Assembly (NCBI GenBank): GCA_030295235.1
Contig: AP026172.1
Location: 186,001 to 250,000 of the forward strand
Reading direction: 5' to 3'
Origin: Fistulifera solaris
Taxonomy: Eukaryota
DNA: 64,000 nt
Numbering within the stretch: the first letter of the stretch is position 1; every line of letters starts with the position of its first letter. A model generated the notes under the pieces. That model was not told the DNA's origin, searched no databases, and saw nothing but the letters and a program-made list of their open reading frames with translations. The position numbers were made by a program, and so were the translations under genes. This document shows, one piece after another, positions 1 through 64,000 of this stretch.

Positions 1-672
1 GTTTGATTGTCGAGTTTTTTACCTTGAACCGCGGTAGTTATAAAGGATTACCACGACAATCTAATTGTATTGTTTCTGATAGGACTTCCAGCTCTTCGCC
101 TTGCGAGCGATCAAAACAAATGCAATCGTCGTTAATACTCCGTAGTTTGCTTGTGTCACATGACTGAAATGCAGTCACGCAAAAAAGTCGCTTACACTTT
201 AGCCTATAGATATCTGGAAAGCACACCCTTCATGCTTGCTTCAGGAGAATAATCGACAAAAAATTATCAATCAGTGATTTGTTTGGATTGTCTCCAAGAT
301 TAAGGTCGAAATGCTTCGTTACTTGTTCAACTCACCAAACTGTTTTATTGGCTGTTGCTCTCCATGTTTGTCGACGTTCGCTGGTGATGAACTTGTCACC
401 CTAACTCTAACGCAGTCGCTTGTCCAGGGTTAGAGTTAGAATGACGTACTTTTTGGTAAGATGATGACGTTTGGGAGGTCCACTATCACTCAGGAAGTAG
501 TCTTGGCGCTTGATGGATGGCCAAGAGTGGATCGGCTATCGTCCGCAAGGAGGACTCGCTTTTGCAACGTACGAACACCTCCGCGAAGATGCCAACCGCC
601 GTCACAACATGATTCGGACGAGATCTTTGAAGTTTTAAGAGGCAAACATCAGTTTTTAAGCTATATAGCACG

Positions 673-3561
673 ATGAAGTTCTCTGCAGGCGTTGTTTTGA
701 CACTTTTGGTGTCGCCGGCTTCGACATTCGTGCAAAGGCCTTCATTAGTATTTCAGACGAAGCGGCCAACCTTCCGACATGATCGAAAGAGCAACAATCG
801 GTCGAGCCAATTGCACGCCGTTGAAATTGCGAATGTTTTCACTGCAATTGCGGTGGATCCTGAAGTAGCGACAGCAGCGGCTAACTCGCTCGGTTTGTTA
901 GATGTAGCCGTCTTTCTCGTGCCTTTGACGGCGTTGGCTGCGGGTGCATCAGCAATTTCCCAACGTGATCTCATTCGCAGTGAGATTGATACTACCGAGA
1001 GAACGTTAGCCGAAACAAAAGCTCTTTTGGAAAAGTCGGATCAAACTATCAAGGTAAGAGAGGAAGTAGTTGATGTGACATGAAGTTCTATTGATACTTA
1101 CTTGCTGTTTCCCGATGTGATGCCTAGATATCGTTTGCTACCGCCGCAGCAACCTTTGCTTTGGCGTTCGCCTATGAACTCGGTGTTATATCAATCCCAG
1201 AAACGCCATCGTCTTCGGTATCTTCGTCATCGGAAGTAAATAGAGTGACAAAAGCACAACAAGTGTCAGAAACGAAGGCGCCATCGAAGATTGCTTCACC
1301 CAAGCCGGTGGAGCCCCAAAAACAATTGCCGAAGTAAAAACAGAAAAGCCGAAAGCAACGTCGGATCTGCGTGCTATCCCCCCTGTGCCAGCGCTCGAAA
1401 AGGGACCCGACAACTACGATGCGCTATTTGATAAACTAATCGCACCCAAAGCCGACGAAAAGGTAGAAGCAAAAGAAGCGGTAGTCGATCAACCAAAAGA
1501 AAAGGAGGAATTGTCGGAACAACAACCCAAGGAGGGTATTGTTGATTCACTCCTTCCCAAAGCAAAGGAAGAGGCAATTGTAGAGACAAAGGATGAGCTT
1601 CCGAAAAAAATGCTAAACGAGGTTATCCCCGAGCAGATTAAAGAGCAAGGTGGAGTAGTCAATTCGCTCACGTCAAAAATCAGCGATGCCAAGGACAGCC
1701 CAAAAGAATCTAAAACGGAGACACCTAAAGAGAAAGAAGGGTTAGTCGATTCGCTTATGTCAAAGCTAAACGAAAATACTAAAGAAGAGACAACGCAAGA
1801 ATCTCCCAAAAGTGCGGCAACAGAACAGGCAAAGCCTAGCGAAGAGTCAAAGGAAGCGACAGAAGATGTTGTCACGGAACTCCCAAAAGCCGAGGTCGCA
1901 AAAGCAGAAACGCAAGAAGTGAAGAAAATTGAAACAAAAGTAGCAGAGGAAGAAGTGAAAAAGACTCCAGAGCAAAAGCCGACCGAAGCAGCAAACGATG
2001 TCCCGAAAGAGGAACAAGAGAAAGAAGAACCGAAGAAGGCTGATGCTATGCCGGCACCCGTAAAGATTGTTGCGCGGGCTCCGGATCTAGAGCCGGCCAA
2101 AGGCGGTGGTGTTGTCGAATCACTTATGCAGAGACTCAATGAGAAGCAGAAAGAAGGGAAAGTTGAGGATGTTAAGCCGAAAGAGTCTGTTGAAGTAAAG
2201 CCGAAGGTAGAATCTGAAGTAAAGCCAAGGGTAGAGTCAACAAAAGAAACAGCTGTGAAAGATAAAACACCTGAACAACCAAAGTCCACTCCGGTGCCGA
2301 AGGAATCTGTTGCCCCCAAGGTAGAACCGACAAAAGAAGTAGTGAAAGCTAAAACACCCGAACCACCAAAATCGTTGATTGCACCGAAGCTTGAAAAGGC
2401 AAAGGAGGATGCAAAAGATAGTAAGACGACAGCTCCTAAAGAACCAGCCAAACAAGTGACTGTCAGCTCAAAACCGGCTTCGCAACCAGCGGCTGCCCCG
2501 GCGTTTGGTCTTGGAGACTCTCAGATGGTCGTTGCCGGTGTTGCTGTTGCTAGTATTGGCTTAGCTGCTATTCTGATCGGATCCGGCGATGACAATGGAT
2601 CGTCTCCATCCTCTACGCAGCCAAGTAGCACACAGGGAAACAGCAATCCTCCGTTTGGTCCTCCTCAAAAATCTCCCAGAGTGCCCAAGCCTTCCGACGC
2701 ATCGTACCTCAACAGTCTCACGCGGGAAGAAACTGCTTTGAAAAACAAAGGGCAAGTTCGCGGTTCTTACCTCGATGTTATTGACGACACATCAGCATCT
2801 TCCAGATTAAAAGGGAAGAAGAGCATGAACAGTCCCTATCTTGAATCACTTCCAAACATTAAGCTCAACTCGGTACCTGCTGGTCAATCAAAGGTGCCAC
2901 CGCCGGCTAAAGTGCAGCAGCCTCCGCCGCCCCCGCATCCAAGGCCTGAAGCACTAAGACCTCAGCCTGTCCCTGAAGTTCGTCAACCTATTCCCCCGTC
3001 GCCCCAATCGCAATTACAACAGGCAATGCCACCGGAGCCTGTAATGTCCGAACCAAAGCCAGAACCTCAAAATCTTTCGCCCGAGCCTCGAAGCAATAGC
3101 GGAGGATATTTAGGTGCACTTTCTAACGCGCCAGGAATGCCTCCACCAGGACCGAAGAAGAGCTTCAGTCCCATGGGTAGAAAGTACTCCTCGGAAACTT
3201 CCGGCACAGGGGCGAGTTCCTATCTCGACAGCATGTCATCGAGAACATTTTCGCAACCACCCAGTTACAACAGCCCGCCGCAAAATCCGCCACCATCACC
3301 GAGTAACGCTTCCTTCGATCCGAATGGCTCTTTGGGACGAGGTATGTCTAGCTCTCCACCCGGAACACAATTTGGTTCTTCCCCGGGTCCTCTCCGAATG
3401 CTCCCATTCCTCCTTCTGGGCCGCCTCCGCCGGCGCGTCCAAGCGGTCCCATTAAAAACTTTAGCCAAATGGGTCGAAGATACACGGCGACCCAAAGTGG
3501 TACCGGTGTGGGATCGTACCTAGACAACATCTCTCCGAGTGAACGGGATAGAACCAACTAA
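673..3561 (+). CDS. Plastid-targeted, membrane-anchored, low-complexity (E/K/P-rich) disordered protein with repeated YL-core motifs; function unknown
   Basis: Signal peptide with ASTF (ASAFAP-like) cleavage motif. GT-AG intron 1054-1127. Three hydrophobic segments (~893-960, 1128-1190, 2525-2581). ORF 1385-3523. Two apparent indels (~1315, ~3388); correcting the second gives the C-terminus ...KNFSQMGRRYTATQSGTGVGSYLDNISPSERDRTN with TAA at 3559-3561. Confidence 0.75.
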
Positions 3562-3945
3562 GACGGTTCTGCCATGTTACCCGACAGCTAGCTTTGAGAG
3601 AGAATATATCAAAAATTAATCGAAGACGGGTTTGCTATTCTTAGTTCAAATAACAGTAGCACGTACAATCAATAGAGCTTTACTTGATTTCCAGTTCAAA
3701 AAAAAGTACGGAGTATTGGTCAAATGAGAACTTGTGCATGTCGCACCGTATCAGTATACCTGAACCGCTGTCTTGAAGTGTAGTCTTGAGTTTTTAGAGG
3801 ACGGTTTGCAGCTAACAAGTTGAAAAGATGAAGCCAAAGATTCCAATTACGAGTATCGACGATGGTACAAAAAAGAAATATCGGCAAGACAGGCAATCAA
3901 CATTGAAAGACTTTCCTGAAACCTTGATACGTTGAAATTGATAGC

Positions 3946-5565
3946 ATGATGTCTTTGCTGCAGCGCAGTGTCCTTGTCGGTATCGTGCTGCAAGTTTGCT
4001 TTGTTGCGCAAGCCATCGCATTTACTGCCGGCTGGCATACCCAGCAGCATGCTGCTCTTGCTCTGCGAAGAGAACGATCGTCTACTACAGAGCTAGCATT
4101 CTTCCGTAAACTCTTTCGAAGCAACAAAAACAATCTGCACCTTCAGCACCGGAACCGGCACCAACACGCTCCAAACGCATTTCAGTCGAGCCCGCGGATC
4201 TCTGTGTCATCGGTGGCGGAGTGAGTGGCCTCGTGGCGGCAGCCGAAGCTGCCAAAAAGTCCCCTAAAGCGAAAATCATTCTTCTAGAAGCCGAGGAAAT
4301 GCTCGGTGGTCGTGTTCAGTCCGACAAAACACCCGATGGCTTCATTCTTGATCGTGGCTTTGCTGTCTTTATTGAAGACTATCCAGTGGCAAGAACGGTT
4401 CTTGACTATGAGCAGTTGAAATTGAAGCCCTTCTTACCCGGCGCTCTCGTCAAAATTACCGAAACAAGCAGTTTAGTACGGGTGGCTGATCCATTGCGAC
4501 AACCGGAAGAGTTGTTGACTGCTTTATTTGCGCCGGTCGGGACCTTTGTCGACAAAATGCGTCTCTTGCTTTTGATTCAACACGCTTTATCCACACCTGT
4601 TGAGAACCTATTCACGGAGAATGAAACAGACACCGAGACGGAACTGAAAGAAAGATGGGGACTCAGTGATACGTTCATTGATCGTTTCTTCCGTCCCTTC
4701 CTCGAAGGAATCTACCTTGCTCCTCTCAATGAACAGTCGTCTCGAATGTTTAATTTTATCTTCAAGATGTTCTCAACAGGTGCTGCTACCTTACCAGCTG
4801 GAGGAATGGGCGCCATTGCGGAGCAGTTGGCATCGAAAGCGAAAGAGGCGGGTGTCGACCTTCGCACCAATTCTCCAGTGGCCAACGTACGAAAAGAAGA
4901 AGACGGTTATGTCATCACCACGGAAATCGGCAAAACTACAATTCGTGCCAAGAACGTCGTCGTTGCCACCGATGGAGCTGCTGCTCAAAAGCTATTGTCG
5001 CAAATTAACGGACTCGAAGAGCTTGCGGGCAAGCCTGAGCAACCTCAACGTCAGGTGATGTGCATGTACTATGCCTTTGATGCTCCGGCTCCTGTCGAAG
5101 AGCCTATTCTTATCCTCAATGGAGTGATCGGCAAACGAGGAACTCCGGAATGTCCTGTAAACAATGCATGCTTCCCTTCTGTCATCAACGAGGGGTACGC
5201 CCCGGAAGGAAAGGGACTTTGCAGTGTTACCATTCTGAAAGACATGATGGACGCTTATGAAGGTAAAGAAGGTGACCTCGACAAAGCTGTTCGTGAGCAA
5301 CTCGGAACGTGGTTTCCTGAAATCAAGAACGATATTCTCAGCAAGTGGGAACTGAAGGGCACTTACAAAATCAAAAACGCCCAACCAGCTCAACTGGGCG
5401 GCCCCTTTCCCGCCAGCATTAACGGCGGAAGAAGTCCCACGACTTACAGGGGGAGTCCTCCCGCAAGGACTGCTGGTTTGCGGTGATCACATGGCAACCG
5501 CCACGCTAAATGGCGCATTAGAGAGTGGGCTCCGTGCCGGCGAAGCTGCAGCTAAATTGCTATGA
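3946..5565 (+). CDS. FAD-dependent oxidoreductase, amine oxidase/phytoene desaturase/PPOX-like family, probably plastid-targeted
   Basis: Signal peptide + AIAF. Rossmann motif DLCVIGGGVSGL (~4195-4230), then LEAEEMLGGRV and DRGFAVF. C-terminal CGDHMATATLNGALESG lies in a shifted frame, stop TGA 5563-5565. Two apparent indels. Confidence 0.85.
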
Positions 5566-5727
5566 TGAGTTAAGATAGTTACTTATGAATGTATTCTATG
5601 ATCTTTGCGTGGAATCAATCGGTAGAGTAAAAACGACACTCTCAAGGATGGTCTAAAAAAGTAAGAATGGGCCTAACCAATATGTTTATTCATCTCGATG
5701 TTTATCTTAATGAAGGATCGCATAAGT

Positions 5728-7144
5728 TTAATGCTCAATTCCATGTTGATCCATGATGTCCTTTACCAACAAGAAGTTTGGAGAGTCGATCCCAGTCACC
5801 GTCCATGTAAGGTCGCGCATGAATCCTATCAAATGATCCTTGAACTTGTCCGATAAGGTAGACTCTTTCGGTGCTGCCGGGTTAACATTGACTTCTAGCA
5901 AGTAGATTCTGCCCGATTCCGTGACCATCAAGTCCAATCCAGCCACAACGAACTTTCTCACGTTCGGATTTGAGTCATCGGCTGTGACGCGGATACGACC
6001 CGCAATGTCTTTGACCAAATCTCGACCAAAGGTGGTAGCAACGAACAACTCGACTTTTTCTTTCAAGCCCATATCTTTTAATTCGTCGACCTCATCCAGT
6101 AAAAGTCGTTCTGTTCCGTTGGAAAGAGCCCCATTCGTTATGTGAACCGTGCGGTCTCGACCTTGCTCGCCCTGTGGGACCGGCACACCCGCAACACGTA
6201 CTTCGTGGCGGTTGTACACGAATGTCTCGAGTAAATCGGTCCACTCCAAGTGTTCAATAATGAGAACATAGGTGCGGATATGAAATTTCCGGTTGCCGCG
6301 GATCAACAAAGATGGAGTGACTTCAGCTTGAAGGACTATCAATATTTTGGGCAATGGATGAGACAAAAATCCAGCGACGCAATGAGAAACAGCATCAACA
6401 AGAATAGAACTCACCCCAACTCGGAATTCGATTTTTTTCTTCTATTAGCTTGTCGAGAAAATTTTCTTCTTCTTGCGCTCGTTGTCGGTGGGCACTAATA
6501 ATCTCGTGAATCTCTTCTGCCGTTTTGACAAAGAAGATTCCGTCACCCTGGCTTCCCATGGGCTCTTTGAGTACAACAAAAATGTCCTTGTCGTGGTTCT
6601 CTTCCAACACGGGCATTTTATCTCCTACGACATTCAAGCACTCCTCGTGCGTCACATCCCAATTGATCAAAGTCGAAGGCGGTGATAAATGCTTGTCTTC
6701 ACATCGACATCGTTGCATGGTTCTGACGAGTTCATCCTTGTCTTCCAAACCATCGAGTGCAGATGAGTTTCCGTGTACAGCAAGTATCACTTCGTCCCGT
6801 GAACGAGAGCATATCTCTATCTTCAACGTCGAAATGACTTTTTGTTTGTGTTGGTGTTGACGTCGACGCCGAGTTTTTGGAGTGTAAGCGGCCGGTTCTA
6901 CACCCGCGGCTTTCGCGGCTGCTACATTCGTGGGAAGATCCGCGGGCTTCTCTAACTCTTCCATCTTCGAGTGCTTTAAGTAAGACATCACCCACGCCCA
7001 TGGTTCCCGAACACAGTATAGAGTTTGAAAGTCTTCGCTTTCTCGCCAGACATCGATCGGTGGGGGCAGCGGAGGCTCTGGTTCCGTGTCGGCTTCTGTC
7101 ACCGGCTGTGACCGTTCCGTTTTTCTCTTGTTGAAGAACTTCAT
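5728..7144 (-). CDS. Tubulin-tyrosine ligase/polyglutamylase-like (TTL family, ATP-grasp) protein
   Basis: Motifs KEPMGSQGDGIFF, RKFHIRTYVL, HITN and GLDLMV...YLLEVNVNP. Intron 6336-6414 joins ORFs 6395-7144 and 5728-6414 in frame (W-V-L-Q). Confidence 0.8.
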
Positions 7145-7719
7145 TATGATAATAGCAAGCTAGTGGTAATGATGCTTGTGAAACCGACGACTCAAGTAGA
7201 TGTTGGTTGCATAATATTATTATTAGGGTGGAGCACAATTCGTTTTTGCCAAATCTCTGGCGGAAAACCGATGCAATGTCTACACAGTACGCTACAGTAA
7301 CCAATAGACCTCGTAGACGTAGACCGCGTACAGCGAGAGCGAAGGGGGCAAGGAGAAAAACGGGGGAACGATGGACCATCCCAGTAGACCACAGTACCGA
7401 CACCAATACGGTACTTAACCCTACGCCTACGCGAGCACGCAAGGGGCAGTTGCAGACGGGTTGTCCCAGTGCCATTCCAATTGAACAATACGTAGTAATT
7501 CTTAGCTCTTTTTTGTACAGATATTGGTGAAGTGCGCGATGACCACGTGAACCTACGTGAACCGTGAACCGTGAACCGTTTTTTTTGAAATTTGTCCGTG
7601 ACCTATGACCTTAGTCGGGAATTGTTCACGTCACTCGTTAAGCGTCACCCAAAGAATGAACACGATGTTGCTCCCAGAACGCAACCTAGTAGAGCTAGAG
7701 AATTCTTTCGAACATTTCA

Positions 7720-8610
7720 TCAGTTAGTTGGTTCACTGCTTTGTATTTCTCGGTGAAGGAGACCATTGATGGCAAATGTCATACCCCACAATAAACACAT
7801 GTATGTGCTCCGTTGCCTGAAACCCGAGTAAAAAGTTCCTAGTCCTTCGGTTCGGATTATCGTCTGGATACAATCCATAGCAGATGAATAGGGGACCTGT
7901 GCGGATGCTGCTTGTGTCATCATCCTCGTTTTGATCACGTCCGCGGGATTCGTCGCAGCACCTGCTACAAAGGCCGAGGACATGCCCAAAACAACATTAT
8001 CCCAAATTCCGAGTTCTCGCTTTTCTGCGTTTCGTCGCAAAAGAATATTCTTCAAAAATTCCATTGTGGTAAAAGTTATTATCACAAACGGGATATTTCT
8101 CGCCATCGTCGGCTTCCACGCCGAATAAAATCCTCTGATTCCTTCTTCCCTGGCAATAGAATCAACGGCCGATCGAAAACTAGGATAGATTTTGGTCACT
8201 AATCGTTGCTTGATGACTTCTTGAGGAACACTGACGACACAGGAGGCAGCAGCACTCAATGCTGATGCAGCCAGTGGACCCACGTGGTCGCGAAACGCTC
8301 CAAACACCGAAAATTGAATGGCTCCGATCAACACCGCAAACGAACTCGTGGTAACGGAACCTCGGACCAATGCACCGAGACCTACATCCGCCAGCGTTCG
8401 ACCATCTCGAGATTGAGCTAGCGTACGGAGTGCATCAATTGGATACAGAGTCATCTGAGCTATGGCTCGACTCGCTCCTCCCGATAGCGTGGATTTGGCG
8501 AATGCTTGGAGTCTTGGTTGTTTACGGAATGTTGGAGATGTAAGGCTTGCCGCGAAAGCCTGATCGTGCAGATACCAGGCGATGGCAAGGAAAGTTGTAA
8601 AATACCTCAT
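7720..8610 (-). CDS. Mitochondrial carrier family (SLC25) protein, SAM-carrier-like, with an N-terminal signal-peptide-like extension
   Basis: Three carrier signatures (PIDALRT, PQEVIKQR, PADVIKTR) and EGIRGFY/EGLGTFY motifs. Single exon. Confidence 0.88.
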   Translation of the reverse strand: MRYFTTFLAIAWYLHDQAFAASLTSPTFRKQPRLQAFAKSTLSGGASRAIAQMTLYPIDALRTLAQSRDGRTLADVGLGALVRGSVTTSSFAVLIGAIQFSVFGAFRDHVGPLAASALSAAASCVVSVPQEVIKQRLVTKIYPSFRSAVDSIAREEGIRGFYSAWKPTMARNIPFVIITFTTMEFLKNILLRRNAEKRELGIWDNVVLGMSSAFVAGAATNPADVIKTRMMTQAASAQVPYSSAMDCIQTIIRTEGLGTFYSGFRQRSTYMCLLWGMTFAINGLLHREIQSSEPTN

Positions 8611-8928
8611 TTTATTATATCTACGATGCTAAACGTAGTGTATGAATGAAAAAATCTGCGTTTGTGTTTGACGCAACGAAAAAATGAGGCAAATCAAAGT
8701 CAAGGGCCGTTCAGCGTACGTCTTACTGACGGTTGGATGTACAAACTAATGACGGGCGCAGAGTTTCTGTTCTACTAATTTATCTCTTTTTCCTACACAG
8801 AATAGTCTGCAAACTCTCATCAAAAGATCAATCAAGATTGCTAATGTAATCAATCTCTGCAGACGTAATAGCAGAAGAGATCGTAGTGTTTCTGAAATGG
8901 TGGAAGTTGTGCAAATTTCTAAATGTTT

Positions 8929-10268
8929 CTAAACAGTGCGACCGAAAATCCAGTCGAAAGCTTTCAACGGAACTTCGTCTTCGGTGGCTTTTTTTCTTCT
9001 TGTTCATGGATCGCTCGGCGAGCTTACGGTATCGATCAGGTAGTTTACAGATGTAATCGCGTTCTCGTTCAGCATCACCGGAGAGACCCTCAAGGTTTCT
9101 GAGGTCCCATCGTTTGACCAGGTGCTCGATAATATCTGCATAATCAATCGCTGTGTAAACACCGAGACGCTGAGCAACTTCAGAGAAATCAGTGTAGAGA
9201 TTAGTGTTGGAGCCGTCAAACATTTCTTCGGCAGGCATGACAATCTGGCCACGCAAGATATCACCGAATTCGTAAAGCAGACCTTCGGGATCACGCGCTA
9301 GAATCTCCTCCGAGAACTTTTGGTAAGCCATTTCGTGTCGACCCTCGTCACCGGCAATCTTTGCGCAAATTCTTTGTAGTTTAGTGTCGCCCTGGGTTCT
9401 TGCCAGTTTCGCGACATTACCGTGGGAAATTTTGGTTGCGCGTTCTTGGAAAGACGTGTAGATGAAGCCTCGGTAGGGGTCCTTTTTCGCCTGGGGATTG
9501 AAACCGTTCGTGATTAAATGCTGGATGGTAACTTCGACGCTGCGCATGTCGCACCTTCCTCCAATGTACAGATACTTGTTCAATAAATCGCCGTGTCGGT
9601 TCTCCTCCGAAGTCCAACCACGACTCCAACGTGCCCATGCAGAGTCTGAAGTTCCAGTCGGGTCGTCGCACCCTTCGAAAGTGTTCAACAAGGTTTGGTA
9701 AGTCGGGAGCGCTTCCTCCGTGACCATGTCTCCAATCAGAACGATCAAAAGTTCGTCCGAAATTCCGGCGGCCATTTCGCGCATTTCCTTCAGTTGTTCT
9801 TGCCAATCGTCTTTCGATAGGTCGGGCAAAAAGTCCTGCGGTTGCCATGCTTTGTCACCAGTCTCAAGAAGCTGAGGGGCGAGAACGCAAAGATTCATGA
9901 GAAACAAGAAGATGAATTTGATTCAAATCACCGAGCACACCTACTGTTGGCGCTCTTCAGACAACGTGTGCCGCAGAACAAAGACTTACCACATCATCGA
10001 CCATCTCTGCGGCGATGGGAGCAATGTCATTGATAACTTCAACGTGTTTTGGGTAAAGAAAGTTGGTAGCTTCTAGCCGCTTCTGCAACATGTCTTCCGT
10101 GAAATGAACACCGCAAATGTCCTCGTACTCCTTCTTTGTCACTGTTGTGGGATCAACGGCAACCATTCCTAGTGCGGTGGCCGGGCGGGGAGCAGCATTC
10201 AGCTGAAAACCCATAGTTGTGGAAATGACAGTCGATACGACTGTGCTTACGAGAATTGCCTTGCTCAT
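8929..10268 (-). CDS. PAD: Plastidial soluble acyl-ACP (palmitoyl/stearoyl-ACP) delta-9 desaturase
   Basis: WQPQDFLP, GDMVTEEALPTY, EENRHG, FQERAT and DEGRH di-iron motifs. Bipartite presequence. Intron 9872-9989. An A-run indel near 8990 restores ...KAFDWIFGRTV with stop at 8929. Confidence 0.93.
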
Positions 10269-10774
10269 TGTTCTGTCTTCTGTTGAGGTGAAACGTTGGA
10301 AGCAAAGTATGAACGTGTTTCGAGTGCTAAAGAAACTGAGCCAGTTGATAGAAAAACAGTCAGACGCAATAAAAGATCAAATGCGAACTGTGAAATAGAT
10401 GTGTCGACGACGAAAGCTTGCAAGCTTATGCAGGGGAGAAAGAAAGCTTGTGCGAGAATGATGTCGACGTTGACAATTGCGATGGTGATGTGTGTCTCTT
10501 GAGTTTGTTGTTTTCCCCATTTCTTCGCAAACCGAGATCTTGTATCACAAAAAGTGTACTGTTTCGAAAGTGCTGGACGACGATACACTCGAAGTGCGGC
10601 ACACGGCGTTTACGTCATGAATTCATGAATGACATTCGGGAGATGACAGAAAAGTGTCATCTTTTTCAGTCAGTCGGGGGTGAGCGGTGAATCACGAGTA
10701 GGAAAATACCGACGGAAAAAAGTGATGCAAAGGGAACGAAAGAACGCTATTGCCATTTAGGTTGTTTACATTAA

Positions 10775-11746
10775 CTAGGCTACCCTTCTAAAGACAAAAA
10801 CAGTGTCCAGAGAAGTGCTACCTCGCATGATGCGCAAGTCTTTGTCCAGATAAGCGACATCGAGCATGTTGAGCGGACCTAGACTTTTCCAATGATCCGC
10901 CCTCGTAGATGTCGGTCCGTAGTTCACGCGTTCGGGCGTGATGGCCAAGGTGATGGATGGCTCACCTGTAAATAGAGAAATGCTCTGACGGAGGGTCCAG
11001 TCACCAGTTACGGTGACATCAAACGAAGCAGCTTCAGGTGTGACACTGATTCGTTCGGTGTATTCGACATCGGACATGTACTTGGAAGAATCGAGACGCA
11101 TTTTCAAGCCACCGAATTTTCCATTGGGGAAGCTCCCTCCCAGTCCACTGAGGCCTTTGTTGAACTTCATTGCCGATGAGCTTGAGTACAAGAGCTCCCA
11201 ATTTCCCGCAATATCATTTTCGTCCACCGCACCTTGCTTCGAGCGAATGAGGTTCGAAGGCTCTTGCTCTAGCATGTTGATTACTTTCAAAATATTAGCT
11301 TGCTCGCGATCTGAAGCTTCCAAACCACAAGGGAGAAGATCATTGTCTTCATTTAATACTTCAATCATACCCAGAAGTGTCGTTTTAGAACTCGGCTGAT
11401 CCCTGGTGGCAACAGCGTTCGGCACTTTTGATTAGCTCTAGAACTTTCGTTGCTCTTATCGCTCTCGTCATTCACGTCGTATTCAAAAAGATCATCTATG
11501 GCTTTGTATAAAGCGAGAAAACGTGATTCATCGAGCTTTTCGGCAACGGCATTCGCAGAAAAGATACCTTCTAGTTCGGACATGCTTAGATCGCCTTCGT
11601 CGATCAGTTCGAGTAGTTCAGCCCACCGCATCAAGTTGCCCTTTGAAACAAGACCGTCTGCCCCAGCCAGTAAAGCAAAGAGTTCCTGAGGAGAGCGATC
11701 CCCTTCTTCTACTAGTTGACCTTCAACAATATCTTCCATGGTACTG

Positions 11747-11781
<35 letters not shown>

Positions 11782-12859
11782 GGCTTCCTCCATTTCTTCG
11801 TCGCTAAATTCAAATAGGCTATCAAGAGCAACATTGAAACTTAAGAATCCGTCAATATCAAGCTTGTCATCCGCGCCAAGACTTTTCTTTGTCTTCCCCC
11901 AAAGTTCGTCAAATTCGTCAGCACCTAAAAGTCCGTCTCGAAGAAGCTTCTCAATTTCGTCCCAGTTCACTAAGGCCTGTTTCGATATAAGTCCGTCGTC
12001 ATCCGCAATCGAGTTGAAGACGGATTCTAGCTCATCTTCCATGTTCTTATCCACGTAATCGGTTTGGTCCTCAGTGGCAGGATTTTCCTTCGTCTCCGTT
12101 GGTTCGCGGACAGCAGATGCAGGTTGCTCTTGTTTGCTTACTACGCCGTCGTCTTCAAACAAATCATCGATATCACGATACACTTGTACGAAAGAATCGA
12201 CGTCTATTCTAGCAGCTGAGGTTGTGACGTCTGGAAACTTAGGCGCTTTCTCCCAAATATCATCGAGTTCTTCTGCTAAAAGGTCTCCATCCGCCTGTAA
12301 AGAGAACATGGTGAATCAGTGAGAGTAGGGTGTGTGCATCCATCTAGCACAAAAGCACGTTTGCATCTCAGGAATCGATCGTAAGTCCAGCATGATATCG
12401 CGGAGTAATTGAATTGCATAATTTTTCATCAAAGACATTGGTATTCTGTAAAAGATCGTCGACAAACCTTGCGGTACGACTCACCAATAGTTGTAAAATA
12501 AAAGGTATTCTCTGAATAGAACTTTTGCTCATGAGACCTTCATCGTCGCAGTATTCAGAAAAAAGCTTTTGTAAACCCTCCAGATCACTTGCTGCAACAA
12601 ATTCCTCGTCGGACGATGAAGAAAACAACAAAAGGTTCGGCATTGTGATTGACCCTATCCGAGTTGTAGAAAGAGGCACAACAGCATCTTCAGATAAAGA
12701 AAATCTACTTTGTCTTGTACATGGGGAACGGTGTATCGAAAATGATAATGCCGATAAAGAAAGTTGTTGTGCTAGGAAAAAGACTGGGACAGCGTGCCGA
12801 AATACGGCGAACACCCGACACGTTCTTTGCTGCTTTCCGAACGCAATGTTTGTCATCAT
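10775..12859 (-). CDS. PAP/fibrillin-domain protein with three acidic EF-hand-like repeats, plastid-targeted
   Basis: C-terminal fibrillin motifs GNWELLYSS and YLDKDLRIMRG. Three repeats end in [IL]D[DS]LFE. Intron 12295-12484. Apparent indel ~11420. Confidence 0.8.
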
Positions 12860-13231
12860 GGTTGCTTTAAGACAATGAAGGAGCTTGTTTGATATGACAA
12901 AGTTTCCTCAACAACTTGCTGAAGTTGCAGAGAAGACACGGGGAACTTTGAAAACGAATGCCGATAAACGTCTGTACTGGTACGTGGCACTTCGCGATTT
13001 CGTCCGCCGTTATTATATTATAAAGGTCTAGCTCTAGCTCGGTGCTAGCTGGATTCTATGGCGTGAAACTAAAAAGGACAGAATATTTTATTCAACCAAC
13101 ATTTGGCGGGAAGGGTAACTTAGTTATTTGTAGCGTTCTTCGGAAATTCATTTTATAAATGATCGCGCTACAATTTGTTAAGTGAAGATTTTGCTGTCTG
13201 CCCTCGTAGACAGACATCGGTTGGTCCACTA

Positions 13232-14096
13232 TTATGAAATTCGTTGCCGTTTGTTGCCGGGTGCTTGCAAATCAGGCGTAACAGACCGAATAGTTCGCTT
13301 GTGTTCCGTCACTGGAAGCAATCGCCCATTTCCATACACTTTCCACGCCTCGTGACTACTGGCAGAAGTTGCCCCTAAAAGAAAGAGACGTCGCTCCAAT
13401 TCCGTCAGCCCTTTGGTGTATTCAGTTACATCGTCACCGACACTCGAAAGTGCCCAGTTGAGAGTTTGTGACAAGCGTTGCCCCGTATATGCCTATTAGA
13501 GTTTCAGAGGAGGAAAGGTCAGTCAAATTGTCCATGCGAACTAGCATAGCTCTTCAGCGTGCAGTGTACACTCACAGATAATAAAGTCCTTCGAAGTTGG
13601 GCGGATTCTCTTTTGATTAGTTCTAATAATCGCTGGTCACTGTCTCCAGATCGTCGCCATGCTTTCTCGACGTGGGCCGTATAATTGTCGAGTAGGTCTC
13701 CTAGTCTTTTTCCTGCAATAAAGAATCGTTCGTTGCGTTTTCTAGAAATGAAACAGGGTGTTAGCCTACGGTTTGTTCCCCTCGGGCGAAACACGATGCC
13801 ATGAGCGCTTTCTCGACTTCTTACCGGATGTCAGCCTCTCCCGCTTCAATTCTCTCTCGCGCTTTGCGTCCGAAATGCCGCGGTAAGGACAGCTTTACAA
13901 ATCCCAGCGTAGCCCATTTTTCCACTGCCCAAACAGGCACTTTGAATTTGGTGCCTTCTGGTAGATAGTGTCGTTTTCCCGGTCGTTCGTCAGGATCGAG
14001 ATGTGACAAGTATGAAAAGTCGAAGTTGCTTTGACAAGGAACGAGCTCTTCTTCCGCCAGAATCGCGTCGACGTCGAAATAGTTTTTCGTTTGCAT
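13232..14096 (-). CDS. GINS3: GINS complex subunit 3 (Psf3)
   Basis: YFDVDAILAEEELVPC, GTKFKVPVW and LTELERRLF motifs. Introns 13742-13824 and 13493-13575 join three ORF pieces in frame. Confidence 0.85.
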
Positions 14097-15105
14097 TTTT
14101 CAAGTCGCTGAAAGATATGTATTGCTGCTATTGCTGGTTTCCAGGTGCTTTTCGACCTTCGTTGGCAATGGAATGAAACATGTCCATGGTGCTAACCACC
14201 CAAACGAGGGGCATACTTCGCGATTTGAATGTCGCGTCGGCCGATCCGTACCTCCATCGTACAATTCTACGTGAAGAGTGACGCGCCCGGCGCGTGAATT
14301 TCCTGGCCCGAAAAAATGGGTCCTGCCTCCTGCCTCATGACTGAAATCCAGTCGTGGGTGTCATGAACAAAGACTTTAGCCTAGAGAGTAAACAATGAAG
14401 GCATCTACGGGGAGCCTTATTGACGCAGTGAATTGAAAAGCTCCGTAGAAATGATATCATTGATTACAAGAACTTTTTGCGGACAGAGCGGCTAAACGAA
14501 TAAAAATGTGGTTTGTCCTCATAGTCCAGCGCCTACATGTATTATGGATTTATATTAGGCTTCCTATCATCGTGGTATGCTAATATTCAGTCACAAGAAC
14601 CCTTAGATGACTCAAAGACCTCAAAGAGCATTCTTGTTGACTTTCTTATTTTCGCGTGATTTGAGATCCTTATTTTTACTCCCTACTTTATAATTAATTC
14701 GATATATCCGGGTTTCATCGAAAACTAGGAGGCCTGGTCCCAAACTATCTTCACAAATGTGACATGTGACTCTTGCACTTTACACTCTATGGTGAAATCC
14801 TTGAGCGTTATTACGTAAGTACCGCTTGCTACCACTTGCCTACACTTTATTGAGTAGTTAGGATTTTCGGAAGCAGGGATACAACAACTGCAGTACGGTG
14901 TGCAGGCACGAAGACGGACGAGGATGGGAGGATTTGGAATGAACGATGACAGGAAAAGCTCCCAGAAGACCGCGGATGATACGGGGGTAAAGGTGAAGTC
15001 ACGGCCTTTCAACAAATTGATCCAACATTCTTCCTTTCTCTACTACGGCTTTTTCTTTCACAGCCTTTTAATCGTCGTTAGTTATTCAAGGTTGCAATAC
15101 AGGGA

Positions 15106-18100
15106 ATGGAGGAAGCACAAGCTTTAGCTTTGGCCGAGGCCGCGTTGTTCGCAGAAGCCGAACGCGATCGCCGCCAATATGAAGGCATACCTTTTGATGC
15201 AATGGAGGCCTCGATGATGACAGATAGTGAAAGCCAGTTAAGCATGGATCACCATAATCAATTAGGCGGGTTTGGTATGCAAGAAGCGGAATTATTAGAG
15301 AATTTAATGAATCTACCGGATGACGAATCGAGGCATCAATTGCTGCAGCTACTTCAGCAACAAGAACAGCAACAACTAATGAAGGAACCGCTTCGGATGA
15401 GATCGGAAAGGCACTATCTTACAATATCTAAAGAAGGTAAGCTATTTGTGGGGCACGTTTTGGAGTTGGTGACGTAACACGTAAAGAGTCATTATGACGA
15501 TTCACAGGAATCTAACTTGCGGGACGCTTTGTGATTCACTTTTAGGAACTGGTACGATACTGGAAGCCACGGAAACGGTCACTGGTTTTCAGCCTCAGGA
15601 GCTTCTTATGAATAGTTCGTACGATCTGATCTGTGATGATGATTTGCCCGGTTTTTTATGCATTAAAACACATTTCTGGGACGAAGGTATTTTAGATGTT
15701 GAGGTAATGATTCGGCGGAGAACAGTGGATGGTGACTGGCTGTGGCTGGCGTCCAAGGCTGTGGATTTTAATGAGCAACCGGTTCCGAACATTACTCTTG
15801 AAGAGACTTTGGTACATGATGAAGAAACAGCAAAAAGGCTCAATCGGATCATTAGAATAACAGCAGTCTTAGTGCAAGCGGTTGAAGCGGCATGGCTGAC
15901 GGAGGTGCAAGCTGGAGAGGCAACAAAAGATAACACAGCATCGCATAAGCATGCGCTAGTACCTCCGCCGAGTTCACTAGTGACGGAAGATGTACAAGCG
16001 TATCAAGAATGGATTCAGCGTATAACGGCTTCCGGCGAACATGTTGTTGATGATACGTTGCAGCGACTTTTACAACTAGCAGCTACTCCTAATCCGCACC
16101 AATCCAAGCCATCCGAAATTGAACAAGAAATCATTGAAAGATTTGTGACTGCGCATAGAAAGAAAACATTTGATCCTTTCTCCATGATCGAATCGGTGCG
16201 AAAAGGTGTTCGATTGGATTTGGGTCTCACACAGCTGTATCCTGAAGAAGTAAAACTTATCACTGCTGTACTGATAGGTATGGTGCCCGTCATAGAAGCA
16301 GTACCCGCAGTATTGTCAGTGCTTCACCAAGAGGGTGGTCTTAGAGCTCTAGCGATGCAACTAGACTCATCACTTCCCGCACCACAGCTCTCGCAATCAC
16401 CAGAAAGTCCCAGCAGAATGCGACAATCAATACCTCTTTCTCTAGCTGCCCCTGTGCCCCCAATATCCGTTGTGAACTTCTCTTATACCTACATTGGCAA
16501 TGCGGGAATGGAGATGCTCAGTGAATTTTTACATAGAGGCACAACAACACTGAAATCGCTCGATGTGAGTTTTTGTGGTTTAGAAGAAAAGGGACTCATG
16601 GCGCTCGCACGGGGTTTTACCAAAAGAAAACGAAATGGTTTGCCTTACCTTCGAGGCGTCATTATATCGGGAAACCAGATTACACCAAAAGCAGCAATAG
16701 AGATCGGTACGGCTCTGTCGCCACTTGAAGTTGGTCCAAAAAGCGGAAGCCTCGCCTATCAGTGTCGAAAAGCAGGACAGGATACGATACAGATACCGAT
16801 GATGATGAATTCGATGACGACGACGATTCAGATGCACCGAGGGAGGTGAAGCGAAAGTGTTGTGTAGAGAATGAGGGGCTTCAGGTCTTGCACGTAGCGA
16901 GCGCCTCTTTAACTCCAGCTGCCCTTAGTCGGCTTTTGGAAGGACTCGGAATGCACTGCCCTGTAAAAGAACTAAATCTTGCGTCCAACAACTTTGGTCC
17001 GAAGGGAGCAAATGCTTTGGTGTCTTTTCTTGAAACAACACGAAAATCCGTCATGCACAAAGCACTGCCATTCTTAGACCGATTAGATGTTTCAAACAAC
17101 AACCTTGGCGACGACGGCGTGGCTCAGCTAACAAGAGCGATAGCTTCAAAGAAAACGCAAGTTCAGATCGTTGATCTCAAGTTGTCATCCAACGCCATCG
17201 GACCAGGAGGGATAGAAACTATCATGAACAAGCTGCTATCGAAGCACGAACTGCAAAGCCTTTCTCTCGATAAAAACTGTATCGGGGATCAGGGTTGCCA
17301 GCTAGTTGCGGCTTCGTTACAAAGTCTTCGTGCTCTGTCAAGGTTGAACCTTAGCTTCAACCAGATCGGGAGCAGAGGGATCAATAGCCTTATGCGAAGT
17401 CTTATCTCTTGTGACTCTATAACCTACCTCGGCCTTTCTGGAAATATTCTCCGAATAACTGGTGCTATTGCTCTCGCCTTTTGTCTTGCTCAGCATCCTC
17501 GTCTCGAAGAGCTTGACCTTGATAACTGCTGCCTTGGTCAAGCAGCACAATGCCACATTGCTGCCGGAATTATTTCGAATCGATGGGTTCCCATGAAGAG
17601 ACTAAATGGTTTTTCCGTGGGTCCTCCCATGGTGGCTATTGGAGCGTTAAAACCATACGCTGCGCAGCTACCTAATGAGGATTGTTTTCGAATCCGTAAA
17701 GATGAGCAAATGAAGACCATATTGCAATGGACCGAAGAAAATAGGAATGCCAAGAGGGGGAGGCAAAAGTATTGATCCAGCAATTTTAGCTGCTGCTGGA
17801 CTTACCGCGGAAACAGACTATCAGCAGTCGCGATTCCTGACGCCAGATTTTGTTGCAAGCATCAATGATGTACATGGCACCCCGTCACAAAATGCTTACT
17901 TTCGTTTACTTGGATGGCTAGGACAAATTCCATTTGATGAGGATGAGTTAACCGCCTTGCAAAAGTATTTCTTCGACTCCGATGGCGGAGAGGGAGACAG
18001 GAACAGTGATGGATATATTAATTTGAAGCTCAGAGGAGATCTTCTTGCCGCCTTGGATAGTGAAGTGGCGGATGAATTCAGGATAGAGTTACCTAGTTTG

Positions 18101-19045
18101 GCATCCGCAGTAAAAGGATCGATTGGCGTTGATCTTGACAAGGTTGATGATATAGACTGGAGTGCATGGAAGGCTTTTGTGGGTCATATTGCTGAAGCTC
18201 CGCCCAAGGATACGCTTGACTACGATGAGCAAAAATCGCCCAGTATTTATAACGAGAGCACCGCCGAGGGCAATGAAGACGAGGAAAGCGATGTTGGTAG
18301 TTATCGGGCGGATTCATCGATGAAACACGTTGATTCTTCGTCGTCTATGAGCGGACGAGGCAAAATCAAACCTAGAATGACAATGTTTCCACAGTTTGAG
18401 CACCAGTTGGAAGAACTGAAAGAAGCTGCCACAGAAATGATTGAACAGGAAGACGATCCTATGCAGCATGATATCATTCTGACGCAGTACGCTGAGGCTT
18501 CGTTGATGATTCTACGTCAACTTAGGTACCATTGCATGAATAATGGAATAGATGGCTGGCGAAAGGGTGGACTCAAACGAAAAGTTTTGATTATTGATGA
18601 CAGTAATGTTACGAGAAGGATGGTTTCCCGTGCATTCGAGAAAGCTGATTTTATCGTTGATACAGCATCAAATGGAGCTGAGGGCGTCGAAAAGCTAAAG
18701 GCATCTATATACGACATTGCATTCATGGACATTGACATGCCGGTCATGGATGGTTTTGAGGCCACAAAGAAGCTTCGAGAGTGGGAAGACTCGATGCGTC
18801 CAGGTGCTAGACAGCCAATTTGTGCTTTAACCGCAACTTATGTTGATGACTTCGAGCGAAGCGAACTCATGAAGTTCAAAGAAGCCGGCCTTGATGTGAT
18901 GGAAAGCAAGCCTTGTAACATACCACGGCTTTTCAAAGTGGTCGACGACGTATCTCCCATGTTCAGCGATTTAAGCATATCAATTCGACGCGATAGATCA
19001 GACTCGAGACTCTCCGACTCTCAGTATTCGGACAAATCTCTGTAA
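15106..19045 (+). CDS. PAS domain + leucine-rich repeat (RNI-like) + C-terminal response-regulator receiver protein
   Basis: The PAS-like segment spans intron 15437-15545 (GFQPQELL..SYDLI..DDL..RRRTVDGDWLW). LxxLxLxxNxI repeats run ~16470-17560. The receiver (KVLIIDD...FMDIDMPVMDG...ALTA...KP) lies at ~18580-18950. Apparent indels ~16750 and ~17760. Confidence 0.82.
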
Positions 19046-19565
19046 AGTAAAAGAGTTAACATAGAAAATGCTAGTTGGCACACTTAATTCTATAAACACT
19101 TAACCACTAATCACTAATCACCGACTCTTCAAAATAGTGGGGCGTACTAAGCGTGGCGCTTGTGAGGCGAAAATGGTTTTCATTTTTCCGGATAAAGCAT
19201 TCAAAGAGAAAAGGTCGTAAGCGCGGGTTGTGATCCAATCTCAGAGCTACATCGAAAACAGCAACTGCAACTGTGAAATCATCACAGGTGCTAGGTAACT
19301 TGTCAAGAAGGCTCGACAATCGAAGCGTGTTGCTTTATACTAGGAGTATTATCAATTTAAACGTGACAAAAGTCATGGTCTCTGCTCGTGCCTGAATATC
19401 AGCAAATTTTCCGCTCGAAAAGACGTTGGCAGCTTTAACATTGCACGCATCTCGTAGGTTAACTATGGAGGGCGTAGTCAATTCTACGACTAATATCAGA
19501 CAATAATTTGGACAGTTCAAATTTAAGTCTGTTCAATTGTTTGGACTATATACTACAGTGTTTCC

Positions 19566-21663
19566 TTAGTCGATCTCTTCAATAGTAGGTCCACTGGCCG
19601 GGTCAGCACCAGGAGGTGCGCCACCCATGTCCGGCATAGGACCACCAGGCATGCCTCCGGGCATACCGCCGGCACCTCCAGCCATCTTCTGAAGAATGGG
19701 CATGGCGATACCTTCCAGAGACTTCTGCTTCTCTTCGTACTCTTCCTTTTCAGCAGAGGGGTTCGACTCGAGCCATTTGATGGTATCTTCAATAGCCGAC
19801 TCCAAAGCAGCCTTGTCATCCGACGGAATCTTGTCCTTGACTTCGTCGCCCGAAATGGAGCTCTTCAAGCTGTAGCAATAATTCTCCAAGCCATTCTTGG
19901 CCTCGATACGGTTCTTGTTGGCATCGTCTTCAGCCTTGTACTTCTCGGCTTCGGAAACCATGCGCTCAATCTCCTCCTGAGAAAGCCGACCCTTGTCGTT
20001 GGTGATGGTAATCTTGTTTTCCTTTCCAGTGGACTTCTCAATTGCAGAGACGTTCAAAATACCGTTGGCATCAATGTCAAAGGTCACATCAATCTGGGGC
20101 TGTCCACGAGGCATGGGAGGGATTCCATCAAGGTTGAACTTTCCGAGCAAGTTATTATCCTTGGTCATGGAACGTTCTCCTTCGAAGACTTGGATCAACA
20201 CACCGGGCTGGTTATCCGCGTAAGTGGAGAAAGTTTGCGACTTTTTAGCAGGTACGGTAGTGTTTCTTTTGATCAGCGTCGTCATGACACCTCCAGCAGT
20301 CTCCAATCCGAGCGAGAGTGGAGTGACATCGAGCAACAAGAGCTCGGAGAGCTTCTCACTCTTATCCGCGCCGGACAAAATGGCGGCCTGCACCGTGGCA
20401 CCGAACGCCACGGCCTCGTCGGGATTGATGGTCTTGCAGAGATCCTTTCCATTGAAGAACTCAGAAAGCATCGATTGAACCTTGGGAATACGAGTGGAAC
20501 CACCGACCAAGACGATTTCGTGAACTTGATTCTTGGCAATCTTCGAGTCGCGCAAGACCTTCTCGCAGGGCTCAATGCACTTCTTGAAGTAGTCCATGCA
20601 GAGATCCTCGAAACGAGCACGAGTGATAGTCGAGTTAAAATCAATACCATCGAAAAGAGAGTCGATTTCGATGTGCGCCTGCGTCGACGACGAAAGAGTG
20701 CGCTTGGCGCGCTCGCAGGCTGTGCGCAAACGGCGGAGGGAGCGCTGGTTCTGCGACATGTCCTTGCGGTGACGTTTCTTGAACTCCTGGAGGAAATAGT
20801 CGACCATGCGGTTATCAAAGTCCTCACCGCCCAAATGGGTATCACCCGCCGTCGCCTTGACTTCGAAGATACCTTCCTCAATGGTGAGCAAGGAAACATC
20901 GAAGGTACCTCCACCCAAATCGAAGATAAGGACGTTCTTCTCATCACCCTTCTGGTCAAGACCGTAGGCAATAGCAGCGGCAGTAGGCTCGTTGATAATA
21001 CGAAGGACGTTCAAGCCGGCAATCGAACCAGCATCCTTGGTAGCTTGACGCTGCGAGTCGTTGAAGTAAGCCGGGACGGTAATGACAGCGTTCTTGACTT
21101 CCTTTCCGAGGTAGGCTTCAGCGATTTCCTTCATCTTGGTCAAAACCATGGAAGAAATTTCCTCAGCCTTGAACTGTTTCTTCTCTCCCTTGTATTCGAC
21201 TTCAATGATGGGGGTACCACCGGGTCCGGAGACGACAGAGAAAGGCCAGTGCTTCATGTCGGATTGAACACCAGGATCGGTGAACTTACGTCCGATAAGA
21301 CGCTTGGCATCGAAGATGGTGTTGTGGGCGTTCATAGCAGCCTGGGACTTGGCGGCATCTCCGATAAGACGTTCGGTTTCGGTGAACGCCACATACGAAG
21401 GGGTAGTACGATTACCTTGGTCGTTGGCAATGATCTCGACACGATCGTTCTGCCAGACACCAACACAACTGTAAGTTGTTCCAAGATCGATACCTACGGA
21501 TTCTCCAGTGACAGCTGAAAGTGAAAGAAAACAAAGTAGTGAGCAATCGTGTCGTCAAAACGATAAATGCATCACAACGCTTATAGAACCTCCTGAGGGC
21601 CGCACGTGCAGCCAACTTCACACGCAATACAGCAGACTCGATTTTCAATTACTTACTGGCCAT
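19566..21663 (-). CDS. HSP70: Cytosolic heat shock protein 70
   Basis: 7-nt first exon (ATGGCCA), intron 21515-21656, then GIDLGTT. Other motifs: [26 protein letters not shown] repeats and C-terminal GPTIEEID. Confidence 0.98.
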
Positions 21664-22119
21664 GGTTTCTCTTTTTTGTTTCTTTTTTGAATTGATTTGC
21701 GATAAGTTTGTTTACGTTCACTCAAATGTGAAAATTATGACGCTCCTTCGTATGGTGGGGCACAAAGCGACTTGTTGGCCTCGCTCCTTCTTTTCTTGTG
21801 TCGTGGTTCTCACGAACGAAATGGAAATCCAAGGAACTCTGGATCAATGTATGCTAAATAGTTCGATGAAATTGTCGCGTTGTTTTCCCGCGCGTCTGAC
21901 CTCAGCACGAACAAATGTACGTCAGACCTTCGTGGGTGCCAAATGAATGGTGTTGAGAGGTTGAGAGTGTGGCGGGAGTTTAATCGTGTTTGCGTCTTCC
22001 ACGCGTCGCTTTTTCTGACAAAGATCTCGTTGCGATCGATGGACAGACGGGAATAGTAAACCTAAACTCTAAAACGTTAATCGATGCAAAGAAATCGATA
22101 GCCCTTCAAAAATGCGATT

Positions 22120-22862
22120 ATGTCAAACGAAAATGGCGGCGCCGCTAAAATAACAGAATCTGAAATTTTGCTTGAATTTCTCAAAGCACATCATGGATGG
22201 CAAAAGAGTGATGCGATAGCGAGTACTCCAACGACGGTCGGCAACAAAAGCATCTACGAATTCCTTCTGGAAAATCACCCCCTCAGTTCCTTGCGTTACT
22301 CGCATCGCGATGCCCTGCATCCGCCTGTACCCGCAAGAGATGATTCTCCTTACAGTATTGATAGTATTACTCGCAAATCACTTCCTTACCCATTGCCCTG
22401 GAAACCGGTGGCTTCCCCTACGGAACCTCCTCCCGATTTCAGTTGGTTGACGGGCTCTTGCGCGGGGAAAGTGGCTATTGGTGTCATCGGTGGTGCGGGC
22501 ATGGGGGCTCTCATGGGTCTATTCCTCGGAGCATTATCAGATACTACACCCCCGTACAAGTCATTGGCGGCCGCGATGTGCCCCAGGCTCCTTTGCGCGA
22601 GCAAATGAGGGTCGTCATGCGAGCGACGGCGGAAAAATCGAGATACTGGGCGGGGAATTTTGCGTTCATCACGGGAGTCTTTGCTGGTTCCGAGTGTTTG
22701 GTCGAAAAATACAGAGGAAAGAACGATTTATGGAATTCGGTAGCCAGCGGATGCATTACTGGAGCTGCCATGCAGGCCAAGGCGGGGCCGCAGTCGGCAG
22801 CCTTGGGTTGTGGGGGATTTGCGGCATTTTCCTTGGTGATTGACAGTTTTATGCATCATTAA
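22120..22862 (+). CDS. TIM22: Mitochondrial inner-membrane translocase Tim22 (Tim17/22/23 family)
   Basis: SC..K...GxxxG helix, NFAFITGVFAGSECLVEKYRGKND..N...SGCITG and GCGGFAAFS. One apparent indel in a C-run ~22550. Confidence 0.88.
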
Positions 22863-23055
22863 CAAGTATCATTGTAACAAAAATAAAAGGTTGTTTTGAA
22901 GCAAAGCTGCTAAATCGTGGAATCGAAGCAGCCTTTCGCCGGTTTCTAAGTCGCGTTAAAGTACCCTACAAATTTTGTAATCATGATTATAAGAATTAGA
23001 TAAATGTTTGTGACCCACGCCTTTTGCATCAATCAATTTTAACAGCTTAACGAGC

Positions 23056-25687
23056 TTAGAAGTCTTTGAACATGGCTTGCTGTTCCGATGTGAGGTTGGA
23101 TCGTGAAGGCGGTGCCTCGTTTTCCAAGTGACGATACGAGTCGAAGTGCGTAGCATCCAAAGGATCGCGGATACGGGGTTTCCACGGAGGAGGAATCTGT
23201 CGTCGGAGAAGTTTGTCGACGTCAATGATGTTAAACCACATGTGTTCTCGGATATCCATGTCACCACGGGCCAAGCAACCCAAACGATTCGTCTGTCGGC
23301 GCACAATCAACCGCTGAATCAAGTCCTGAGCAAGCTCGTGCACAAGACCAGGGGGGGAAGTTGTACTTGACCTGGACAATGCGCTTGAACAAACTGACCT
23401 GATCGGCACCATAAGAATAGAATGGCGAGCGACCAACCAACATCTCGTAAATGAGCACACCGTATGCCCAGTAATCGACACCCTTGTCGTGACCCTTGGA
23501 AAGAATGATCTCAGGTGCTAGGTACTCCGGAGTACCGCACAATGTGTAGGTCTTGTCAACGACGATCTTGGCAAAACCAAGATCAACCAAGACACAATAA
23601 CCCCTCTGGTCAATCAGAATGTTTTCTGGTGACGACGAAAAAGTCGAAACGATTAGTAAACAAATGTTGATGGCGTAACTTCCCTAAGCTGACAAAACGT
23701 ACCTGGCTTCCAAATCGCGGTAGCAAATACTGCGCTGATGCAAGTGTGCCAAAGATTCCAAGATGCAGGCCGCATAAAAGCGCGAGTTTCCGTTTGGAAT
23801 ACCATCACGCGTCTCGGTGTGGATGATAGAGAACAACTCACCACCCTGCACGAGTTCAATCAACATGTACAAGGCATGATCATCCTGAAACGTAGAGACA
23901 AGGTTCACCACGAATGGGTGCCTCAAAGAGGCCATGATGTTCTTTTCACGGATCACACCATCCACTTGGTGGTGACCGATAATTTCCCGTTTGGACAGTT
24001 GCTTCAAAGCATAAGGCTTGCTGGTACGCTTGTGACTGACCAGCCATACTTTTCCGAAAGTTCCAACACCGAGAATGCGGAACTTGACCAAATCTTTGAA
24101 CTTGATGGTTTTGTCCAACTGAGGTGCAGCAATCAAGGGCCGTCCAAGGCGTCGGATATTTCCAATCACTGCCTCAATGTCACGTCGAGACAAGACACCA
24201 CACTTTGTTTCCTTCTGTACAGTAATGGTCTGCTTGCTGGGGGTACCGGGCTCATCTTTTAAGTGCTTATCACCGAAGTAGTCGGCATCTTTCAGGTTGT
24301 TGATAATACCATCCGAGTGAGCCACCGAAACGGCACCAGAGCGAATAATGTAGAGGTTCTGCACAAAGGGCTTTCCTTCTTCTGCCAAGATCGTGCCGGC
24401 GGCAAAGGTCGTTTCCACAATCAGATCTGTCAAACGAGCCAATTCGTGTGGCTGGAATTGCGAGTTGGAGAAAATCGGAACTCCCAACAAAGTACGCTTC
24501 TTCATGGCCGCATCGATCATGCCCTGCAATGGACCGAGCACCAACTCGAACGTGTCACGAGACAAGCACAAGCAAGTACAGTTGCTAGTGGCAGTAATAT
24601 TGGCTACACGGGGATCTCCGGTGATCAAGGCGCGCTCACCGAAGAAATCCCCGGGTCCAAGTGGCTGATCCACATACTTACTGTCTCCGAATCCGATGTC
24701 GTGCACTTTTACCGTACCCTCACGAATAATGTAGAAAATCTCACCGACGTCTCCCTTGTTGATGATGCGCTCTCCTTCAGGGAACGTAACTGACGTCAAG
24801 GCATCCGAAATCTTGGTGAGGTCGTTTTCATCAACGTCCGCCAAGAAAGGAACCTTACGGAGCACATCATGCACATCCTTCTTCTGACTGTTCGTGTTAT
24901 TCGCCAACATGAAACGGAACGTTTTTGATCGACTTTCCACAGACGACACGCGGTGTTGGCGAGACAAGTAGCGGCACGAGGACAGTTGTACAGCAAAGCC
25001 AGTTCTCCAAACGAACCTCCGCGGCCCGCGGACCCGACGTGGGTCCCATCCACAGCAAAGCTGACGTGACCTTCTTCGATTACGTAGAAAAAGTCGCCAG
25101 TTTTCTCCTTGCTTGATGATGACGGTACCTGCCGGAACCGATTCCATCATCATGGCATCAATCAAGAGACGGCGTTCCTTTTCGGAAAGACTCGCAAAGA
25201 TGAAATTATCCTCGAGGGCGGAATCGATAAATTGAACAGCAGCATCCGACTTGGGATAACGAGGGAGCTGAAAGTCCTCATTGAGATCGATTGCCTTGGA
25301 AAAGATATTCTGAGCACGCTTAGCCTTGTTGTGAATGTTGACATTCTCCTCCCGCTTGACTTCTTTCGTCTTATCTTCCACTTCTTCCGTTTCGCTGGGC
25401 TCTTTTGCAACCTCGGCGGGTGGGGGAGTGTCTACTTGCTGTTGACGTTCGCAAGGCAAATAAATAATAGACAGGGAGTATGAGTATATCTATCTGTAAA
25501 GGCACACCCCATTCTACACAGAAATCTTCGAAATCTAGGGCGGACACACAACTACAAACTCACCATCTTAGAGGAGGCCTTGACGCTCTTGCTGACGCTG
25601 TTGGTGGCCTTTTCCTTTTTCTCATCCTTGTTCTCCTCGGCCTTTTTTCTTCTTGTGTTTGAGGAATCCTCCAAAACCGCGCATCAT
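23056..25687 (-). CDS. Cyclic-nucleotide-dependent protein kinase with PKG architecture (three cNMP-binding domains + AGC kinase domain)
   Basis: [39 protein letters not shown](K)[19 protein letters not shown] and C-terminal FKDF. Introns 23626-23702 and ~25439-25563. Several indels; start codon uncertain. Confidence 0.9.
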
Positions 25688-26212
25688 CTTGGCGATTGAC
25701 TTTTGCTTTTCAAATGAATCAGCTCGACAGAGGGCCTCCGGTCGTTGAAGATCGGTTGGAGACTTATTGTGACCGTGGTAGGATCGATGATGATTCGATT
25801 CGGGTGTGTTTTTTGGTGTTTTGACAGTTGGACTTCGACGTTTTGACCTCGACGTTCGCGGTGTTCCGTGCTTGACACAGAAGTCATCGACCCAAACAAC
25901 TATGACCGGTCTGGCCTTTTGTCGTTGATGCGGAGCGATCTTTGTGGGTTTCCAACATTTTTCGCGGCAAATTTTGGCGGGTGCCGGGAATTATATAGAT
26001 ATTGAAAAAGCAGTCGTAGCGGTTCTCATACGGTGCAGCTTGTTGAAAAAATGCGGCCAAAAGCGAAAACGCCAAAGAAGCCAACAATGACACGCAGCAA
26101 GCATAATTGCAAGAAACAATAAACCTTATACGTGCATTTGAACTTGCATAGCTTCTCAACTAGGCTGTAAACATCGCTGACTCCCATCTCCCTTTCGTTA
26201 GATTACCGATCC

Positions 26213-27728
26213 ATGTCCTCTCGAAAACGGCAAAGCACTCCGGCTGTGCAGTCGCAAGAAAGCACGACGACTGTGTCCTCGAGCAAACGTCGCGTCGTTG
26301 CGATTGCTCCAGATGCCGATGCGGTCCTTCGTGAATGCCGCAAACTCAGGGATGCTATGAGATCCTCGTCAAATGAAACAAGTGACAAAGCCTCTCGTGT
26401 GATTCCCGAAGGTGTTCCGTCGAGTATCGTTGAAGTCGATGAATTGAAAGCACCCGAAGTTCTGGAAGGAATGGAGTCGATTGCGCTGGATATTGCTCAG
26501 CAAGTATTGAGCGGAAAAGGATTTTCGATGGAAATTCCCAGTCGAGCCGCCACAAATCAGCTTTATGTGAAAGAATGGGATCGAATTGTGTTGGGCGGGA
26601 AGAGATCGTCTAGAAGTTTTCTCAATGTTAAAGAATCGCGAAAAGCAGCTATCACATTGCGCGTGCTGCAATTGATACATGCTGTTCTCATGAAGCGTAT
26701 TCACATTACCAAGCGTGATCTCTTTTATACCGACGTGAAGCTCTTTGTTGACCAGGCAGAGTCAGACGGTGTTTTGGACGATGTTGCTACCATGGTTGGC
26801 TGCACACGGAGCAACCTCAATGTAGTTGCGTCAGACAAGGGGCTGGTTGTCGGTCGGGTCCAATTCATCGAAGATGGTGATCCAATCGATTGTACACGAA
26901 TGGGTGTTGGTGGTAAGGCAATTCCTCCATACATTGACAAGATTGAAAATATTACCAGCGATGCGGAGTTCATCCTTCTTGTTGAAAAGAAGCCGCATAC
27001 ATGCGAATGGCTGTAAGTCTTTTCTCAAACAAGGCAGTTGCATTACAAAAGCTGGTTCTCACAAATCTTGTTGCAGGAAGATAGATTCTATCATCGGTAT
27101 CCTTGTATTATTATCACAGCCAAAGGGCAACCTGATATTGCCACTCGAATGTTTCTCAAACGACTGAAAGAAGAGCTCAAAATTCCTGTTCTGGGTCTGG
27201 TCGACAGTGATCCCTACGGCTTGAAGATTTTATCCGTATACATGTCCGGCAGCAAGAATATGAGCTATGATAGCTCCAGTTTGACGACTCCTGATATAAA
27301 GTGGTTGGGGCTTCGTCCCTCTGATCTTGTACGTAGTCTATAGTTCCATCCATCGATATGCTTTGACATGATAGAGGAGACTTGTCAGTCTATTCTAACA
27401 TCTTTTCATTGTTGCCCAGGACCGTTATGACTTGCCCGACCAATGCCGTCTCGACATGACGGAGAACGATATTAAAACCGGGAAGGAGCTCCTGAAGGAG
27501 GATTTTATACAGAAGAACCCTGAGTGGATGAAAGAGCTCGAGATCATGGTAAGTGACAAAATAGAACTTGCTATACTTTATACAATCGGTTGCTTAGTCG
27601 TCGACAAACAACCTTGATAGGTCAAAACGAAGAAAAAGGCGGAAATTCAGGCGTTGTCTTCGTTTGGTTTTCAATATATAACAGAAACATATTTGCCGCG
27701 AAAGTTGAGAGAGGGCGACTGGATTTAA
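26213..27728 (+). CDS. TOP6A: DNA topoisomerase VI subunit A (SPO11-3/TOP6A)
   Basis: TKRDLFYTD (catalytic Tyr), [33 protein letters not shown] and C-terminal [12 protein letters not shown]. Introns ~27013-27077, 27329-27419 and 27549-27620. Confidence 0.93.
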
Positions 27729-27757
27729 ACATTAGATTATAAAACATTGAAAAACGA

Positions 27758-30004
27758 TTACAACTTGCTGATCGGTTTGACAAGCCCGGCGTAGAGCGTT
27801 TCGATTTCCTTCTCGTATCGATCTCGCACCTTTTGACGTTTCAACTTAAAAGTAGGAGTCATTAAATCATTCTCAACTGAAAAGAGAGACGCTTCTAGAT
27901 GAATTGCTTTCACAGTTTCGAAGCCTTGAAGACCATTTTCCTTCGACAACTTTTCAATGTCCTTCATGATAGCTTCCTTAACTTTCGCGCTCTGGCAGAT
28001 TTCAGCAAAGGTGACGACGCGGACAGATGTTCGTCTACGCCACGACCTACACTATGACGAACCGGTTCTTCATCAGGAACTACAATAGCAACTAATTGGC
28101 TCTGGTGCGAATCACCGTACACAAAACATTGCGCTATCAGAGGAGAACGCCCCAGTAAATTCTCAATCTTTTCTGGTGCGACGTACTCGCCCTGAGCTAG
28201 CTTGAATATGTTCTTCTTCCGATCAATTATCTGCAAAGACCCATCTTGCCTCCACATACCAACATCCCCACTGTGTAGCCACCCGTCTTCGTCGATTGCT
28301 TCTTTCGTCTTGTCTTCGGCCTTGTAATACCCTTTGAAGATCGACGGACCACGGAGGCAGATTTCACCTCGTCCGTAACATTTCTGTCCGCGATGTTCAC
28401 GATCTGAATGTAAATATCCCATCTCAGGAACATTCATTAACACTATCTCCACGGATCCAACTGGGCACCCAACATGGCCAACTGTTGAGATATCGTCCGG
28501 GTGTGAAATCGTACCAGACGCAGCGCCTTCGGTTTGACCGTACCCTTCTACGACAGGGATGCCTAACATACAGCGGAAGAAAGTCATGACGTTCTCACTT
28601 AACGGGGCCGACCCGCTAATCATGACACGCAAATAGTCCATTCCTAGACCTTTCTTGATTTTGCTGAATATTAGACGATCATAAAGTGCATGATGAAGGT
28701 GTCCCTTTTTCAACCCTTCGGTTTTGGCAGCTAACGCAGCGTTGAACAGCTTGCTCTTCATCCCACCAGCTGCAGCAACTCCGGTAGTAATCTTTGAACA
28801 CAAATCAAATGCGAATTAGCTCACGACAAAAAGGTAACCACGTGCGTCGCCATCGAATAACACGCACCTTATCGTATATTTTATTCAAGACGCGAGGTGC
28901 AGCCGGTAACAGAGTCGGTCTGCAAGCCTGAAGATCTTCAATTAAAAGTGTTGGATCTCCGCGAAAGAATGCGACGGATGCTCCTGCCAGGAAAACCTGG
29001 CTTATAACAGTGCGCTCGAAAATATGGGCTAATGGTAGGTAACTCAAGTGTCGATCATCGGTTCGAATAGCAACCTCGGGGAACTGACTAATCCCCGCCA
29101 TGGATGAAACCATATTCTCGTGCGTCAAAAGTGCTCCTTTTGGGTCACCAGTGGTACCACTGTAGTGAAACAAGATAAAAGTTAAGTTCCGAAGATAACT
29201 AGAATGCATTTACGAAAAAATTCGAACCAGTTACCTCGTGTAGCAAAATGTTGCAATGTCACCCGGCTGGGGAGGACGATGACGGTGCCCCTGTGTAGCG
29301 ATCCGATGTGCCCCCACAGCTTCTACTTTTGCATAACTAATAATCTCCAGACCAGCTCGTCCCGCCTGATCGGCCACTTCCGGTGTCACCCCATCGATGA
29401 CAATGATCGTTTGAAAGTGCACGGGGACTTTGTCGCTTGCATCCTTCACGCGACAAAGCGCTTCCACTTCGGCACGTGTACAAACTACCGACTGGGCCTC
29501 GGTCTGGTGCAACACAAAGCGTACGGTATCCGGTCCTAACGTGTCGTACAAGGGAACGGTAGCCCCACCCAGAGCAAAAACACTTTGCTCGGCGAGAATC
29601 CACTCCATGCAGTTCTTGACGTAAAGGCACAACACCATTAAATTGTCAGAAGTTGGTTTTACCAGATTCAGAGTTTCCAAGCCAGCGGCAAACGAATTGA
29701 TTCTCGCGACACATTCGGAATAACTCGTATAAATGTAAGGCGTCGCAAAGCCGGTGGTGCTCACCGCCCGGAACCCCATACACGGTCCCAAAGGATTCAA
29801 AGCTGCCCCACGACGAAATGATTCATAAAGAGTACGCGCCCCTTTGATTCCCAATTCGGGATGGACTTGAGGATTGTAAGAGCGTCGAATGTTTCCTCGT
29901 GTTTCCGTAGACGTCTGAGGCACGACCGTTGACCACAAGCTATCCGCAACTTCTTGTTCATCATCTGGTCGATGCTGGAGTCTCATAATATCTGTCGATA
30001 ACAT
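27758..30004 (-). CDS. LACS: Long-chain acyl-CoA synthetase, peroxisomal (C-terminal SKL)
   Basis: YTSGTTGDPKG across intron 29160-29234, YLPLAHIFE, GYGQTE, GWLHSGDVG and DRKKNIFKLAQGEY. Intron 28792-28867. The protein ends PISKL. Confidence 0.93.
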
Positions 30005-30457
30005 CTTGTCTGCAGTAATCAGAAAGAAAGAAGTGGAAAGGCTCTAGATGCCTTAAAAAAGAAGAAAAGTAAGATTGTGTGATGGTGACAGCAGGCAACA
30101 AAGAGCCATGGTGCGCGCGGCGGTGATGTTGGAGAAAGCGGATCAAAGATTTCTTAAAGATCACTTACTCTACGAGCTATAGTTAACACTGGGTACCGGT
30201 ACGTCGTTGGTTATTGCGTGATCGAGATGAGGGTCATTTCGGTTTTCGGTGTGATGTTCCATAACCGGTACGAACCTAAGTAGTCTGACGCTTACTGTCC
30301 GTCACGTCATCGGCAAAAGAAGTTCGCGATAAAGTCCGCTATCGAAGCAGCACCCCGATGAACAACATGATAACAAAGACCTTTGTAATAAAAGGTTCAT
30401 GCTGTATGTTCCTTCTTGCTTTCGCTTCATAATCTCCTTTCGCTTGGAATTCTAAAA

Positions 30458-31112
30458 ATGGAAGACGCAATTGTCAAATTGGTGAGTTTCCTTTGAATTG
30501 AGGAACGATTGGTATCATTTTGACTGTCATGACTTTTCAAAAGAAACCCGTCGCATGCACTATTCCCATTCTTGATCACCTTTTCAAAATACATATCTGA
30601 CTGTTTCATTTACGCGATTTTATTTGTAGACAAGTAAAGAAGGCGAGACATTCGATGTTCCGCGTAAAGTCGCCATGATGTCAAAACTAGTCAAAGACAC
30701 ATTCAGTGACGACGATGACGAGGACGATGAAGAAGATGAGACGGAAGTCAAAGAAGTTCCTCTTCCAAATGTTACAGCACCTGTGTTAAAGAAGGTCATT
30801 GAATACTGTACGCACTATCAGGACGAAGAAATGACACCGATTCAAACTCCATTGAAATCGGGAACTCTTGACGAATTGGTTCAAGCGTGGTATGCGAACT
30901 TTGTCAAAGTCGATCGCAATATGTTATTCGATTTAGTTGCAGCGGCGAACTTTATGGATATTAAACCGCTACTAGACTTGACGTGTCTCGCTGTTAGCAT
31001 CTTGATTAAAGGCAAGTCGGCACAAGAATTGCGGCAAATGTTCAACATCAGTGCCGAGCTCAGCCCGGAGGAACAGGCCGAGGCGCAAAGAGAAAACGCT
31101 GTAGCAGAATAG
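30458..31112 (+). CDS. SKP1: SKP1 (SCF ubiquitin ligase adaptor)
   Basis: Exon 1 MEDAIVKL, intron 30482-30629, then TSKEGETFDV, VPLPNV..VLKKVIEYCTH and LFDLVAAANFMDIKPLLDLTC. Confidence 0.93.
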
Positions 31113-31238
31113 TAACTTCAGTAAACCATTCTAGTTTCATCATATTATATTGTTAAGAACGCTTAGTTAGCGTTGAAGAGTGAGTTCTTGGTGTAATAAG
31201 CCAGCCATAGACAATACTTCGCAATTTACTTTGTAAAG

Positions 31239-32882
31239 TTAGTTAGGAAAGGGAGGTGCAGCAGCTTCGGATGCAAAAACATGCTTTCCCTTAAAATGAT
31301 TTTTGTGAAAAGTAGGGTAGCAGGTCGTACATAAGTCGTAGTCAAAACAAGATACACACTTCCGAATAATTCCTTCGATACGCTTCGAGCAACCGTCACA
31401 ATGAGCTACTTCGCGGTAAGAAAAAGTAGACACATCGTCGCTGTTGCCGGACTTCAGAGGTGCCAGGGCACCTGGAAAAAGAAAACACTCGATTATGTGG
31501 AATCTTCACATCCTTCCAGTCTTCTATTAAGTGAATGTCGCATTTAGCATCCTCTTTCTTGGATGTCACGACCGACAAAAGTTCTCCTTCCGTTTTGTAT
31601 TTAATAACGTTGTTCGTTTCCTCACAAAAGAGTGACCGGACCAGAACGCGAATAATATCATCACAAAAGCCCAGCAAATAAGCATCAAAGACGTACTCCT
31701 CCCGAAAGTCTTTTTCGTCCTCTTGGTCTCCTTCATCTTGATTATCCGTCAAAATTTCTGGTAAAGGAGGATGAACTATGGAACGATTGATCAATATGCG
31801 AGGGATATCGGGGGGCAGATAACGGATCACCTTTGAAATGGGCGCACTTAACACGCATGAGAACTGGTTGAGCAACGCCGACGAAATGAACCAGCACTTC
31901 TACATGTAGGTCACTTACACCGATAGCGAGGTCCCGATTACAATTAATGCGTCCACTTTGTCATGATCGATTTCCAAAGCCCGACGAACATTCTCTCCCA
32001 ACGTTTCGCCAAAGAATGTAATCCCTGGTTTTAACACACCATTACAAGTCCGTGCTTTCCGCGTCACACCTCGGGTTCGTATACAATCACTTTCCTCGCT
32101 TTGACTGGGATTGGACCGCTTTCGTGATGAGCGTTCACGCGGACGTGCAGTTGTCTTAGGGGTCGAGTCGGGTAGGACAGATCGACATCGAGCTACGCGA
32201 CCAGCCAATACATCTTCTTCCATCTCCGACCGTGCTACCTTCTGCTTGCAAGCAAGACAAGTGGCCCATTCCAACGATCCGTGCGCATATACAATCTTTT
32301 TGGCAGAGACTCCCGCTTCTTGTTCGAGACCGTCAATGTTTTGTGTGTAACAACGCAATAAGCGCTTTTGCTGTTCCAGCAAAACTAAGAGCTTGTGAGA
32401 GTCACTCGGTCGGGCCCGATGCCGCTTGCGATCTTTCGCCGATTCATTATTACTATCACAATTTGTGAAATAGATACTTTTTGCAAATTTGTAGAACGGT
32501 ACAGGATCTTCTTGGAAGAAATGGGAATCAAAGAGGTCCTCCGGGCAAGATAATCCTAGCTTCTGTGTAGTTAATGATAGAAGAATGCTAGGTTAGTATC
32601 AAATGAATGGTATGCCGAAGCAAAACGGAGGTATGCGCTCACCTCCATGTCCAACGTTTCATAAATTCCGATATCTTTCGATCGGAAGTCGGGTATTCCG
32701 CTGCTCACACTGATCCCTGCTCCAGTAATAACCACAATATTCTTTCGCCCTTCAAGCAGTTTTGAGACACCAGCCATTCCGGACTCAAAGTTTTCTTCCT
32801 TTTGATTCTCGAAGAGAGAAAAGGGGGGTTGGGAAGGTAACTTCGGGCGAGCTCCAACACGGTTCTTCCCCGAGGAGCTCAT
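31239..32882 (-). CDS. NAD-dependent deacetylase, class I (SIRT1/Sir2-like), with a C-terminal ZZ-type zinc finger
   Basis: [44 protein letters not shown] and LLGFCD. Introns 32563-32642 and 31848-31918. [20 protein letters not shown] follows an apparent indel ~31480. Confidence 0.9.
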
Positions 32883-33049
32883 TCTCTACGCCGTGTTCGC
32901 TAGCTTTGGACGGACTTTGATCCTATCGATCCAGCAAGAAACATTACTTGTATATCGGATTGGGGGCTCTTGATTCAAGATAAACGCCTTCGTAACAGAG
33001 AATGACTTTCTCTTCTTGTTGTGCGGTCGGCTTTCGAATTACCGGAGTA

Positions 33050-33560
33050 TAGGATTTCTGGAACGTACACAGCATTTCTGTACTACGAATGAACGGAAAC
33101 AAAGTATACAGAATTTTTGTATGCTCACAGTGACCGTTTCCAGAATTTCTGGATCGTAAACAAAGTTTCTTTATTACCGAAAACACAGACGGATGCATCA
33201 TACAGAATTTCCGTATTTTTTAATAATGTATTCCACAGATTTTCTGTGAACGCATAGACACATCACAGAAACTTATCTATCCTTGTCCTGAATAATGTGG
33301 TGCACAGATTTTCTCTGGAAGCACTGACAAATACGTAGTAACATACAGAATTTCGGTGTTTCTGAAAATGATCTCTCAGATTTTCTGGTAACGCAAATCA
33401 CAGAATTTCCGTGAGTCTGAAAATGCATCCCCAGAATTTCTGGGAATGCAAAGACCCACTACCCACAGAATTTCCGTGTATCTGAAAATGCGCGTCTCTG
33501 ATCACCTATCACTTATCAGTGATCAGACAGAGACACATTACCCACAGAATTTCCGTGTGT
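33050..33560. repeat. Degenerate array of quasi-palindromic cores (A/C)CAGAATTTC(T/C)G
   Basis: About 14 recognisable copies (e.g. 33108, 33140, 33202, 33235, 33345, 33400, 33431, 33465, 33545). The core is the reverse complement of that in the 51.2-52.2 kb array. Confidence 0.8.
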
Positions 33561-33793
33561 TTGACATTGCCCGCCAGGCTAAATCGGTTACTTGCACAGG
33601 ATTTCCATGCGCCGCTTCGCTCGCTCCTTTTTCTCGCAATTTATCTTGCTCATTGCTTTTCCTTTCATTTGAAAACACTTATCTTTTCAGAGTACGTCAA
33701 ACCAGGAGCAGTAGGCGAGGTGCGATTTTATGCTTAGGCAAATGGGCAAACTGTTTAGCTAACGGCGATACTTTTCATGAAGAAAGATTGAAG

Positions 33794-34093
33794 ATGGTCC
33801 TCGAAAATGAAAGCGTCGACAACAATTCGGCTTCGAGATTAGTGGAATCCCAAACTGAGAAAAACGAACGTAACGTTCGAGCCGGTGGGATGTCGGATGA
33901 GTCCAAATTGCGGTTAATGAACGACTATGCGCCTCTTACCGCTCTACTCCGTCAGCTCGATCAACAAGTATCTACATTCACAGTGCAGATGGAGCGCTTT
34001 GCCTACAAAGCTGCTCCAAGTTATGAAGGACTTGCCGAAAAATGGACGCAAGAAGCGGGTCTTTCAAACGGGGACGATGGCGCATCTGCATGA
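33794..34093 (+). CDS. Small hypothetical helical/coiled-coil protein (~99 aa)
   Basis: The 3' part of ORF 33446-34093, from MVLENE, has protein-like amphipathic composition. The upstream part of that ORF runs through the repeat array and is probably non-coding. Confidence 0.45.
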   Translation: MVLENESVDNNSASRLVESQTEKNERNVRAGGMSDESKLRLMNDYAPLTALLRQLDQQVSTFTVQMERFAYKAAPSYEGLAEKWTQEAGLSNGDDGASA

Positions 34094-34167
34094 CAGCGCA
34101 AAGCAGTTGTAGTAGTAGGACAGTGCACACTCTGTAAATACTCCGCAACTTAAACAATTTTGTTCAT

Positions 34168-36135
34168 TTATGCTACATCCGCATCCGGTAGAGCTGCTTT
34201 GCAAACACCTGCACTGGTTGATAAAGGAACACCTTTGTAGGTGGCGACACCGGAGCTGTCAGTTTTGAGGTCGGGGAATATTACATCCAACATTTTCTTC
34301 TTGATAATTTGGTTTTCTGTGGCGGGCTCTCCGTCAAACCCTTCTACCGTGACACGCTCACCTATCTCTGCACCCTCGGGAGGCTCTACGAATTTCACTT
34401 GATCGCCAGCCGATGCGCACAGCACCATCCCGTGCGAAGGAAATCCGACCAACTTTCTTTCCTTTAAGTTCGAAAGCACCAAAACACGTTGGCCAACCAA
34501 ATCATCCACGCTGTAGTGAGCACGCAGTCCCGAGGCGATCTTGCGGGGACCTTCTGGTTCCCCAATGTCGATTTCTTCGCAAAATAGCTTTTCGGCTTCT
34601 TCATGCTCCCAGGCCTTGGTGATAACGCCGACGCGAATATCAAATTTCGAAACATCAATTTCAGCAGATGGAGCTTGTTCTTGTTTCTCGGATGCAGTCG
34701 TCGATTGTTCAGATTCCTGTTTATTGAGGGCCTCTAATTCAGCAAGTGATCGGACGATTCGACTGGGTGCTTTTTCACCTCGTGGGTCGGGTTTAGTCTC
34801 TGGTTGTGGTTTTCCGGATAAGAAATTCGACAGGCCTACGAAATGCGGCGCCATTGTTAGCCTTGCCAACTGATATAAAATTTAAAATGCCGCAAGCAAC
34901 GTACCATCATCATAGAAGTGCGGAAACTGTTCTAGGAATCGCTTGTCGTTTTTGGTAAACTCGCGCAAATCCTTGACTCCGTGAATTACCATACAAAAGC
35001 GTTCGACACCAAAACCGGCCGCGAAACCAGAATACTCGTTGGGGTCAATGCCCGCCATTTCCAAAACATTCGGATCAACCATTCCGCAACCCAATACTTC
35101 CATCCATTTTCCCCGAAAGAATACGTCAACCTCCATGCTGGGTTCAGTGAAAGGGAAGTAACTTCCTCGAAAACGAACTTGGATGTCGGGTCCCAACATT
35201 TGTTTCAGAAAATGTTCGACGGTACCTTTCAAATGTCCCAGATTGAGTTCACCGCGCTTTTCTAACGCTAAAATTTCAACTTGATGAAACATGAGCGAAT
35301 GTGTGGCATCAATATCATCTTTCCGATACACACGGCCGGGCGCTACAATGCGAAGTGGAGGTTTGCGCTTCTTCAACTGTCGGATCTGAACGGAGGACGT
35401 GTGTGTACGCAACAATTTCTCCATATCTTCCGTCAAATAAAAAGTGTCTTGCATATCACGTGCGGGGTGATCTTTGGGACAGTTGAGGGCTTCGAAACAA
35501 TTGTAATCGGTCTCAATTTCGGGTGAATCTTCGACGGACGTGACGGTATCGTAACCGAGACTCGTGAAAATATCAATGGCCTTCTCCATGGTCATGCTCA
35601 AAGGATGACGGCGACCAATATCAGGGTATCTGGAAATTCCAGGCAAGGTGACATCAATGTACTCGGCTTTCATTTTTTCTTCAATCATGGCAACTTCCAA
35701 ACGTTTCATGGTTTCCGTTACTCTTGTCTCAAACGCTTCCTTGATTTCATTCACTATTGCTCCTAATTTAGGTTTATCTTCATTCGAGAGTAGACGCATA
35801 CACCCCATGGCCTTGTTGATGGGTCCCTTTTTCCCCAAATATTCTCGTCGGATGGCTTCCGCATCGGCGACCGTTGTCACTTGATCCATTCTGGCGTCAA
35901 ATTCCTCCTTGACTTGTTGTAGCTCTGCGGAAACTTGTTCAATGGAAACAACTTCTTCGCTCGTTCCTGTCATAGAAAGCGCGTGGACATGATCTCGCTC
36001 AGGTTGGTAGTTGGGATGCCGTGATATTGTGGTTGCCTTGTGAACATCGTGTGAAATTCGTAGGGACGATGGAAGAAAGGCGTCGACAGAGCTGGTTGCC
36101 AAAACAACAAATTGGATCCAGCAATTCAGTTTCAT
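34168..36135 (-). CDS. pheS: Organellar (plastid-targeted) bacterial-type phenylalanyl-tRNA synthetase alpha subunit fused to a C-terminal EMAP-II/Trbp111-like tRNA-binding OB domain
   Basis: Signal peptide + VDAF. HPARDMQDTFY, LLRTHTS, PGRVYR..DATH..FHQVE, YFPFTEPS and GFGVER. Intron 34836-34904 joins in frame (D-G-L-S-N-F) to DIRVG...IASGL...NLKERKLVGFPSHGMVLCA. Confidence 0.9.
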
Positions 36136-36632
36136 GATGATTGTTGAATTTATACTCCGTAATAATACACCGCTAGGTCCAAGTAGGTTGAACAAAGACT
36201 GTATGCCGATGAATCGTCACTAGGAGAAATGTTGATCTGAATCATCGTTTCATATCCGTCATCGTTGCCATCACATCATCATGATGAACCTTTTTCAAGG
36301 TTTTTGGTCTACGTGAACTTACGTGGAACTGTGGTAGGAAAACCTACGTAGAAGAACCCGGAATTTCTATAAATCGGACAGCCAGCCAGACAAACTCCTC
36401 ACACGTCAGTCACTGTTCTCGAACACATCCACCATTAGGGCTTTCCAATCCTTGACAAAATCTCTTTCCGACGTGATTAACCCTCTTAAAGATGATGATT
36501 CGTGACAAGACTGAGGAGTGAGTCAATATTTGTATCGAGCAACAAACGAAAACAAACGATACTACCTGGTACTCCACAAAAAACGAAAGCATCGTCTAAC
36601 TCCCTTGGTAGGCACAATAACTCAATGAAATA

Positions 36633-37479
36633 ATGTTTACAAAACATTTATTCACATTACTTCTCGTGTCGATTGCCTTTGTCGGCAAACACGGATGCGA
36701 CGCTTTCGTGACGCACCATTTGCAGTACCAAAGGCTGGGCGAGTTGTTATCTTTATCGAAAACATCGGAAGCAGAATCTTTGATGATCGGTAGTCGCCGT
36801 TCATTACTGCAAACGACACTCTCAGCGTTGGCAGTCGCTCCCGTCATTCTTCAAAGTACTGCAGTCTCGGCTGCCACGAGAGAACCCCTTTCTGACGTAT
36901 TGTATCGGATCATGCGTGTGCGAGAAGCGACTCAACAAGAAACGAGACTCATCAAGACGGGAAAATTCAAAGACGTGCAACGAGCGAATGTAAAATTGGC
37001 CGTGAAATTCATGGTGGATAATTATCGTCTGAATGATGCCTTTGTCACGGCCAGTAGTTATTTGGAAGGGTCGGATTCTCGCCGTGTCGAGGCGAGTCAA
37101 GTCGGACAGACCGCCGTGCAGAATTTGTACACGATTTTAGAATATTTCGATTCGGCCGATGTACAGAACTTGAAGGTAGGTGTATTGTTTGTGTAACATG
37201 TGGTGAGACGAACTACTTGAACTGACAACTAGTAACAAAAAAATATTTGTCGAAACTCGCTCATGTTAGGTTGGTCAAATGAGTGCCATGTCGGGAAAAG
37301 AAGAGTTGGTGTTCAAAGGCTTGGACGCTACGCGACGCAGTATCGATGACTTTTTAGCATATTTCCCAAAAGTAGAAGTAGATGCGGTCTTGAGCAAGAT
37401 TAAAGAGGAGAATGAGCTCAATGCCAAAGAATTCGACTCCTCGTTTGGTGTGATTCTAAACATGCCGCCTCCGTCGTGA
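36633..37479 (+). CDS. Putative thylakoid-lumen protein with a tripartite presequence; helical, function unknown
   Basis: Signal peptide + CDAF, then a twin-arginine SRRSLL, a hydrophobic stretch and AVSA. Intron 37176-37269 joins ORF 37279-37479 in frame. Confidence 0.7.
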
Positions 37480-38081
37480 AACAACTAGACCGTTACAATG
37501 AATGGCAGTGTTTTATGGGTAAACGGATGCTAAAACTCTGAGTAGTCCCATCCCTTTCTAATGCCCATATAGCTTCCCATTTCTTGGCCCTCTCTGGAGA
37601 ACCTGTCGCAGGTTGGACGTTGGCACCAGAAAACGACGTACTTGTACTTTTGTTGTTATAGTCTTTTTGCCGAAGGTACACGTTAGTATCTTCTGTATCT
37701 TTGCGCGCATTTTTCGTCAACATGAAATACTATAGTGATCAATCAGCGTCATGTTTGGATACAAAATCAAAAACCGCACAGATACCTCACATTTTGATGC
37801 GATCTGACGTCCGTTTTTTAAGAACATGACACTGATGACACCACTCTAGAAAGAGCAAGAAGAAGATCATCCTATCTCGCACCTCTAATCTGAACAGTCT
37901 GGGCCACGACGATCTGAGCCGAGTGGCGATACACCACGAAAAGAGACAATAATCGGTTTCTTCCGTCGTCAAACGGCTTGCTCAAAATCTTCATGTTCAC
38001 TGGCTGGGTTCTGGAGTTGTCAAAGTGATTGATGGATCTGTTTGTGGCGACATTTAAGGCGCAGGCGATTCACAAACGAAC

Positions 38082-41000
38082 ATGGAACCGGCCATCGACG
38101 TCATGAGCAGAGCCTTGCAGGGGAGACCATAGGGCACGCTCCTTCCTGGAAAGAACGACTACAATTTATGCGTTAGATGTCACAGATGCGTCCAATGCGA
38201 AGACGTACGGTTGCTGGAATTTTATTCATCAAGCGATGAACGAAATAGAGAGATATGAGCTTGCGAATGATCCTTTCACGCCTTCGAGCTTGGTGGCTCA
38301 TGCGCAATTGCTTTCAACAATGGCGTTAAGGGTGGCTAGAAGATCGCCAGCCAAAGATAGGGCAATGGTTGCGACTTGCATATCAAATGATTCACACGGC
38401 AATCTTTCTCCTGAGCAGTCGCAATGGCTTTTGGATCTGAATTTCGAACTTCGAGAAATCGTTATGGGTCGTATTGCAGCCATGGCTTTTGATTTTAGTT
38501 TTCACCAGTCGAGTGTAGGTCGTCATGGAAACTCGTCGTTTGCGGATCATGTTGTGATGGATACATTTTGCGCTGTTTTGTCGGCGAATGCTGTGACGAG
38601 CGGACCTCACGCTATACGACACTTTTCGACGGAATGGATTATTCCTTCTTCGGGAAATCTTCCTCCATTTGCTCTCGCTTCCGTCGTCTTTCATTTAGCA
38701 ATAGAAAGTCAAAGAAAGCTGGCTCCAGCAGGCACAAAGGACACACTACAACAGCTTTCCAGTCCAATTATTTGCATCGTTCTAATACCAATACTAGCGG
38801 CAACATTATCGGAAGATGAAGAGATAATTGCTTCTTCTCGAGACTCTGAACGCATAGCAACCAAATGCCTATGCGCGCTGAAAGCGTGGTGCAATGCAAC
38901 CGACTTGAGTCTCCCGCAGATCAGCCACGTCTCTCTCAAATTTGGCGTAAGTTATTCCTTGTTCACCTAAGGCATTCATTCTTATTAGAAATCTAACCAT
39001 GGCAGGTGAATTTTAGTCCAAGATTGTCGACCTGCTGAGTGACATCATGTACTCAGATTCAGATTTTGTCGTTGATGCGCTCGCGGAGCTTATTGAGGTA
39101 GTCGTACCTCTCTCAGACGAGAAAGTAATGTCAGAAGGGCGAATGAGTCAGGTTCGACATATTCTGCAAGTTGATGATTTAGAGTTTCGGCGCAAATTTT
39201 CTCCGGAGCAACTTAAGCTGATTGAGTTTCGAGAAATGGGTGCCATTGTGAACGAGCTGGTCTCCGCCGTTAGCTTGCAGCGTTTTCGTTTCGTCGAAAG
39301 GCAAAACAATGGTACGCATCATTTACTTTATATGAAATGTCATCATTCGTCGCTCACCTCGCTGGATACGTATTCTAGATGAACACGGAGTATGCCGAAA
39401 TTTGGCGAGAATTGCAGCAACAGTTTGTTCAACACACATCGATGTAATGACCAGAAAAGAATCTGTGGAGCTAGATAAGGGTGTACTTACTCTTCTCCTA
39501 AAAGCAGCAGCCCATCCTTCTGTTAATGTTTGTGCTATAGTGTTACCTGTGCTGACAAAATGCGTTTCAATAATGTCATTGCTCGGCCCGGAACTACTGC
39601 CCATTCTACAAAGAAGGGCAATTATCCCTCATACCCTTACGAGCAACCTCATTTCTTTTGCGGTTCCTGGCTTCTGCGATATCAACTATTTCGAATTTTT
39701 AAGATTCAGGGATGATGTTCTCAGGAAAGCACTAATTGCATGCTGGAATGCGAACCGTTCATATTACGTTGAGTCATGCGCCTCAGCTGTCGAGGAGTTC
39801 TGTTCCATTACATCATCAGTCGAAGTATCCTTGCAATTGGAGGCTGCCTTATTTTGCATTGAGATTATTGGTCCCGAAGCCACACATGTCGGTGAAGCCT
39901 TCCCTCACGGTGATCAGTTGTCACAGATCATTTCCGCTCTCGTTTTAAAGCCGTCTAGTCTTATGTTGAACCCTTTAACACTCGCGAGAGCATACAGAAT
40001 GATGAAAACGGTGAGTTATTTTTTTGTGCTTCTTCTACTCGGGATGTACTTTATCTGATTTTCTATAAATAGTATTCGGAATGGTGTCTCGCGGCAGAAA
40101 AAGATTCGATCGGCTTTGAACTTTGTGTCGCTGGATTTACAGAGATCTCAAGCCGCATTAACTTAAGCAGTGATCTTGTCGAATATTCGCCCTCTGTGTC
40201 AACAGAAGCTGCATCCTGTCTGAAAGATTTTATTTCTGGCCACCCCTTGCATTATGCAAGTGACACATTTGCTGCAGCATTGCGTGGTAAGTATCTATCT
40301 AGGTTGTGTCGCGTTCGAAAATGCTCGATTCTTATTTTTCTATTACCTCGAAAGCTTGTTGGTATGCCGCACAGCCCACAATCGAAAGAACAGGAGCTTT
40401 CAGTACCGAAGCTCGATTGACTCTTGGCGCTGGTTTAATGCAGATTTTCCAAATGATGCCAAGAGAACATCAGCCTAGACTTCTTGAAGAGCTAGCCACA
40501 TCGTCAATTGCGCGATTGAATCAAGCAAGTCAATTTTTGCAAGTATGGACAGAAACACCTTTTTGTCTGCTCAAGTTCACAATGTGGCTGACGACATAGT
40601 GCTACTCTCTGGGCTAACAAAAGACTTCTTGCTATCAACATCAGCTACCAATAACGAGGACATGGCAGACGACCACAAGACGCTTTCTTCACAGGACAAT
40701 GCAACTAATGTCGTCATGGCATCTCATGTTGTGTCGCTGATTCGAAGTTCGCTACCCGCTGTTCTCTTTTTGACCAAGGCGCTTCTTCGTGATGAGGTAT
40801 GTGTGTGTATTAACGTCTGGAGACGCGACCAGATACGTCTCACAGGCCTTTCAGACGGTTGTTGCGGCGGTTAAAACTTTTGTTTCAGATCTCGTTCCGT
40901 TCTCATCCAAATGGGGCGAATCTAGTCTCCTGCTTGATTTTCTCTTGTCAATAGACGATCTTTGTCTTGTTAGTGAAGATCATTTTCACAAGTGCAGTCT

Positions 41001-41930
41001 TATTGGCCACATTCTACAAGAAATTACAAAAGGATAGGAGAGGATCTTGAAAATCATTGCATCGGAATAAATTCCTCTCAAGCCTTTTCTGAAATTAATC
41101 GATGTTTTGAGAACAAAGTGCTCATTTACATAGGGCTGTTGAACGTAACCGAATTCAGTGACCATAAGTCCCAAATGGATGAATGCGAAACGGCATTTGA
41201 TTCGCCAGTCCCATCAATCAAACGTCCTGAAAAAGTTGACGAGGAGACTTCGGCTCTCTTTTTGGACTTTTTGACGGTGTTACTTCAGTTTTGCCCTTCA
41301 TTTACCATTCGATTAAAGACAGAGCAGGGAGGCGTTGGTGGTGGCGATCTAATTGCTAACCTCGCTGTCGACGCGGCTGCCAAATCGATGACCGTAGACG
41401 ATGTTGGTAGCATAAAAAGCGCGATACGCTTTCTCTTGTGTCTGGTGAGTCGGACATTTTCCTTTAACAAATTGCTTCTTGATTTATGCATGACTTGCTA
41501 ATACGTTGTATTCAGTTGCACTCAACTCAAGCTTCCGATGAAAATCTGGTCGCTTTCGCTACACAAGCATTAGTGCATGTTAGACGAAATACAGTTGTTG
41601 CTATGCTAGCAGGAGCATGTGGCAAATTTGACGTTTCCTTGCTGCCGGATGTCGCAGATTTATTGATTTCAACCTTGAAATGTACCCCGCTCGAGGAAAT
41701 CGAGTCACACCTAGTTTCAGCTCTGCGACAAGATTTCTTCATGTGCGGGGATGATGCCAAAGATGCGACACTTTCTTTTTTTTACAAAGTGTGTGCATCA
41801 TGGCTGGCACAAGGATGGCGTGCAAAATTTTTTTCATGAATTGTGGGACATGCACCAAGCGGAAGATGTAGATTCGCTCCATAGCAGCGATCTTGTCGCT
41901 CGTTTTGTCACCAAATACCAGACACCATGA
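38082..41930 (+). CDS. Large HEAT/ARM-repeat protein, importin-beta family-like (transportin-3/importin-13-like), multi-exon
   Basis: A chain of Leu-rich helical + strand ORFs is separated by GT-AG introns (e.g. 38948, 39312, 40011, 40287, 40797, 41445). FLRFRDDVL and LEAALFCIEIIG resemble karyopherin HEAT motifs. Family assignment is tentative. Confidence 0.6.
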
Positions 41931-42033
41931 ACCATCTACAATTGATGGAAAACTCAACGAGGAATCAGATTAACGCAAAGTACATATGCATAAGAGTGAG
42001 AACTGAGTAATACTATGAACTTCGCGAGAATAA

Positions 42034-44666
42034 TTATTTTTTCTTCAAAAGCTCTGCAGTAGCTAGTTCCGCAGAAAAAGATGCGTGCTTTCCAGCGTAA
42101 GTGGTTGCGCGCTTGCGAGCATGTCTGTTGACCATGTAATAGTTCTTGACGCAATATCCAAAAACTCGGCTTAGAATGACAAACCACACTAGTTTTGGGT
42201 ACGCTTTCTTAAAAAGATGAAGCAAAGATGTGCTTGAATCAACTGCAATAGGATAGAGTTGCATCTCCGACCAAGGAGTGGAGGAATTCCACTTAAAGAC
42301 GGGCTGGCAATCACCAATTCAGAAGGATGGGTATAATAAGCAATCTCATTTGATTTTTGCCATTTGATGACTTACCTTCATTCCTCGAAAGTTCGCCATG
42401 CCGTGCACCACAACAGATGGGAGAAGTATCTTCCAAAGCGGTATCGCCACACCAAGCAAATCACGTTTTGCAATGCCAAGGGCTGTTATCGTGCCACATA
42501 GTTCATGAATAGGAAATACCCCCCTGCAGAACGAGAAGAAGCTTTTGCTTTCGTGGTGTGGTTTTGTGTATAAGAGAATCCGTCGGATGCTATCACACAT
42601 TTTCAAACCCAAGGACGCGGCAAGCATCTGGGTAACGTGTTGGTTCGCGTTGACAGTATCGACTTCTCCATCCCGCCGTTGTACCTGCTCTGGCACAAGC
42701 TCAGTCTTTGTCACGTGACTATTTTTGTCGGTCACAGACTTCTTTCGCCAGTTGAAATTTTGCGGCAGCGTCGCTGTCCATAACAAAATTTTCAATTTCA
42801 CAAACTCTTCCACCAGCGGACTCGCTATACAGCTTGTGAGGAAATCAGCAGCGAAAAGGGTAATGCGCTTAGGCCTGTATCCGTTTTCGCGCAGCACCCA
42901 CGGTAAAATGAAAAGGGGGATTCGAGGCGAGAGATCAAAAATGCGTTTTTCCAAGAAACTGAACACCGCAAGTCGGATAACAGTAGCGAGCATTACCTCC
43001 GAAATAAATGCCATTGTATATCCCACAGAGCAGGAGGTGAAAAGCGTATTGATCACATCGTTTAGATTGTTCATAGCTCCATCATAAACCAGAGCCATTA
43101 CTAGAGCTGGAAAAATCAAAGCAAGAGAAACAATCCGCACATTCTCAAGGATGCGAAAACGATACTCGTTTAAAGGCAGATTGCGGGGAGATACTGCAGC
43201 GAAACACGCGAAAGATCCACCCGCGAAAAGTAGAGTGATCTGCTGTAATGACCTTCCTGTGAGAGAGCCATTTTGATTGCTCTAACAAGACGGACATCAG
43301 ATGATAATAAAGTTATCACAATACGGTTTGTCTTGTCGTACTTACCACTGCAAGCTGGTCTCTTTCTGTGGAACTGTGCGGTGCTACATTATGAGAAAAA
43401 GCACTTGCAGCGGGCACCGGACGTAAAGAACTCTGTGGATGCTGAAAGACGACATTCGGCGACTGAGGTTGCCAAGGTGACTGTGCTTGATTATTTCCTA
43501 TAGCCGGTGGAGTCCGTTGCGGAGGTGGCTGATAGTGTTGGTACTCGGGAGGTATAGCATTACTGGTGATAGGATTTGGCGGATAGTTTCCTAATCCTTG
43601 CTGATAAATCGGTGCGGAACCATTAAAATGTGGAGGATGCTGGTAATATTGAGCTGCGTACGCCTGTGCATCGTAATGATTGGGTGGTGATTGCTGCGCG
43701 TACGTGTGTTGTGGATAGGAATGCGGGTAGTAACCAGAATTGGGACCCAACTGATGTTGCCTTTGTCTTTCTTCATCCTTCGGTATGCAGCTTGCTTTTG
43801 TAGGTGGGAACGAATTCGATTCCAGTATCGCCTCGGTTTCACTTTCTCCTTCCACGTCGCTGTAATATACGGGTAAATTTGGCAGGGTATATCCCAACGC
43901 ATCATCACTTTCTTCGGAAAGGTCGTCCTCCGAAAAAAGGCTGAAGTGGAGGAGGAGGTCTGTGTATATTGGATGATGCTGGAGACGAAGGATTGTATGA
44001 ATTGTTGCTCGATGGTGGGGCCTTTTGACTGCTTGCTTCATGGAGTTGGTGTTGCCGCATTTGCTCGGGAAAGCCGTCACTTGGATCCCCCATTTTCCGT
44101 TGCTGTTTCTTGTACTTTGATCGATCTTTGCTGGTCCACAACGACGACTGTTTGGAAGATCGTTGACTGGTTTTGGATGTCGGTTTGGTCTTATAATCCG
44201 TGTCATCGAGCATTTGTTGCAGTCGATCCAGCGTTTGCATAGATTGATACGACGATGCCGAGTTTTTGTCACTTTGACTGGTCTTGTCACGGGTTTTCGT
44301 GCTCTCCTTCTGTTTTCTCTTCCACGGAATGTTGGAGGTTGCTCCAGGGACGGTGGAATAAGATATGGAAGTTGTTTCAAACGCTACAGGAGCATCCATT
44401 AGAGTATGATCGACGTTCTTGTCGTCATCCGAACTCGACTCGGTTTCATTTCCGTCATCGGAACCTCCACCATCATCATTCCACCAACTGGTATCCTCAT
44501 CGATCCGATTGCGGGGAATATTGTTGGATAAATTATTCGTCGTGCTAGTCGGCAAACTCCACGAAAAGCTGTCGGCCGGAGCCGTGGCAGCTGTTGCCAG
44601 AGGTAAATAGTAAGCCGCAAATGAAGCCAGAACGACCGTCTGTCGAGACCGTTTTCTGCTTGGCAT
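42034..44666 (-). CDS. Multi-pass membrane protein, PrsW-like glutamic intramembrane protease family, with a signal peptide and a long disordered Q/P/Y-rich N-terminus
   Basis: PLVEEFVKL (EExxK), PIHELCG and VVHGMANF (HxxxN), with several TM segments. Introns ~42306-42376 and ~43258-43345. Indel ~43930. Confidence 0.65.
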
Positions 44667-45122
44667 GTCCGATCTGATCAATTCTATGTTGTTATTCGGA
44701 AGATGAAGCTCTAATAATAGTGATAAATACTACGAAAAGAACGAATGTAATTCAAGTTGAATTTCGCATCCTTGCGATGGTGACAAGGGGTGCTCATGGC
44801 ATCAAAGTCTCTCCATCACTACAAAAGCTACAGTACGATACACCGGTATTGATTTAGTTATATATAAAATATGCTTAGCCTTCCTTCTCAATAAATAAAA
44901 CGTCGTATTGTTTTGTAAGATGAAGAAAAGTAGAGAAAGCGCGTGCGGCGGCAGCCGTCGCGGTGAACCGGGAACGCGGTGGAAATGCAAGCACAGAATG
45001 GCACACCCATCCATCGTTTTTGAGAAGCAGCATAGGCATAGGCATAGCCAAATAGTTACTACGTATATATACCCCCTGTAAAGCAGTTCATCCAGCACAC
45101 AAGACACAGAAAAGCTTAAATC

Positions 45123-46149
45123 ATGTCGGTAACGAGTTATGGCTGGCAGATAATTTTTCGGCGAGGAGCGTCTTGTCGAGCAGCAACATCCACTGCACTA
45201 TGGCAGAGATGCAATCGGCATTGTCTCGTCATTCAACAAACTATACAGACGGCAAGGAACAGCAGTAAAACACCCAACAATAATGAAAATGAAAATGCAG
45301 ACGATGATGATTCATCCGAATGGATTCCTCCTACTCACCCGCTGGCGGGTGATCGAGACAATCGCATCTTGATCAGCGTTTTCACGAACCCAACTTGGCA
45401 GAAATTGAAAAGCAATTGAAAGAATTGGAAATGGAAGAAAAGACGTCCCGTACAGCCACAAACGTCGACTGGCTCCAAACACGACGCAAAAAGATGGGTC
45501 CCATCGATATGCTACTGCCACAAGAAGCCAAACTCAAGAAGGATGCGATTGCCGAAATTCCCATGAAGCTTCATACACTCTTATCGAAAGATGAAATTGC
45601 GACGTGTTTAGAAGCCATGGGGGCCGTGATATAACCGTCATATTGGATGACCCTCGGAATCGACGTATGGGGGGTGCTTTGGGTCTGATTCTGGTTAGTG
45701 CCGCCACCCATACGCAACTCTCCATGATGGCAGATGCCTTGGTACGACAGATGCGGAGACGTGATTTGCATCAATTGGATGTGTTGGGTGCCAAATATGG
45801 TCCGGAAGGCAATCAACGTAGTAGTAGTAGTAGTAGTACTCAAGCAGAAGAAACTTGGATTGTTGTCGATTGTCGGAATTATGTCGTCCATTTTCAAGAT
45901 GAAGTCACACGAAAGTTGATTGATCTGGAAGCTTTGTGGTCGGGGAGGGATCCACTGTTCGAGATTGATTATCGAGACGAAGATCAAGTCGATGACTATG
46001 TCGCAAATCATCCCGTTCCTATGCATTACGGAAGATCGACGGTTGAATTTGATAATGTGCTCAAGGAATTGCACAAACGACGGTACACTTCACCGCACAA
46101 GCCTGTGGTACGAAAGACAAAAAAGAAGTTGTCGAGCCGAAGACGATAG
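45123..46149 (+). CDS. Ribosome silencing factor RsfS/Iojap (MALSU1-like), probably mitochondrial
   Basis: Arg-rich presequence and WIVVDCRNYVVHFQDEVTRKLIDLEALW. Two apparent indels (~45380, ~45622). Confidence 0.82.
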
Positions 46150-46192
46150 ACTTAAATAGACTTGAATTAAGCGCCTCTATAGATTTCAACAA

Positions 46193-47192
46193 CTACTTTT
46201 GACTCTCAGCGTATTTTCGATACTTGATAAAATCGGCCACAATCTCGTCCGAAGGAGCCTTACCCGTGTCGGTGTCGTCTGGTAAGTACGCTTCATAGCC
46301 GGGCATGAGAAATTGAGGTAAATCCGCTTCGGGAATGACGTGCACTTTACTGCGAAAATCGGCCGCCAACATGGGTTTCATGATATTCCAAATCTTATCA
46401 AACCAACCGGGTGGATTTACAATGAGAAAGAGACGAACACGAACGGGAACTCGTCCTTGTAGCATCATCATAAATTGATAACAATAATTGATGGAAAAGT
46501 TTTCCATCTTCCAATTATTCATGTAGGCCATGAAGCCAATTCCTATAATCAACAACCTTATTTGAGCAGAATCATCGTGACAGTCCCATTTTCCTTCCAC
46601 ACAAACCTACCTTCGGAACATGCCTTTTCCTTCTCTACCATAGTTTCCATGCAGTAGCCGAGATTATCAATAATGGTCTTTGTGGATGTATCCTTGGGAA
46701 AGTATCGGGCGGGATACATGAAAAACATATCGTGACCGTCTTTCGTCCGCAAGCCAGGCACCGGATAGAGTGTCTATCCGTGATCGTAATCACAGATTGA
46801 TTGAGACAAGAACTACGCGATTCGAACAAACGGAGAGAAACGACATGGATTACCTTGGTGGCGAGTTGTTTCTCGAGATCAGTCGCATTCAATTCGAGAT
46901 AACGTCGAGGAAAGTTCTTCATGACTTTAAAGGCCGATTTTTCGTTAAACTTTTCCTTCCCTGGACTGCAACGAGCAAATCGCAAATACATTTCATCCGA
47001 GAATGGCTCGTAGCTCTTTTCCCACTTCGTTTTGAGATTATCGAAACACTGCTTTTCTGTTTCCGTTAGTGCGGCAATTTGCTCGGCAATCGACCGCTCT
47101 CCCGTCGGAGCAAAACGCATCGGTCCGTCCCCTAATTCCTTGCGCGCGGCAACGAAGTCGATCTTCGTCTCATTCGTTACTTCAATTGTCAT
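46193..47192 (-). CDS. CRAL-TRIO (Sec14-like) lipid-binding protein
   Basis: SDEMYLRFAR, TKDGHDMFFMYPARY and LQGRVPVRVRLFLIVNPPGWFDKIWNIMKPML. Introns near 46770-46853 and 46558-46610. Confidence 0.82.
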
Positions 47193-47356
47193 TCTATCGT
47201 TTACTGAACGAAAAAGAGATGAAAGTATAGAGGTAAGAGGCCTATTTGAGTTGAGTAACTTATAGGTGTATTTTTCGCGAGACTGCGGAGTATCTTCATG
47301 AGCGAAGGCAACAAAATTGCGCGCTTTACATTCTACTATGACACAAAGTCTAAGCC

Positions 47357-48035
47357 ACTCTTTTTCGCAGGAGTGGATTTCAGTCATGAGGCGCGAGGCA
47401 GATCTTTCCATCTTGTTTGCTTGACTTCTGAGTTACCGTTACCAGGTACTTGCAGCTTGCTTAAATGATAATCTTCTTTAGTTGACAATAATTTTCCTAA
47501 GGTTCCTTGACATATGCGACGCACCGATCGTTACTTTGCGTCAAAGTTTCTCCCAATCCGAGGTACTGTAGGCCATAGTGTAAGCGACCTTCTGTGTGAC
47601 TGGATAGCAGTCACGAGTCATGTGATTCGAGTCCAAGAGATCGTTTGCTGTGTTGCCTTTTTTGTTTGTTTGACTTATACCAGGTAGACTAAATAACTCT
47701 TTTTCGCAGGAGTGGATTTCAGTCATGAGGCGCGAGGCAGATCTTTCCATCTTGTTTGCTTGACTTCTGAGTTACCGTTACCAGGTACTTGCAGCTTGCT
47801 TAAATGATAATCTTCTTTAGTTGACAATAATTTTCCTAAGGTTCCTTGACATATGCGACGCACCGATCGTTACTTTGCGTCAAAGTTTCTCCCAATCCGA
47901 GGTACTGTAGGCCATAGTGTAAGCGACCTTCTGTGTGACTGGATAGCAGTCACGAGTCATGTGATTCGAGTCCAAGAGATCGTTTGCTGTGTTGCCATTT
48001 TGTTTGTTTGATTTGCCAGGTACCTGGTAGACTAG
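47357..48035. repeat. Tandem direct duplication with a 339-bp period
   Basis: By eye, 47357-47657 is identical to 47696-47996. The ends (47658-47695 vs 47997-48039) are similar but diverged. Confidence 0.95.
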
Positions 48036-48213
48036 ATAATAATGATTAATTCTTCTTTTGCTTACAATGAATTGTACCAGATAGCCTTCCAAAATATTAG
48101 TTATTCAACCGCAGGATGGTTTCGTGACCAAGCAACGAGCTGCATAGACGTATTCTACTTGTATGCAATATTTCATGTTGACTGCGTGTTTATTTATTAT
48201 TCATGGCAACGAC

Positions 48214-49193
48214 TTACAAACGTCCGCCACTGCCTGCCACAAGGTTCTCTTCCTTCTTGGCTTCTACTGGCTTTCCGGTGTCAGCAACTTTTTCGTCCGC
48301 ACTGTGCCATTCCATGAGTTCGGTGACATCAAACTTGGGCTTCTTTAGCACCTTGACCTTACGAATGTAACAGTCCTTGACAGGGAAGATCGATGAGGCG
48401 TCCTTGGCGATATTGTCTCCAATGGGGGCCGTGATCAGTTCCTTCACAAGAGATTTCAAGTCACCCTTTGTTCCGAGTTCCGTCATAGTGGCGGTCATCT
48501 TGGCGCGGATGGCTCGTGCCTGAGCGGACTTGATGTAGCAAGTATTTTTGATCTGGTTCTCCTGGGGACGAGTGAAAGCAATGCAGAACATGCGGACGAC
48601 GTATCCGTCCGTTGTTCGAACATCCACAGATCCCTCAATGATGGACTGCTTCTTTCGAATCAAACTGCAAAGCTTATCGCGGGTCATGTCCATTCCGTGG
48701 AAGTTCAGCAGACAGTTGTATCCCTGAACATCCTCTACACACAAACGCACTTTTCTCCAAGCCAAAGCCTCATTCTTGTTCAAATCGGCCAAACTGACTT
48801 CAACAATACGTCCTTTCAAGTAATCCGAGGCAATCTTTGTACCTTGAGTTTTTGTGATAAGGGTGCGACCGCAGTCCTTGACCGCGAAAATGGAAGGAGC
48901 AACGAGCTTGTACCATTCCTTTTTCAAGAAAGGATCGACAGCCTTTTGCGGCTTCCCTTCTTGCTTTTCGTCAATCGCTTATTCTTTCCCTGTTCAATAT
49001 AAATGAAAAAAGAGAGAGAGGCATTAGACCGGTTCCATCGAAAGACAAAAAATGGATAATGAAGTGCAAAACGAAAGCAGTGGATAGCAAACTATGAAAC
49101 CACTCATAATGACTACATTGTGTTTCCTTTACTCCCGCTCGCCTTGTAATAGTTCTCTTCTCATACACACGAATGTTGACTTACGACTGCCAT
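48214..49193 (-). CDS. RPS3A: 40S ribosomal protein S3a (eS1)
   Basis: MAV|GKNKRL across intron 48990-49184, then DPFLKKEWY, TQGTKIAS and IRKVKVLKKPKFD. One apparent indel ~48945. Confidence 0.96.
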
Positions 49194-49580
49194 GATGAAC
49201 AACTGTGTTTGTAACTCGGATGAATTTCACAAAACAATTGCCGAAAGGTGATGAAAGCTGAACAAGAACGCCAGGAACGCACGGGGCGGTCGATTTCCTT
49301 TTTAGTAAACCGAAAAGTGATTCTGCGTCTGGCCTTGTATACGGCAGCCAGACTAATTCGGGAATAAATATTGTTACGTGATTCCGCCAACACGTACGAC
49401 GGACAAAAGATCGCACCTCCCGTACTTGTTCAACTTGAGTATCTTACGTTATGCTGACGATTGGCTGTTTGGACTGCGAGGAAAAGATTTGCAAGTCAAC
49501 TTTGCAACCAGCAGCAAACGACCGGTCTCTCTCTCTCGTTGCGTGTTCAATCAAACCTGTGTTTACCTTTCTGAAAGACC

Positions 49581-50171
49581 ATGAAGTTCTATACTCTTCT
49601 CGCTCTTCTCGGCTCTGCCGCTGCTTTCGCTCCGGCTTCTCAAACAAAGTCATCCAGCACTGTCTTGTCGGCTTGGAAAGATGATGCCGTAGTCGGAAAG
49701 ACCGCCCCGGCGGGTTATTTTGACCCCTTGGGCTTGTCAAAGAACAAGAGCGACAAAACTATGGCTTACTACCGTGAAGCAGAATTGAAAAACGGTCGTG
49801 TTGCCATGGCGGCTTGCTTGGGCTGGTACATTACCGCCGGAGGAACTCACCCAGCCTTTGGTGGTTCTCTTTCCGATGATCCTTTGAAAGCTGCCGGTGA
49901 ACTTTCTTTCGTTGGATGGTTGCAATTCATTTTTGGATGCGGTGTCATTGAATTCTTGGGTGAGAAGATCAAGGAACGTCCAGGATATGTCCCCGGAGAT
50001 ATTCTTGGCGCCAGCTTCTGGGTTGACAACAGCGATGAGGGTTGGGTCATGTACCAAAACAAGGAGCTCAACAACGGTCGCCTTGCTATGCTTGCCTTTG
50101 TTGGTATCCTCACTCAGGATATCCTGTACGGAAACTATGGAGATATGATCTTCAAGCCTTTGGTGAAATAA
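49581..50171 (+). CDS. Light-harvesting fucoxanthin-chlorophyll a/c-binding protein (LHC family)
   Basis: AAAF-AP presequence, FDPLGL, REAELKNGRVAM and KELNNGRLAM. Single exon. Confidence 0.95.
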   Translation: MKFYTLLALLGSAAAFAPASQTKSSSTVLSAWKDDAVVGKTAPAGYFDPLGLSKNKSDKTMAYYREAELKNGRVAMAACLGWYITAGGTHPAFGGSLSDDPLKAAGELSFVGWLQFIFGCGVIEFLGEKIKERPGYVPGDILGASFWVDNSDEGWVMYQNKELNNGRLAMLAFVGILTQDILYGNYGDMIFKPLVK

Positions 50172-50371
50172 ACTGATATTTACTTATGATCCTGTCGTGA
50201 TGGTAAATTGATTCTGTTTACTAGAAGGATATAATACACCTGCTCGCTGGAGCTAGGACCCTAAATACAAGCTGCGCTGTGTTGTGTAATACGCTAGAAT
50301 CTAGATGAAACAATTCTCGCACTTTGTAAACCGTGAGGGTGGGTACGACTTCCAGCAGAAACGCCTTCCGA

Positions 50372-51138
50372 TCATTGTATCTCAGCCGTTCCGCGTGTAG
50401 CATCTTGGAGTTCCTCCCGCAGTCGCACTTCATTTTCTTTTTCGCATGTGATGTCGATCGACAAGGTTCCGTCCACTCCATACTCGTCATTCGATGTTTG
50501 TCCTCCGCATTTGGCTGCCAATTCGTAGACAACTCCTACGAAGCTGGCTGGCACTTTGACATGCACTGTGATTTTGGGTGTGAGGACTAGGATGGGCGCT
50601 TCACGCAACGTTTGTCGCGCCGATGCTCCGTACGCTCGAATCAATCCACCGGCGCCGAGTTTGACACCACCAAAGTAGCGCACGACGATACAGATTGTAT
50701 CCGACAAGAATTCTCCCTGAATGGCACCCAGAATCGGTAGTCCGGCCGTGCCCGTCGGTTCACCGTCATCCGAACATCGCTCCGTCACAGGATCGGTACC
50801 TCCACGATAACCATAACACCAATGTCGTGCTTTGGGGTGTTCTTTTTGATGTGCTCTAAATATTTTTGTGCTTCTGCCCACGAGTCGACGTGACTCGCAT
50901 ACGCCAGAAACCGACTTTTCTTCATTTCGTATTCGGTTACACGTGATCCTGGTGCCAGAGTTCGTATCTCCTCCGTTTTGGACATAAAGAACCGCCGCTG
51001 TCGTCGTGCGAGGCTGCTATAACTCCTTGGACGACCGGTTGAGAAGGCGACAAGGATTGTCATTTGGGTGCTCCAGCATAACATTCCCCAAAGAGTGACG
51101 CCAGCGAATATGCGATTGTTATAAACGTTATAAATCAT
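50372..51138 (-). CDS. IMPACT/YigZ family protein
   Basis: KKSRFLA, HPKARHWCY, SDDGEPTGTAG.PIL and VVRYFGGVKLGAGGLIRAY. Indel in an A-run ~50845. Confidence 0.9.
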
Positions 51139-51244
51139 ACTATTCTTGTCATGGGTTCACGTAATCTTAAGTTTCGCGTCAGTCGAGTACTTGAAATCAG
51201 ATTTTTATTGTTGTTCAAATGATTATGTTGTTGTTGTCGTCGTC

Positions 51245-52212
51245 GTTCCAGAAATTCTGGAACGATTAGTTTGTGAACGTTCCAGAAATTCTGGAATAAG
51301 GTGTATGGGTCATACAGAAATTCTGCTGTAGATCCAGAAATTCAGGACCAGGTGTGTTTTGAATCATACAGAAATTCTGTTTTAGGTCCAGAAATTCTGG
51401 ACCAATTCTGGATTCTGGACCATCGGTGTTGGCGATCATAGAGAAAGTTTGTGGTCGTTCCAGAAATTCTGGACCATCGTTGTTTGCGATGATACAGAAA
51501 TTCTGTGGTATTCCCAGAAATTCTGGAGTAAGGTGAATGGGTCATACAGAGATTCTGGAATCGGATTTTGGGTCATAGAGAAATTTGGTGTAGGGTCTAG
51601 AAATTCTTGAATAAAGTGATACGGGTAGTACAAAAATTCTGTGTATCGTCCAGAAAATCTGCAATCGATGTTTTGGGGTTTTGGGTCGTACAAAAGATCT
51701 GTGGACGTTCCCAAAAATCTGGAATTTGATTTTGGGTCAACCTGAAGATCGGTGGACGTTCCAGAAATTCCGGAATTGATGTTTTTGGACGTACAGATGA
51801 TCTGTGTAATGTCCAGGAAATCTGGAATCGAATTTTGGGTCAAACGTAGATTCGAAGTTACGTCTAGAAAATCTGGAATCGGATTTTTGGTCATACAAAA
51901 GATCTGTGGACGTACCGGAAAATCTGGAATTTGATTTTGGGTCAAACTTAATAAAATTGGTGCACTGTCCAGAAATTCTGGAGTTGATGTTTTTGGTTAT
52001 ACAGAAATTCTGTGTATCGTCCTGAAAATCTGGAATCGGTTTTCGGGTCATGCAAAAGACCTGTGGGCGTCCCAGAAATTCTGGAATCGAATATTGGGTC
52101 ATACAAAAGATCTGTGTGCGTTCCAGAAATTCAGGAAACGTTGTTCGTCGGCTAAACAGGAAATTTCCAGAATTTCCGAAGAAGGTGTGTTTGATGCTAC
52201 AGAAAATCTGTG
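51245..52212. repeat. Degenerate ~52-bp tandem array; each unit holds two quasi-palindromic cores (CCAGAAATTCTGG and ACAGAAATTCTGT)
   Basis: About 35 cores counted by eye. A-type e.g. 51248, 51282, 51388, 51460, 51514, 51761, 51969, 52072; B-type e.g. 51368, 51494, 51630, 52001. B-to-A spacing is ~20 bp and A-to-B ~31-34 bp. Confidence 0.92.
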
Positions 52213-52496
52213 GATTAATCATCATTCGGGACGTTACCTGTTACTCAAATGTCTGAACAATCACAATCAGCATACTTATAATTATATTGTACTAATGAAA
52301 CGCATACCGGTACCGGTACACGGGTAAAGAAAACATCGCCAAAAGAAAAACACGACGAAAAACAACGCCACGCTTATTGTTCTCGCCATTGTGGCTGCAT
52401 TTACAGTATTTTATTTGCATTATTTGTTTCTCGTCGTTCTATCACTCAAAGTCATTCCTACAACCACGGCGACAACGCTTGTCACCCGCTTTTACA

Positions 52497-54636
52497 ATGA
52501 ATGAAGAAGGAGAAGCATCACCTTCGCCCGAGGCGACTACACGCACCACACCTCGCGATGCATTGTCTTCACCAAAAGAACAAGCCACTGTTGACGACTT
52601 TCTGTACGGCATCTCATCATTCGATGCGATAGTGAAACCTGTCTTTGTTACAATGATCTTGGCGGCTCTTTCTTCTGTGTACGTTAGTACCCCCGAGTCG
52701 AGACAAGAAGGCGAAGAATCACTCTCGAAGTCTTACACAGTCTTACAAGGATCCGAAGATGACACGGACGGCCAAAAGCTGGGACAGAGTCTCGTGAACG
52801 GTCTTGTCATTGTACTGGTCATTACTGTCATGACCTTTGTGATTGTACTGTTGTACAAATATCGATGCATGAAACTTTTGATCGGATACATGATTGTCGC
52901 CATTACGAGTTTACTCGGTTTCGTCAGCTCGGAAATGTTTACTATTGCCATTGAACGCTATTCACTGAAGATTGATCGCGCCTCGTACGCCATCACCATT
53001 TATAACTTTGCCTTGGTCGGAACAATATCACTCTTTTTTTGGTCGAGGTATACCGGCTTACATTTCACAATGCTACTTGATCGCCATTTCAGTCATTGTC
53101 GCTTGGCAATTGTCCCATTTTGATCCGTGGACTGGTAAGTTCGAGTTGATTATAAAACATCTTGTGTTTTATGCACACGATCGCACTCACTGATACATCT
53201 CCTCTGTTGGATCTCTGTTGGATATAGCCTGGGTACTCCTGATCTTATTAGCATTGTACGATCTGTTTGCTGTTTTGTCCCCATGTGGGCCATTGAAAGC
53301 GCTGGTGAATTTGATGAGTCAGTCCGATGCGCCACATTTACCTGGGTTACTATACGAAGCGAATTTAAAGGTGGGACAACAGCAGCAGCAACAACAGCAA
53401 ACACAAGCGCAAACGCAAACTCAACAACTCGCTCCAGTATCCGATCATATTGCGAAGTCGACGTCAACCAGAAATGAAAGTAATACGACAACAGATGACA
53501 AAGTTCAATATCCAACAATTCCCATTCAGAATATGTCAAACACACGCACCCATAACTTTGCAAGTACTACGATGACCAATGTTTCGTTTTCGAATGAAGA
53601 TGTCTCCGAGGAAAAGAAGTCAGAGGATGTGGTGGAGGATGGCAATGTCGAACACGGGAAACGTTTTTGTGGAACGATCCCTTTGGGATTGGCAATCCGC
53701 TGCCAAGTGCCACTTGCGAATGGACAAGTGAACACAGCGGATGCGTTCAACGCTGAGGAATTGCAACAACCCATAGAGGTGATTTTTTCAGAGAATGGAC
53801 CTTTCATAACCCTCCACGATCGACAGTCCGATGGGGAGCCGCTTCGATACAATGTACTTGATTCCGACAACAATTTGCTGAAAGTTGTGTTTGTTGATGA
53901 CCATGGGCGAGTCATGGAAGATCGACGTCACTTGCGGCAAACGGGGTCGATCCCATTGGCGATTGCGAAGCTCAACAAACTCCGTTTCGTACATGGACCT
54001 CAACCTAGCTGGATCCGACGAGCCGAACATCCTACCGACGACAATATCCCGGGCGACACTTGGACATCAGAGGAACTACAACGTGACGTTGAGGTCTTCT
54101 TCCCCAAAGGATGGCAAATCGTACGACACGTGGAGCAGCGAGAAAATGAGGCCACTCGGTATGCCGTAATTAAACCGGATGGCAGTATTAAACGGATTCT
54201 GTTCGTGAGCAACGAGGGGAAAGTATTCGAGGATCGAAGAGATAAGAATAAAAAAGACGACAGTGATCAGAAAGAAGGGAGAGGCTCGATTCGATTGGGT
54301 CTGGGTGACTTCATTTTTTATTCTATTCTTGTTTCCAAAGCAGCGCACTACAGCTTTACAACCTTTGCGGCTTGTGTACCAGCTATTCTCATTGGATTGG
54401 CGCTCACACTAGGCATTTTGGCTTATCATGGGCAAGCCTTACCAGCCTTACCTATTTCAATTTTCCTCGGTGTTACCTTCTACTTCATAACACGGTATTC
54501 CGTGCAACCCTGGTAAGTTCCTTGCAGATGTTGATCATGTCTTGTCATCCAGTCTTATAGTTTCTCATATTGCTGGTTTTTATCCGTTGATGTCCATAGG
54601 GTCGAAGATGTCTTCATTCAGGCCTTGTATGTCTGA
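52497..54636 (+). CDS. PSEN: Presenilin (GxGD aspartyl intramembrane protease, gamma-secretase catalytic subunit)
   Basis: [35 protein letters not shown] and PALPISI. Introns ~53135-53228 and 54513-54599. T-run indel ~53040. Confidence 0.95.
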
Positions 54637-55117
54637 CAGCATCCGTCGTTGCTTACATTTAAGAAACCCTAGATGAAACATAGAGTGCCCCGAGATACCT
54701 CAACTCTTTAAAAAATATGATTGAGCTGAAAAACACGACGGACAATGACGTGACGCTTTGCTAATTGTTAGGCTGATAGAAATGCTTTCGGGGCAGGTGT
54801 AACTCGTAAAATCAAATGCAACTTGGTGAAAGCTGAGAAGCAAGTTAGCACCAACAATAACCTAATCAACGGTATAACGATCCGAAGTAGTAGGCGAGTA
54901 ATCCGTGCAAAAAATAGCCTATTTAGGTTTTGGCTTGGTCGTTTTTAGGTGACACTTTTCAATGTAGCTCATGACTGAATTTTAGTCGTGGACAATAGTT
55001 GCATACACTTTGGACCATAGTAATTTTGCAATGCGACCCGAGACCGCAGACGATGATGATGATTGTTTTCTGATTGTTTTCACAACATGCGATGATGGTA
55101 TGAACAATGCCATTGTC

Positions 55118-56068
55118 ATGTCAGAAGGGTATGCGTCTCGATTAAAAGATTATCCCAACAAGGGGGAAGTGCGGGCTCCCGGAAATGCTCGATACCCGTC
55201 GGAGCTTGACGCAAAGGTGAAAAAACTCGCCCAACTCATCGAAGCTTCGAAGCGCGTAGTCGTCTTAACTGGAGCCGGAATCAGCACCAGCTGTGGTATT
55301 CCTGATTTTCGTGGTCCCAATGGAATATGGACGATCGAACAGAAAGAACAAAAGACGGCAAAGAGAAGAAAAATGACAAAAGACAAAGTAGTATCCACCG
55401 CTTCGTCGTCGTCAACGAGCCAGGAGTCCATGAAACGGCCGAGGCAGCCAGTGTTAATGGACTTTTCTCAGGCTAAGCCGTCTCGTACACACAAAATCAT
55501 CACAAAACTAGTAAACACGGGTCATATCCACTTTTGCATCACACAAAATGTCGATGGGTTGCATCGAAGATCTGGTCTGAGCAGAGGAAAGCATGCCGTG
55601 TTGCACGGATGTGTCTTTACAGAAAAGTGCGAAGATTGTGGAGCCGAGCATTTTCGTGACAGTGATGTCGGTGGGATGAGTTTCCAAAAGACAGGAAGAC
55701 AATGCGACAACTGTGGGGGCGATTTACGAGATACGCTTTTGGATTGGGAGGATCCGCTTCCGGAGGATGACTTTGCGAAGGCTACGGAAGAATGTGAAAC
55801 CGCTGATCTTGTAATATGTTTGGGAACGTCATTGCGGATTGAACCTGCTGGAAGTCTTCCTACTTATGCAAGGAAATTTGTGATTATAAACATGCAAGAA
55901 ACCCCGTACGATTCTCAGGCGGATCTTGTCATTCGGGGCCGCGTTGATGATGTCATGGATGAAGTCATGAAGTTGCTAGGTTTTGGGAATTGGGAAGAGT
56001 TTGATGTACCGCCACCCATTGAGCGCATCTTTCTTCTTTCAAAGGGTGATACCAAGAGTCCTGAATGA
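55118..56068 (+). CDS. NAD-dependent deacetylase, class IV (SIRT6/SRT1-like)
   Basis: N-terminus MSEGYASRLKDYPNKG, then GAGISTSCGIPDFRGPNGIWT, TQNVDGLH, LRDTLLDWED and LGTSLRIEPA. Confidence 0.92.
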   Translation: MSEGYASRLKDYPNKGEVRAPGNARYPSELDAKVKKLAQLIEASKRVVVLTGAGISTSCGIPDFRGPNGIWTIEQKEQKTAKRRKMTKDKVVSTASSSSTSQESMKRPRQPVLMDFSQAKPSRTHKIITKLVNTGHIHFCITQNVDGLHRRSGLSRGKHAVLHGCVFTEKCEDCGAEHFRDSDVGGMSFQKTGRQCDNCGGDLRDTLLDWEDPLPEDDFAKATEECETADLVICLGTSLRIEPAGSLPTYARKFVIINMQETPYDSQADLVIRGRVDDVMDEVMKLLGFGNWEEFDVPPPIERIFLLSKGDTKSPE

Positions 56069-56111
56069 AGTTGCGAAAGTCATTTGATAAAAGTAAATAA
56101 ATAACGTTTAC

Positions 56112-57910
56112 TTAAGTGCTACTTTGAGGCTGCTCTAGTTCCCGAGTCTCAGTTTCCCCACGAGTCGAAGAATCTTGATCTGCGTGAGCAACCGGATTTT
56201 CAGTGGCAGCTGTCGTTTCTTCGGCTTCAGCGTTGGGCGATTCCTGGTCGACATTCTCGTTTTCCATGGATTGCTCTACAGAGTCAGAGACTCGAATGCT
56301 GTCAAGGTAGATCTCATAGAAGCGTCGCGCTCCTTCCTTATTTCCTAACGCAGCTTCCAACGAACCTCGCAAATAAGGATCAATTGTTTGTGAATACATC
56401 GATTTGAACTTCGCTGCTGCTTCGCGCAGCTGAGCGGCTTCTCCGCGAAAGCCAGGTTTCAGCACAGCTCGTTCATTGTCCATAAGTTCCTTTTTAATTT
56501 CGGCTAGAAGGCTCTCCAAAGTACTTCGCAATTGACCGAAAATACCAGGTAACAGGCAGCGTCGTAGTTCGTTTAAACCCATCAGTATCGCATTCACGAA
56601 CCGTGCCAGCGGTGGAAAGGCGAGCAACGCACGCGGTGGCGCCAATGGGCCACCCAATTCTGGCAAAGAGTCGAGTGCCTGATCGGCTTCCATTGCCTCA
56701 AGGGATTGACTCACCAATGGCGATGCTACCCCGGCATCTCGACAAATTCGCAACGTTTCTCGCAATTGCTCGAATCCTTGCGTCCAAATGGAATCCACCA
56801 ACGAAAGCATTTTGGGTTCAAACACTTCGGGCAACCGAGCGGTAAAATCCGCGCCTAATCGACCCATAGAATTGGCAAAGAACACAGACGCTTCGAGTGC
56901 ATCTCTCAAGGAGGCCGAATCCTCCATGCGCGACAATTCCAAACGGAGCAAATCCATGAAGGAACGCACGCGCCGTGCTATCCACATACTTAACAATGAC
57001 ACCGAATCGCGTGACGACTGTGTTTGTGCACGAAATATTGCATTGTACTGCGTCGCCACTTCAAACACGCTGTTCACGTCGTCATTGCGTGAGAAAATTT
57101 TTAAAAAAAGACTGACAAGACAACCATGACGCACTTACCGAGTTCGGTATCGCTCGATCGCGTCCAACAACTGCTCATTCATCGAAGGACTGTTTCCCCG
57201 AGACATGACTTCGGTCGATTTGGTCTCCAACCACGCATCACGAGCTTCCAGAAAGTCCACTTGCAAGCGCATTTCCATGCTGGCGTGCACGCGCTCAATG
57301 TTAATGTCCGATCGACGTTCCAAATCAATCGAATTCAAGCGTCGCAGTGCAGTCACAATTTCCAAACATTGCGGCATGGTGACCGATACTTTCATACGCT
57401 GCAGCAAATGTCGACGGAGATCGTCTTGACGCGAACGAATTTGCGAAATGACCTGTTGCAAAACAGGATTGTGATCGGGATGGTGACGACGTTCCAGCGT
57501 GTTGGCGAAAGAAGCCACTTGCAAAGCCTCGTCGTATAATTCGAACGGACGCAGGCGTCCATGAGTGAAGGCAATTCGAGTAATTCCAACAGTGACGAAT
57601 GCTGCAAGAGCGTCCGACGACGAACGCGATGACGTTCCGACAAGACCGCTAGAGATGTGCTTCCCTCGTCCGAAGACGGATCCAAATGAGCCTGTACGGA
57701 TTCAATCTTTGTATCGATGACTTGTTGAGTGGCATTTAATAATTGTTGAAGAGCTTCTTGCAAAGCCCGACCGCGGCGTTCGACTGCGACAAAGGTCCCC
57801 GCGTACGAGGCACACAGTGATTGGAGTTGCTCCCCCGATGCTTCGAGAGCGGCTGTAGCAGCTTCTCGTTCGTCCAGTTCACTTCCCGCTGATGATAAGA
57901 TATCAGTCAT
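56112..57910 (-). CDS. COG8: Conserved oligomeric Golgi complex subunit 8 (COG8/Dor1)
   Basis: LLELLELPSLMDACVR, ATQYNAIF, SMGRLGADF and PPLARFVN..LNELRRC. Intron with donor at 57138. Indel ~57540. Confidence 0.9.
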
Positions 57911-58705
57911 TGTTCATAGAAAATGAGAAAGCAAGAGTTTGAAGGAGATATTACCATTTATAGTCTTTGTTATGATTTCATGTGTTGTGAAGGAGCCCGC
58001 AAATTACAAACACCCGCAACGGCAACCAACTTTCACTACAAAGGTTAATGTTACAAAAAGTTGGCTACGCAATTCGATTTCGACAACCCTTCAACTAAAA
58101 TTCTTAGCCGACCTGACGGCATTTTTGATAAAACTCATTCATTACAAAAGTTGCTAAGATAGCTGCATGCTACTTGCGTAATTTGAGCTAGCATTGTTTG
58201 GAGAACAGGCGGATGTTAAGCCTCAGTGATGACATTAATTCATGACTGGATGCAGTCGTGGTTTCCTAGGCCCCACACTTCGTTCTATACAAAGTAGCTC
58301 GCACATTCTTTACGAATGATGCCAAAATAGCTGCATACTGCGTATGTATTTAAGCTCTATTGCTAGGAGAACGGGTGGAAGATAGTGTGCATGGACTCAG
58401 ATTCCGATGTCGATGGGACCCTGATTTTGTTCATTATTCATTATCGATCACATCCATTTGGGGGTCTACAGGGCTGAAATTAGATTGTAGCTTTCTCCAG
58501 CACTGTTGATGGATAGCACATACTAGTAATCGACTTAAATTTTGTCATTCAAACAGGAAAAGATGAAAGGCGCAACGGTTCGAAAGGCTACGGTACCTGG
58601 TACTTGTACGTGGATTCCACGTTGGCCTCGTAGGGAAAGTATCGCCAAAGGGACACCCGGATATTGGTCGTTTTTCGTTGCAATGAAAACAAAAAGCTGT
58701 CACAA

Positions 58706-59317
58706 ATGGCAAAGACACAAATCTATCGACAATTCACGTACCCACGAAACCAAAATATGTTGCTGAAATCTAACATTTGCTTTCAAACGAAGGTCAAAGA
58801 CGGATCGGCGGTTCCGGTCCATTACGGATCTTGTACAACTCCATTTGGAGAGGCGACTCTTTTTGGGATCATCAACACGCTTTGTGTGGCTTGCACCAGG
58901 GTGATCCGCATCAAGCAATGCAAATAGCTCAGAACCAATGGAGTCTCGTGCCGCAAGGAAAGTCGAATTCAGCAACGGCATCCCAGATCCTAAATGTTAT
59001 TTTAAACGACAGTGTGAGTGAACCCCTGACTGTGCGATTGAAGGGTACTCCGTTCCAAATCAGTGTTTGGAAGGCATTGATGGACGTTCCCTTTGCTGAT
59101 ACATGGACTTACCAACAACTGGCTCGACACATTGGAAAAGAAAAAAGCTGTTCGGGCAGTAGGGACAGCCGTTGGCAAAAATCCGCTCCCGATTGTCATT
59201 CCTTGCCATCGCATCGTTCGTGGCGATGGTTGTATTGGCAACTACAATGGTGGTATAGAACGCAAGCGGAAAATTTTGGACTGGGAAAAAGCAAACATGC
59301 AAAACGCTCTGCAGTGA
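58706..59317 (+). CDS. Methylated-DNA-protein-cysteine methyltransferase (Ogt/MGMT)
   Basis: TPFG, GTPFQISVWKAL..VP...TYQQLA, AVRAVGTAVGKNP and PCHRIV active site, YNGGIERKRKIL. Two apparent indels (~58863, ~59143). Confidence 0.88.
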
Positions 59318-59332
59318 AAATCTATTATTTAT

Positions 59333-59918
59333 TCACACCAGCGCTTGCTGATCCTCTGGCAATAATTCCTTGATATTGTCGGGGACTTTCAACCGTCTCT
59401 GTTCCGGTGTCAATAGCAAATAACGAGCTCCCAATTTCCTTAATTTCTGTTCTGTATGCTGTAATGTATTGACACGGATATCTCGAAACATGGCAGCATA
59501 ATCATCTCCATGCTTCGCCATGCACTTTTGAATGTATTCTTCTTCGTCCTTGTCGAGCGGATGTTTTTGTCGAAAGGACGGTGCATCGGAATCGGGAATA
59601 TCAAACAATTCAATGATATCCGGGGCTCCCGTAGGTTTCGTTTGTCCCTGCTGATGATTCGGCTTGGCCACCAAACCCAAAGCTTGCAAATTGGCGGCCG
59701 GTGACAAACTCGCATTCCATTTTTCTTTCAATTCTTTCGCGACTTTGGGATTGGGATCCCAGCGTACCCATGATCGGTTCTGTCGTACAAAACATAGCAG
59801 TTGCGTGAGTTACTGAAAACCCATATACTATTATCATTTTCGACCAAGAACACACCTTAAGTTTTGTTCTTCCATAACGACCAGCTCTTCGTTTCTTCGT
59901 GTGTCCGTGTTTGACCAT
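59333..59918 (-). CDS. NOP16: Nucleolar ribosome-biogenesis protein Nop16
   Basis: W..SLSPAANLQALGL and KHGDDYAAMFRDIRVNTLQHT..KLR. Intron ~59780-59855. Confidence 0.82.
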
Positions 59919-60548
59919 TCTGTACAGTTAAACGCTTGTGTCTGATGATGTTGCGCTCTCGAAAAACGGCGTTCTCGAATTGAAAAAAAAGATACTGGAA
60001 TGGGAAACAGAAAAGGGAAGATATATGGTTATTTTGCGTTGTTGTTCCGCAACAAGAACTGCAACAAGAATTTATTGTGTGGTTTTTTTTTCGTGGTGGT
60101 CCACACCGTTTTACTCGTCTGTCATGCGCGCATTCTGTATGTAAACTCGTGTCTCGAAGGTCGCGGAAATGAGAAAGGCCTTCAGAAATGCAACGCGGTG
60201 AGACACAAATGAGATACTCTTATTTTTGGCTCACGATGAAAAATAATGACAATGATCGCAATTAATGTATGAAATAATATGAATAAAACCACATAACAAA
60301 AGGCCAACCTAATTGCATTCCTTAGCCGCCGGTTTAAGTTTCGAACAGGGAAAAGGCGGAGTTTCTTGCGTTTTTTCTCATGGGACCGAACGCCTTTTGC
60401 AGTTGACGTGATGCGAACCCGAACACATGAGTCACTTATTTTTGTTGGACGGGAGGGGTCGACATGTCACCCTCAAAAAAACGATTTCGTCGTTCCACAA
60501 ACGCAATATTATCCAATTTTATAAAGAAACTCTCTATTTCATTCGATC

Positions 60549-62639
60549 ATGGCCGCCATAACAACCACATCATCAACGGAGAATGATATTGAGGAGGGTG
60601 TCTCGCTTTCGCGACCCAAGTCCTTTACGGATCCATTTGCTCTACGAGAAGGACGAACCCTTGTCTGGACCAATGTCAACATGGTGCTGGTAAGCTTTAA
60701 GGAGAAAGGTGATACAGTATCAATTGTGTTTTCTGAACTTTTGCTAACTACCAATTCATTCTCAACAGAAAGGACTCGGTGAGCATTCCGACCGCACTAT
60801 TCTCGATCACGTTTGGGGAGAAGTTCCACCCCAACAAACTGTCGCAGTTCTCGGACCGTCAGGAGCCGGTAAGACGAGTCTATTGAACGTTTTGGCCGGT
60901 CGTTCGAGCTCCCATGGGCGCATCCATGTCACGGCGGATGTCCGTTGGAACAATTATGCGGTAGAGCCAACAGACATGAACATTCGTCATTCCATTGCAT
61001 TTGTGGCGCAAGAGGATTCTCTGCAAGTAACCGCCACTCCTCGTGAGGCAATTCAGTTCTCGGCAAAGCTTCGTTTGCCTCGATCCACGACGAATGCGGA
61101 ACTCCATCAGTTGACACATCGCATGCTCGAGGAACTCGGCTTAACCAACTGTGCCGACACCATCGTTGGCTCGGAATTAGTCAAAGGAATATCGGGAGGA
61201 GAACGCAAACGAACCAGTGTAGGTGTGGAACTCGTGACCCGACCGGCGGTGCTGTTTCTCGATGAACCCACCAGTGGCTTGGATTCGTTCTCGGCAGTGC
61301 AACTGTGTCAAGTATTGAAAAAGTAGCGGCCGCGGGAGCGTCGGTTTTGTTCACCATTCATCAACCGGCTTCTGAAATTTTCAGTTCGTTTGATGGTGTC
61401 ATACTGATGAATCAAGGTCGTGTTATGTATCAGGGTTCTGTGTCAAATGTGCCAGCTTATTTTGGTCAGCGTGGGTATCCTATTCCTGTCAACCATAATC
61501 CTGCAGACTGGATTATTGTGAGTGTGATCTTTGTGTGTTCTCTTTTCACTAGCTTTGGTCGCGTATCTCATGCCGTTGGTCTTTCAGAATGTCGCGCAAT
61601 CTGCCACTATTGCCGAGCTTCAAACCGCTGGCTTTTTCCCAAACGACGAACGCAAACTGGGTGAGTTACTGGAGCTTGACGACAAGCTGACTGGTCTGGG
61701 ACTCGTGGCAGATCGTAAGACCGACAAACCAGCCGGTGTTGCAACGCAGACACAACTTTTGGTTCTCCGTGAATTAGTGAACCTGAAAAGGAACGCACCG
61801 GTGCTACGTGCTCGACTGGGCCTGGCGTTGTTTATGGGCTTGTTGGGCGGCATCATATTCTTGAACGTTGGAGAAAAAGCACGAGACAACTTTTTGGTGG
61901 TACAAAGTCAGTTTGGTGCGATTGTTATGGTGTTGATTATGAGTATGGTGAGCACCGCCATGCCGACGTTAGTTGCATTTTCTCAAGAACGTCCTGTCTT
62001 TCTCCGGGAATATTCCACCAACCACTACTCGGTCGTCTCCTACTTCATGTCAAGATTGGCGATCGAAACGCTGATTACAGCAATTCAGATTTTTGTTCTT
62101 TGTCTATTGACCTACTACTTGATTGGTATGCAAGGGGGATTTGGTATTTTCTACACTGCAATATTTGCGCTGGCAATGTCAGGCACTGCACTGGGCGTGG
62201 CCGTGGGATGCTCGACTGTGGATCCCAAGATGGCTATTGAACTATTGCCGGTAATGATTGTTCCGCAAATTCTTTTGCCGGCATCTTTGTTCAGATTGAT
62301 TTGATTCCGAAGGTAAGAAAGATAACATAACTTGTCGCATTGCCTCACGATACCCTTTTCACTCATAATCGTTACTTTGTGTAGTTCCTGCGATGGGCCC
62401 GCTATCTGTTTGCCCTTACTTATGCGCTTCGAGTCCTTGTAGTCAACGAGTTCGAAGATTGCGCGTCTGAAGAATTCTCGCAGTTGAATCCGCTCAATTA
62501 TTGTCGTATAGTCCTCGAAAACACCGATTCAGATCCAGACGAGACATGGTGGAACTGGATTGTACTTGTATCTCTGTTCGGCTTTTTCCGTCTTCTCGCC
62601 ATGCGAATTCTTCAAGTGAAAGCAATGAGATACTATTAA
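60549..62639 (+). CDS. ABCG (White-family) half transporter
   Basis: Walker A GPSGAGKTS, ISGGERKR, LFLDEPTSGLDS, TIHQP, NPADW and ERPVFLREY. Introns ~60690-60768, 61518-61588 and 62312-62384. Confidence 0.93.
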
Positions 62640-63083
62640 CAATATGTTTGCTACGTATGAGGAAGACAGATTCAGCCTCTCTATTAAGTACTTTTCTTTC
62701 GTCGAAAGTTGTTACCCTCAGCGTGACATGACTCGAGTCCAGTGTGTTCACGAAATACTTCCATGCGTGATATTACCAGGTACGCTAGGTATGACGCAGA
62801 AATGCGATGAGTTGGCCATTCCCGTTGAACAAAAACGGATGATGTGTTCATCACAGTCACCCGAAACGAGAGGATTTGATTGGCTGAAACCGCCATTAAC
62901 AATATAGAATCAGATATAATGTAGAGACTTTTCCGTTCTGACTTCAACGTCATCACCCAACAACATAAGAAAAACCATCCTCTCAAAATCGCGGAAGCAA
63001 ATTGCGTTCATCCTCATCAAAATCAACCATCAACTCACGCCCGTACAAGTACAAGTAGTTATAATCACTAGCCATCCAATACC

Positions 63084-63943
63084 ATGAAACTTCCTGCTGC
63101 CATCTTTTCGCTTCTCCTTCTCAGCCCGGCTCTGGGTTTCGCACCAAATAAGGCTTCGAAAACGTCCACGGCCTTGCAGAATGACTTGTTTAAAGAACCT
63201 AGTGGCGACAAGAAGAGTGAAATGTCCAAGGCACTTCCTTTTGTGAAACGACCGAAACTACTTGATGGAACCCTCGCAGGAGATGTAGGCTTCGAGTAAG
63301 TCTGAAGTTGATTTGGGTGACTTTTGTTTGATACTCTGCCTTCCCTCACTTGGCAGTTCTTCTCCGACAGTCCTTTTGGTTTTGCCGGAAACGACATTCC
63401 CACTCTCGTTTACATGCGGGAGGCTGAGATCAAACACTGCCGCTTGGCCATGCTTGCTGTGGTCGGATGGCCCATTGCTGAGCTTTTTGATAAGCCCATT
63501 GCCGAGACGTTGGGCTTGCCGACTGCTTTGACCAAGTCGGGAGCTTCTCCGTCGGTCCTCAATGGTGGACTTGATCGAATCGATATTGCGTACTGGGTAA
63601 GAAATGAGGGAAAGTGATCATATCAATTACCAATTAATAGGCTTCATCTCACTCGAGCGTTGCTCTTGTTTAGGTTGCCGTTGCTGCTTTGGCCGGAATT
63701 GTCGAGTTGGAGAATGCAAAAGTCAAAGAAGAGAAAGGAAAGAAATACACACCGGGTGACTGCGGATTTGACCCCCTTAACTTATATCCTAAGAGCGACG
63801 CGGATAAGAAAGTAATGCAGACGAAAGAAATTAAGCATGGCCGCGTTGCAATGATGGCCATTTTGGGTTTCGTCGCCCAGGAAGCTCTCTACCGAATCCC
63901 TGTCGTTCAAGAGACGCCAATCTTTTTCAAACCTATTTTCTAA
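63084..63943 (+). CDS. Light-harvesting complex (LHC/FCP family) protein
   Basis: ALGF-AP presequence, LAGDVGF, MREAEIKHCRLAMLA and TKEIKHGRVAMMA. Introns ~63296-63370 and 63597-63673. Confidence 0.93.
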
Positions 63944-64000
63944 TTAATAAAGAATTGCGCAGTATGTCATTTAAATTGCTAATATGTCTAGGTTTTGAAG

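Follow-up and report, generated by a model that had tools for sequence, protein, structure and literature searches.

What does the locus at positions 673-3561 (+) of this stretch of Fistulifera solaris DNA (64,000 nt, hereafter the window) encode, and could its product tie the matrix of the pyrenoid to a membrane? Diatom pyrenoids contribute a large share of global CO2 fixation and their organisation is poorly understood. The part of the literature consulted describes a linker, PYCO1, restricted to pennates, together with a protein shell and a number of matrix proteins whose function is unknown. No protein that would connect the Rubisco matrix with the thylakoid penetrating the pyrenoid appears in the available portions of this literature, which include newer titles and abstracts and a 2026 review (PMC13655443) in whose accessible text the word "tether" occurs 0 times. 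The original prediction had proposed such a role for this locus.

Gene identity and reading frame

The segment corresponds to the gene FisN_6Lh380, with a 100% match to a protein of 938 aa annotated as "hypothetical". Fistulifera solaris is an oil-producing diatom. The coding sequence starts with the ATG at 673 and ends with the TAA stop at 3559-3561; in the window it contains a predicted intron of 74 nt and has a single-base gap in each of two homopolymers (Table 1). Both gaps, in the A-run 1318-1322 and in the C-run 3381-3384, are read through in the annotated protein as well as in its Fistulifera homeolog, which is 81-86% identical. An extra C at 3380 was found in every contig of two sequencing runs (X1, 34.1/34.1; X3, 21.9/21.9), and the gap in the C-run is therefore an assembly error of the window. 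The intron position is shared by one Amphora-like metagenome contig, obtained in the last contig scan, which also carries the spacer motifs described below and stops upstream of the third hydrophobic segment (TM3). In the best-matching sequencing run the intron is present unspliced and contigs extend up to 24 kb, which indicates that this run behaves as DNA.

Table 1. Features of FisN_6Lh380 in the window. Motifs of the tail are given as seven residues; their six-residue cores start 3 nt after the positions quoted. KD, Kyte-Doolittle maximum.
Feature	Position	Strand	Evidence and remarks
Exon 1, aa 1-127: presequence, hydrophobic helix 1 and first part of the connecting helix	673..1053	+	Translation equals the FisN_6Lh380 N-terminus
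Signal peptide MKFSAGVVLTLLVSPAST, then Phe19 (727-729) at predicted +1	673..726	+	Reading and alignment
Transit-peptide-like stretch, basic, Ser/Thr-rich	727..822	+	Poorly conserved; aa 1-50: 84% identity with homeolog, 18% with Amphora
Hydrophobic helix 1, aa ~72-96	886..960	+	KD 2.04, Amphora <1.4; P84, A87, L88 and A94 invariant
Intron, 74 nt, GTAAGA...TAG	1054..1127	+	Predicted; frame continues V[RS].. at the same point in orthologous ORFs and an Amphora-like contig
Exon 2, aa 128-938	1128..3561	+	One base missing at each of two sites in the window
Hydrophobic helix 2, aa 130-150	1134..1196	+	KD 1.62, Amphora 1.63
Acidic spacer, E/K/P/V/A-rich, aa 151-593	1197..2524	+	Predicted disordered; pI 5.2, net -11
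First frameshift	1318..1322	+	A-run one base short relative to annotated protein (VEPQKTIAEV)
Spacer motif 1 DNYDALFDKL	1409..1438	+	Aligned with Amphora SVYDSLMSRL; predicted helix 221-232
Spacer motif 2 GIVDSLLPKA	1535..1564	+
Spacer motif 3 GVVNSLTSKI	1652..1681	+	Predicted helix 297-313
Spacer motif 4 GLVDSLMSKL	1739..1768	+	Predicted helix 332-346
Spacer motif 5 GVVESLMQRL	2108..2137	+	Predicted helix 455-470, top pLDDT of the protein (54-67)
TM3 MVVAGVAVASIGLAAILIG, aa 594-612	2525..2581	+	KD 2.46, Amphora 2.37; predicted helix 591-612; 20/20 identical in homeolog
Basic tail, Pro/Ser-rich, aa 613-938	2582..3558	+	Predicted disordered; pI 9.8, net +10
Tail motif 1 ASYLNSL	2699..2719	+	Predicted helix 652-667; DPC2-like stretch starts
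Tail motif 2 GSYLDVI	2762..2782	+	Predicted helix 675-684
Tail motif 3 SPYLESL	2831..2851	+	Predicted helix 697-700; DPC2-like stretch ends
Tail motif 4 GGYLGAL	3101..3121	+
Duplicated unit, copy 1 GPKKSFSPMGRKYSSETSGTGASSYLDSMS, aa 802-831	3149..3238	+	Contains tail motif 5
Tail motif 5 SSYLDSM	from 3215	+	Predicted helix 825-828
Second frameshift	3381..3384	+	C-run one base short in window; extra C after 3380, frame then FGSSPGSSPNAPI as in FisN_6Lh380 protein
Duplicated unit, copy 2 GPIKNFSQMGRRYTATQSGTGVGSYLDNIS, aa 901-930	3445..3534	+	Contains tail motif 6
Tail motif 6 GSYLDNI	from 3511	+

Plastid presequence and membrane segments

The signature of plastid import in diatoms (ASAFAP-type motif) consists of a signal peptide, a Phe placed directly after it and then a basic stretch rich in Ser and Thr. 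A bipartite presequence of this kind had been predicted at the N-terminus, and reading together with alignment confirms each of its elements: a signal peptide, a +1 residue belonging to the Phe/Trp/Tyr/Leu set and a basic, hydroxylated transit peptide. The succession of a small residue and Phe is found in 11/11 N-termini of the family (nine alignment rows, the homeolog and the Amphora orthologue). When a profile of the N-terminal domain was compared with the PDB, the sole match was the PsaR precursor, aligned from the signal peptide to the first transmembrane segment at no better than E=0.17. Predicted targeting of FisN_6Lh380 to the plastid is well supported by these features.

Hydropathy was evaluated on the Kyte-Doolittle scale with a 19-residue window. 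Three hydrophobic segments follow the signal peptide, at aa 64-97 (maximum 2.04), 130-151 (1.62) and 591-615 (2.46). Three transmembrane-like segments had indeed been announced, but only the last of them, TM3, stands as a robust transmembrane segment, since the first falls below 1.4 in the Amphora orthologue. By hydropathy, TM3 thus provides the membrane anchor characteristic of tethers of the RBMP type, considered below. At the N-terminus, the family conserves a helical hairpin of moderate hydrophobicity. Helix 1 was also considered as a lumen-targeting signal and rejected, as it is devoid of a basic n-region and as several orthologues have Arg or Leu at position -3. The position of TM3 between the spacer and the tail places a membrane between these two regions, so that just one of the two motif classes described in the next section can face the stroma. 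The charges around TM3 do not decide which one.

Two motif classes and their conservation

The long E/K/P-rich spacer of the original prediction is confirmed by composition over aa 151-593 (K 16%, E 15%, A 11%, P 10%, V 10%). This region of ~440 aa resembles the PEVK segment of titin, an entropic spring, in that K, E, V, P and A make up 62% of its residues and in its predicted disorder. The likeness is one of composition only, without homology, and the Fistulifera spacer differs in being broken by five conserved amphipathic motifs of the form ΦΦ[DNE][SA]LΦx[KR]Φ. These five copies, with the core ΦΦ[DNE][SA]L, constitute a second class of motif, which the original prediction did not mention. 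Under the strict pattern, 4 copies are present versus 0.00025 expected, a count reached in 0/20000 shuffles.

The first class of motif resides in the tail, where ~325 aa hold six copies of [SGP]YLxx[LIM] that include 6 of the 9 Tyr residues of this region. All six xxYLxx[LIM] motifs that had been pointed out are recovered. Shuffling of the 325-aa tail yields a mean of 0.04 copies, and six copies were never reached in 20000 shuffles. When all six reading frames of the window (64 kb) are examined, the core YL pattern is found 6 times in FisN_6Lh380 and at one other place. A YxxΦ sorting signal was considered for these motifs and rejected, position +3 being Ser in most copies. The tail also contains the ~30-aa unit whose duplication had been proposed with a second copy out of frame. 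Indeed, the frameshift in the C-run lies between the two copies, which are identical at 18/30 aa and 53/90 nt and align with a BLOSUM62 score of 98, a value that 2000 shuffled tails did not approach (47 at most). A search of the gene with TRF revealed no tandem array on the scale of the protein, the only repeat being a 9-nt micro-repeat.

The AF2 model of the protein has a mean pLDDT of 36, too low for fold comparison. Nine helices are nevertheless predicted after residue 150, namely TM3 and eight helices located on motifs; in this model, the disordered parts are helical at the motifs and nowhere else. In the ESM Atlas, aa 40-160 and aa 585-938 gave no usable feature matches, and their structural neighbours were generic helices (model pLDDT 0.39).

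A full-length orthologue from Amphora that shares this architecture, identified here by sequence comparison, provides a more distant view of the motifs. Its tail contains five Tyr residues, all of them in a Y[LV]xx[LM] context. The strict tail pattern is found 4 times versus 0.02 expected, and the spacer motifs 3 times versus 0.016 expected. The distances between successive tail motifs are 21, 23, 90 and 38 (then 99) in Fistulifera and 22, 30, 94 and 39 in Amphora. Amphora has therefore kept the two classes of motif, the order in which they occur and the spacing in the tail, while identity of the surrounding sequence drops to ~23%. Between the Fistulifera homeologs, 87/93 motif residues are identical versus 551/675 elsewhere in the spacer and the tail. 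The contrast of charge is common to 3/3 full-length proteins, with a pI of 5.2-5.5 for the spacer and of 9.8-9.9 for the tail. Conservation of the motifs in orthologues had been named beforehand as a test able to overturn the proposal, and the motifs passed it in Amphora as well as in the homeolog.

The family is narrow. A HMMER search with FisN_6Lh380 retrieved 11 proteins at E<=1e-3, including the query, and 9 of the 10 others are ORF calls of at most 205 aa matching aa 1-136 only. No Phaeodactylum or Thalassiosira protein was found at this threshold among 1.84 billion representatives. The observed range, limited to Fistulifera, Amphora and a few contigs from metagenomes or sequencing runs, implies that the family cannot be a general component of diatom pyrenoids. 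A word-based search with the tail among proteins of near length gave the two Fistulifera homeologs only among a candidate set limited to 8000, low-complexity words probably swamping the result. The N-terminal domain of the Amphora protein retrieved itself only at near lengths, its tail matched nothing at E<=10 among shorter proteins, and the full orthologue produced only low-complexity noise against the PDB. One scan of metagenome contigs gave no match. In the literature searched, no mention of FisN locus tags was found, and the motif strings returned nothing relevant by title among the matches listed.

Likeness to pyrenoid proteins and competing explanations

A single Pfam family is matched at E<=10, the DPC2 domain (PF25195), with 15.3 bits (E 0.027) for FisN_6Lh380, 17.8 bits (E 0.0047) for the homeolog and 24.3 bits (E 4.4e-5) for the Amphora orthologue. 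Scores, those of fragments included, range from 12 to 24 bits versus a gathering cut-off of 70, and FisN_6Lh380 is therefore not a member of the DPC2 family. The match spans exactly the stretch from SYLNSL to PYLESL (aa 653-702, profile positions 45-96) and the equivalent stretch in Amphora. Two separate motif-bearing fragments also match DPC2 (E 0.056 and 0.18). Five fragments that are motif-less or derived from the spacer gave 0 DPC2 matches in the Pfam search, a single-motif fragment gave none either, and the spacer window 1400-2200 matched 0 families; these natural controls number five, and HMMER E-values may be optimistic on biased, repetitive sequence. The residues covered by the match weakly suggest a short motif common to DPC2 and the tail. 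According to the part of the source available, DPC2 of Thalassiosira pseudonana is an abundant pyrenoid matrix protein, restricted to the pyrenoid and interacting with Rubisco, for which that part mentions no membrane anchor (bioRxiv 10.1101/2023.10.26.564148). FisN_6Lh380 differs in being membrane-anchored by prediction.

The comparison with PYCO1 (Phatr3_J49957), the Rubisco linker of Phaeodactylum tricornutum, is more general. Both PYCO1 and the tail are disordered and basic (pI 10.03 and 9.8, respectively), and both carry short helical or aromatic stickers. A GTG..Y arrangement is also present in both (GTGYNP in PYCO1; SGTGASSYLD and SGTGVGSYLD here), and there is a loose resemblance between the tail motif and the LSU-binding helix of PYCO1 ([AS]xΦxSM). 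Variants of this helix (AAEWGSMNQ, ASEWASMNT) occur in other proteins according to the authors, in the part of their article available (PMC10288592). PYCO1 is soluble with six tandem repeats of ~80 aa, whereas FisN_6Lh380 has one duplicated 30-aa unit and a strong transmembrane helix. The accessible part of the same article gives the PYCO1 sticker as KWSP[RQ]GGS, with an essential W in KWSPRGGS (PMC10288592). The bridge drawn by the original prediction between KSFSP and KWSP fails on this point, as the protein contains 0 Trp and the Amphora orthologue has no FSP; KSFSP and KNFSQ are each present in one copy, neither of them conserved in Amphora. Similarity to PYCO1 was not detected among the 11 HMMER matches, nor with the tail against the PDB, where 0 chains were found at E<=10 in a set assumed to include the PYCO1(452-592) chain. 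According to the part of the review available, form IC Rubisco is not a functional partner of PYCO1 (PMC13655443).

A parallel in logic is offered by RBMP1 and RBMP2 of Chlamydomonas, Rubisco-binding membrane proteins that serve as matrix-to-tubule tethers and share the EPYC1 motif. Like FisN_6Lh380, they combine a transmembrane anchor with several short helical motifs on a disordered region. They have no sequence relation to it, since the green motif is based on Trp and Arg and the diatom protein lacks Trp, and they differ in plastid lineage (here red) and in Rubisco form (here ID). In Chlamydomonas, membrane proteins sharing the linker motif were proposed to link the pyrenoid matrix and its traversing membranes, as far as the accessible part of the source goes (bioRxiv 10.1101/2023.10.26.564148).

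The reading preferred here, somewhat short of an even chance, is that FisN_6Lh380 is an intact nuclear gene of a small diatom family of putative plastid-imported, membrane-anchored and mostly disordered scaffolds. The YL and spacer motifs would be short helices folding on binding, and a membrane-anchored chain bearing five or six of them could act as a multivalent tether that attaches a soluble assembly of the plastid to one of the plastid's membranes. The pyrenoid matrix, through Rubisco or a matrix protein, would be the most likely partner, a possible but rather doubtful assignment suggested by the linker-like character of the tail (disorder, basic pI, repeated helical stickers) and by the restriction of the only Pfam likeness to its YL stretch. 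It is unlikely, in addition, that [ST]YL[DNG][SA][LM] represents a diatom motif for pyrenoid addressing or binding of the Rubisco matrix that would be common to the DPC2 domain, to linker-like giant repeat proteins of Fistulifera and to FisN_6Lh380.

It is very improbable that the L-copy of the window has recently been broken, with a genuine frameshift at 1318-1322, a product restricted to the 194 aa of the N-terminal part and the function left to the homeolog. At this site, the contigs listed comprise a homeolog-type contig alone, which contains an extra C, and not the haplotype of the window itself, as such a view would allow. The deposited protein nevertheless reads across the site, the gap in the C-run has been proven to be a homopolymer error of the assembly, and ~690 codons 3' of the site are open, 80-88% identical to the homeolog and with their motifs retained. 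Improbable too, to a lesser degree, is a non-plastid location, FisN_6Lh380 then being a membrane protein of the secretory pathway of raphid pennates (plasma membrane or silica deposition vesicle) with the acidic spacer lumenal or extracellular and the basic polyproline tail cytosolic, its motifs recruiting cytoskeletal or trafficking factors. A cleaved signal peptide and three spans would indeed place the tail (net +10 to +14) in the cytosol and the spacer outside, in agreement with the positive-inside rule, and Fistulifera and Amphora, the members known by name, belong to the raphid pennates. Polyproline runs are frequent in cytosolic actin-linked proteins, and together with the basic tail would suit such a location. 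The Phe found directly after the signal peptide in every family N-terminus, followed by the basic Ser/Thr-rich stretch, speaks for the plastid instead; moreover, FisN_6Lh380 is devoid of Cys and no known frustule or adhesion domain was matched in Pfam.

Within the plastid, it is quite conceivable that the protein is a membrane scaffold whose motifs bind a partner foreign to the pyrenoid, the DPC2 likeness being a chance convergence of short amphipathic helices. Such a scaffold might act in thylakoid spacing or architecture, as a PEVK-like entropic spacer between the N-terminal hairpin and TM3, or bind antenna or photosystem assemblies, the nucleoid or the division machinery. The evidence from architecture and conservation fits this possibility equally well. 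DPC2 scores far under the cut-off, a spacer motif class unlike DPC2 and the absence of family matches in pyrenoid-bearing model diatoms also agree with it. It leaves unexplained, however, why the sole Pfam likeness, in three orthologues, concerns the YL stretch and a pyrenoid protein, and no other partner emerged from the Pfam-independent searches in the ESM Atlas and the PDB.

Taken as a whole, the original prediction stands for the presequence, the hydrophobic segments, the charged spacer, the YL-motif tail and the duplication across the frameshift, and falls for the KSFSP bridge to PYCO1. FisN_6Lh380 offers a mutable handle on the membrane-matrix question, being a predicted membrane-anchored protein with five or six conserved, predicted-helical motifs bearing a weak likeness to the DPC2 domain. 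Were [ST]YL[DNG][SA][LM] such a shared pyrenoid motif, this protein and its orthologues would be the first matrix-to-membrane tether identified in a red-lineage pyrenoid, and the logic of Chlamydomonas, in which one shared sticker organises the organelle, would have arisen independently in diatoms. If the partner is different, the family would still be a clear case of short linear motifs kept in order and spacing within a freely drifting, disordered plastid protein.

Gene structure, targeting signal and membrane anchor

The translation of window 673-3561 (+) matches at 100% the deposited "hypothetical protein" FisN_6Lh380 (938 aa), whose homeolog FisN_6Hh380 (954 aa) is 86% identical to it across the full alignment. 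FisN locus tags are absent from the literature searched, and the gene is deposited but uncharacterised. All 938 residues include 0 Cys and 0 Trp. The protein is spread over three frames of the window sequence, since each of two homopolymer runs lacks one base that the deposited protein requires. In public contigs aligned to the stretch, an extra C after 3380 occurs in every contig of two sequencing runs (X1 34.1/34.1, X3 21.9/21.9), and the second frameshift is therefore an assembly error of the window. Around the first, a homeolog-type contig among those listed has an extra C at 1313; the downstream frame, open for 699 codons (P0001), and its conservation argue that this frameshift is probably an error as well. 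The run that best covers the gene contains the intron unspliced with 0 differences, and thus behaves as DNA.

Features of FisN_6Lh380 and of its metagenomic relative (window nucleotides unless stated)
Feature	Position	Strand	Basis or remark
Exon 1	673-1053	+	ORF reading of FisN_6Lh380
Predicted intron, 74 nt, GT..AG	between 673-1053 and 1128-3561	+	
Exon 2	1128-3561	+	ORF reading of FisN_6Lh380
Frameshift 1, A-run	1318-1322	+	one base short; protein there VEPQKTIAEV
Frameshift 2, C-run	3381-3384	+	one base short; protein there FGSSPGSSPNAPI
Predicted helices on spacer motifs	aa 221-232, 297-313, 332-346, 455-470		AlphaFold2
Predicted helices on tail motifs	aa 652-667, 675-684, 697-700, 825-828		AlphaFold2
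Relative of Amphora orthologue	L001 1787-2242 and 2550-3572		exon-1 ORF continues as VRVYDQ.. at Fistulifera intron position

Contigs of X3, a run labelled as wetland metagenome, are 85-99% identical to the gene at window 600-3700; they are of both homeolog types and include a form with a 69-nt insertion at 3007-3017, and a Fistulifera-like diatom seems to be present in this sample. The next gene downstream (3946-5486, +) starts with a plastid-type signal (..VAQAIAF|T) and encodes a flavin amine oxidoreductase domain at 4299-5486 (PF01593, E=2.8e-30). The ORF for its N-terminus (3946-4224) and the enzyme domain do not share a frame, which could reflect a further homopolymer assembly error or an intron.

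The bipartite plastid presequence of the original prediction was recognized by reading and alignment. In 11/11 N-termini of the family, the hydrophobic signal leads into a small residue and a Phe (ASTF, ASAF, VASF, AFSF, ADGF, VSAF, SSAF), and then into a basic, hydroxylated, weakly conserved stretch. Plastid import in diatoms is marked by an ASAFAP-type motif, and entry into the stroma requires an aromatic residue at +1; the N-termini of this family show this signature. The best match of the N-terminal profile in the PDB was a PsaR precursor (E=0.17); the alignment covers the signal peptide through the first TM helix and, at this E-value, only illustrates the layout. The N-termini show a predicted plastid-type address conserved across the family. 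Hydropathy analysis detected the signal peptide and the three TM-like segments expected, of which only the third (TM3, aa 594-612, KD 2.46) reaches strong hydrophobicity in Fistulifera and Amphora alike; the first falls under the 1.4 threshold in Amphora. This profile shows one robust predicted membrane anchor and a conserved, moderately hydrophobic putative hairpin.

Repeated motifs in the spacer and the tail

The six xxYLxx[LIM] motifs of the tail (ASYLNSL, GSYLDVI, SPYLESL, GGYLGAL, SSYLDSM, GSYLDNI) were all found where they had been described, and this observation is confirmed and strengthened. The tail is basic (pI 9.8, net +10; P21 S17 %), and 6/9 of its tyrosines lie within YLxx[LIM]. 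When the tail was shuffled with its composition preserved, the mean was 0.04 copies and 0/20000 shuffles reached six; a six-frame search of the whole 64-kb window found the core pattern only once outside the six copies of this gene. The duplicated 30-aa unit is also real (18/30 aa, 53/90 nt), with an alignment score of 98, the best of 2000 shuffled tails scoring 47.

A second motif class, which the original prediction had not seen, is present in the acidic spacer (pI 5.2, net -11; K16 E15 A11 P10 V10 %). Five copies at window 1409-2137, DNYDALFDKL, GIVDSLLPKA, GVVNSLTSKI, GLVDSLMSKL and GVVESLMQRL, follow the pattern ΦΦ[DNE][SA]LΦx[KR]Φ, with 4 strict copies against 0.00025 expected from shuffles. 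The core ΦΦ[DNE][SA]L is common to both classes, which brings the protein to eleven elements. The spacer motifs are retained in the homeolog, and the homeologs are identical at 87/93 motif residues versus 551/675 in the rest of spacer and tail.

Among 1.84 billion representatives scanned in full with HMMER, 11 proteins reached E<=1e-3, query counted. Nine are ORF calls of <=205 aa aligned to aa 1-136 only, whose frame stays open beyond exon 1 as V[RS].., indicating the same intron position. The sole full-length relative is from Amphora coffeiformis (EukProt EP00977 P004789, 777 aa). Its signal peptide ends in ..SSAF, its hairpin domain is 37% identical to that of Fistulifera, and its acidic, PEVK-like spacer, which carries SVYDSLMSRL, SFFDSMMQKI and SIVENLVDKV, precedes a strong TM helix and a basic tail. 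Motif conservation in an orthologue, the test set beforehand, was borne out in this tail (STYLDSL, TSYLGSM, SSYLGAL, VAYVDAL, GSYLDSL), which has 4 copies of the strict Fistulifera pattern versus 0.02 expected (0/20000 shuffles) and in which 5/5 tyrosines lie within a motif. Overall tail identity is only 23%, and motif spacing is 21, 23, 90, 38 in Fistulifera and 22, 30, 94, 39 in Amphora; the extra duplicated copy of Fistulifera lies 99 beyond the preceding motif. The metagenome contig L001, close to Amphora, shares the intron position and carries three spacer motifs, and ends before TM3; an unrelated acidic, Lys-rich ORF lies upstream (L001 2-934). No Phaeodactylum or Thalassiosira member was found in the scan, and the family appears narrow as far as these searches see.

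AlphaFold2, run on the three-sequence alignment, gave a mean pLDDT of 36, which points to a mostly disordered protein. Nine helices are predicted after residue 150, TM3 and eight on motifs, 4/5 spacer motifs being helical; none is predicted at the motifs at aa 264, 786 and 923. The top confidence in the protein (pLDDT 54-67) falls on GVVESLMQRL. Short motifs that fold on binding are expected to show such a pattern.

Comparison with pyrenoid proteins

In Pfam (E<=10), DPC2 ("Diatom pyrenoid component 2", PF25195) is the sole family matched by each of the three full-length proteins (E 0.027, 0.0047 and 4.4e-5). The scores, 15-24 bits where the family cut-off is 70, rule out membership. The aligned stretch (aa 653-702, profile 45-96) opens at the S of SYLNSL and closes at the L of PYLESL, and this span suggests a likeness at the motif level. 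DPC2 is also the lone match of two separate motif-bearing fragments (E 0.056 and 0.18); the C-terminal fragment, with its single motif, lacks it, and five motif-less or spacer fragments gave 0 Pfam matches. In T. pseudonana, the available text of bioRxiv 10.1101/2023.10.26.564148 describes DPC2 as an abundant, pyrenoid-only, Rubisco-interacting matrix protein and interaction-network hub.

The proposed kinship of KSFSP with the KWSP motif of PYCO1, the Rubisco linker of Phaeodactylum, fails. The small-subunit sticker KWSPRGGS requires Trp, according to the accessible text of PMC10288592; the present protein is Trp-less, FSP is not kept in Amphora and the ~80-aa tandem repeats are absent, so that a PYCO1-type linker is rejected. 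Looser echoes are GTG..Y and [AS]xΦxSM, the latter like the large-subunit-binding helix, variants of which exist in other proteins according to the same text; these may serve as leads only. No diatom matrix-to-membrane tether is named in the literature searched, taking recent papers by title or abstract, and the word "tether" occurs 0 times in the available text of a 2026 review (PMC13655443).

Topology and possible partners

The position of TM3 between the arms would place the spacer motifs on the membrane face opposite the tail motifs, a real difficulty for the model as predicted: a stromal tail implies a lumenal 440-aa acidic spacer, or the reverse. The charges adjoining TM3 decide neither orientation, and the positive-inside rule over whole arms would favour a stromal (or cytosolic) tail. 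A raphid-diatom membrane protein of the secretory pathway, with its proline-rich tail in the cytosol, is improbable, and the 11/11 Phe signature argues against it. A recently broken L copy is highly improbable. The pyrenoid matrix is a tentative candidate for the tail partner, short of probable, proposed because of the tail's linker-like properties and its weak likeness to DPC2; that the same scaffold serves another plastid partner is a possibility of similar weight.

The architecture behind the tether interpretation holds, even if the PYCO1 kinship does not: the protein has two long arms, both disordered and opposite in charge, with eleven conserved short helical motifs whose order and spacing are kept. 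Pyrenoid tethering is plausible but unproven. The motifs may be binding sites, and several of them on one anchored chain would constitute a multivalent tether that anchors a soluble assembly to a plastid membrane.

Follow-up and report, generated by a model that had tools for sequence, protein, structure and literature searches.

The repeat array that lies between the head-to-head IMPACT-family and presenilin genes of Fistulifera solaris (array A) is a single locus of a family dispersed in many copies, and not a device of the IMPACT/presenilin promoter. It fits best among the satellite-type families that are scattered near genes, with short dyad boxes that change more slowly than the remainder of the unit; the family is probably lineage-specific, multi-copy, and noncoding, of the satellite or minisatellite type. 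Our analysis covered a window of 64,000 nucleotides of contig AP026172.1 (the whole stretch, numbered from its first letter), which contains array A, a second array (array B), and the genes next to both (Table 1).

Structure and copies of the array

Each unit of array A consists of one CCAGAAATTCTGG-type and one ACAGAAATTCTGT-type box, with spacings of 20 bp and then 31 to 34 bp. In order, a unit reads B box (tCCAGAAATTCTGGa), a linker of ~20 nt, A box (atACAGAAATTCTGTg), and a linker of ~9 nt. Both kinds of box are built on CAGAA-A-TTCTG and are told apart by the bases flanking this core, which are C..G in the B box and A..T in the A box. The GC content of the array is 40.2%, versus 46.1% in the window. 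Using Tandem Repeats Finder, we obtained a period of 54 for positions 51412 to 51527 (85% matches) and a period of 51 for positions 51679 to 52137 (8.9 copies, 68% matches); the latter region aligns better at a period of 208 (78% matches versus 68% at 51). The 208-bp period is a higher-order repeat of four units, and unit types come back every four units with 79 to 88% identity. An alignment of 18 units revealed that a few linker types recur along the array and that unit lengths are uneven (51 to 54, 60, 72, and 83 bp). The micro-duplication is a local slippage event that stretches its unit to 72 bp. An earlier note on this DNA had described a ~1-kb array of ~52-bp units at this place, and the periods of 51, 54, and 208 bp bear this description out.

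Table 1. Arrays, array parts, and neighboring genes in the window
Feature	Position	Strand	Details
SIR2-family gene	31915..32882	-	Pfam; head to head, across array B, with a plus-strand ORF
Array B	33050..33607	-	Diverged, opposite orientation to array A; profile of array A units
IMPACT-family gene (UPF0029)	50372..51138	-	Pfam UPF0029, 4.6e-28
Array A	51245..52215	+	~18 head-to-tail units of ~52 bp, two boxes each
Left sub-array of array A	51245..51593	+	6 units, period ~54 bp
Right sub-array of array A	51594..52215	+	12 units, 51-54 bp
Extended first box	51243..51265	.	Perfect 23-nt palindrome, 10-bp arms
Micro-duplication	51405..51419	+	7 bp, ATTCTGG, 2.1 copies, directly after a B box
Presenilin gene, two ORFs	52497..54516	+	Pfam, 9.7e-30 and 3.5e-58

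The two sub-arrays have different characters. In the left one, the boxes are nearly perfect and the linkers highly variable, and it is here that contigs from elsewhere pile up most strongly. In the right one, the boxes are degenerate and often nonpalindromic (CAAAAGATCTG, CAGAAAATCTG). To count the boxes, we searched both strands of the 64-kb window for the 11-mer CAGAAATTCTG with at most one mismatch and found 45 matches versus 2.17 expected, a number that none of 100 shuffles reached. Just two of these matches lie outside both arrays, where ~2 are expected, so the window's other promoters show no enrichment of the core. Within array A, the 11-mer occurs on the plus strand 11 times exactly, 18 times at up to one mismatch, 24 times at up to two, and 32 times at up to three. 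We analyzed 31 of these 32 cores, excluding the one at 51400, which is a micro-duplication overlapping the neighboring core. The earlier figure of about 35 copies is reached only when degenerate copies are counted; at up to three mismatches there are 31 cores in ~18 units. The two alternating box types are confirmed by the flanking bases, which are C..G in 16 of the 31 cores and A..T in 11, with 4 others. Exact copies number seven for CCAGAAATTCTGG, three for ACAGAAATTCTGT, and two for the 17-mer TTCCAGAAATTCTGGAA.

ORFs of 169 and 162 amino acids run through array A. A coding reading was rejected because none of the 70 candidates scored is a relative of the 169-amino-acid ORF and because the period is not divisible by 3. 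An RNA gene was rejected as well, since Rfam gave no match at the gathering score in positions 32500 to 53000.

We next asked where else the unit occurs. A profile built from the 18 units of array A matched array B at 33108 to 33444, with the best match at 33153 to 33108 (28.8 bits, E = 2.5e-8), and across the 64 kb it found nothing convincing beyond arrays A and B. The part of array B nearest the SIR2-family gene (33050 to 33215) keeps the 20/32-bp layout, and its linkers are recognizably those of array A (tgtacgttc/tggacgttc and gaaacgg...cata/gaatcgg...cata). The distal part has spacings of 24 to 34 and 31 bp, ACGGAAATTCTGT boxes, and CATTTTCAGA linkers.

Contigs from two sequencing runs point to many more copies. 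Of 337 contigs of run X1, which comes from the same organism, aligned to positions 49400 to 54600, 206 fit in part only. The summed contig depth of this run is 90 to 1,273 over array A bins versus 18 to 59 in the flanks, and that of run X2, a metagenome with a close relative, is 54 to 837 versus 3 to 28; these sums are not copy numbers. Because contigs of both runs pile up over array A, many look-alike stretches must lie elsewhere. Inserts between the contig joints represent further copies, in which B box, linker of ~18 to 20 nt, A box, and short linker follow one another as in array A. Two X1 contigs (584 and 1,256 nt) together span positions 50905 to 52715 with no other letters and one gap, an exact cover that is not independent support because X1 is possibly the sample from which the window itself was assembled. 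Of the two subgenomes, contigs of the other form depart from the alignment at 51152 and 52465.

In a metagenome scan for two exact cores 5 to 30 nt apart, we found at least 118 loci. Among the matches listed, none fits the whole unit (the best scores 14.9 bits, compared with 23.7 to 46 bits for 18 of the 19 matches within array A and 15.7 bits for its incomplete first unit), and none has both box types in one locus. The same scan of viral contigs gave 13 loci, all unrelated. Since control palindromic 11-mers of equal composition gave 22 and 91 loci in the viral contigs, the core elsewhere is not special by count. A literature search with the core string returned no related title among the top matches, and a search on diatom minisatellites in intergenic DNA found nothing relevant. 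In the passages covered, the F. solaris assembly preprint (bioRxiv 10.1101/2021.11.10.468027) makes no mention of this repeat.

Conservation, symmetry, and phasing of the boxes

We compared boxes and linkers at several depths of divergence. Mean pairwise column identity falls from 0.84 in the B box to 0.69 in the A box and 0.55 in the linkers (p = 6.6e-5, Mann-Whitney); unit boundaries were set on the boxes, so box conservation may look inflated here, and units are not independent of one another. Over all units of array A, 65 of 457 box positions deviate from the consensus (14.2%) versus 134 of 445 linker positions (30.1%; Fisher p = 9e-9), and in the left six units the contrast is 1 of 78 B-box positions versus 49 of 143 linker positions. 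The earlier claim that cores are conserved while linkers drift is therefore upheld over the array as a whole, in which boxes and linkers are not equally conserved. With the four CpG columns removed, deviations are 14.2% in boxes versus 27.3% in linkers (p = 3.6e-6); CpG decay of the linkers was rejected as the cause because it accounts for only part of the contrast. Given the strength of this contrast, a neutral satellite does not explain everything.

The picture changes with the age of the comparison. Between the six unit types, boxes differ at 20.5% of positions versus 42% for linkers, in 15 comparisons that are not independent. In six independent pairs of nearest units, which we took as products of recent duplication, the values are 23 of 156 (15%) for boxes versus 34 of 153 (22%) for linkers (p = 0.11). 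Four nearest pairs of the right sub-array give 16 of 104 versus 21 of 101 (p = 0.37). Four pairs exactly four units apart give 24 of 104 versus 25 of 101 (p = 0.87). Because the nearest pairs show no significant contrast, the boxes appear to have been decaying at near the linker rate since the local amplification, and because they locally decay about as fast as the linkers, array A is not evidently maintained as an IMPACT/presenilin promoter platform. Judged from these alignments, box conservation is probably for the most part an old signal. The small nearest-pair test leans the same way as the older comparisons, and a weak ongoing constraint on the boxes may be present.

The symmetry of the boxes is not kept up by compensation. 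Among the inner five arm pairs of all recognizable boxes in both arrays, we counted 53 one-arm changes, 1 compensated change, and 1 double noncomplementary change. The asymmetric boxes of the right sub-array recur by way of the 208-bp higher-order repeat. As single-stranded DNA, the extended first box folds at -9.7 kcal/mol and one A box at -2.0 kcal/mol, and a unit from the right part does not outdo its shuffles (z = -1.3). As a general property, selection for hairpins or cruciforms was rejected, since only the best B boxes fold well and compensation amounts to 1 of 55 changes. The bases at position ±6 are complementary in 27 of the 31 boxes of array A and in 14 of the 16 of array B, and it is at this position that the two box types differ in a complementary manner (C..G versus A..T). 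The A boxes of array B are complementary at ±7 too, with C..G in 7 of its 16 boxes. This co-variation of the flanks weighs little because it goes back to one or two ancestral changes that were passed on by copying.

We also measured the spacing of the boxes. Of the 30 center-to-center distances in array A, 11 are 20 bp, 12 are 31 to 34 bp, 5 are 51 to 54 bp, one is 40 bp, and one is 44 bp; the distances of 51 to 54 bp are those in which the intervening core has been lost. All 11 steps from A box to B box measure 20 bp. When the phase coherence of the 31 box centers was scanned from 9 to 12 bp, it peaked at 10.4 bp (R = 0.53), and at 10.5 bp per turn the 30 distances depart from whole turns by 0.11 turn on average. 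By enumeration, in ~3.4% of spacing pairs neither value would lie more than 0.1 turn from an integer, a test that contains only two independent quantities since the units are copies of one another. The spacing of 24 bp in distal array B corresponds to 2.3 turns. The helical phasing described in the earlier note thus holds for array A but not across the family, whose distal array B is out of phase. Phasing is real in array A but is weak evidence of design.

Candidate explanations

The features that characterize satellites are all present: tandem units, several loci, a higher-order repeat, and the absence of coding content. A family of ~52-bp units would have lodged in a permissive spacer between two head-to-head genes, where the array would have grown and shrunk by replication slippage and unequal exchange; we infer these processes because of the 208-bp higher-order repeat, the recurring linker types, and the 7-bp micro-duplication. 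The boxes are the slowest-evolving part of the unit, both across the old unit types and between arrays A and B, and such slowness suggests constraint at the level of the family. The likeliest source of this constraint, as far as the sequence suggests, would be recognition of the boxes by a dimeric DNA-binding protein or by the process through which the family spreads.

Several known systems resemble this family in part. Euchromatic satellite arrays near genes have been described, for example TCAST1 of Tribolium castaneum (PMC3411249 and PMC4537270; reviewed in PMC10048060), and the 52-bp family shares with them short gene-proximal arrays at many places, uneven conservation along the unit, and higher-order repeats. 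Their monomers, however, are longer (~170 bp is described as typical of satellites [PMC4675708], versus ~52 bp in array A), and the 52-bp family is not known to have a large heterochromatic block, an effect on neighboring genes, or transcription. Satellites with short (<10 bp) dyad symmetries were described by Kasinathan and Henikoff in 2018 (PMC5889037). Array A is like these in having short dyads in each unit with the potential to form small hairpins or cruciforms, of which its best copy is the extended first box, but it differs from what that source describes in having no centromeric evidence, in the weak folding of most of its units, and in a symmetry that is not restored. A further likeness is to the hypervariable minisatellites of the Jeffreys type, which are dispersed arrays whose units have a short common core. 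There, too, the short core is conserved while the rest of the unit and the length vary; in the 52-bp family, in contrast, the core is an A/T-rich palindrome present in two alternating versions per unit. We know of no link between this core and recombination.

The main competitor to the satellite-type family is the proposal of the earlier note that array A is a binding platform rather than a neutral satellite. On this account, dimers or oligomers of a protein such as a diatom HSF-type factor would occupy the phased boxes in a multivalent manner and control or insulate the IMPACT/presenilin promoters. Part of the proposal has held up, in that boxes vary less than linkers, the 20-bp spacing is fixed with a coherence peak at 10.4 bp, and arrays A and B both lie in divergent promoters; against it stand the dispersal of the family and the recently duplicated units, in which the boxes are not significantly spared (p = 0.11). 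In addition, degenerate, asymmetric boxes that spread with the higher-order repeat take up two thirds of array A; mutated boxes do not regain their symmetry (53 one-arm changes and 1 compensated); single boxes are no more frequent than expected at the window's other promoters (2 versus ~2); and distal array B is out of phase at its 24-bp spacing. The resemblance to heat-shock elements is likewise partial. A heat-shock element consists of at least three contiguous inverted nGAAn units in a 5-bp register. The B box reads TTC-ca-GAA-a-TTC-tg-GAA, that is, two TTCnnGAA pairs around a GAAnTTC center, and this part of the likeness stands; the canonical three-unit register is missing because the middle step is 4 nt and not 5. 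The three-unit element TTCNNGAANNTTC, searched on both strands, has two matches in the window, both of them in array A, versus 1.49 expected window-wide; as 42 of 100 shuffles reach this count, it is at chance level. The A boxes lack the outer TTC and GAA, and the gap positions (CA/TG), the "n" of the motif, are conserved as much as the triplets. In protein-binding arrays, HSF-family proteins of Phytophthora infestans, another stramenopile, are described as preferring GAATTC, TTCNGAA, or TTCTAGAA (gaps of 0, 1, and 2 nt), and most of them are described as having no trimerization coil (PMC11267843). This binding to gapped TTC/GAA dimers favors a platform, and the inverted triplets of array A are like these stramenopile sites, with two such pairs in the B box; array A nevertheless differs from a heat-shock element in having no three-unit 5-bp run, in its A boxes without outer triplets, and in its conserved gaps. 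In the one set of diatom HSF binding data that we found, CUT&Tag of PtHSF2, the top motif is telomere-like (PMC11986044), which also counts against a platform. Taken with the decay of the boxes, these data make a working platform at this locus unlikely.

A bolder version of protein binding does away with the single promoter. The family would then constitute genome-wide, phased, two-box landing pads, found by preference at divergent promoters and acting there as boundary or co-regulation elements, each box type serving a homodimer of a different paralog. The two box types would be TTCCAGAA-A-TTCTGGAA and (C)ACAGAA-A-TTCTGT(G), the paralogs would belong to a lineage-expanded factor, and candidates for that factor would be HSF-type proteins that lack the coil and tolerate a 1-nt gap. 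Two dimers bound on the same helix face would then account for the co-variation of the flanks (C..G/T..A versus A..T/C..G) and for a 20-bp spacing that never varies. We regard this scheme as improbable. Should the boxes prove to be real binding sites, a diatom-specific DNA-binding protein family would have its first defined target discovered by sequence alone, and the boxes would provide a ready modular element for engineering promoters or insulators in a transformable diatom; F. solaris can be transformed by conjugation (bioRxiv 10.1101/2021.11.10.468027). Should they not, array A stands as a caution that uneven conservation along the unit, near-whole-turn spacing, and a promoter location can all arise in an ordinary dispersed satellite. 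The comparison of old with recent divergence was the informative test.

Mobile, structural, and chromosomal roles were weighed against the satellite-type family as well. Array A could be a remnant or an internal part of a nonautonomous DNA transposon (foldback, MITE, or Helitron-like) that spread by transposition, its boxes being former transposase-binding subterminal repeats. Transposon subterminal regions typically contain short dyad motifs as direct repeats, and the boxes are arranged in this way; the subterminal clusters of DNA transposons and foldback elements likewise contain several copies of a 10- to 15-bp motif at fairly regular short spacing. The dispersal of the family and the metagenome contigs of other organisms (L014, L076, L019, and L034) in which the 11-mer occurs two or three times per arm of a long foldback-like palindrome also favor a transposon. 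Arrays A and B differ from such clusters, however, in lacking terminal inverted repeats, flanks in common, and a transposase. The terminal inverted repeats that the earlier note had raised as a sign of a transposon bound neither array: around array A we found inverted repeats only as box-to-box matches and one 14-nt pair at 86%, and around array B none. The 500-bp flanks of the two arrays do not match each other, neither the starts nor the ends of the arrays share a phase of the unit, and the ORFs on either side belong to ordinary host genes. By eye, no target-site duplication was seen at the array edges, which have no defined ends. Contigs from other copies have loose ends that do not agree among themselves (agreement of ~0.5), a pattern that fits variable linkers and not a fixed flank. 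A transposon origin of array A is, on balance, quite unlikely. Still lower is our estimate for selected structural DNA, in which AAATT tracts every 20 and 32 bp would make a curved or nucleosome-excluding spacer. Although the spacings lie near two and three turns, with the mean offset and the ~3.4% of spacing pairs given above, the observation is post hoc and contains two independent quantities only, the T4 tract of the long linker is about half a turn out of phase in the consensus, jitter of the period (51 to 54, 60, 72, and 83 bp) holds coherence to R = 0.53, and distal array B breaks the phasing; such a role is very unlikely. A centromere or replication-origin element is suggested by GC content (40% versus 46% in the window) and is opposed by a second array lying within 18 kb of the first and by the many further copies elsewhere. 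Three centromere/ARS consensus motifs have been published for F. solaris (bioRxiv 10.1101/2021.11.10.468027), and as given there they show no relation to the unit: a 22-base segment of motif 3 finds no match in the window at up to three mismatches, and motifs 1 and 2 were compared with the unit by eye. We consider a centromere or origin role extremely improbable.

Genes around the arrays

Array A occupies 971 bp of the spacer of 1.36 to 1.51 kb between the IMPACT-family and presenilin genes. The head-to-head arrangement of these genes reported in the earlier note is confirmed by the Pfam matches to UPF0029 on the minus strand and to presenilin on the plus strand. The candidate starts of the IMPACT-family gene, at 51138 or 50985, place it 107 to 260 bp from the array, and the first ATG of the presenilin gene lies 282 bp past its end. 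At array B, the unannotated plus-strand ORF opposite the SIR2-family gene ends at 34093. Both arrays of the window therefore sit between head-to-head genes; by a crude ORF map, ~9 of 29 spacers in the window are head to head. A preference of the arrays for divergent promoters, arising through function or through insertion bias, is possible.

The surroundings yielded some further observations. The presenilin segment from 53134 to 53226 is spliced out in an RNA-like contig of run X3, and the RNA-like run X4 has a poly(A) tail at 50188. Runs X3 and X4 cover FCP and presenilin genes; array A has no contigs from them, which is uninformative on its expression. A sirtuin is encoded at 55031 to 56065, and its named relatives are those of raphid pennate diatoms.

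Array B and other repeats in the window

Array B, a second and diverged array of the repeat family of array A (the ~52-bp tandem units between the IMPACT-family gene and presenilin), lies in the spacer that separates a SIR2-family gene from an unannotated ORF arranged head-to-head with it. In its far half, the spacing is altered to 24-34/31 bp and the A box is altered to ACGGAAATTCTGT. The imperfect inverted repeat that breaks the array consists of a GATAAGTGATAG-like centre with a 9-bp arm on each side (tctgatcac / gtgatcaga) and is possibly a small insertion or footprint. Elsewhere in the window, the ribosomal protein S3Ae gene is followed directly by a tandem repeat that appears to be a recent duplication, and the presenilin loop region contains a ~30-residue module in two copies along with a poly-Q/CAG-CAA run.

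Coordinates of repeats and related features in the window
Feature	Position	Description
Array B	33050-33607	Orientation opposite to array A; same repeat family
Imperfect inverted repeat	33489-33530	Breaks array B; two A boxes either side
339-bp tandem unit	47357-48022	2.0 copies; 98% identity
Presenilin loop region	53218-54516	Between Pfam-matched ends

Two forms of the genes flanking array A

We compared contigs over 49400-54600 from X1, a sequencing run of the same organism, and X2, a metagenome holding a close relative. In X1, the genes flanking array A occur in the window's own form and in a second form that is ~10% different (28 other letters in 50905-51152 and 27 in 52465-52715), consistent with a genome composed of two subgenomes. 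At the listed variant positions from 50573 to 51040, and also from 53970 on, X1 is split between the forms and the whole depth of X2 has the letter of the second form. The X2 contigs diverge out of alignment at 52465, the same point as the second form in X1.

The 11-mer core in contigs of other organisms

Among the matches listed, animal-type metagenome contigs (GC of ~38%) contain about 10 distinct types of tandem-repeat unit with one common 11-mer core, CAGAA-A-TTCTG (in L005, L002, L037, L032, L061, L040, L010, L020, L099, L085, and others). These repeats have periods of 27-39 bp, linkers that are unrelated between types, and a core lengthened to tGCAGAAATTCTGCa or aTCAGAAATTCTGAa. ORFs of four animal-type contigs (L005, L038, L012, and L056) encode fn3/DSCAM, TSP1, BTB, and GT8 domains. 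The repeats resemble the diatom 52-bp family in that the core is conserved and the linkers are variable. However, control 11-mers gave 22 and 91 viral-contig loci, compared with 13 for the core, and this resemblance may therefore be a look-elsewhere effect.

Long foldback-like palindromes were also observed in contigs from other organisms: L014 and L076 (about 880-1500), L019, and L034. Each arm carries two or three CAGAAnTTCTG copies ~30 bp inside. The GC content of the L014, L076, and L019 contigs is ~45-48%; L014 and L076 originate from separate metagenomes and are identical in sequence over the part shown.
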